In this document: positions 1-38,123 of the stretch, in pieces
How positions within the stretch are numbered: the first letter of the stretch is position 1
Layout: each line of letters begins with the position of its first letter
Origin: Hyphochytrium catenoides
Lineage: Eukaryota; Protista; Hyphochytriomycota
Length of the DNA: 38,123 nt
Direction of reading: 5' to 3'
Assembly (NCBI GenBank): GCA_900088475.1
Contig: FLMG01003580.1
Coordinates: 1 to 38,123 of the forward strand
Made by a program: the position numbers and the translations under genes
The notes under the pieces: model-generated
Database searches by the model: none
Seen by the model: the letters and a program-made list of their open reading frames with translations, nothing else
Told to the model about the DNA's origin: nothing

Positions 1-579
1 CTCTAGAGCCTTCTCTTTGCTAGCGATATCGTCGCCAGCTTCTCCTTGTGCGATAAAAGTCGAAGAAAGCCAAGAGACCAGATCACACAAGAGAGAGGGG
101 GAGAGGGAAAGAGAACAGAAAAGAAGAGAGACGAGAGCTACTTTAGACAGAGAGGTAGCGAGAGAGAGAGAGAGAGAGAGAAGAGAGAGCTCCAATACAG
201 CTGGAGAGTAGAGAAAAGAAAGAGNNNNNNNNNNNNNNNNNNNNNNNNNNNNNNNNNNNNNNNNNNNNNNNNNNNNNNNGAGAAAGAGAGAGAGAGGGAG
301 AGAGAGGGAGAGAGAGAGAGAGAGAAAAGAGAGGAGAAGAGAAGAGAAGTGTGAGTCATAAGGCGGAGGGTGGTCGCGTAACGACCCGAGCGGCACCTGG
401 GTCGGGCGGTCGCACATCCGACTGACCGTCGTGGATATTAAGAATAACTGCCCTAGGATGCAGTAATATTGGCGCTATATTATAGTGCTATTGAGAATAC
501 GCATGGTCGTAGAGGGAGGCAAACATATTTTAAGCAGAAACACTGTCAACCTCCCTGTAACTAACCAACTGTCATGCAA

Positions 580-580
580 A

Positions 581-618
<38 letters not shown>

Positions 619-621
619 NNN

Positions 622-656
<35 letters not shown>

Positions 657-1376
657 TCTCCCCTCTCTCTCTCTCCACCTGCCTCTCTTTCGTGGGCTCT
701 CTCTCTCACTTTTACCCTTCTCCTCGTCCTGCTGTCTCGTTCTTCTCCTGTGCTCTGGCTTGAGTTGCCACCCATCGAACGCCGCCTCTTTTCTCCTGTC
801 TCGACATTCCCCTTGCGCTACGGCTCGCCATCCTGCAAAGGCACCTCGCCATCTTCTTTCCCAGACAACTGCGCTTTACTTTTCATTCTCTCTCTCTCTC
901 TCTCTTTCTCTCCTCTCCCTATCACCGGCTATCAAAGACCATCAAGATGTCTTTCTCTCTCTCTTCCTCTTTCTTCCTCTCTTTCCGCTCCGATCATCCG
1001 CAGATCATTGTTTTTGCCGTTGTCCTCTCTGCACCGATCGTATTGCTCCTTGCTCTCGTCACTTTTTTCACTGGGGTGACAGCCTCTATCTTGCCTCAGT
1101 GGCCTAGTCTCTCTCTCCCTCCTTCTCTTTCCCTCTTTCTCTTCCTTCTCTCTTCTCTCTCTTTTCTCTCAACGGCACTCCTCTCTCCTGCTCGAGCGGC
1201 CTAAGCCGCGCATCCCCGCAGTGTATAAGTGAAGAGTAAAGGAAGTCTTCCGGGACACTCATTTCAAGAATCTCTCTCTCTCCGGTCATCGGCTCTTCTT
1301 CCTCTCCCTGTCGTCTCTCTCTGTTCATCACTCTCTTCTCTCTCTCTTCCTTTCTTTTCTCTATCTCCTTCTTCCC
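580..1376 (+). repeat. (CT)n-rich low-complexity region upstream of the syntaxin gene
   Basis: Perfect and imperfect CT microsatellites, including an N gap at 619-621. Confidence 0.9.
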
Positions 1377-1383
1377 GGTAAGA

Positions 1384-1571
1384 ATGGGCGCCAAAGAGAA
1401 GGCAGCGACCAAGGAAGAGATGAAGCTGGACACTCTGGATGACGTGAGAGCTGGGTTGCAGAGCTTGCAGACCCTGGTGCACTCCGTGAGAGATGAGATT
1501 CGGGCGAAAGGAGGTAAGATTGAAAGAGATCAGATGCGCAAGCTAAAAGAGAGAGANNNNNNNNNNNNNNN

Positions 1572-1605
<34 letters not shown>

Positions 1606-2714
1606 GGGGACATTGAGTCTTGCTGGCATTCTCCGCAGTATCTCTTTCTATCATTCTGTTGGAAGCTCTCTTAAGTTTATGCGTCTCTTTCTCTTCCTTT
1701 TCGTCAATCTCTGTCGCTCTCTCCTTCCTCCCGTGCTCTCTTCCTCTTATCCGTTCGTCCCTCTGTCTCACTCTTCTCTCTCTCTCTCTCTCCCCCATAG
1801 ACGAGCCGGGTTGCAAGGACCGCATCAAGCCGAAGGTGAAGGAAGCTCACGGTCAGGCGCAGCAGCTCGTGAAATATTTTCAACAGCACGGAGACAGCCG
1901 GGACCCAGCCTTCAAAACGCTGACCAGCGATTTTTACGCGATAATGGAAGACTTCCAGCGCGTGCACAAGCAGGCGGCCGAGCTCAAGCTCAAGGCAGGA
2001 GGAAGAGCCTCCCCCACGAAGAAGGCAGGGAAGTCAGAGGAGGAGCAGCCTAAAGGTAAGCCAATGATCTCTCTCTCTCCTTCTTTCTCTCCATCTCTCT
2101 CTCGTTTTTTCTCTCTCATGCCTTGGTTATGCTGTTATTCAGACATCCCACTCCCTCTCTCTCTCTTCTCTAATCCTCGCCTCTTTCTATCCGCTAAGTC
2201 CCGTACTTGCCGTGCGGGAGAGTCTCTCTCTCTCTCTCTTCACCGCTAATCTTTGGCATTTTCTCTCAGCCTTCTCTCCCTAAGTCACATGTGTGGCTTC
2301 TGCTTCTTCTCACCCACCTACCGGCTCTCTCTCTCCCTCTCTCTCTCTTTCTCCCTAACAACAGAAGAGCTCCAGATCGAGATCAAGATGGATGAGATTC
2401 AGTTCAAAGCTGTGGACGTGACAGAGTCTAAAGACAACGCTGACGTCTCAGCCGAGATCGTCCAGAGCATGCAAGAGCTGCAGGAGCTGGCCATCCGAGT
2501 GGACGACGCGATAAAGACAGACGGGAAGAAGATTGACCAGATTGAAGAGAGAGTTGGAGGGACAAAGTCAACGGCGGAGAGGACGAAGAAGATGTTAGAA
2601 GAGGCAGAGGCGCAGCAGAGAGCGGCGCGGCTGAAGCAGACGATGCTTATTGCCGCGGTGCTAGTGATCATCGCCATCATTGTGATTATCATCGTTATCT
2701 CTGTGGACAACTAG
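1384..2714 (+). CDS. Syntaxin-like (Qa) SNARE, ~244 aa, 3 exons (1384-1513, 1801-2055, 2365-2714)
   Basis: GT-AG introns join in frame. The N-terminal region is helical and Habc-like. The SNARE motif SAEIVQSMQELQELAIRVDDAIKTDGKKIDQIEERV...LEEAEAQQRAAR aligns by eye with syntaxin-7/PEP12-type ...MIHEQGDVIDSIEANV. There is a C-terminal tail anchor (MLIAAVLVIIAIIVIIIVISV) and a TAG stop. Intron 2 has a CTAAC branch point just before the acceptor. Confidence 0.85.
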
Positions 2715-3239
2715 AGAGAGAGACAAGAGGGTGAAAGGTGGAGAGAGATGCTGGTAGTCTTCCTTCTCTCTCTCTTTTCCACTCTCTCTGGAGAGGCAGT
2801 TGTTCTCTCTTTTCCGCTCCCTCAAAACTATTGACACGAATAAAGAGGTCTGTTGTTTGACGTGACAAGGCATTGCGCAGTAGATAGCAAGGGCAGAGGA
2901 TAAGAGGGGAGAAGAGAGAGAGAGAGGGACAGAGGAGAGAGAGAGAAGGGAGAGAGGGACAGCGAAAGTGACTGAGAGAAAAGAGAGGGAGAGGGAGAGA
3001 TTGACGTCCAAAGATGCAGGGAAAGAAGAGAGATGGTTGGCCTCTATCCAAAGTACTGGGCATACATTAACCACTGCCAGATGAGAGGTCCTGTCCAATG
3101 ACTTTTCCTTTTCGTTGTCTCTTTTCAAGTTTGTCTGTCTTCTCTCTTCTCTCTCTTTTCCCTTAGATCCCATCGCTTCTTGGGCGCAGTGCGGCGTCCA
3201 TCCGTCAGCCTCTACTTTCCCCAAATGCTTCCTTCTCAT

Positions 3240-3712
3240 CATTCTCTCTGACTACTCTTCGCGCCTCTCTTCTCCTCTTCTCTCCTCTTCTCTTCTCTCC
3301 TCTTCTCTCCTCTTCTCTTCTTTCCTTCCTCTCCTCTCCCCTTCTCTTTCTTCCTTTGTGTCCGCGTGCTCTGCCTCTACACGTCTGGAGGCGTCGCTTC
3401 CTCACGCCTCCAGGTCCACAGAGCTTCTCCTCTCTCTCTCTCTCTTTCCTCACTCTCTTTTCTCTCTCTCTTTTCTCTCTCTCTCTCCTGCCCTCCTCTC
3501 TCGCTCTCTCTTCTGCTCTCTCTCTTTCCCTCTTTCCTGGCAACAGCTTCTCATCAAGCTTGAAATATAATAATCCTACTTGAAAAGGTATTTTTGTGAT
3601 GAGTTGAGCTTTCTTGTATTTCAGGTTTAGGCCATAAAGGAAAGGACTCCTTTAGACAGTTTGAGAGGTTAGAATATTACGATCTCATGAAGATTTTGTG
3701 ATAGCGGTTGGG

Positions 3713-3792
<80 letters not shown>

Positions 3793-4082
3793 GAGAAAAG
3801 AGAGAAGAGAGAGAGAGGAAGAAAAAAAAAGGGGCAATGTTGTCCGAAGGAAAGAAGAGAAGAGACCGGAAACAGAGTGCAGTACGAGGCAGATTGAGAG
3901 GCGGAAGACAGTGTGGGAGAGAGAGAGGACAAAGAGAATGAGGAAGAGACAGAGACAGTGAGAGAGGTTTCTCGAAGACAGGGGAGGAGAGACAGAAGAG
4001 AGAAGACAGAGAAGTGCTCCGGGAGGAAGAGGGGGGAGAGAGATGGAGAGAGAGAGAGAGAGAGATGGAAGAGAGAGGGACA
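3240..4082. repeat. Intergenic (CT)n block (~3240-3540) and (GA)n block (~3716-4082)
   Basis: Directly visible microsatellite tracts between the syntaxin and MYB genes. Confidence 0.9.
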
Positions 4083-4518
4083 AGATGAGTGCCATGCGAC
4101 CAAAAGCTGCCGTCATCGCAAATTTTATTGCCCCTTCAACCTCAGCTGAGCCGCTGCCGTCGATGCCCTAAGATAATAACAGCAGAGACAGAGCTCTCAC
4201 AGACCAACGCAAGACAAAGGAAACCCTTACTCAAAGAGAGAGAGAGAGAGAGAAAGAATGTGCTGAACTTGCTGCGGCTCTAGAGGGAGGAAGTTTTTGC
4301 TAACAGGAACGTCGCTAGCTGGAAGAGACAGGGAGAGAAAGAAGAAGCGCTCAACGGCTTGCTCCCATCTCTTTCTCTCTCTCTCGGTCAACAGCCCCAA
4401 CGGGCGCCCTTCAGAGCGATGAACCAAAATCTTCGCTGTCAGCGCGGTTAGAGAGATAGTCAAGAAAGAGAGAGAGACAGAGATTGTCTGCAGTAATAGG
4501 AGAGAGAGAGAGAGCTCA

Positions 4519-4823
4519 ATGCCCTACCTTCCCGTCAGCGCCCTCATCGCAGGCCGTGCGCAACAATCGAAGGGAGGGAAGAGCTCTGGTCTAGGAGAAG
4601 AGAGAGAAGAAGAAGAGACAACGAGCGCGCAAAGTCAGTTGGGCACCGCGGCCTGCTCCTCTCCTGGCAGTCCCAGTCCTGCTTTAAGCAAGGATAATAG
4701 CGAGAGCTCTCCCTCGCTGCCGCACAAGGGGAAATGGACCGCGGAAGAGGTCAGTTACAGAGAGGAGAGAGACAGATTGAGGCGAGCGATCGTCTGTCTG
4801 TCTGTCTCTCTCTCTGTCGTCTT

Positions 4824-4871
<48 letters not shown>

Positions 4872-6874
4872 ACTCTTTCTCTCTCTCTCCGTTGCGTTAC
4901 TCTCTAGGACGAGATTCTCCGCCACGCGGTGAAGAAATATAAGGGAAAGCAATGGAAGGCAATCGCCTCAATGCTCTGCGGGAGGACAGACGTCCAGTGT
5001 CTTCACCGCTGGCAGAAAGTTCTGAAGCCTGGACTGATGAAAGGCCCATGGACCAAAGAGGTAAGGGGATGAAAAGAGAGAGACAAAGAGCGAGAAGACT
5101 GCGAGAGAGAGAGGGGACCAGAGACGAGAATTGGAAAGTAGGCTTCGAGATGCAAGAACAGAGAGTGGAAGGCAGAGAAAGAGAGAGGGAGAGAGAGAGA
5201 GAGAGCTCTCTTGACGCCTTCTAGCTCTTCTCTCTCTTTCTCTCCCTCCCTCTCTGTCCCCTCACGTCCGCTTTCGCTCCCCTCTCTCGGTTGTATGTAG
5301 GAGGACGACTTCGTGATACAGTTGGTGCAGAAATATGGCACTAAACAATGGTCAGAGATCGCTGGCGAACTCAACACTGGGAGACTAGGCAAGCAGTGCA
5401 GAGAGAGGTGAGGTGATGGATGGTCTCTCTCTGTTCTCTCTCTCTCTCTCTATTTCTCTCGATTTTTATGTCTGTTTTTTTTCCTATGACTAGGTTATCA
5501 GACAGTCTGTTTGTCCTTGAGATATGACTCTCTGCCTAAGCCGAGTCACGGCTGACGTCCACCTTTCTTTTATCGGGCTTACTGCTCACCCTCTCTCTTC
5601 CTCTCTCTCTCTTTCTCTCTCTTTCTCACACATACAGGTGGGTAAACCATCTCAACCCTGGGCTTAAGAAGTGCGAGTGGACGGAAGAAGAAGACCGAAT
5701 TCTCATACAAGCGCATCAGAGGTATGGCAACCGCTGGGCCAAGATTGCTACGCTTCTGAAAGGAAGAAGCGATAACGCGGTAAAGAATAGATGGAACTCT
5801 TCCCTGAGGCGGAGAGAGTTTGAACTCTCAGCAGCCGGGTCGGAAGGTTTGAGTGGAGGGGCAGGAAGTGAGGGAGAGCCAGGACTCGATACACTGCTAA
5901 AGCAAGGTAGCAGCTCTCTCTCGCTCTCTCTCTCTCTGGGTTCGTCCTCTCTTCTCTCTTACTCCCGCTAAGCTTTCTTGTGAAGAGTTGCTATCTGTGC
6001 CGAGGTCCCATCTTATGGACTTCTCTTCGGTTCCCCTGACGGTTGACCTTCTTCCATAATCTCTCGTTCTTCCTACATTTATTCCTGTTGCAGAGTCACA
6101 AGTGTTTGGGGCCGGGCGCGGTCTGTCGAGTTTAGAAGGAAAGGGTAGGTTTTTGAGTCTCTCCTTTCTCTCGCTGCTTCTAAGTTTCTTGCTAGTTAGT
6201 AGACGTGAGAGCTCATATGATTCTTTTTCTTTCTTCGCAGAAGAGGATCTGCGGGCGAGCTCATGTCCCATACATTCCCGCGACCAGCTAGAGCCTCCCT
6301 GCACCTGCCTCATGAAGAAAAGGTCGAGCCACCTGCTCCGTGGTTTTGCTTTCTACTTCTCTCTCCGTTTCTCTTGCTCTCTCTCTCTCTCTTCTCTGCG
6401 TGTGTGTCCTCCTCTTTGCTCTCTATGTGTAGTTCCCTTCTTTCTCTGTGTGTTCTTGCACTTGTTCCGAAGTGAAAACTCTCATGGTGTACCTTTTGGC
6501 TTCAAACTCTCTGTCTTTATCTCTCCTTCACAAGTGTACAGAAGTTTCTTCTGCTCGCTTTTCTGTTGGTCAACTCTGCCCTGATCTCTCTCTTTCTCCA
6601 TCCGTTGGCACACCTCAGGAAACTCGAGCTTCCGCCCACAAGCAGCATAAGTCCGCCTCTCTCTGGACGAACTGATCTACCTTCTCCAGCGCCTGCGCCT
6701 CCTTCAGCCTCTTCCTCTGCCTCTTCTACCTCACCTTCGTCTCCTTTCCCAGCCAAAGAGCGCGTTCATCCTCTGAAGAGAGAAGAAAGAGAGAGGGGGA
6801 GAGAGCGACAGAGTCCATTCTTTCCTAGTATACTGAAGAAGAGACGGCGTGCTCCCTCCTCACACCCATCGTAG
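4519..6874 (+). CDS. MYB3R: Three-repeat (R1R2R3) MYB transcription factor, ~382 aa; exons 4519-4749, 4908-5060, 5301-5407, 5638-5906, 6094-6144, 6241-6322, 6619-6874
   Basis: The spliced translation gives R1 KGKWTAEEDEILRHAVKKYKGKQWKAIASMLCGRTDVQCLHRWQKVL, R2 KGPWTKEEDDFVIQLVQKYGTKQWSEIAGELNTGRLGKQCRERWVNHL and R3 KCEWTEEEDRILIQAHQRYGNRWAKIATLLKGRSDNAVKNRWNSSLRR. The last exon contains PSILKKRRR, as in the conserved region of 3R-MYBs. The start codon and exons 5-6 are less certain than the DNA-binding domain. Confidence 0.92.
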
Positions 6875-7043
6875 CATAAACAAGTGTACCACTGAGCTAA
6901 CTTAGATACAAAGTTATTTATTCTCCCCCATGAGACAAAAGAAGCCCAGGCGGTGACGATTTCAAGCGTGTGAAGAGGATAGACGAAANNNNNNNNNNNN
7001 NNNNNNNNNNNNNNNNNNNNNNAGAGGGGAAGGCAGACGGGTA

Positions 7044-9887
7044 CTAAACTCTATTCTTTCTGTCTCGTCTTCCCTGAAGTAGCCAGGTTTTCTCTTCTTC
7101 ATTCTCCAGCACCCCCCATAACAGGGGAACAAATGTGGCAACAACGATCTAGGGGCAAAAGAAGTGGTAAGTAAGGTTTGGCGAGACAAGGAAATAGAGA
7201 GAAAGCCTCAAAGGGAACCTAAGAAGGTCAGGCTAACCATAAGGTCTGGGATAAGCGTCTATCTATCGCTCACGCAATGCACCAGCGTCCGATGCTAGCA
7301 GCAGATCTCAGAGAACCAAGCAAAGCTGAAGAACAGGAAAAGAGGGAGATAGAGCCGGCGACTGGCGAAGAGGAAGAGCAAACTGACCTCAAAGAAGAAA
7401 GTAAGAAGGAGAAGTATGGTGGAAAGCGTGGGGAGCTGTTCCACAGTGTTGGCAACGAAGTCTTGGCCTGGTATGGAGTCCCAAGTGATCCATGTCACCA
7501 GAGAGGTGACGATATGAAGAGTGGACGCTGCAAGCCACACATACCAGACCTGAATCAGACACAACAGGGCGGCGAGTGAGATACGAGGAGAGGGTGTGTG
7601 CGAGAGAAAGAGAGAGAGAGGAAAGAGAACGAGGGGTTTATCAGAAATGTAGCGGGGCCCAGCGTGGAAGCAGAAACAGTCACGAGAAAGAGCTGTGTAA
7701 AGCTGAGTAGCAGTAGACAGAGTCCATGAGATATAGATGGCAGAGAGGAAGAGAAGGACACCTTGGACAGAGAGCTCGAGAGCAGCTAATAGAGCTCGAG
7801 AGCAGCTAACAGAGGGAGAGAGGAGCGCTAGAGAGAGCAAGAAGACGCCGAGAACCTGTTTGAGAGGCCGCGACTCTTCTGTAGTTAGTGCTCTTAAGCC
7901 CAGTATGGACCCAGTGAGCAGAAACGCTCCCGCAAGGAGTAGGAGATAGCCCATCCTTCCCCTGCCGCCAGTGGACCATAAAGAGGTCACGCCAGCCGCG
8001 ATATTGCAGAGCGCAAAGCCCTGTAAGATAGATCACAATCGAAAGAGGACACCTATCTTAGGCAGGTGGGGAGTAATGGATGTAACGCCCTCTATAGAGG
8101 TGAAAGAGAGGCACTAGATCATGGAACTAGACAAGAAACACTCAGCCAGAAGGATCAGGGCGGTGAAGGGAAGAGAAAACGCGAGAAACACGAGCAGATA
8201 CGGGTAGACGGTCCTCGCACAACGCGTAGCACTCTCTGCCCCTTACCAGGCAGAAGCAGATCAGCAGCTTCAGTGCTCTTTGAAGAAGACTCGTGTCTCG
8301 AAGGAATCGACAGGACTCACGAGGGAGTAACGCCCAGCAAAATGGCAGCTTCTCCTGCTCTAGTCTGCTTTTCCCTATTTCTTCCCGCCTGATCTCGAGG
8401 ACCAGCTTGCCGAAAGCTTCCTCTGCATTGGATCCCATAAGTGAAAGAGAGTCCATGACAGACAATAGGCAAGGGAAACCAAGTGGCGACAAGTAGCAAA
8501 GGACAGGCAAGCTCCAAGGGAAACTGACTAAGCGCCCCTTGCTAAAGTGCTGAGCCGTACGTTCGGTAGTCAACGGAAGAATGAGGGGCACGTCATGCAA
8601 AAAAGCAAAAAAGAAATGAAGCTTTAAGACGAAGATAGCACGCGGGCATTGTTAGCTGAGTGGGCAACCGTACCAATGTTTCTGTTCTTCTTCGCCGAGC
8701 ATTCCATAAAAGGGCAGTCCCATTTCTCCGCTAGCTGCTGGCCCTCCGACGTGCTTACTTGCCTACATACCACGGCCAAAGAGACAACAGGAGAGAGCGT
8801 ACAGGGCAAGACAAAGGAAGTGTAGTCAGCTGTATGTTTAGCGACGGGTGATCTCCTCAAAGCTCTGAGGCCCTAACCTGTCGCTCTCCAGGTCGCACTT
8901 GTTGCCCACAAGGACTCTGGCGACGTTATTGGTACCCATATAACTGGTCAGAAGCTTATCGTTGATATACTTGACCACCTCAAAGGAATGCCTGTAGAAC
9001 ACGGACATGAGGGCGTGGATTCAAGGGAAGACGCCAATTATCATGGAATGTAGGGCATGAGAGGAGGAAAGGGATTGAGTTGGCAGGTATGATTTCTCTT
9101 CAGAGATAGAGCGCCTAGCAGTGGCTGAGGTCCGAGAGACAAAAGGAAAAACCGCAAAAAAGACACCAGCGCAGCCCGCACCTCGGAGAAGTGAACGATA
9201 TTTGAGGTAGCTAGGAAGAAGAGAGAAAGAAGACGCATAATTTGAGGTGATTAAGAAGTAGGGCGTGGACTTGACATCGTACGAGAAAGTTGAACGGAGC
9301 AGGAGGCGGCAAGTGACCAGGACATGGACGGGCAATCGAGCTGAGATAGCAGAAAGGACGAGAGAAAGTCCATTGTCGCGCTAGAACTGTACCTGTTATC
9401 TACGGAGTAGACCAACAGATAACCATGGAACCCAACCGCAAGGCGCGGGTGAAGGACTGTACTCTCGTCCTAAGATCAATAGCAAGGTCAAGAGAAGGAA
9501 CTAGGATGACTTGAGCCGTACAAGGGCAGGCACACAGTTAGAAGAGTAAGGAGAAACTACGTTCATAGGCTGAGAAGGAGCTTGAAGAGAGAGGGCCAAT
9601 TGGCCACTGCCGTCGGTCCATTGCAAAGACGGCAAAGATACACCAGGAATATGATGATGAAGAGGATCAAGGCTCAAGAGAAAGCGTGGCAGACGAAGAA
9701 AGAGTGATAGTGTAGCCTCTAACCTGGCCCGATGTGTCATGGATGGTTATCTCTAAAGGTTGTCCTCTGTATCGGATGGTCTTTTGAAAAGTATTTTCTG
9801 CAGAGATGAAGATTAGAAGAGAAACGTATAGAGAAAAAGAGAAGAACCAGAGAGAGAGAGAAAAAAAGAGAGAGAAACAGAGACAAG

Positions 9888-9945
<58 letters not shown>

Positions 9946-10276
9946 ACGGAGAGAGAAAGAGGAGGTATGAGAGAGGGAGAGCGCGAGAGAGGAAGACAGG
10001 CTTGCACTCTACAAAGAACGTACCTATGGTAGGATGATACGCTTCTGCAAACCATCCATCAACGTACTGGATGGTCACCGCTGACTTGCCTAGCCGAGCA
10101 AGAACAGGGAGCGATATGAGAAGGACTAGAGATGATTCTGCTTAACGAGAGCAGTGCAAAAGGGACAAAGGAAGAAGCACGCTAGGCTAAAGATAATTAA
10201 GGGAGAAAGGGGCACAGGGTTGCTCACCCACGCCTCGATAGCCGAGGACGGCGACTGAGCGGCCGTAGGTCTTCAT
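7044..10276 (-). CDS. RHEB: Rheb-family small GTPase with four C-terminal transmembrane helices (Rheb-TM type), ~358 aa; exons 10276-10228, 10089-10024, 9797-9724, 9469-9393, 8991-8878, 8762-8674, 8422-8247, 8020-7856, 7549-7388, 7148-7044
   Basis: G1 is GYRGVGKS, with the Rheb-diagnostic Arg at the Ras G12 position. Other motifs: effector loop YHPTIENTF, G3 DTSGQ, VGFHGYLLVYS, G4 NKCD, G5 CSAK. There is no CaaX. The frame continues through GT-AG exons into four hydrophobic segments and ends ...RKNRV*. Exon phases sum to 1077 nt. Confidence 0.88.
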
Positions 10277-10655
10277 TCTGCTTGACCGATGTGTCGGCGT
10301 CTCACGCAAGTCTGGCTCCGGGGAGGAGTTGGCTTGCACAAACACCATGAGTCACGACAAGCTCTAGTGGAGGCCAGCGATCGAGCATTGAGCTCGGAGC
10401 CTGCCTTCAGCAACAGCGCGGATCCGCAGGCTTACTTTTTNNNNNNNNNNNNNNNNNNNNNNNNNNNNNNNNNNNNNNNNNNNNNNNNNNNNNNNNNNNN
10501 GGATTTGGACTTCCGGATGCTGTTGAAAGGCACGTTGTCAAGCCATCAGAAGGTCAACTTCACGTCCAACGCTGTCCGTCCTTCCATTGCACTTGCCATG
10601 CGAGTGACAAGGAGCAGCATGATGGACAACGCGACCGAAGTGGGCCGATCTGGGT

Positions 10656-10880
10656 GAGAGAGAGAGGAAAGAGAGAGAGAGCAAAAAGCAGAGAAGAGAA
10701 GAGAGAGAGAAAGAGAAGAGAGAGAGAGAAGAGAGAAAGAGAAGAGGGAAGAGAAGAGAGAGAAAGAGAAGGGAGAGAGAGAGGAGAGAGAGAGGAGAGA
10801 GAGAGAGAGAGAGAGAGTGAGAGAGAGAAAGAGAGAGAAAGAATGAGAGAAAGAGAGAGCAAGAGCGAGAGAGGGAAGAG
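10656..10880. repeat. (GA)n microsatellite in the Rheb-TM/FANCI divergent intergenic region
   Basis: A ~220 bp purine tract. On the minus strand it is a polypyrimidine tract ending in CACCCAG, which looks like a splice acceptor. Confidence 0.9.
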
Positions 10881-11207
10881 GTCAAGTGAATGTTTTGGGT
10901 GTAATTCTGAGCAGAAGCCCATCATAAATCTTCTGATGGGTTACTGATAACTACATCTATGGACTGAGGGCTGATTCTCAAGATATGATCTAACTCTGAT
11001 TCCTTGGAGGTGATTCTCTTTGAGGTTGATGATGAAGCGCAAGATGAACCTGGAAAATGAGCTTCAGAATCTCTCGATTTTGGAGCGAAATTGGATTTTG
11101 AAATCTCTGTCATTGGCCTGTAGAGGAGAGGCCGTCTGGTTTCCTCTGGAAAGCGTGCAGGAAGAAAGTTTGTTTTGGGGGAGCTGTCACGGTGACTAGA
11201 TGCAAGC

Positions 11208-14200
11208 ATGGCCTATAGAGCGCGAAGCAATGCCTTGATCTTCTCAAGGCTGTTATCGGAGGAGCACGATAAACAAGGCATCGCCAGTTACCTCGAGAAC
11301 CTTTCTGATTTAGAGGTAGGGCCATGATGACACGCGATGGAGAGTTGGATCTTAAGAGCGGTATATTACCTGCTAGGTGGACGACCTGGTAACTTGTATT
11401 CGAGACTTCTCGCTATACGCAGATGAGTTGGCTGTATCGGACACCAATGTGCGGCCAAGTGAGGTCATTAGAATTCTCACGCTCTCCAAGAAGACCAGAT
11501 CAAAAGTGCTTGTTGAGTTCCTTAATGTGAGAGCTTCTACATGAGCTTTTACCTTGGCCCTGGTCAAGCCAATGACTGATATTCACCTCTTGCAGGTCCT
11601 TCAGGACGGAGTCCTCTCGATGGCAGAGGCTAATATGTGCAAGTCCGAATTCTTCGTCGCGTTGGTCAGCGGATTTTCCGAAGATGAGGCCGAGGCAAGA
11701 AGGGCGGAGCTGCTTGACATTGCGGAACAAGTGTTTGCTTGGCTTGAAGGTCGAACTGTATCCATAATATTGAGGTCTTCGTATGCCTCTAAAGCCCTTC
11801 CTTTGTACTTGTAGACTCGGGGACAGGGAGCACTTTGATGGTAGCCTTTGAGCTCCTACCTTCTATCATTGAGGCTGGTTCAAAGCACAGTTCGCTGGAT
11901 GAACAGGTTGTCAACTTCTTCAAGGCTTCATAAATCATGTTTGAAAGGCTAATACTCTGTGATATGTCTTATCCGTCGTTCGTGGCAGATTTTTCAGAAG
12001 CTCCTGGAGAGGGAATGGACGCCTGCTTTTGCGACTGGCTTGATCGCAGTGCTTCCAGACCTGTCCAAGTTCTTTACAGCTGGTATCCAGCGGCAGCTGA
12101 AGGTGTGAGAGGAGAGCGTTGTCCTTTTGCCTTTCTCATTGGGAAGGTCTCCCCTGCTGAAATGTTCTCGTGCCTATTTGCTTCCAGAGGCGAATTACCT
12201 AACCGTAGATGTTTACTTTCCTTTGGTAGAGCAAGCTGGCTGAGGCTGGAAGTCAGCTGAATGCGGGCGAGCTGGTAGGCGCAATCCAGGCATGTCTGCA
12301 CCTCGCAGAACTGCGCGATGATGCGGAGTGGTGCACGGTCCTGCGTATTCTTTATGGCTATATTGATAATGATTTCCTCCCGACAGCTGACTACCTTCTT
12401 GAAACGGTGAGCAAGAAGTTTACCTCTCTCGGTAGCTTCTTCTGGTAAACCTAGTAAGATTCTGAAGACGTTTAACACGGGTATCTCTATAGTCTTCTTC
12501 TCGAGACTGAGCGTAACGTCAACCACTCGATTTGAACGATCCCTACTCATCTCTAGTACTGATTCTCCTTTTTGCCGCTCTACTTAGGCGTTACAGCGTT
12601 CTCAGATGGCCTTGCAACTGCTCTACGAATCCATCTTCTCCGATGTCAAGAAAGACTCTTCCTGTTATGAGAATGGGACAGACTCTGTAAAGTCGGGTTT
12701 TATTGTAGACATTGTCCTCCTAATGCTTATTCTGAGGAGCGAGGATCCTTGCTGCCCTGATGATCTGGCTGCTATGGCCGGGGTGGAACTTCCCTCGCGC
12801 GCTGTACGGTTGAAGTCCCAGAAAGCCATTGAGAGATTACTTGTTTCCAGCTACTTAGCAAGGGAGAAGGTGACGGAGGGTAGGGCAGAGCGGATCGGAG
12901 GAGACAAGACGGAAGTTGTCGTTGGTGGAAGCAAGCTGAGTCTTGTTGATGCATCCGAGAGGTTTGTCAACCATTGCCGGTCTATCTTCTTAGCTGTGCT
13001 TCGCTATGGGAATCTAGAAGGTAGAGAAGACCACCGTTCGATGGCACAGACGCGTACAGCCTCAACTATTATTCAGCTCGCCGAAGGATGGTGCAGAAAT
13101 GAGAACAAAAGGTGAGCAGAAAGATTTTTCCGTGTCTGGAGCAGCGCTCTGTTGGCTGAGTTAAAAATTTACGTTGTTCTTAGCGCTCTGCATTCTGTTC
13201 TACTAGCAGCGCTTCATGCCTACGTGGTCCAGTGAACTCCTTACCTTCCTAGCCTTGTAAAACACCTTCCACTGAACAGCACCTCACCTCGCATGCCCTA
13301 TTCTATCTTAGCTTGGGAGGCTGTGATGACCCTTTACTGCCGCTCAAGACTCCACAAGATAGAAGTAAATTAGGAGCAGCGCTGCTAGTCATGATCTTTG
13401 AGGAGGTAACTATTATCACTTTCTGCGCAGTCCCTTTACCATGCCAGTTCTCTCTCTTCCTACTAATATTCGTCCCTCATCTTTCCTCCCTCTCTGTTTC
13501 CCCGCCCGTCCTTTCTTCTCTTACGACCTCCTTCTCATTTCTCTTAGCTGCCACATTCCCGCGAAAGCGTGCTTGCGTTGACGTTAGAGGAAATCTCGTC
13601 TGGAACACCTCCTGAGGTAAGACGCTATTCTATAGCTCATCACATACATCGTCCACTATTGGTTGACAAGGTAGATAACATCGTTGACACAGATCCAACA
13701 CGTTTATTGTGAGATCTTGGGGATGCTCTGCCTTAGGCCCCTACTTTTGACTCCGTTCCTATCCAAACTTCAGGATTGGATAAGGTTAGTTTAGGCGACT
13801 AGTGCGATTCTGTTAACTACTAAAAACGTACTAAGGAACTATCGTCTGCAGGTTCACCCATCTTTTGGAGCCAGAGCTAGGGCTAAGAACACTGCAATCG
13901 CTGGCCCCTCTCATTGAAGAGCATCAGGGTAGGTTTAGGCTACAATCTCTTTCCGCTTCCTGGTCTGTGGCCCTCGTGTCTGGGTCTGCCTATTCACAGC
14001 CACCTCTCAGCTTCACGTTATAAATTGTTCTCGTTCCTGCCTTTTCCCTTTCTTCAACCGCCATTCCTAGTACCTCACCAGCACAGGGAGTCTGTAAGTT
14101 GTTAGCCCATTTCCGGCCATCGGCCCTGCCTGCCGCTGCCCCTTGTGCCTACTGCTACCTTCACTAACCTCGTCGTCTTTCACTTTCAGGCTTTTACGAC

Positions 14201-17200
14201 TCCACCGTGCTTTTGTTTCGGAAGCTCTTAGTAGATTCATCTGAACGAGTGAGGCTCTTTGCCATTCAAGGCTTGTGTGCTTTATTAACCAGAAGAGCTA
14301 GCGTGACCAAGGAAGCGGTAAGACAGACTCAAGTCCGGTTGGGATGGTCACAATAGCTCATTCCGTGTTCACCACCATGATTACTACCAAGTAGGAAAGA
14401 GGAAGTTTGCAAAGCGTGACTGGGTACGAGCTTAGAGAGAGGCTGGGTGTTCCAACGTATACAATTACGGCTAGAATCTCGCGTCAGGCTGTAGGTTTTG
14501 GGACTGTTTGAGAGGAGAAAGGGCCAGTCAGGTGCCTTACAGGCTTAAGGATGATAGAACGAGTCTCGATGCGAGCCAAACCCTATATTTGAATTGCTGC
14601 CTTGTGACTAACATCTTGTTGTCTTTTTAGGATACCTTATGCTCCTGCTTGGTCACGACCTTCTCTTTCCCCTTACCCCTTCGTATTACGGCCTACTCCC
14701 GCCTAGGGAAGTCCTTCTCAGAGAAAGATGGCTGCAATTCTAGTAGGTCTCTGTTATCAGCAGAATCTCTGTTCCTCTTGGAGTCGGCGTTGAAGAGGCG
14801 TTTGCTGAGATACTTCTTGCCTCGTTGCGCAGGTAGGTCTTACGAGTGAGATGGAGGAGATGGGAAAGCAGAACAGCTTAGATGTAACGATTTTTTTATG
14901 TCATTCGGCAGAGGAGGACCAGGCCAGTGCAGGCAAGCGGTCGCAGACTGCTGGGCCTAGGTTGGAGCCGGGATATGCTTTCGCGGTAAGCCAAAGTAGT
15001 ATCTTGGTTGGGGTGAAATTCAAGGTCTGATTTGAGAAATCCAAGACCATCAATAGTACGAGATCGGGAAGGAAGATAGAGAGTACTTAAAAAGATTGCG
15101 CTTTCAAGAGCAGGGCCAGCACTTTCCTAATCCTTGCTGACGCTTCCTCTTGTTAAGATTGACCGTTGCTACGATCGTCTGGGTTCAGAGAACGTTTTAA
15201 AGGAAGACATCTCGGGGCTTCTGGGCTGTGTGATGGTATTAGAGCGTTACTGTCATCTCTCCCTTGGTGAAAGCTCGGTCTGTCTGTCGAGAGAGCTGCA
15301 ATCATATGGCTGGCTTGGACTCGAAGCATTTTTTGCCCTGTTAAGGCATATTGTTGAGCCAGGCTGGCTGTTTCAGGCACTTACCAGGGATGCCAGGTAT
15401 GGATCTTGCACTTCAGTTTCTGCGATAGATTGAAGTCCAGTATGCGACCCTGATATAAGTAAAAGACACGAAGTGAAAGGTACTGAGAACGTACGGATAT
15501 GTAGAAAGAAAGGGTAACACTGGGGTAACAAAACCGGCCTTTTGCATCGACAGATAGCTGCAATTGATCAGTTGCGCCTCAACGCTGACTAGCTTTTATA
15601 TTCCTAGAAACTTATTACCGGAAAGGTTCGATCCCTTTCGTAACCTACTGAAGATGCTCCTCCACTGGATATCAGATGGACAGAATGAAGATCGCGCTGG
15701 AGTCTATGAGGACCAATACAAATTGCTTATGCGGTAAAAGTCCATCATCTCCCTCTCTCAATCCATCACAGAGCCTCACTCATCAACTGCGGCTTTCAGA
15801 ACTTTTATTGATGACCACATTACTATAGTGGGAGATACAGAAGCTCTTAAACAGCAGCTTCTACAGCTCTACTGCGCCGTCACCATTATTGCGACTGCGT
15901 TTTCTTCACCCTCAGCTCTTCCTCCGCTTGGAATGAGTTCAGACCAACCTATTAGTCTTTCGGTGCTTGTGACTGAGAAGATGACGGAATTTTTCTCTCA
16001 CGCCGAGCTCGAGACGAAGCATTCAGTAGACGAGCCCACACCTGTGACGCAAGAATTTTTGCTTCACCTCTTCGGTGTGTCGGAGAGTCTAAAGCACCAT
16101 CGTCTCTCGGTCAACTCTAAGGTCGGCGGAGAAAGAAACACGACGTTGTCTTCACGGCCCTCGGATATCCAAGAGGTTTTCCACCTCTACCGTCGTTGCC
16201 TCTTGCCGGAAGGTGATCTCCAGGGATTGATAATAACTCCCAACAATATCACAGTACCCAGAAGAATGCTTTCCTCAGACAGCCCATCCTGGGGTGTGCA
16301 GCTTCTCTCCCGCTTAAAAGGGGATGAGGTGCGGAGGAAGGGGACCGATCTATTGTTATCAACCTGCTTTGACCTCCACGCAGAGCTAGTACAATACATA
16401 GAGACAGCTGTGGAGCAAGATTTGGTAACACCACGAGACCTCGAGAATGTGCTGAAGGTAATGCTCGTCATCCTGTACCTACCGTCTCAAGCTGAACAAG
16501 TCTCAAACCTCAATCTCAACTCTCTAATGGCCTCTCTCGCTCAAGATGGTCAACAAAGGGTTATTGTTCGGGCCTTCTTGTCCATTTACCTGCAAGTCGA
16601 TTTGTTTGGCTCCATTTCAGTGACACGTAGGTCTTAGCTCACTGACTATGTTTCACTCCTACGCTGGCGCGCTCGTCTAGGCCGTGACTCCACCCCAGAA
16701 GGAGGCCGAAGAGCCAGACGAAGAAAATGGAGCTACGTTTTTCAAGGTCGCCCTCGTTCTCTCCAAACGTTTGCGGCACATGATAGACGAAGGGATACCG
16801 GCCAATGTACTAATGGCATACCTGCGCCTCATCGAAAGAACATTAGAGCGAGGAGATTCCAAGAACGCGCACGCTTGGGATGTCCTAGGGAGGATTGCAG
16901 ACGAATTTTTCGCCATTTTGACTGCCCATACCATCGATCACTCGACCATATTCAGGATGATGCTGAAGAGGGTTATGGACCCTTTGCAGATACCACCGCT
17001 GAAGGAGGATAGGAGCAATGAAGGAAGCAAAGACGGCGGACAGGAGGCCCATGGCAACAACTTTAGGCAAGATGAAGATAAAGTAGGTGAACGAGCGAGG
17101 GTAGAGACTGTCTGCAAACGAGTATGCATGATGTTGGAGGGCCTAAGCACCTTTGAGACCGGAAGGACACTGGACGTAGATGAAGAGAGTGGTAAAGAGA

Positions 17201-18576
17201 AGTCAAGTTCGCAGATCCGTTTAACCAACTTCAGCATGGCCTCCTCCGCTGCTCGGCTAGTATTTCCCTGCCTGGACAGCTTACTTGCCAACCTCATGGA
17301 TTCAATGCAAACGGTTGATGGTACGTGGTGGATTGCGTGAAAAGATTGGAGAAGATACAGGGAGTGGTGTCGGTGTTATGAGTTTAAAAGAAGCTGACAG
17401 GCGGCAGTGTGGGTAAGGGTTCTCGAAGCCTAACAGCCCCATACTAAGAAGGAACTTCTCACTCCCACAGGACCTTACTCGCCAGAAAAGTTGGAAATGA
17501 TACGAACCTTGGTTGAAGTCGTCACGAGGCTCTTCTCTCCAGAGGACTCACACAGTGAAGAAGAGGAAGAAGAAGAGGGGCATCCAGAGCAGGGTGGGAG
17601 CCAGAAGACGGCGCTTCTCCAAACCTCTTCCCAAATCTTCGCGTCTATTACACGCCTCACGACCAACTCAGGGCTTGCAGGAAAGTTGATATCCTGGCTG
17701 AATGGGTCTGGCGGTCAATCTCTTCCTGCTGAGTACGAGCAGCTAGTGCTCTGCTTCACTCAATACTGCGCAGAACTAGGAGCATGGTTGACGAGGCAGC
17801 TCAAGCATGATAATCATCCCAAAAAGAAAGCGGTATGATACTCGCTGTGAGCTATCCCTTTCCCTACCTTACCTCTTACTTCCTGCTCTCCTTTTTTCCC
17901 AACCTCCTCCATTTCTCCATTCGCTAACGCAGCTGTTCCCGTATGTCTTTCCTATTCATTTTCTGTTTAGCTACTGGGGCTGCGCTTTAAGCTTGAGCTT
18001 ACCGCCTCCGCGTTGGCCAAGGCCTTGCAGAACAGAAAGCATTTTAAGCTGGTAAATGCCGCATTGATTCAATCACCTTCAGTACAGTCATATCTGGTGA
18101 CTTTTCTTTTACTCTGCAAGACACTCTTGCTTCTGTTGCCTTTCTTTGCTAATGTCCGCCGACCTATTCATAGCCCTATGCCTTATTTGGTCGATGTCCT
18201 CTAACTCTCCGACTTCGTTTCTTGACCCCGCTCTTGAAGCTCTGTTTCAAAACTAGTATTGCTACTCTGTTTCTATATGTCTCTGACTGCCGGCGCACTT
18301 GTGCCTTGAGAGTCCATACTGAAGTGGATTTGTGGCCTCCCTCAGGCGGTTAAAGAGTTGGTTAGAGTGCAAGGAGGCGGACGAGAAGCTGCTGTCTTGC
18401 AGGAGAGCGAGCAGTCTATTCCCGCTAAGAGACAGCTCGCAGGATCATCTTCTACTCTGTCAAGTAGAAGAAAGAAGAAACGCTTACGTTCTAGAAACAA
18501 GTTTGTGGATCAGTTCCTCACAGAGGAGACTGGAGGCGATAGATATGCCGACTTGGAAGATTTCATCGTCACGTAA
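11208..18576 (+). CDS. FANCI: FANCI-like (Fanconi anemia group I) alpha-solenoid protein, many short introns
   Basis: A long multi-exon leucine-rich helical protein; first exons are 11208-11315 and 11377-11505. Segments resemble FANCI motifs recalled from the human protein: FELLPSIIEA (~LELLPIILTAL), SKLGAALLVMIFEE (~CKLGANILLETFK), FRKLLVDSSERVRLFAIQGLCALL (~[22 protein letters not shown]), PLPLRITAYSRL (~QADVRLMLYEGF), EPGYAFA (~EPLDYLL). It ends RKKKRLRSRNKFVDQFLTEETGGDRYADLEDFIVT* (TAA 18574-18576). Not every internal exon boundary was resolved. Confidence 0.72.
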
Positions 18577-18739
18577 TATTGACAGAATGGAAAGCTGCCT
18601 GGCAGATACCAAGAGCCTACCCTTCTTCTCAAGTGAAGTTCTTGCAGGAAACAAAGCTATTTAATGTACATATCATCCTACTCGTAGCTTCTTCCTCATT
18701 GAACGTTTACCTCCTTATGCATTAGCCACAGCTCGGAAG

Positions 18740-19790
18740 AAGGAGAAAAAGAAGAAGAAGAGGAAGAAAAGACATCATGAGCTACAAAGCCTTTGTCTCT
18801 CCATCGGCTCTCTCTTCATCACCATCTTATCAAGGAAAGGAGGGATTTTTAGTTGACTTCCTCAGTAATAACAAGAGAAGGAGAAGAGAAGAGGGCGAAG
18901 CGCCGACAACATTATCATCGTGTCATCTGACCAGGCAAGCCAGAGAAGAGTCCAACTGCTGCAAAGAGGAATACGCTCCTGGTAGTAATTACAGCCATTT
19001 ATGATAGTTCTATTATCTCTCATTCGAAGGAGGAAGAGACGAAGAAGGAGAAAAGGGAGAAGAAGTAGAAGACCATGAAGAAGAGACAACACGAGCTACA
19101 AAGTCTATCCTCTTGTTCAGGTCTATCTGCTTCACCCTCGTCGTTAACAAAAGATAAGGACTAGAGTTAAGTTTCTCACCAATGACAAGAGGAAAAGAAG
19201 GAGAACAAGGAGTAGATGATGAGGCGCCGCTATCAATATCACGTTCGAGAAGGCAACGAAGAGAAGGGTCCAACTGCTGAAGAGGATGGCATCTGAAGGG
19301 CATTTTCTTCATGAGTAACAAAGGAGAACCTGGTATGAAGGCGTTTCTTCAGACAAGTATTTTCTTCATAAGAAGAGGAAATAAGCACTGTATGGTGTTC
19401 CTTCTCATTGAAGAAGAAGCAAGAAGAGAAGAAAGAAGAAGAGGCAAAAAGAGCTACAAGGTCTGGGTCGCTTCATTTAAGATCGCTGTTCGTTGTTAGG
19501 ATACTCCGACTGGTAATGGCTTCATGCCATCATACCAGAGTCTCCCATCAAGAAAGTAGGCACAGACTATGAAGCGTATTCCTTCCCAGCAGTTGGGTTC
19601 TTCTCTGTCTTGCCTAGTCGAGTTTGATGATGGTCTTGGTGCCACTTCTTCTTCTTCTACTCCTCCTTCTCCCATTGATTAGGGCTGAGGAGGATCAACT
19701 ATGATCCTTCCTTTCTAACAAGCATCAGGGACGGGAAACGGTTGAAGAAGCGACCAAGGCTTTGTAGCTCTCTTGCCTCTTCTTCTTCTT
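18740..19790. repeat. Degenerate ~320 bp repeat: two direct copies, a partial third copy and one inverted copy
   Basis: Marker GAGCTACAA occurs at 18779, 19093 and 19451, and its reverse complement at 19762-19770. Marker CCAACTGCTG occurs at 18952 and 19270, and its reverse complement at 19587-19596. The distance between markers is ~173-177 bp in each full copy. Confidence 0.75.
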
Positions 19791-20738
19791 CTATGAGTAC
19801 TAGTTGCTGCAATGTTTCTTCCCTCCTCTGCACTATTCAGAAAATGATGATGACACTATGCAAGTCTAGAGGTGCAGCTCTCTCAAAGAAGAGACTATTG
19901 GAAAGTTCCCTTTGTGTTAAGGATATGAAGAAGCGGGGAATCGGGATCCCAGGCCGCAAACAAAGAACAATGCCTCGCAACTAATGATAACGATTCACAT
20001 GGAAGGCAGTTGTTAGCGGCATGGCATCTTTAAGCTTCCAACAGACTGATTCATAAGCCATAGGATAAGTGCACGGGTCCACACGCCACGGGGGTGCAAG
20101 CAGGACCGCTACGCGAGTATTAACTATGACTTAGCAAAGGTCTCCCCACATCCCGACTGACAGCCCATCTTCAAGCGCAACAGCCAGCACTTTGAAGTCC
20201 CAAAGTTTATCAAAACCTATCGTCGATGTGTCAGATCGAAGGCCTGAGCGGCGCAGTAACCAGTAACCAAGAGGCGTAATCCTCCTCTAGTAGTGTCTTC
20301 TTGTGGACTCTGACCTTGCTTTAAGTTGACCCAGGCCGAAGCATGGTTTGGATCGTCATGTTGAGCATCTGAACAATTTGATGTGCGGACGGTCCAGATC
20401 CTCAAAACCTTTCTGGACCCGTCAATGACCAACATTGTTGCTGTGTCATCCTGAGTGTAAGTAAAGCAGGTGTAAAGGCCTTGGTTGATGCAGAGAGGCG
20501 TCAGAATGAGTCGGACTGATGAAGGACAAAAATGCGATTAGCGGCACTCTCAGTCAGTTTGCAGTCAGATCCTGATCAATAATCCCGCACAAACAGGTCA
20601 GAAGTAGTCGTTCCTAGCGAGCGCTCTCCTGCCACAACGAACGAAGGGTCACGTTCGTGCAGAGGAGGAGACTCCAGTCCCCGACTCCTCGGTAAGAAAC
20701 GAGGAGGGCTTTTCTTCTTGCGGGAAACGACATATCAC

Positions 20739-22481
20739 AGCCTCATCATACAGGGCCTAAGGTCGCTTGACGGTCTCAACATAATTCACTTCTATAGAAG
20801 TACTAGCCAAGGGAAGGCCTTGCTATGGCTTGTGTAACATCTCGTTACTTCTTTTCATCGATACGTTGGGAATGTGTCCATCACCCCAAAGGTCATGTCC
20901 GTTATCAGAGTAATAGTCCACACTCGCCGCTCTTGATGGCTTGTCTTTGCATGTTCTACATAGCGATAGGATGTGCGACTGCCCGCGCTCGCCGCGCGCT
21001 TAGCTGTAATCTCACTTCACAATTTCCAGATGATCTTCTGCACTTCGGCTTTTCTTCGCTTGAGTGTTCTCTCCTAGCCTTCCTCTGTGCCTACCAGTAG
21101 CGTAAGAGAGAGACCAGTCTCGGGAAGCATCCGAGGCTCTAAACGCTACAGGGGTAGCTGAGCGCCTAGCGTACATTGCTGAGTGAAGGAAGTTGTGGAG
21201 GCTGGTGAAGAAACGTGGATGCAAAAGAAGGGAGATAGCCCAACGCAGGCAGAAAAGATGGTAGATGAAGAGACAAAACGTGAAGTGGTGTCTGGCGAAA
21301 CCGGTGAACGGCCAATGACTGTGGCTGAAGGACGGGAGTTGCGTCAGGAAAAAGCTTATTGAGGGAGTTGCTTGGACGATTAGGCAGCATAACGAGGGCC
21401 GAGTGCCGACGTCCCTAGTAGTGAATCTCGACCCAGCATTCAACGACCAGCGACGGCTACCGTGGCCAGGAGGAGTGATAGCTCGAAGGCAAGGCCGTCA
21501 AAACCACTTTTTTATCGAGGGAAAGATCTAAGGAACCCCACGGGATTGGACACTTGGCTCATGAAGATTGAGCGCTACGTCTTTGAAGACTCTGACCCAG
21601 CGAAGATCAGGACAGCTACCTCCTTTCTTACCGAGAATGCAGCAGAATTCTGGCTAGCCAAGAGTAGCGAACTTAAGAGGCAAGAACAAGGACGACCTCA
21701 TTCGCTATCGACTCTCTAAACTATTCCGGAAGGGAAGGGTTGACGAGTACATCGCAGACTTCCGGAGACTTGCGTACCAGGTTGAATATCCGGGGGGGGA
21801 TATTAGGTTTTCCTGGCGAGGTAGAGGATGGGGCTGACCTCGGGCCTCAGTCTCAGATTTGCTCGGTCAGCCTCAGCCTCTGCCGCCTGCCCAGACTTAG
21901 ACACAGCGACAACGGAGAGGGGAGGCACGGCTGACTGCACCTATTCGGCGCAGCAGGAACAGTCAACCGCTACCCGGCATATCAACCTGTGCAGAAGACG
22001 GAAGACACGCAGCTAGAATGGTAGGGCCCAAGCAGGCAGGAGGCTCTCAACTACGCTAAGCACACATACAACCTAATGCTACGACAACCTAATCTTGGGG
22101 GCCAAGAGCCTCCTTCCTCCGCTTGACCCAGCTAGGGGCGGCAAGGAGAGCTCCCAGGCTAGTAATGTCAAGCGCCAGTTGTTCCCCCCAGCCAGAGGCT
22201 TACCATTGATCTGCATGCTCTCTCACGCTCATCCTGGTGAGCAACAGGAAATATCAAGAAAGGTGTAACCCATCATCAGTCATCCAAACACTTGTTTTCC
22301 GGAGCGACCGAGCCAGCCATGCGCGACGTGGCCGCATTTGTGACGTGTCTGTTCCTTGCTGGTCACTTTCAACTTATTACTGACAATTTTAGCCTCATCA
22401 TGCAGGGCCTAAGATCCCTTGACTTGCTCAACATTATTCACTTCTATAGAAGTACTAGCCAAGAGAAGACTGCTATGGCTT
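20739..22481 (+). repeat. ~95 bp direct repeat (20739-20831 and 22391-22481) bracketing the gag remnant
   Basis: AGCCTCATCATACAGGGCCTAAGG...ATTCACTTCTATAGAAGTACTAGCCAAG...TGCTATGGCTTG is present twice with scattered mismatches. Confidence 0.85.
21462..21830 (+). mobile_element. Ty3/gypsy-type retrotransposon gag remnant (frameshifted, no pol seen)
   Basis: PSKPLFYRGKDLRNPTGLDTWLMKIERYVF...AKIRTATSFLTENAAEFW matches the capsid pattern PxxFxG...WLxxxExY...KxxxAxxxLxxxAxxW. After a frameshift, GRVDEYIADFRRLAYQV matches the major-homology-like VxEYxxxFxxL. A possible LTR start TGTAAC lies at 20833; no second LTR or PBS was confirmed. Confidence 0.75.
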
Positions 22482-23082
22482 GATACCGTTTTAGTTGTCC
22501 AACTGAGCTATCCCTTCCCTCACGCGAACCAGTTCTACTCATCAGGGGCAGCTCCATACAATGTTCTATCGTTATGATCACATGTTCCTTTCCTTGACTA
22601 AGAGGTAGCCGTGCTTCTCTGTTACCTACTGCTACGAAGCAGGAAAATATGTAGTTGACCCTAGCTCTTGACTAAGAAGTAAAAGTATCTGCGAAGAGAA
22701 GGGAAGAGACGGAGCTGATCATCCCGATTCTTCCCCCTCTTCAGCATTCAGTTGCAGGGGGAATTCAATCCACTGAAGTGATAATTGGGCATGGATCTGC
22801 TAGTGCTCGTACACAGTCTAGGAGAAAAGTCCGTAGTAGTTCAACGAAGGCGGCTGGGCCAACAACAAACATGATGTTGTCGGCTTACAAAGAGGAGAAG
22901 GCGACAGAGGTAGACAAGCTATCAGTCTACCAGCACAAAGCCGATTAGTCCCTTCTTCCTCTTCTTCTGTCTCATCATCACATTCACTTCTGTTTTTTCC
23001 TACAACTAGTAACACCGAGTATATGTTCTCCGACCAACAACCAACACCTACCGCCGGACAAAGCCATCTCCTCCCGTTAACC

Positions 23083-23808
23083 ATGGTCCTCACAGCACGG
23101 ATAGGACGCACAGCCATAGTGGCAGGACTGATGCTGAGCAGCTTGTCCTCTTCTATCGCTCTGGCCTCGCTTGCTACCTCGACAGCCACCGCTGCTGGTG
23201 ATGTTGCCTCTGTGGAGTCTGTCAGCGATCAGATGAGTATGTACGAGGATGAATCTCCTTTTCTGTCAATCAAGTCGGACTTCACGCCCGGCCCAGCAGC
23301 TGCATGGCGGATACTGTTATCCTCGAAACCACTTCTACCATCATCGTCGTCTTCCTCTGATGGTATCGTCGGCGGCTTAGGCCAGCAACAACAAGATCAC
23401 CAGGTGGCGCTGCTCGACGAACAAAACGATGAGCAGCTTGGCGGCAGCCGCAAGCAGATGGAGAGACCGGTAAACCTTATTGCCACCGACTTCCCAAGGG
23501 AACAATCTCCTCCTTCTGAGGAGAAGCCTCACGTTCGGCGTCTTCTGCGATCTCAACCACAAAGGAAAGTGGACTGTTCTCGCAATGGCCAAATCCAGTA
23601 TTGTGAAGAGACCATGGGGTATTTGTCAGCAGGCATTGTCGTGAAAGGGCCTGCTTATAGCCCACCAGGCACGAGATTTTGTCTCCGCAGCGATTCCCAC
23701 CACTATGCTATCAACTATCAAGCATCCTACCGAGTCACCTGCTCCAGTGGATCTCAGGGAACTATCAACTGTTGCACCGCAAAATTCACAATGCCTTACT
23801 CGCGTTGA
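23083..23808 (+). CDS. Secreted cysteine-rich prepropeptide, paralog A (intronless; ORF also open from 23023)
   Basis: The ATG lies in the same TAAYCATGG context as paralogs B and C. Layout: signal-like N-terminus (MVLTARIGRTAIVAGLMLSSLSSSIALASLA), acidic/Ser-rich prodomain with FTPGPAA, junction VRRLLRSQPQRKVDC, C-terminal C-x8-C-x25-C-x19-C-x9-CC. Confidence 0.8.
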   Translation: MVLTARIGRTAIVAGLMLSSLSSSIALASLATSTATAAGDVASVESVSDQMSMYEDESPFLSIKSDFTPGPAAAWRILLSSKPLLPSSSSSSDGIVGGLGQQQQDHQVALLDEQNDEQLGGSRKQMERPVNLIATDFPREQSPPSEEKPHVRRLLRSQPQRKVDCSRNGQIQYCEETMGYLSAGIVVKGPAYSPPGTRFCLRSDSHHYAINYQASYRVTCSSGSQGTINCCTAKFTMPYSR

Positions 23809-24034
23809 GGTTCTCGAGGGTGTACGAACCTTCATGACAAGAAGGAAACGAGTGGAGCTGGCGGCAGCGATAGGTGCAGTCCCTAGAGCTTGTATAGGAA
23901 GAACGGTAGAGTAGTCCAACACATGAGGTCAGGATAGCGCTGGATCAGAGATGAATAGTTAGGTCTGCCGCAGGCTCAATAAGGTCATAGATGTGCTGCT
24001 CTCCTGAGACAGCGCATCCAGCCGACAATAACTT

Positions 24035-24625
24035 CCAGCAGTACGTAGAACCTCCACACACTCCGCCTTCTCGACGGACCCCATTGACCCACAAACAAGC
24101 CCTTGCCCGAAGCAACCGATAGCCCAGCAAGGATCAATAAATAAAAATGATATGACGTCCATAGCGAAGAGCAGACGCGACTCTGTTCATCATGAGCGAA
24201 AGAAGGACAAAGTCCTTTCATTCCTTTGGGCCCAAAATAGCAGCTGCTTTCCCAGTGCAGTCTAACCTCTTTCTCTCCGTCTGGAGAGCTTTCGTCCACG
24301 TGCCAGCGCCCGTTAACCGAGGCACTGGTGGAAGGGTGAGCGCTCGGAAGAAGCAAGGATCACAGGCTGCTTCTTCCACTGGGCCAATTGCTCCACCCGC
24401 CCTGCACCAGAGTACTGGCAGTTAGGATACCAAGACAACTTAGAGCTCTTTCTATAGAAGCATATCAAAGAGGCGATGGGTACTACGAAGTACACTTAAG
24501 GAAAAGGAGCAGAAGTTATCGCCCGACACCTTATCCTTTCCTTTCTTATTTGGCGGTCTCCTTCATACTTTGACGCTTAAACCTTGCCTCCTGTGCCTTT
24601 TGGATGTACCATTCTGCAAGCTTCT
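24035..24625. repeat. Diverged ~600-700 bp duplicated segment, copy 1 (partner at ~35062-35745)
   Basis: Collinear shared blocks include TTCTCGACGGACCCCA, ACGTCCATAGCGAAG, AACCTCTTyCTCTCCGTCT, AAGCAAGGATCAC, TTCTTCCACTG and TTTGGCGGTCTCCT. Confidence 0.85.
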
Positions 24626-24805
24626 GGAGGCAGGACATTTGATACCTTCTTTATTGCAAGGCTTAAGAGTGATGCTATCTCTCTCTCTGTCCCTTTCGGA
24701 CAAACAGCGCCTAAAAGAGATGTCCATATACCTTCCAGCTCCTCAAAGTTCTCTCTCTTCCCAATTCTTGAAAGATACGCGAGAGACAGAGGCGATGGAA
24801 GAGGA

Positions 24806-27800
24806 CTATAGCAGCTCCGGATCACCGAACTCAGCAGCGAAGCGTCCCAACGCCCAGACAGGGAACACATTCCTATAGGAGGTGTAGGTAATCCCGCTGG
24901 TGCGGTTGAACACTCCGCTCACACTCTCCTGAGACCAATCTCCAGTCTTCTCCTGCCTCTGAATAAGAAACCTTGCACCCTTTTTCAGCACCTCTTTCTC
25001 TTCCTCTGTCTTCCCCCATCCACCAGCAAGAAGGCCTAGAAGTGCCCAAGAGGTCTGGACAACTTGGCTTCCCTCCCTGTTGTTCTCGGTGTACTTCTTG
25101 TCAAGGCAAGACAAGAAGCTTTCTCCCCAGCCTCCATCCTCTCTCTGCTTGGAGGCAAGGAAAGCGCAGGCTTTAGAGATAGCACGGGAGCTTTCCCTTT
25201 GCTCTCCGGCAGCCTTTAGGCCCTCGATACCGAACCAGGTGCCGTAAGTGAAGCAGCAGCCCCAGCTGCCGTACCAGCTCCCATCCTTTCGCTGAATGCT
25301 TTGGATGAACTTCTGCCCGTTCTTGATCGCCCTCATTATCTCCTTTTGGCGATGCTCAGGGAATTGCTTTTGGAAGCTCTAAGAGTATTGAAAGAGGGAG
25401 AGAGAGAGAGAGAGAAAGGGCAGAGATAACGGCAAAAGGTGAGATCTGCGACGGATGGAGAAGTGGATGACCACAATGGAGCAGCACAATAAAGAGGAAA
25501 ATTAGAGAGAAAGAAAGAAAGAGAACAGACTTACCACCAACGCAGTCAAGACTGCAGAGGTGCACTCCACATAAGAGTAGTCGATCATGATATCGCCAAA
25601 CACCTCGGAAGGGTTCAGCAGCTCATACCAACGCCATCCTCGCGTGAGTTCGTAGGTTGCCCATCCGCCGTCATCGTTCTGGAAGGAAAGCAGTAGATGC
25701 ACAGAGTCGAAGAGACGCTCGGCGTTGATCTTGTTGGAGATCTTAGGATTCTCCTAGAGAAGGGTGGAAAGGAGGTCAGTCTTAGGTGTAGAGAGCCGCG
25801 TTAGAGACCGCTGAGGGGGATATGCACGGCTGCCAATATTCTAACATCCGACGGGAAGGGATTTAGAGAGGAAAGAGACTGGATCTCAAGGATCTTGAGC
25901 GCTCTATGCCTTCTATCTCCTCCTTTCTCTCCCTTCCTGTCTGGTTTCTTGGCTCTTTGTTTCCCTTACCATTTGCAATAGCACAGCCTTGAGTCCCTCG
26001 GCAGTGCAGTCAGAGATGGGCCAGCCGTGGGCATTGGTGCTGAAAGGCCACCCGCCCTTTGAGATGTGCCTGAACGAGAGAAGAATGAACAGACAGAATA
26101 TCCTTAGAGACTTAGCAATGATTAGGAGCAACAATATATGCTACTCTTTAGGGATTCGGGCAAGATAAGGGAGGAGGAGGGTCCACACCATCGTACCGGA
26201 AATACTTCTCCCTGTCGGGTACATCTTCTCTGATCTGCGTAACATCCACAAAGTCGTGGGCCCTTTGTAGACACTGAGTGAACTCCTCCTGCAATCCCGT
26301 CTCATAGATAGCTTGGATGGCAAAAGCGGTGTCCCAAAGCTACGCCAAGAGAGAGAAAGATGTGAGGATGACGCAGCAGAGTAATCGGGCCGAAGCAAGA
26401 AGCCAAGGAACGGTCTAGCCTTAAGTAAGAGGCTCCGTTCGAAGTTAAAGAAAGGGCAACCCCAGCTTGCAGTGGCCTATCACACTTCCCCCACGGCTCT
26501 GGCTTTGATAAGACCCCACTTCTTCTCTGCCTGTCCGCTTACCTGGCTCCCATTGTACCCTTGCATCTTGACTCCGTCCTCGGCCATCCAAATGTAGTCC
26601 TCGAGCCTCTTGACATGCTTCTTCACCGCCTCTCCTTCAGGGTTTTCCGCCCACACGGCCACGAGGTTTAGCATCTTATTGACAGGCCCAATGTCCACAT
26701 AGTTCGTCTGTTCATCTTCGGCATGGATGTAGTCTATGGCAAAGCGAAGCCCAGCAGAACGTAGGAGGGAGACAGAAGAGGAAAAAGGGGAGCGTTCGTA
26801 GATCGCTAGGATCTCATTAAGAAGACGCATGGGCAGAGAGAGAGAAGCGTAAGCATCGATGTCGCTCACTGGAGCAGTCCTGAAAGTTTGCCAATTGATC
26901 TCCTCATACTTCTCAACGTAAAGTTCTTCTCTTAGTGCCGTAGTCAGTGGACAGAGCGGACGGGTCACTCTCTTTCCATAGATGTAAGACATAGGAAGAT
27001 AGACCATGCGACAGTGACACCAGAGACGGCCAGGATGGAAAGGGAACCAGTACGGAAGCATCCACAGCTCGGGAGGAATAGAGTTTATCCCTCGCCAGTC
27101 ATAAACACCGAGGATCGCCAGCCAGAATTTGGCCCAGGAGGCGGTAGAACCTGCTCCACCATGCTCCTTGATAAAGAGCCGAGCCGTGACGATGTACTCT
27201 TCTTCACTGCTCTCCCCCAACAAGCGCAGAGCCACATAGTTCAGCACCGAGCCAAACATGGTACTTGCACCCTCGATGTGAGTGCCCCAGCCGCCGTCTT
27301 CTTGCTGATGATTGCGCAGATAAGCCACCATTCCGCGCTTTTTGAGCTCGGAGATCTCAACCCCGCATACGAAGCAGGCAATGACGAAACCTGGCAGGAG
27401 GAACATTGGACCTCCGTAGTCTCCAGCCCAGAATCCATCGTCCGTCTGCAGCGTCTGGTAGTAAGCAACACCTTTCCTCGCTGCATCTAGTGCTGTCTTA
27501 GGTCGCGGAGCTTCGGCATTTGGCGCTTCGAAGATGCTCCGAGACTGAGCCCACGTCCTGAAGAGCTTATCACCAGCGTTAGGATTCCTGGAAGGATCAA
27601 AAGTAGAGAAAAGAGAGCGCATGGTTTCCATGTCGAGCAGTCCTTCTTCTCCCTCCGTCCATATCTGTCGTCCAACAGGCTCTCCAGTGAGATTTGGAAG
27701 CTTTTTTCCTGAGAAGGACTTCTCGGTAACTTCGTGAGAACGCTTTCCAATGGCAGGATGGCCGACAACAGAGGGCACAGCGGCAGGTCTGGAGCTCCAT

Positions 27801-28027
27801 TTGGCCAGTCTTGTCGTTGTTTCTCTTGGACCTCCAGGAGAAGAGCGCGGTTCCAGATTCATGAGAATGAGAGGACAAAGCAGAGCGAGAAGGATGGTGG
27901 AGATGAGGATGGCGAGGAAGTGATCGGCGCAAAGGACCGAGAGATAAGCAAATAGATCCTGCAGCATTGTCCGGCAGGTCTCCGAGAAAACGATGAAAGA
28001 GACGGAAAGGAAGATGGCAGCTGCCAT
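24806..28027 (-). CDS. CAS1: Oxidosqualene cyclase, cycloartenol-synthase type, ~839 aa; exons 28027-26543, 26339-26197, 26069-25970, 25753-25535, 25378-24806
   Basis: Motifs present: [38 protein letters not shown]|[15 protein letters not shown] (catalytic DCTAE), QW repeats ([29 protein letters not shown]). Residues equivalent to Arabidopsis CAS1 Y410/H477/I481 are the cycloartenol-type set; lanosterol synthases have T and V at 410 and 481. Confidence 0.95.
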
Positions 28028-28309
28028 TGCTCCTTCTCAATCAGTTGGCAACAGGGCCAATGTAATCTTCTCCTCGCCTTTCTTCCGTCTTGATCTTTGT
28101 CTTTTCTTCTCTAGGTAATACCTTAGATCTCGATGTCTGGGGCCACGAAGATTTGGCAATGAAGAGTCTCAAAGACTGGCAATGAAAATCTTCGGTGACG
28201 AAGAGAATGTTGGGCTGCAGGCTCTAGAGTCTCTGTCCAAAAAAAGTCATTGAAAGTGAAAGCTTGGTCCCAAGTCCGAGCTTTTAGAGGCATCCCAAAG
28301 CAAGAATAG

Positions 28310-28486
28310 GGAGACAGAAAGATAGAAGAGAAAGGGCAGAATAGGAGGAGGGCGAGAGAGAGAAAGAGAGAGAGAACGAGAAAGAGAGAGAGAACGAAAG
28401 GAGAGAGAGAGAGAAAGACAGAGACACAAGAGAGACAAAGAGAGACACGCGAGAGACAGAGAGAGAGAGAGAGAGAGAGACAGAGA

Positions 28487-28530
<44 letters not shown>
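28310..28530. repeat. (GA)n microsatellite upstream of the oxidosqualene cyclase gene
   Basis: Directly visible; CT-rich on the OSC sense strand. Confidence 0.9.
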
Positions 28531-28532
<2 letters not shown>

Positions 28533-29777
28533 CAGAGGAGACTCCTATTGATTACTGAACGAGAAGAGGAACAGATCTGATATTGATAACCAAGGTAGGT
28601 GGTTGTTGATTTGTTGATACAACTGTATCGTGGGAGCTGCAATGAGGAGTTGTACATGTGAACTACTACAACGCACAACTGTTTTATGCACTGTCATGGC
28701 TTCGACTCAAGCTCTCTCGCGTTGTTCAGAGCAGACTCTTTATAATATTACGCTGTGTTCTACTGTAGGCAGAACTCATCATCATCAGGCCTCAGAGTAG
28801 TCAAGAGTCATGACGGGGCCAAGGTCCCAAGGCGGCGGGAGAAAACGTGTCAACAACAAGCGCCTTCTTCTGTACTACGCTGTCTGAGTGCATCTGGTGC
28901 TGCTGCTGGCCATTAGCGACTGTCGGCTCTGCCAGTAGGGAACATATGGGAGGAAAGGAGGAAAAGGATAGGCAAGACGGGCTCATACGTTCCCGTACCG
29001 GACCAGTAGACTGGAAGAGTTGCTACAGGGCTGACGTCCTTGCTTAGCAGACACTTTATTGAAGTGAAGGACTATGCAGCAGAGGGGATTACTTGGTCGA
29101 GGAGTGACTGAGAAAGCCTGCCAAGACACGACCGTGGCCTGCCATCAGCTGGTGTCAAGCTCAGGGGGCGCATTGGTTCCTTTTCTGTTCTTGGCTGGTT
29201 GAGATAGGAAAGCTGCGCTCACCCTCTCACGAATTTCCCCAATACTAGTTGGCTATAGCAGAATCTAGGAGTAATATATACTGGCTGGCCATTGCGGAGA
29301 GAGAAGGGGAGCAGGCATGGTAATCCTGATTCTTCTTCTCCTCTTACTGCATCCCCTACTGTAGTTGCAAAAGATTGTTAGTCGTAGCAGTAGGAGGAGG
29401 GTGAAACATAATGCAACACGCTATTATAAAGCTGATAAACCGTGGACCTGAGAAGTAAGAAGTATCATGGCTCTCGAGTGCTAGGGCTCCTACCATTCTA
29501 GTAGAGAGGAAGGCAGCACGAAGGCTGCACCACCAGAGATGATGCTGTCGGCTTGCAGGAGGAGGAGGAGGCGAGAGTAGTAGTGGTTATGCTATGACTG
29601 ATCAACAAAAAAGAACGGTAGTCGCTCCTTCCTCGTCTATTCTTCTTCTAATTCCCCACCATCGTCATACTCACTTCTCTTTTTTCCACCATCGGCAACA
29701 ACGAGCGTTCTCCCATCAACAACCAACACCTGACCGACTGGCGCAAAGCAAAGCTCTACAACCTCCTCCAGCTAACC

Positions 29778-30443
29778 ATGGTCGTTTCAACACTGACAAT
29801 AGTCCTCCGCACAGCCGTATTGGCAGGAATGATGCTATTTAGCTTGTCCCCTTCTTCCGCTCTGCCCGAGAGGACCTCGGCTGGTGTTGTCGCCTTTGCG
29901 GAGTCGGCCAGTGATGAGATGATGCGTATATACCAGGACGATTCTGACTCTCTGACAATAGAATCGGAGTTCACCCCCGGCCCAGCAGCAGAACGGATGC
30001 TTTCCTCCTCCTCAGAACCACTTCTACCATCGTCGTCCTCCTCCTCTGACGGTACGGTAGGAGGCTTGAGCCAGGATTATGGTCGGGAACGGGCGTTGAG
30101 GAACCAACAAGATTATAATGAGCAGCTTGAGGAGGGCAGCGGCGGCCACAATCAGAGGGAGGGAACGGAGGAGGACCTAAGTTTCGCGCTTCAAAAGGAG
30201 CAAACTCTTCCTCCTCAACTATCTAGGAGCCGTCTTCGGCGACTTCAAGCAGGAAGGAAAGTGGACTGTTCTCTTGGTGGCCAAATCAAGTATTGTCGTA
30301 GATATGGTCTCGTGGGCGTGAGATATCATCAGAAGAATTATTGTTACATGCCTCCTAATTACCTTTTCCCTACTAACGTTCTCGCATAGTTCACTGTCAC
30401 CTGCTCAAGCGAGTCCCAGGGTGTTGTCAACTGTTGCAATTAG
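29778..30443 (+). pseudogene. Secreted cysteine-rich prepropeptide, paralog B, with in-frame TAG at 30387-30389 (nonsense allele, readthrough or sequencing error)
   Basis: The prepro region is nearly identical to paralog C. After the TAG the frame continues FTVTCSSESQGVVNCCN followed by TAG TAG (30441-30446), completing C-x8-C-x15-C-x19-C-x9-CC. Confidence 0.75.
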
Positions 30444-31974
30444 TAGAATCTGTGGGGTCTCGATGATGTACTTCTACGAACCTCCATGGCAGAAAGGAAG
30501 AGAATAGAATAGGCAGCAGCGGCAGCTGAAGTGCTTGTAGTATATACCTACCTCTATAGAAAAAAAAATCACAAAGATTGCCGTGTACGTTCCTTGCTCT
30601 TTGAATCGACTGATTTTATCACCTCTGGGAGATGTCTCCCAGTCCTCTCGCGGCTGACCGGATGGAGGAAAGCAAGAGCTCTCACGAAAGCCAGTCACCG
30701 CGTCTGACGCGCCCTTTGCTGTGTAGAGTACTGTCCCCTTCTTCCAGGCGCCGCCTTCCTCCTCTCCTTATCCTCCCTCGACGGCGGCTGATGATGATGA
30801 AGGGGAGCCTGGCGCCGCCGAGTGTCACTCCAGGTTGGCCAAACGCCTTCGTCTTGGCTCCTCCCTCCACCTCGATCAGGGGAGCCTATCCCTGCCTGGC
30901 GCCGCCATGGGCGACGTACAACTAGGGGCTACCGGCCCTTCGTCCTGCGGTTGCTGCTCTCGTCGCCGATGCTGCTGCTTCCCGCACTTTTGTCATTGAC
31001 GTCCTGGAACTCTTTCTCGCTTGCGCAGGAGCTCTTCCACGCCCTAGTCGAGTCTCAAGAAACGGCGGCTCCCAACGAAACTTTCCGTGCAGAATTGCGG
31101 CCAATCCGCGGTGAGCTTCTTGCTTTTCGTAAGCACCTCCACAGCTCAGGCCTCCTCCTCGCGCTCCTCCGTGATGGTCTCTTCACGCCCGCAAAACATA
31201 GTTCTATGACCCTGCACTTCTATTCTACTCCTTTCATGAGTAATAGTAATATAGGAAAAGGAAAAGTCAACAATAAATGCTGCAGTACAGGTACTTCTTC
31301 CTTAGTACTTTTCGGAGTAGGGAGGCAGTCTACTGCTCGCGAATGCTGGGTCCCTTCTGTTAACAGGTCTCAAGTCTCGAGTTCCTGGACCGAGGACGAG
31401 GAAGCATCTTTCTTGCGGGAAACTGTATACAAATACAAGCGATACATCAAAGCGATCATAGCATAGCAGGGTCGTTCTACGATCATCCTCTGAAGAAAGA
31501 AGGAAGGCCGTTTGAAAGCCCGTCCTATGGCTGGTCTGATACCGTTTTGTTATGCAACTGAACCCTTTCCATTCCCTCCCTCGAACTACTCAACAAGGAC
31601 AGCTCCCTGATAACATATCCTTTTGCATCGACTAAGAAATAGTTCTATCTCTGCAGCCTATCACGGCGCGGGCACACGATAGTGACTGATAAGGTCTTTG
31701 GCTGTCGTTAGGATAGCCATCCGAAAGGACTCGGTGAGGGCTGTAAAAAAAATGTTCCTGAAGAGCATTAAGAAAGGTCCAACCCATCATCAGTGATCCA
31801 CACTGGCTTCCTGGAGTGACCGACCCCATGTGTGACAGAGGCGCATGTGTCACTTGCCTGTGTCTCGCTAGTTGGAAGAGGAACGATGGGCTCACCCCCC
31901 TCGAGAACTCTTCGACATCATCATCTGGCCATAGGAGATTGTAGGACGAATAACCACCGGTTGGCTGCTGCAGA

Positions 31975-32006
<32 letters not shown>

Positions 32007-32510
32007 CAGAGAGAGANNNNNNNNNNNNNNNNNNNNNNNNNNNNNNNNNNNNNNNNNNNNNNNNNAGTGGTGAGCAAAGTCATGATCATCCTGATTCTAG
32101 TCCTCTTCCTAGTCGCAGAAGGATTCTACAGGAGGAAGAGGAGGAGGAGGGTGGAACATAATGCAGCAGACTACGAGCTATGAACCTGATAAACCTTGGA
32201 TCTGAAAAATAAATATTGTGCCTCTACTACTGCTACGTAGTGCTCGTACGTACACATTCTAGCAGCGACGAAGGTAGCACGAAGAACGGGCTAACAAAGA
32301 TGATGCTATCGGCTTGCAGGAAGAGGAAAGGGGACAGAAGTAATGCTGCTATCGATTGACCGACACAAGCCCTCCCGTCTTCTTTTGCTTCTTCTGTCCC
32401 ATCTTCACCATGCTCACTTCCCATTTTGCCCCCACCACCAGCAACAACAAGCGTTTGTCCCATCGAGTATTAATTAGCGTTGCCCCGTCTACGGCCTCCT
32501 CCCGCTAATC

Positions 32511-33179
32511 ATGGTCGTCTCAACGCCGACGATAGTACGCACAGCCGTATTGGCAGGAATGATGCTATTTAGCTTGTCCACTCCTTCCGCTTTGGTCGAG
32601 AGTACCACCGCTGGTGCCGTCGCCTCACCGGAGTCCGCCAGTGATGAGATGCGTATATATCCGGACGGCTCTGACTCTCTGACAATAGAATCGGAGTTCA
32701 CGCCCGGCCCGGCAGCAGAACGGATGCTTTCCTCCTCCTCAGAACCACTTCTACCATCGTCGTTGTCATTCTCCTCTGACGGTATGGTAGGAAATTTGAG
32801 CCCATATGGTCGGCAACTGGCGATGACGAATGAACAAGATTATGAGGATGAGCAGCTGGAGGGCAGCAGCAGCCACAATCAGAGGGAGCGAACGGAGGAT
32901 GACCTAACTTCCGCGCTTGGAAAGGAGCAAACTCTTCCTCCTCAACTACCCCGGAGCCGTCTTCGGCGACTTCAAGCAGGAAGGAAAGTGGACTGTTCTC
33001 TTGAGGGCAAAGCGCGCTTTTGTAAAGGAAATGGCTACGATGGTGTAAGGAATGACAGGTATTGTGTCGTACCTCCTTACTCCAAACTCCCTGGGATCTA
33101 CCTGGAAGCAAAGTTCCAAGTCACCTGTCAAAGTGGATCCCGGGGTACTATCACCTGTTGCCATACAGGTGCACTTTGA
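32511..33179 (+). CDS. Secreted cysteine-rich prepropeptide, paralog C (222 aa, intronless)
   Basis: Layout: signal-like MVVSTPTIVRTAVLAGMMLFSLSTPSA, acidic prodomain, junction RSRLRRLQAGRKVDC, C-terminal C-x8-C-x13-C-x20-C-x9-CC. Confidence 0.85.
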   Translation: MVVSTPTIVRTAVLAGMMLFSLSTPSALVESTTAGAVASPESASDEMRIYPDGSDSLTIESEFTPGPAAERMLSSSSEPLLPSSLSFSSDGMVGNLSPYGRQLAMTNEQDYEDEQLEGSSSHNQRERTEDDLTSALGKEQTLPPQLPRSRLRRLQAGRKVDCSLEGKARFCKGNGYDGVRNDRYCVVPPYSKLPGIYLEAKFQVTCQSGSRGTITCCHTGAL

Positions 33180-35061
33180 GGTCTCTGATGGTGTACGATT
33201 CTCCATGACAGGAAGGAAGAGACTACTAGAGTAGGCAGCAGCGGTGGCTGAAGCACCATTTAGCTAGTCGTTCTTTCCTATGTTTTTCTACTATAATCAC
33301 ACTCCGCCAAGTAAAAAAATATTAGAAATGGACCGTGACGACGGCCGTCTTGAAGTCAAGAAGGCGATGGATCAGTGATGATAAAGATGAGATGGCAGAG
33401 TTCGTTGAAGGCTCTTCCTTCTCGTAGTGCAAATAGCAGAATGAGATTCATGAAGATTATGCGCTCGAGCAATGCTCAATAGACTAATGATGCTCAGGGA
33501 CTGTAGAGCCCATGTATGTAAAGCTTATGAAGTTGATGTGCAAGAGAGAAACACTCTAAGAAAGGGAGATATCAGAGAGTGTTAGAAAATGACTGAACGG
33601 TCACCAAGGGATCCATCGTCTCAGACAAGAGAATCGGCAAACAAATTGGTGGCCAGAAGAAGGAAAGGGAAGAAGTAATGAAAGTCGGAAAGAGATAGTT
33701 CATGAAGCAAGAAGAGAACAAATTTCTAGGAGAAAAAATAGTGAAAGGAGAAAGTAGGACAAAGAATCAAGAGAAGGATATTCCTTGCCATAGAAACCCA
33801 AAAGAACAAGAGATCTCAACAGATAGCTCTGCTGCAGCAGGCTCACGAATGAACGAGTTGAGAGGACAGTTGGCCACTAGTAGAGGCATGTCAGCAGATG
33901 ACGGAGGCCAAGAAGTGCTGGATTGCTGATGTCTGTGTGACAAATTTCTAACCTGTGAAGACCTCTGGACCTTCTTGAGCCTATCCTCCTCCTCCAGTTT
34001 TCCATGTAGGGCCGGCCAACACTCGTAATGGAAAAGTAGACGAGTAAAGCCTAGCAGCTCTTTTTTGAAAGCGCCATTTTCTTCTGTGCACTCTCTCTTT
34101 GACCTGTAGGTGGTTTTCATGAGCCAACAACTTCCAGACTTGTTTTGACTCTTGTTGCTTAACCTTTCTTTTCATTCCTAAGAAGAGTAACTTCTTCATC
34201 GTCTTCTCCATGGTTCTTTCTCTTGTTATGTTGTTTGTTGTCTTCTTCTGCTATTGCACCACCGATGAGTTCCATGATTATGATCAAAAAGATAGATGAG
34301 TGAGTGGTGGTGGTCAACAATCGAGTAGTGGAAGTTGGATAGCAACACCACCTGAAGAAGAATCTTGTCATCATACGTACTTCTCTCGTCGTCTTCATTA
34401 GGTGAGCCTTAATAACCAGTCGTCTATTCGCCGATCTTGCTATCCATCATCCAGCAAACGGCGCGGCCACTGTGGGTGGTGACTGCAAGGCACCACTCTA
34501 CCCCTGACTTACCTATCACCCATCACCGATCGAAGGCTATGCGTGCCAACTATTCTACTGGTCCTGCTGCGGTAACTTCTCCTTACCTACGCTGATCTAC
34601 ATGTATCCGTCATCATCATAAGACTGAGAAGCGGCTTCTCAAAGCTGTGAATGGAACGCAGAGAGGCATCGCATGGAGCACAGGCTGGCCGTTCTCCTTC
34701 TGTTATGAAGGGCGCCAGTCCTATTATGCTGGAGGGCTTGTAAGGGCTCCGATGCTGCTGTGTGGTGTTCATTCAAACAACACGGTCATAACTGAGAAGA
34801 AGTGATCAGGTTCTTCTCTCCTTGACGTGCTTCTTCTCATTCTCCTTCTTGTGGTGGAGTCACCGAGGGCCGCTATGCAATCTTCAGATGTAAATCTATA
34901 AGGCAAGGCGACTGCCGCTGTGAGGTACAGAAGGCTATGCATTGTGACTTCTCAACCTTCAGAGCCAACCATCAGCGATACGAAGGTAGAGAGCGCGCGC
35001 TGTTGACTCATGGTCATAGATGGACTGTGAGACAGTGTAGCATGCAGTGAGCAACAGCCTT

Positions 35062-35745
35062 AGCAGTACAAAAGGCCTCCAGGAACTCTTTCTCGACGGA
35101 CCCCACTACTGCCCCACAAACCCTGGTACGAACAGGCACAGGCTAGTGACCTATAAATAACATTATTACGTCCATAGCGAAGGGTGAAGGACAGATGACG
35201 CCAGCCTGTCCATGAGTGCATGAGCAAGAGAGGACACAATCCTTCCCCTGATTCCCCTTTGGTGCCCTCAGACAGCAAGTGCTTCCCCAGTGGTGCTCAA
35301 CCTCTTCCTCTCCGTCTATAGAGCTGTCAACAAAGTGTCAGAGCTTGTGAATCCGCGCACTGGTTGAAGGGTGAAGCTTGGAATAAGCAAGGATCACTGG
35401 TTTCTTCTTCCACTGCGCTAAATGCTTTGCCCGCCTACACCCAAGTACTAACAGTTAGTATAAGAATAACCAGGACCGGTCGCAATCTTCTAGGCGAGCG
35501 AACAAGCCAGAGCTAAGGGCACAAGAGCTGTAAAGAGAGAGCCTAATTAGAGGCGATGGGGCTCCAAGGAAGTACACTGGGGGAAATGTTAGAGTAGGTG
35601 ATGACAAACGAAGGGTGCAGAAAGGGCAGAAGTTCTCTCCCTGCACCTCACCTTTTCTCTTCTGCTTTGGCGGTCTCCTCTATCAATTTGTGGCGCTTAA
35701 GGTTTGCCTCGTGTGCCTTTCGTATGTGCCACTCCCTAAGCTTCT
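35062..35745. repeat. Diverged duplicated segment, copy 2 (partner at ~24035-24625)
   Basis: Same collinear blocks as copy 1, with indels; no intact ORF spans either copy. Confidence 0.85.
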
Positions 35746-35950
35746 GACGTTTCTCTTCAGCTCGCATCAGCTATTTAACAGCGATGAACATGATTAACCA
35801 TAAGTGAAACAGCGAAAGAGCGAGCAAATGCACTTTTACAGGAGAAAGCAGACATGACAGAATGACAGAAAGAGCGCGGACTGAGCGAGAGAGAGGAAGA
35901 AGATCTCTTCATATCTTCTTCTCTTCCCTCGCTCTGGTCGATTCTCATTT

Positions 35951-37846
35951 CTAAGAGTGCCTCCCCATTTGGAGATCTCCTCTTTGTGTCGTCTATGTTG
36001 TTGTCTGTCCTCTTAAGAGGGTACTGCTGCTTACCTCTAATTCCCTTTGTCTTCGGGTCTCTGCCCCAGTCTTCTTCTCAAGTTTCCTCTTCTTTTGCTT
36101 AGATTCTGCCTTGAACTTGGCATATTGCAGCGACAGCTGAGCTTGATCTACCACTTGAGCTTGCAACGTAGAGCTCTTGCGCTTGTGCTGGACAGCCTGC
36201 GGAGGAATTGCCTGAAAAAGAATGATTTGAAGAGGAGAGAGAGGAAGTGAGAGAGAGAGCATTAGGCATGGAGAATAGGGATGGAGAAGGGTTGGAGAAT
36301 GAGAAAGAGTGGGAAGAGTCTCTGCATATAGTCTTGCGGACGCTAGCCCTTACCTTCAGGACGCTAAGGGAGCCTTGTCCCTCTTCCTTTGGTGCTTTTT
36401 TAGTCTTCTGTCGCTTCTTCAGCCACTCATTGAAAGCTTCAGCACTCCTTTGTCTCTTCTTCGCCTCCTCTCTCTTGCTTTCTTCTTCCAGTGCCCGCTG
36501 CAGCTGCTGCTTCATCTTTGCCTTGTGGTCTTGAAGGTAGCACCACTCCTCATAGGTGATCTATAACCCAGACACCGAGATAGGAAGAGAGACAAAAAGT
36601 GAGAGTATGCAGCTGGTATACAGAGAGAGCATGGGAGAAGGGGCCCAAGCCTGGCACTTGGCTTGTTCAAGAGAAAGACTGAGGTAAGAGAAAGTACGGG
36701 AGAAGACGAACGAGAGCGAGCTAAAAACATGCCTTTACCTTGTCGTCACCCGGCAGTCTGTCAACAGGCACAATTTTCGCTTCCTCCCTGCCTCCCGTGA
36801 CTGGTTTTCTTCCCTTGATGTGCCAAGGCCTATCTCCTTGCTGAAGAGACCGTAGGCGCTCTTGAAGATCTGGATCGCTGCTCCCAAGTGGAGGCAAAGA
36901 AAGAAAAAAGAGAGAGAGGGAGAGGGAGGGAGAGAGAAAAAGAGAGAGAGAGAGAGATGGAAGACGGAATAAATCGGTGTGTGCGAGACAGAGGAGATCA
37001 CTTGTGAGAGCTATCTATCAGAAGACGGATCCAAAGAAGGCTGGGATTTGGGAACATAAGGCAAGGAAGCAGAACAGCCAGCGACGCAGCTTCTTGCCCC
37101 TCTGACGAGAGCCTTTCGTCTCCTTGTCTCTCTTTCACATAAACACGCACACATGTTGCTGTCTACCTCTTTCCTTCGCAAACTCTCGCTTTCTTTCTCT
37201 CTCTGTTTGTGTCTCTCTCTTCTCTCTCTCTCTCTCTCTCTCTCTCGTTTCCTTCCTTTCTCACCTATGAACCAGATCCAGCATCATCCGCTTCTCTTTC
37301 TCTTCCAGCTGTCGAAAAGACCAACATATTACGTCGTCACTCATAGACTCTGAGCGGCGAAGATGGCTGAGGAAGGCCTCACTGCTCCAAGAAGAGCAGG
37401 AAAGGCGGCTCTGCTTGCCATTGTTTGGCCGTAGACCGCAAGACGACAGAGAGAGAGAGAAAGAGAGAGAGGGAGAGAAAAGAGAGAGAGAGACAGAGAG
37501 AGAGAGACAGAGAGAGACAGAGAGAGAGAGACAGAGAGAGAGACAGAGAGACCGAGAGACAGAGAGAGAGACGGAGAGACAGAGAGAGAGAGAGAGAGAG
37601 AGAATAAGCTTCTTGATAAGCTCAGGAGAGAGATGATAAAAGGGCTCTTTCATTTTACCTCGTCCGTGACCTCATTCTCCTGGAATGGACGCTGCCGCCC
37701 GAAGGAGAGGGCGACAGCGGAGGAGTCACTCTTATACTTGTCAGGGTTATACGCAGGAGCGGCTCGTGCTTCTGGGGCCTTCCTCTCTTTGCCTTCGGCT
37801 GTTGGGGCGTCTCTAATCGTCCCCTTGGGTCCCATGCCCGTTGTCT
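35951..37846 (-). CDS. Partial multi-exon coiled-coil protein, CCDC34/CCDC181-like (5' end unresolved, probably upstream or beyond the window)
   Basis: GT-AG exons translate to DPDLQERLRSLQQGDRPW..., ITYEEWCYLQDHKAKMKQQLQRALEEESKREEAKKRQRSAEAFNEWLKKRQK... and AQLSLQYAKFKAESKQKKRKLEKK. Repeated (Y/F)xEW motifs in a charged coiled coil are typical of these families. Terminal exons are uncertain. Confidence 0.5.
37445..37602. repeat. (GA)n/(GAGAC)-type intronic microsatellite
   Basis: Directly visible; CT-rich on the sense strand of the minus-strand coiled-coil gene. Confidence 0.9.
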
Positions 37847-38123
37847 AAAGGTAATCACTCAAACGAGGCGAAGCCAAAAGATAACAGCGAGAGTGTGCCT
37901 CTCTCTATCTCGGCGCTGGACCATGATGGCGCTTCTTTTGGCTCATCAACCTATGAAAAGGAAGAAGACAGGGCAATGGAGCCCTGGGCGCCGCAGCGAT
38001 TTGTGAAGCTTAGCAAGGGCCCAGCGGAAGATGGGGATGGAAAGCGTGGTTAATAATGGAATGGAAGGGAGCGGAAAGGGCAGACAGACAGAAAGGAAGA
38101 GGGAGAGAACGAGAGCAAAAGAG

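Follow-up and report, generated by a model that had tools for sequence, protein, structure and literature searches.

A three-gene family of putative secreted prepro-proteins with a six-cysteine C-terminal domain in Hyphochytrium catenoides

Several unrelated groups of secreted peptides are made as larger precursors. Vertebrate alpha- and beta-defensins carry an anionic propiece that balances a cationic three-disulfide peptide ending in CC. Cone-snail toxin and Euplotes pheromone precursors combine conserved signal and pro regions with a mature region that is hypervariable around a fixed cysteine frame. Hyphochytrium is a free-living sister of the oomycetes. In diatom secreted precursors an RXL motif has been proposed as a general cleavage signal; silaffin Sil1p, for example, comprises a signal, an acidic domain and a basic part, with RRIL/RRNL as the proposed endopeptidase signal (PMC4557024). 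Oomycete RXLR effectors are cleaved behind the Leu of the motif prior to secretion (PMC11754927). Fungal effectors with a Kex2-processed pro-domain (K2PP) have the same prepro layout as the genes described here (10.1101/2020.05.27.120113). The published genome paper and other literature describe Hyphochytrium catenoides as a diploid, free-living saprotroph; a 454 transcriptome of the species has been published.

The window (the whole stretch of DNA analysed, 38,123 nucleotides) contains three neighbouring paralogs, all on the + strand, at 23083-23808, 29778-30443 and 32511-33179 (hereafter copies 1, 2 and 3). Copies 1 and 3 are complete ORFs of 241 and 222 aa. Copy 2 has the same layout, but its assembled sequence is interrupted by an in-frame TAG (30387-30389, + strand). 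Thus the three ORFs reported in the first-pass annotation are all present on the + strand at these positions, but that of copy 2 is not open in the assembly. The genes appear to be intronless, judging from their reading frames; a conserved 5'-UTR intron was considered and rejected because the candidate acceptor has no AG in copy 2. The duplicated unit extends beyond the ORFs, by ~300-380 bp upstream and ~60-110 bp downstream. The non-coding stretch shared upstream (~22796-23082, ~29477-29777 and 32233-32510 for copies 1 to 3) is probably the promoter and 5' UTR, and a short 3' flank is also shared (~23809-23912, ~30444-30549 and 33180-33300), all on the + strand. A neighbouring gene in the window is a sterol cyclase. 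Searches of the genome with the whole protein, the Cys domain and the pro region found no further members, giving a total of three copies; a weak pro-region match on contig 79 (E 0.08) was ascribed to low complexity.

Between copies 2 and 3 there is an intergenic assembly gap (32017-32065) within a simple repeat of (GA)n and poly-G. The gap comes after the (GA)n run and lies 446 bp ahead of the start codon of copy 3, so that every coding sequence is clear of it. Loose contig ends show poly-G and (AG)n before 32066, and none of the contigs from public read sets bridged the gap. Scaffolding bears only on how copies 2 and 3 are ordered and spaced. Loose ends at 30576 and 32130 were rejected as a structural variant, as they are word-level joins to contig 3251, which has no BLAST-detectable similarity to the window.

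The stop in copy 2, which the first-pass annotation had overlooked in the assembled haplotype, falls between the third and fourth cysteine and is polymorphic among read sets. Position 30389 is C, giving a sense codon, in contigs of runs X1 and X3, and G in the run X2 contig and in the window. Behind the TAG the frame stays in register through VTC...CC to TAG TAG at 30441. Reading TAG as a sense codon was rejected, since copy 2 itself terminates in TAG and a normal sense codon stands at the interrupted position in another read set. The cysteine frame given in the first-pass annotation, C-x8-C-x(25/15/13)-C-x(19/19/20)-C-x9-CC, is present, but the x19 of copy 2 includes the TAG counted as a residue. 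For searches and folding, copy 2 was either split into its two pieces or given an X in place of the stop.

With this stop in mind, we considered whether the family might be a young orphan that is drifting to loss, with ORFs that are real or recently real but have no current function and change fast through relaxed constraint. The overall dN/dS of 0.6-0.9 is also expected under relaxed constraint, relatives are absent from protein, profile and metagenome searches (see below), and a public-run search for the stretch gave no RNA run. However, collinear ORFs of 222-241 codons have been kept across a dS of ~0.7-1.0; two are open in the assembly and three in the other read set, where neutrality would, by a rough estimate, have given several stops per copy. 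Moreover, the start context common to the three copies is kept along with the cysteines and the junction, and CDS lengths differ by multiples of three. We therefore regard drift to loss as improbable.

Each protein has a single N-terminal hydrophobic stretch and no other. This segment (aa 1-28 in copy 1, aa 1-27 in copy 3) has small residues at -3/-1 (ALA|S in copy 1; also SSA|L) and is a putative signal peptide. The ~120 aa that follow, reaching aa 151 in copy 1, are acidic and Ser-rich in all three copies (16-18% Ser, net charge -10 to -13). The pro region has a pI of 4.3-4.6 and a charge of -8 to -12, and the region after RRL has a pI of 9.0-9.6 and a charge of ~+5 to +6. Hydrophobicity and charge fit the layout proposed earlier for these proteins, namely a signal-like start, an anionic propiece, a basic junction and a small cationic six-Cys domain, as far as these can be predicted from the translations.

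RRL is invariant in the three copies and sits at the boundary between the acidic and basic parts (aa 152-156), at 23536-23544, 30237-30245 and 32964-32972 in copies 1 to 3 (+ strand). It is followed in every copy by RKVDCS (RK at 23563-23568 in copy 1), as the first-pass annotation had described. The junction RRLQAGRKVDCS (32964-32999, + strand) is the best-conserved stretch of the gene, with 12/12 codons identical between copies 2 and 3 and zero synonymous changes, and contains the candidate processing site(s). Both RR and RK are invariant dibasic sites ahead of the Cys domain (3/3 copies), as would befit a Kex2/furin-type substrate, and the R-L-R-R of copies 2 and 3 agrees with R-x-K/R-R. 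An R-x-L also stands between the part presumed to be discarded and the part presumed to be retained, the placement that defines an RXL-type site.

The diatom RXL precursors (Sil1p, cingulins, silacidins) are alike in being stramenopile proteins with a signal, acidic, basic order and RXL at the boundary. Unlike this family, silaffins are Lys/Ser-rich repeats that lack cysteines and function in silica formation, and there is no sequence similarity; the hyphochytrid has no silica wall and its cargo is a putative disulfide domain. Oomycete RXLR effectors come from the sister lineage and share an R-x-L motif, copy 1 even reading RLLR. However, their motif lies near the signal peptide, often followed by EER, and their cargo is WY-type helical rather than Cys-rich. 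In the Hyphochytrium family the motif lies ~150 aa into the protein, RRLQ is found in copies 2 and 3, no EER lies behind the motif and the organism is non-parasitic, so these are not RXLR effectors in the usual sense. The genome paper lists one RXLR candidate in H. catenoides. K2PP effectors and small cationic antifungal proteins of the AFP/PAF type likewise have a dibasic site before a small cysteine-stabilised secreted domain (PMC13525654), but without a sequence or fold match, and the Hyphochytrium pro region is much longer. They differ too in that no kexin/furin P-domain (P_proprotein) was detected in a six-frame search of the Hyphochytrium genome, in which introns can hide this 86-aa domain. 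The genome has many aspartic and S8 protease genes, and these proteases are candidate processing enzymes.

It is tempting to go further and view the invariant RRL as an RxL-type secretory processing site common to hyphochytrids, diatoms (RXL) and oomycetes (RXLR). It would then be an ancestral stramenopile signal that later gave rise to the host-targeting motif of oomycetes, and would here release a hypervariable three-disulfide peptide of undescribed fold, antimicrobial or pheromone. We consider this combination quite unlikely.

Alternatively, the proteins could be secreted or wall-associated and remain uncleaved. The acidic Ser-rich region would then be a disordered, possibly phosphorylated or glycosylated spacer, and the Cys domain a small surface- or matrix-binding or structural module. 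The front region is long (~120 aa) and Ser-rich, has invariant motifs of its own (FTPGPAA, PLLPSS, SSDG.VG.L) and shows stronger conservation than the Cys domain, an uncommon pattern if it were no more than a propiece; the blank P-domain search points the same way. Conversely, an invariant RRL and RK right before the first cysteine, with opposite charges on either side, are traits of processed precursors. None of the three proteins ends in a hydrophobic stretch of the kind needed for GPI anchoring, none has a second hydrophobic segment, and no wall or adhesion domain was matched in Pfam. On balance we judge an uncleaved protein to be somewhat unlikely.

The six-Cys domain (23545-23805, 30246-30440 and 32973-33176 in copies 1 to 3, + strand) is cationic, 60-85 aa long, and ends in VTCxSxSxGxxxCC in all three copies. 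Neither the whole protein, the Cys domain nor the pro region found a relative in a collection of 5.8 billion protein clusters, and none was found in metagenome contigs. A profile search of 1.84 billion representatives returned a lone match (E 4e-4), to a protein of 2363 aa; it spans only profile positions 14-47, which comprise the signal-like segment and the beginning of the pro region, and was judged spurious. No Pfam family was matched at E <= 1 with whole proteins or at E <= 10 with the Cys domains, including elicitins, PcF-SCR, Kazal and other named Cys-rich secreted domains; the genome paper likewise counts 0 elicitins in H. catenoides. PDB sequences, a language-model atlas and an exact-product look-up gave no match. 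The fold models were of middling confidence for copy 3 (pLDDT 70) and of poor confidence for the copy 1 domain (pLDDT 44). With the pLDDT 70 model, Foldseek found nothing in the PDB at E <= 0.001 (best E 1.3), a structure atlas gave no usable fold match (TM <= 0.47) and a wide VIA-align search gave nothing at Z >= 2.

The profile and Foldseek searches suggested in the first-pass annotation thus produced no credible relative and, for a model of pLDDT 70, no fold match. Its view that the cysteine spacing belongs to no named family held in sequence, profile and Pfam searches, and the known housekeeping or structural domain that it had said would count against it was not found in Pfam, PDB or the protein collections. 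The three-copy family is real and new. The suggestion of a defensin, by contrast, is weakened. An anionic propiece, a cationic part and a CC end are shared with alpha- and beta-defensins, but these are 30-45 aa with short loops, whereas the Hyphochytrium domain is 60-85 aa with loops of 13-25 and 19-20. Neither its spacing (x8, x13-25, x19-20, x9, x0) nor Pfam places it among them, and its model of pLDDT 70 gave no fold match.

Every pair of copies shares all six cysteines, while 39-52% of columns are identical (hypergeometric P 0.002-0.015). Because the cysteines are retained on this background of ~39-52% identity, the scaffold is under constraint, in keeping with what had been anticipated. 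Around it the domain has changed rapidly. Between copies 2 and 3, DNA identity is ~60% in the Cys domain and 77-98% in the signal/pro part, and the 3' flank (79% identical over the first 52 aligned bases) is more similar than the Cys domain that precedes it. For the Cys domain of this pair, dN is 0.55 and dS 0.61 (dN/dS ~0.9). The same conservation pattern characterises cone-snail and Euplotes precursors, although sequences and organisms are unrelated. However, dS between copies 2 and 3 rises sharply as well, from 0.18 to 0.61 (Fisher p = 0.004). Some of the contrast between pro and mature parts may therefore stem from gene conversion in the 5' portion rather than from selection.

Read-set variants in the Cys domains changed the residue in 10 codons and were silent in 1, leaving the cysteines untouched. 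In copy 3 the read sets differ at 6 residues in the 68-aa domain compared with 1 in the first 150 aa; mean heterozygosity across the genome is ~0.0275. Conversion by a paralog was rejected as the source of these copy 3 variants, since inspection by eye matched the residues to neither of the other two copies. Such variation would be consistent with the freed peptides being mating or self-recognition pheromones with identity held in the variable loops, by analogy with Euplotes prepro-pheromones and Brassica S-locus cysteine-rich proteins, and the genome paper devotes a section to evidence that this diploid reproduces sexually. Yet there are three tandem copies instead of one multi-allelic locus, and the window has no linked receptor or mating-type genes, the neighbour being the sterol cyclase. 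Moreover, the variants come from Logan contigs, which retain one variant, and so are at most possible alleles within one culture. A pheromone role is accordingly given a small chance.

The reading we prefer, tentatively and at a little under an even chance, is that the three genes are lineage-restricted tandem duplicates encoding secreted prepro-proteins that are cut at RRL/RK to release a three-disulfide peptide acting outside the cell. The protein would enter the ER via its N-terminal signal peptide, and the disordered, acidic, Ser/Glu-rich propiece of ~120 aa would offset the charge of the cationic C-terminal domain. A secretory-pathway endoprotease would then cut the invariant junction, after RRL and/or after the dibasic RR/RK, and the freed domain of 60-85 aa with its three disulfides would work outside the cell as a binding or antimicrobial peptide that evolves fast and serves in competing with other microbes. 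The effector role against hosts raised in the first-pass annotation is unlikely, because H. catenoides is a free-living saprotroph.

As known from sequence, this would be one of many orphan cysteine-rich families. The Cys domain has no relative among ~15 billion predicted proteins, and its model of pLDDT 70 found no fold match. If expressed, it would be a small disulfide scaffold of a new kind and, in a lineage that has hardly been explored, a candidate for an antimicrobial peptide. Moreover, a conserved R-x-L junction in a secreted family far from parasitism would help to date RxL-type processing, which is that used by oomycete RXLR effectors and diatom wall proteins.

ORF listing and translation recovered, at the coordinates proposed in the first-pass annotation, all three reading frames for putative secreted six-cysteine prepro-proteins, each on the + strand. 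Copy 1 (23083-23808) and copy 3 (32511-33179) are ORFs of 241 and 222 aa, whilst copy 2 (29778-30443) is interrupted by an in-frame TAG. The three-gene family is real, save for this overlooked polymorphic stop. Protein alignment spans the whole length of the copies, with 73% identity between copy 3 and the part of copy 2 ahead of its stop, and 47-48% identity of either to copy 1. At the DNA level the duplication extends past the ORF, with ~300-380 bp 5′ and 60-110 bp 3′ common to the copies, and the start context (ACCATGG/ATCATGG) lies within it. Antisense ORFs overlying the copies are not shared between them; the coding frame is therefore that of the + strand. An additional in-frame ATG was found 60 bases 5′ of the conserved start of copy 1 (23023-23082). 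The counterparts of this stretch in copies 2 and 3 are alike as DNA but out of frame, thus the conserved ATG was taken as the start. A short motif (GATGATGCTGTCGGCTTGCAGG and neighbours; 22852-22880, 29526-29566 and 32287-32327) is kept ~230-250 bp ahead of the start codon in all three copies and may be a common promoter or 5′ UTR element.

The in-frame TAG of copy 2 (30387-30389) falls between cysteines three and four. Past it the frame stays in register, running through FTVTC...CC to a terminal TAG TAG. Contigs from three public DNA runs of one study were aligned to the window, two (X1 and X3) from one sample of 2011, S1, and the third (X2) from 2017. Position 30389 is C in X1 and X3, giving a sense codon, and G in X2, as in the window; the stop is therefore genuine in one read set and missing from another. 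Allelic differences are the simplest reading of such variants, given that H. catenoides is diploid with a SNP frequency of ~0.0275 (PMC5795050), bearing in mind that Logan contigs hold one variant per site, such that two alleles of one diploid culture are not separable from a difference between cultures. Compared with the window, the S1 runs show ten base differences in seven codons of the copy 3 Cys domain (six alter the residue, one is silent) and four in that of copy 2, all of which alter codon meaning. The first 150 codons contain one or two read-set differences per copy, and none of the variants hits a cysteine. At the base level the ratio is near neutral, and the clustering of variants partly reflects that each contig is one haplotype; the pattern is therefore suggestive only. 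Separately, position 30064 (codon 96 of copy 2, Gly to Asp) is A in 3/3 read sets and G in the assembly, whose base may be erroneous or represent a minor allele. Beyond copy 3, in its 3′ flank (33309-33324), the read sets diverge at a cluster of seven base differences and one-base gaps, probably reflecting a small complex indel that distinguishes haplotypes.

The predicted proteins bear out most of the layout first proposed. Each has a single N-terminal hydrophobic segment (maximum Kyte-Doolittle 19-residue mean 1.6-1.9), with no second one anywhere in the three copies by the same measure (all others ≤0.6). Small residues occupy -3/-1 of candidate signal cleavage sites, which plausibly fall between ALA and S in copy 1 and between SSA and L in copy 2. 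The following pro region, described beforehand as acidic, Ser/Glu-rich and ~120 aa long, measures 121-123 aa, with 16-18% Ser and a net charge of -10 to -13. The basic junction is likewise as described: RRL is invariant in all three copies, as is RKVDCS 4-7 residues further on. The Cys domain carries six cysteines and a net charge of +5 to +6. Its proposed spacing (x8, x25/15/13, x19/19/20, x9, x0) and VTCxSxSxGxxxCC end hold, except that the stop is included as a residue in the x19 of copy 2. The third cysteine of copy 1 has no single clear placement: matching a PP motif in one alignment displaces it by eight residues, whilst a second alignment matches the cysteines, including this one.

Divergence is distributed unevenly along the genes. 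Nei-Gojobori estimates for copies 2 and 3 are dS 0.26, dN 0.05 (dN/dS 0.2) in the signal, dS 0.18, dN 0.14 (0.81) in the pro region, and dS 0.61, dN 0.55 (0.91) in the Cys domain; the junction (12 codons; 32964-32999 in copy 3) is unchanged throughout (dS 0, dN 0). Whole-gene comparisons of copy 1 with either give dS 0.70-0.77, dN 0.44-0.45 and dN/dS 0.57-0.65. DNA identity between copies 2 and 3 is 0.49-0.84 upstream, switches abruptly from 0.77-0.98 in the signal/pro part to 0.58-0.66 in the Cys domain, and is 0.79 in the 3′ flank (first 52 aligned bases), so that the Cys domain has diverged beyond adjoining non-coding sequence. Such a pattern is seen in toxin, defence and pheromone precursors. 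However, synonymous divergence between copies 2 and 3 also rises (14/89 versus 15/36 sites, Fisher p = 0.004), a jump that is far smaller in comparisons with copy 1, and therefore gene conversion between copies 2 and 3 in their 5′ part probably contributes to the contrast. Moreover, a dN/dS near 1 is also expected from relaxed constraint. Against plain decay, the six cysteines are retained in every pair, with 39-52% of columns identical (P 0.002-0.015), and so are the junction and VTC...CC end. Length differences between the CDSs are multiples of three, and the ORFs are open at a divergence where, by our estimate, neutrality predicts several stops per copy.

An assembly gap (N run, 32017-32065) lies 446 bp 5′ of the copy 3 ATG, left of the common upstream stretch, and leaves the family members untouched. 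Scaffolding bears only on how copies 2 and 3 are ordered and on their 2.7 kb spacing. The gap is preceded by a (GA)n run, one of two long microsatellites (28303-28529 and 31975-32016), and contig ends immediately to its right bear poly-G and (AG)n; no contig of the three runs spans it. The ORF across it (31832-32161) is translated GA repeat. Contigs of two runs depart from the window at 30576 and 32130 into contig 3251 (27977-28305). A structural variant was rejected: BLAST detected nothing similar to that locus in the window, thus both departures resemble word-level joins made in assembling the runs. An intron-bearing oxidosqualene/squalene cyclase gene (24806-28027, - strand) sits between copies 1 and 2, with SQHop_cyclase_N (E 4e-46) and SQHop_cyclase_C (E 1e-40) matches in its exons, which fits the sterol pathway reported for H. 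catenoides. A further ORF (36099-36515, - strand) has a sub-threshold CCDC34 coiled-coil match (E 1e-6, 28.6 bits against a cut-off of 35). Elsewhere in the genome we found three channelrhodopsin genes, on contig 2531 (7223-8107, 15707-16882) and contig 3799 (6417-7183), one ORF matching the solved HcKCR2 (450 bits over 194 residues); the genome paper likewise reports three rhodopsin genes, two on one contig (PMC5795050).

Relatives were sought within the genome and beyond it. In the genome, whole-protein searches and profiles of both the Cys domain and pro region returned the three known copies only, and outside it a word-indexed protein search, run separately with the whole protein and with either part, found no relative. 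Profile searching with HMMER, exhaustive over 1.84 billion representatives, gave a single match (E 4e-4), in a 2363-aa protein; it is confined to profile positions 14-47, where the signal-like segment and the beginning of the pro region lie, and was judged spurious. Metagenome contigs, PDB sequences, a language-model atlas and Pfam (down to E 10) yielded no match, in keeping with the initial failure to recognise a named family. AlphaFold2 models of the Cys domain were middling for copy 3 (pLDDT 69.8; a short helix between the first two cysteines, then beta hairpins) and poor for copy 1 (pLDDT 44), sharing only the last hairpin, which bears VTC and CC. No usable fold match to these models emerged from Foldseek against the PDB, from an atlas shape search or from VIA-align across 48,161 chains, although at such model quality blank searches would be no proof of a new fold. 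The family is a new, lineage-restricted case of a well-known layout and belongs to no named family.

Lastly, we considered processing and role. Three features suggest a prepro-protein that would be cut at its junction: the signal-like segment, halves of opposite charge, and an invariant basic junction immediately ahead of the first cysteine. An uncleaved surface protein is a possible alternative. For cleavage, we would favour an RxL-type endoprotease over a dibasic convertase. RXL has been proposed as a general signal for processing secreted precursors in diatoms, amongst which Sil1p has the same order of signal, acidic domain and basic part (PMC4557024), and in oomycetes, the sister group, RXLR is cut after Leu before secretion (PMC11754927). 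Fungal Kex2-processed pro-domain effectors are the model for the dibasic option, and a furin-type site, R-L-R-R, is present in copies 2 and 3. The genome contains many aspartic and S8 protease genes; no kexin P-domain was detected in it, although introns could hide so short a domain. Once released, the cationic disulfide domain would most likely act outside the cell. H. catenoides is a free-living saprotrophic 'pseudofungus', sister to oomycetes, and the host-directed effector initially suggested is therefore unlikely. A pheromone role is also possible. For a saprotroph competing on pollen and detritus, the most economical guess is that the released domain would have an antimicrobial or other competitor-directed role.

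Follow-up and report, generated by a model that had tools for sequence, protein, structure and literature searches.

A sharp divergence boundary between two tandem genes for predicted secreted peptides of Hyphochytrium catenoides is probably the edge of a gene-conversion tract

The classic case of interlocus gene conversion is that of the human G-gamma and A-gamma globin genes, in which the converted 5' part ends abruptly within the gene. The precursors of conotoxins and of the spider 'Shiva' superfamily begin with a signal peptide that is followed by an acidic propeptide; a basic site of the Arg-Arg type marks the junction with the C-terminal peptide, which is small and disulfide-rich and combines a fixed cysteine framework with variable loops. 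Their genes are intronless and tandemly duplicated (PMC4029134). In the oomycetes, which are sister to the hyphochytrids, the PcF/SCR74 apoplastic effectors (PF09461) are secreted proteins with six cysteines in a domain of ~70 aa and a highly variable internal region, and they are encoded by small gene clusters that include pseudogenes (PMC7327169). Here we describe a gene family of the hyphochytrid Hyphochytrium catenoides that shares features with each of these systems.

The window, i.e., the whole 38,123-nucleotide stretch of contig FLMG01003580.1 that was analysed, contains three tandem copies of the gene, all on the + strand. Paralog A (23083..23808) lies 6.7 kb upstream of B and is an intact intronless ORF of 241 aa, counted from the second ATG. 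Its N-terminus resembles a signal peptide and leads into a Ser-rich acidic pro-region, after which come a basic motif and a six-cysteine domain of 80 aa. Paralog B (29778..30443) has the same architecture and an open frame that stops short; paralog C (32511..33179), whose start is ~2.73 kb from that of B, is an intact intronless ORF of 222 aa with six cysteines in a 64-aa domain. The product is predicted to be a secreted prepropeptide composed of a signal peptide, a ~125-aa acidic Ser-rich pro-region, an RLRR/GRK motif and a six-Cys domain of 64–80 aa. The hydrophobic core of the predicted signal peptide, as judged by sequence only, spans residues 10–23 (mean hydropathy ~1.9–2.0). A basic motif, RSRLRR...GRK, is found directly before the Cys domain at 30225..30257 (+) in B and, as read from the sequence, at 32952-32984 (+) in C, and is a putative kexin/furin-type processing site; the basic residues just before KVDC are RLRR and GRK in B and C, and VRR and QRK in A. 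The products may be cleaved at this motif, secreted and disulfide-bonded. The DNA of each of the three copies retains all six Cys codons; the spacing of Cys2 and Cys3 in A is unlike that in B and C, and whole-protein identity to A is 48%. Indels within the ORFs are all multiples of three while those in the flanks are not, which together with prepro pN/pS ratios of 0.62–0.76 against A argues that the region is coding.

Our searches identified no relatives of these proteins. Pfam gave no match for the full proteins (E up to 1) or for the Cys domains alone (E up to 10), and at the same thresholds neither matched the PcF model PF09461. A phmmer search with C against 5.8 billion proteins found no homolog, a separate search with the mature-domain alignment found none either, and a profile HMM run against 1.84 billion representatives produced a single marginal match, confined to the signal-peptide part. 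The ESM Atlas held no match to the family, nor did an exact-sequence look-up give one, and a metagenome scan with an 18-nt word from the junction of the two domains yielded 17 loci, every one of them a chance match; the top-scoring locus, L007, falls between genes on a bacterial contig. For the Cys domain of C, AlphaFold gave a poor model (pLDDT 63, pTM 0.45), and a Foldseek search of the PDB with this weak model returned nothing at E ≤0.001. A, B and C constitute a lineage-restricted orphan family of this fungus-like stramenopile, with no detectable homolog in the databases searched. Within the 61-Mb H. catenoides assembly we found no further copies or silent cassettes beyond A, B and C, the 18-nt junction word having 82 matches there versus 83 for the reversed control. 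Unlike conotoxins and 'Shiva', to which it has no sequence or fold similarity (the fold having been searched with the weak model of pLDDT 63), the family has a pro-region of about 125 aa, theirs being about 20 aa long; its signal and pro parts lack conservation in the third paralog, and it has only three copies. It also differs from PcF/SCR74 in lacking a PF09461 match even at E up to 10; the PcF/SCR proteins, for their part, have no long pro-region, positive selection has been demonstrated for SCR74, and the organism that carries A, B and C is probably a saprotroph and not a plant pathogen.

The original prediction had described an abrupt switch between B and C from near-identity to hypervariability directly after the residues KVDCSL, and this switch is real. 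A two-breakpoint scan delimited a block of low divergence at 29740..30275 (+) in B, corresponding by alignment to 32473..33002 (+) in C, which extends over ~540 bp from position -38 relative to the ATG to about the codon after KVDCSL; the fraction of differing sites is 0.12 within the block and 0.33 outside it (0/200 permutations). Past the boundary, the B–C difference goes directly from 12% of sites to about 45%. A single-breakpoint scan restricted to the coding sequence gave a maximum chi-square of 64 at B 30277 (0/2000 permutations), with differing fractions of 0.118 to the left and 0.405 to the right of 30276/30277, and in 30-nt windows B–C identity drops from 100% (30246-30275) to 50% (30276-30305). 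Both of the perfect B–C stretches quoted earlier are present, inside runs of 42 nt (B 29808-29849) and 51 nt (B 30226-30276), and there is another of 53 nt (B 29985-30037). To call the signal and prodomain near-identical was, however, an overstatement, since overall identity in the prepro part is 88%, with the perfect runs interspersed among patches at 73–80%. Within the block the differences cluster (two perfect runs of at least 51 nt would arise by chance with a probability of 0.0006), which suggests patchy or repeated conversion. The variable stretch that follows (all +) covers 30276..30386 in B (37 codons, including Cys2 and Cys3; 54–55% nucleotide identity to C), 33003..33110 in C (36 codons) and 23584..23724 in A (47 codons). 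Its indels between B and C, of 6 nt and 3 nt, preserve the frame as had been claimed, and it is nearly saturated (B–C nucleotide identity of 0.55 vs 0.446 +/- 0.054 in shuffled controls).

Similarity between B and C is not confined to the coding sequence. Upstream non-coding sequence of B (29167..29739, +) is homologous to 31840-32472 of C at 61–70% identity, with indels that break the frame. Downstream of the variable stretch, the C-terminal tail VTC...CC (30390..30440, +, in B; 33114-33176 in C) is 69–71% identical between B and C, and a conserved 3' flank (30444..30531, +, in B; 33180-33253 in C), alignable to A too, is 75–83% identical over its first ~90 nt, after which similarity is gone; the return of similarity described for the 3' flank is only partial. 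The third copy makes it possible to ask which of these segments has the unusual history. Identities for B–C, A–B and A–C were 0.61, 0.61 and 0.58 in the upstream flank, 0.88, 0.70 and 0.67 in the block, 0.55, 0.52 and 0.53 in the variable stretch, and 0.71, 0.71 and 0.75 in the tail; that is, B and C are sisters solely inside the block, and the three copies are equidistant in the upstream flank, variable stretch and tail. Accordingly, sites grouping B with C against A, versus those supporting the two other groupings combined, number 116:45 in the block and 53:95 outside (Fisher p = 2e-10). In a distal upstream element B–C identity (67%) is no closer than A–C (74%), and outside the block the branches of B and C are not shorter than that of A. 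As equidistance in the nearly saturated variable stretch is weak evidence by itself, the argument leans on the upstream flank and the tail (51 nt), and it draws on three sequences from one genome.

Based on this mosaic, the boundary is probably the edge of a B–C gene-conversion tract, homogenised against an old background of divergence. We infer a conversion mechanism whose ends were limited by homology. A, B and C would be old tandem copies that diverged long before the conversion; a non-allelic conversion between B and C, 2.7 kb apart, would then have overwritten a patch of ~540 bp (possibly by several short conversions instead of one) and would have stopped where the partners were too diverged to pair, i.e., at the indel-ridden leader on the 5' side and at the diverged inter-cysteine loops on the 3' side. 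As in the globin case, the copies are nearby and in the same orientation, the discrete block of high identity includes silent sites and has sharp edges against older background divergence, and the tree of the block conflicts with that of the flanks. Unlike the globin case, this is an orphan gene for a predicted secreted peptide in a protist, the 3' edge falls at a domain boundary, and a single genome is involved. Two observations sit less easily with the conversion reading. Divergence in the variable stretch (0.45) somewhat exceeds that in the upstream flank (0.30–0.39), and an additional acceleration in the loops on top of conversion is possible; and the upstream homology of B with C extends further in one continuous alignment than that with A, which would fit a somewhat younger B–C split.

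The original prediction had also offered cassette-like exchange, by which the mature domain of B or C would have been swapped in from a diverged donor, with the conserved junction serving as the recombination site. The 18-nt junction word is indeed identical in A, B and C and sits within the 51-nt perfect B–C run that stops exactly at the switch. However, in the 61-Mb assembly neither the unit nor the junction word nor the Cys domain recurs, whole or as a fragment, which leaves no donor copies, and since the upstream flank is diverged too, it is the internal prepro block, and not the 3' half, whose history differs; we regard such an exchange as very improbable.

Rates of substitution bear on the other interpretation put forward originally, diversifying selection. 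Here B and C would be recent duplicates, as old as the divergence of their prepro parts, in which the mature domain raced under diversifying selection, perhaps with a locally raised mutation rate. Such an arrangement would resemble that of spider and cone-snail toxin precursors, in which a conserved signal and processing site accompany a variable toxin (PMC4029134). In all three pairs, moreover, divergence peaks in the variable stretch, beyond the 5' and 3' non-coding flanks, and pN/pS there is 1.0–1.1, with no change at the cysteines, a Gly and a Pro-Pro. However, across the boundary B–C dS rises from 0.17 to 0.62 as dN rises from 0.12 to 0.74, and this roughly fourfold climb of synonymous divergence together with dN, which distinguishes the family from conotoxins and 'Shiva', argues for a difference in age and not in selection. 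Synonymous differences per synonymous site between B and C are 0.15 in the prepro part versus 0.42 in the variable stretch (Fisher p = 0.0026); the prepro value is also below that of the upstream non-coding flank (0.31, p = 0.0004), from which the variable stretch does not differ (p = 0.20). As the B–C upstream flank is 30–39% diverged, and not about 12%, and as the branches of B and C outside the block are no shorter than that of A, the two copies do not look like recent duplicates. Nor is the signal or pro part conserved against A (pN of 0.25 and 0.31–0.33, respectively), conservation of these regions being seen solely between B and C; prepro pN/pS against A is about 0.6–0.76, with a CI below 1. 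For the variable stretch, pN/pS is 1.11 between B and C (bootstrap 95% CI 0.71–1.86) and 1.02–1.11 against A, so the CI includes 1 and, again in contrast to the toxins, loop pN/pS is not demonstrably above 1; the stop column of B, which was read through only as X, is excluded from every rate count. Positive selection in the variable stretch is not demonstrated, and no part of the gene is under less constraint than the inter-cysteine loops, which evolve at about the neutral rate. We therefore consider a conotoxin-like history unlikely. The outcome of the dN/dS and dS comparison lies close to the case that the original prediction had set against itself, recent conversion of the 5' part and a dS close to saturation, except that dN/dS is about 1 and not low. 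Taken as a whole, that interpretation was right in seeing a meaningful boundary, which reflects a recombinational mosaic with the loops least constrained, but neither of its two alternatives holds as written. Synonymous-site constraint in the prepro part is another alternative to conversion, and GC3 there (~0.53) shows no strong codon bias. GC3 is 0.53 in the block and 0.41–0.49 in the variable stretch, and from these very few data there is no clear signal of GC-biased conversion.

The first reading of the DNA also stated that all cysteines are kept, which is true of the DNA but missed an in-frame TAG in B (30387-30389, +), where A and C have sense codons. This stop lies ahead of the last three Cys codons, so the open frame keeps three of the six cysteines and loses Cys4–Cys6. 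Past the TAG, the remaining 17 codons of B, three of them for Cys, run in frame to the normal end of the family, B is otherwise without a frameshift, and the post-stop tail has a dN/dS of 0.22 against A, for which reason the stop looks recent. In terms of the conversion reading, B would have picked up the stop after the conversion. B is probably a young pseudogene or null allele, and the TAG could be an error of base calling or belong to one allele. The loss of three cysteines might suggest that B is dead and that the divergence of its mature domain is drift since the stop arose. This is highly unlikely, as the variable-stretch branches of B and C are equal (16 vs 18 sites in the codon alignment, 19 vs 19 in the DNA alignment), the A–C pair, in which B takes no part, gives the same pN/pS of about 1, the frame of B is unbroken by indels and its post-stop tail constrained, and decay would not have spared the prepro part.

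An artefactual boundary seems exceedingly improbable. The variable stretch could be taken for a short intron (GT...AG; 72 nt in B, 69 nt in C), since GTGAGA...TACTAAC...TAG in B and GTAAGG...AAG in C occur at matching places and both lengths are multiples of three. Splicing would, however, drop Cys3 and leave five cysteines; across the 120 codons that the three copies contribute, the stretch contains no stop and keeps its frame (chance of about 0.003 for no stops x 0.11 for frame); Cys2, Cys3 and the Pro-Pro are conserved, and A has no splice-like sites; and the four introns of the neighbouring oxidosqualene cyclase gene are 125–215 nt long. We rejected this reading on the basis of cysteine parity, the conserved open frame and neighbouring intron sizes. 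Alternatively, B and C could be haplotypes misjoined over a gap, as the H. catenoides genome is that of a heterozygous diploid assembled from short reads (PMC5795050). There is an assembly gap in the B–C spacer (32017..32065), next to a GA microsatellite (31966-32016); it is intergenic, begins 1574 nt past the final stop of B, ends 446 nt before the ATG of C and is crossed by no reading frame of the family. B–C homology is collinear over it (B 29167-29304 and 29306-29345 vs C 31840-31980 and 32069-32107), which indicates that the contig join is sound and that the gap hides only expanded GA microsatellite. This collinearity and the unlike downstream sequences of B and C rule out a haplotig misjoin.

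The sharp boundary is thus real but ordinary, and no new mechanism is indicated. It does illustrate that hypervariability resembling the product of an arms race can stem from gene conversion of an adjoining segment, and that a third paralog and non-coding flanks suffice to separate the two. Going further, we might speculate that A, B and C represent a stramenopile family, not described before, whose secreted peptides are processed, rich in disulfides and act as antimicrobials, toxins or signals, and in which conversion homogenises the half responsible for export and processing and selection for distinct mature peptides halts conversion at the junction; we hold this to be doubtful. If true, protists would have their own counterpart to the 'constant prepro, hypervariable toxin' design known from animal venoms. 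The family itself may be of modest interest for the study of protist secretomes or for peptide discovery.

The window is eukaryotic in character (GC 50%, plentiful GA microsatellites, introns of the GT-AG type; the GA/CT microsatellites are extremely abundant and yield many spurious Ser-Leu ORFs), and the three tandem paralogs A (23083–23808), B (29778–30443) and C (32511–33179), all on the + strand, are intronless ORFs with a common four-part layout: an N-terminus that is hydrophobic and resembles a signal peptide; a pro-region of ~125 aa that is acidic and rich in Ser (D+E 18–23 vs. K+R 8–9); a basic motif, which reads RSRLRR...GRK in B and C and VRR...QRK in A; and a C-terminal domain that starts with KVDC and whose six cysteines follow the pattern C-x8-C-x13 to 22-C-x19 to 20-C-x9-CC. 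Indels inside these ORFs are all multiples of three, unlike those in the flanks; pN/pS of the signal and pro-region (prepro) against A was 0.62–0.76, with CIs below 1; and the variable stretch of inter-cysteine loops (A 23584–23724, B 30276–30386, C 33003–33110) is open and in frame in every copy. A short intron in this stretch, for which there are GT...AG candidates in B (72 nt) and C (69 nt), was rejected: its removal would cost the third cysteine, A lacks the putative splice sites, and neighbouring introns are 125–215 nt long. That B and C are misjoined haplotypes was likewise rejected, as the sequences downstream of the two are unrelated.

The original prediction, that B and C switch abruptly from near-identity to hypervariability at the start of the mature domain, was borne out as to the switch, both by window identities and by a breakpoint permutation test, and the two perfect B–C stretches it quoted are present in the sequence. 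In a codon-aware alignment the perfect runs were 53, 51 and 42 nt; the 51-nt run has its 3' end at B 30276, where identity in 30-nt windows falls from 1.00 to 0.50, and the top chi-square breakpoint of the coding region was B 30277 (chi-square 64; reached in 0/2000 permutations), with a differing fraction of 0.118 to its left and 0.405 to its right. On these breakpoint statistics and this identity drop, the abrupt switch is therefore real. Other parts of the description needed qualification: the prepro regions are, at 88% identity, not nearly identical, their differences being clumped (two perfect runs of at least 51 nt would arise by chance with a probability of 0.0006); all six cysteine codons are kept in A and C but not in the open frame of B; and similarity returns in the 3' flank only to 75–83% over the first ~90 nt, beyond which it is gone, while the C-terminal tail (B 30390–30440, C 33114–33176) is 69–71% identical between B and C. 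Paralog A can also be aligned in this conserved 3' flank. The ~90 nt directly after the stop are kept in all three paralogs (30444–30531, 33180–33253 and ~23809–23870), with 46 of 83 gap-free columns identical, which exceeds the coding variable stretch, and may be a 3'-UTR element.

The shortened frame of B is the consequence of an in-frame TAG (30387–30389) immediately ahead of the last three cysteine codons, where A and C have sense codons, so that the open frame retains three of six cysteines. As B has no frameshifts and no excess of changes in its variable stretch, and its tail past the stop gave a dN/dS of 0.22 against A (17 codons only), the stop looks recent. The H. catenoides genome is diploid with ~2.75% SNPs (PMC5795050), and in such a genome the stop may represent a single allele or be erroneous.

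Two explanations had been offered for the switch, arms-race selection on the mature domain and cassette-like exchange of mature domains. Nei-Gojobori counts between B and C gave dS 0.17, dN 0.12 and dN/dS 0.68 in the prepro (163 codons) and 0.62, 0.74 and 1.18 in the variable stretch (35 codons); thus dS and dN are both four to six times higher beyond the boundary and their ratio is hardly altered. The variable-stretch pN/pS was 1.11 for B–C (bootstrap 95% CI 0.71–1.86) and 1.02–1.11 in comparisons with A; statistical evidence for positive selection is thus absent and diversifying selection is unproven. The increase of dS (Fisher p = 0.0026) points instead to segments that differ in age or in mutational input, and not in selection. 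The variable stretch is close to saturation (nucleotide identity 0.55 vs. 0.446 ± 0.054 in shuffled controls; the upstream flank has 0.70 vs. 0.43) and diverges more than any other segment, whichever two paralogs are compared. It could be merely unconstrained, with the flanks under some regulatory constraint, or some loop positions could be positively selected; three sequences are too few to separate these readings.

The duplicated B–C unit reaches well past the ORF (B 29167–30531, C 31840–33253), and a two-breakpoint scan of B 29318–30531 identified a low-divergence island at B 29740–30275 (0/200 permutations; counterpart C 32473–33002), with a differing fraction of 0.12 within and 0.33 outside. 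In the upstream non-coding flank 0.31–0.39 of sites differ between B and C, more than at prepro synonymous sites (p = 0.0004) and no different from variable-stretch synonymous sites (p = 0.20). With A as the third copy, identities for B–C, A–B and A–C, respectively, were 0.61, 0.61 and 0.58 upstream; 0.88, 0.70 and 0.67 in the block; 0.55, 0.52 and 0.53 in the variable stretch; and 0.71, 0.71 and 0.75 in the tail. Site patterns uniting B and C against A, vs. those uniting one of them with A, numbered 116:45 in the block and 53:95 outside it, the latter being the 1:2 star-tree expectation (Fisher p = 2e-10). B and C are therefore close kin only within a ~540-bp patch bounded on both sides. Such a pattern marks interlocus gene conversion acting on the prepro block; it is not what a swapped-in mature domain would leave, nor a recent duplication followed by runaway change in the mature domain. 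Cassette exchange thus mistook the odd piece, which is the prepro block. In addition, an 18-nt word at the KVDC boundary (23562–23579, 30254–30271 and 32981–32998) is identical in all three paralogs, silent sites included, in contrast to the 30–35% divergence of A elsewhere, which suggests either constraint at the nucleotide level or micro-conversion that took in A as well.

The Ns at 32017–32065 lie in the B–C spacer right behind a GA microsatellite, well away from all the family ORFs. Adjacent segments of B (29167–29304 and 29306–29345) match C on either side of the gap (31840–31980 and 32069–32107), and an A upstream element (22253–22363) matches the pre-gap side and the proximal upstream of A the post-gap side. 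Based on this collinear B–C homology the join is sound, hiding only microsatellite expansion, and the gap affects the exact intergenic spacing and not the gene comparison. At least four of the window's six gaps adjoin GA/CT microsatellites, namely the four that the survey covered (225–279, 619–621, 1557–1571 and 32017–32065); the other two are at 6989–7022 and 10441–10500.

Between A and B, on the – strand, is a cycloartenol-synthase-like oxidosqualene cyclase gene (24806–27856) with at least four GT-AG introns of 125–215 nt, whose best database matches, from stramenopiles and MMETSP transcriptomes, are only ~50% identical. Non-coding homology between A and C (70–76% identity) extends far outside the gene on both sides (22253–22363 vs. 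31767–31872, 24068–24429 vs. 35090–35462, and 24503–24626 vs. 35621–35746), which means that more than the ~1.4-kb B–C unit was duplicated originally; ~1.8 kb in the downstream spacer of C is missing from A. Upstream of A there is a 78-nt direct repeat (20739–20816 and 22391–22468; 90% identical, 1.65 kb apart).

The genome has exactly three copies of the family, with no further fragments or cassettes in the assembly (61 Mb, 4759 contigs). No homolog was identified in Pfam, by word-seeded phmmer (full protein and Cys domain as separate queries), by a full HMMER search of 1.84 billion representative proteins, or in the ESM Atlas, and a metagenome word scan gave only chance matches, e.g., 31 nt resembling the junction sequence in an intergenic stretch of a bacterial metagenome contig (L007:7277–7321), a coincidence of the scan and not a relative. 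An AlphaFold model of the Cys domain was weak (pLDDT 63) and matched no solved fold. In architecture the proteins resemble venom prepropeptides (PMC4029134), i.e., processed, disulfide-rich secreted peptides, and the PcF/SCR74 effectors of a related lineage (PMC7327169); as the homology test failed for both, we assign the family to neither. Our working model is that the product would be a secreted precursor cut at the basic motif, releasing a 64–80-aa peptide with three disulfides, with a putative role in antagonism or signalling.

Homology is poor at either end of the conversion tract, with a leader full of indels at the 5' edge and diverged loops at the 3' edge; at such places heteroduplex extension would be expected to fail. 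Selection for distinct mature peptides might hold the conversion edge at the junction, although this is one event only. The main cause of the B/C switch is an ordinary gene-conversion patch between tandem paralogs, and the orphan family is of mild interest by itself.
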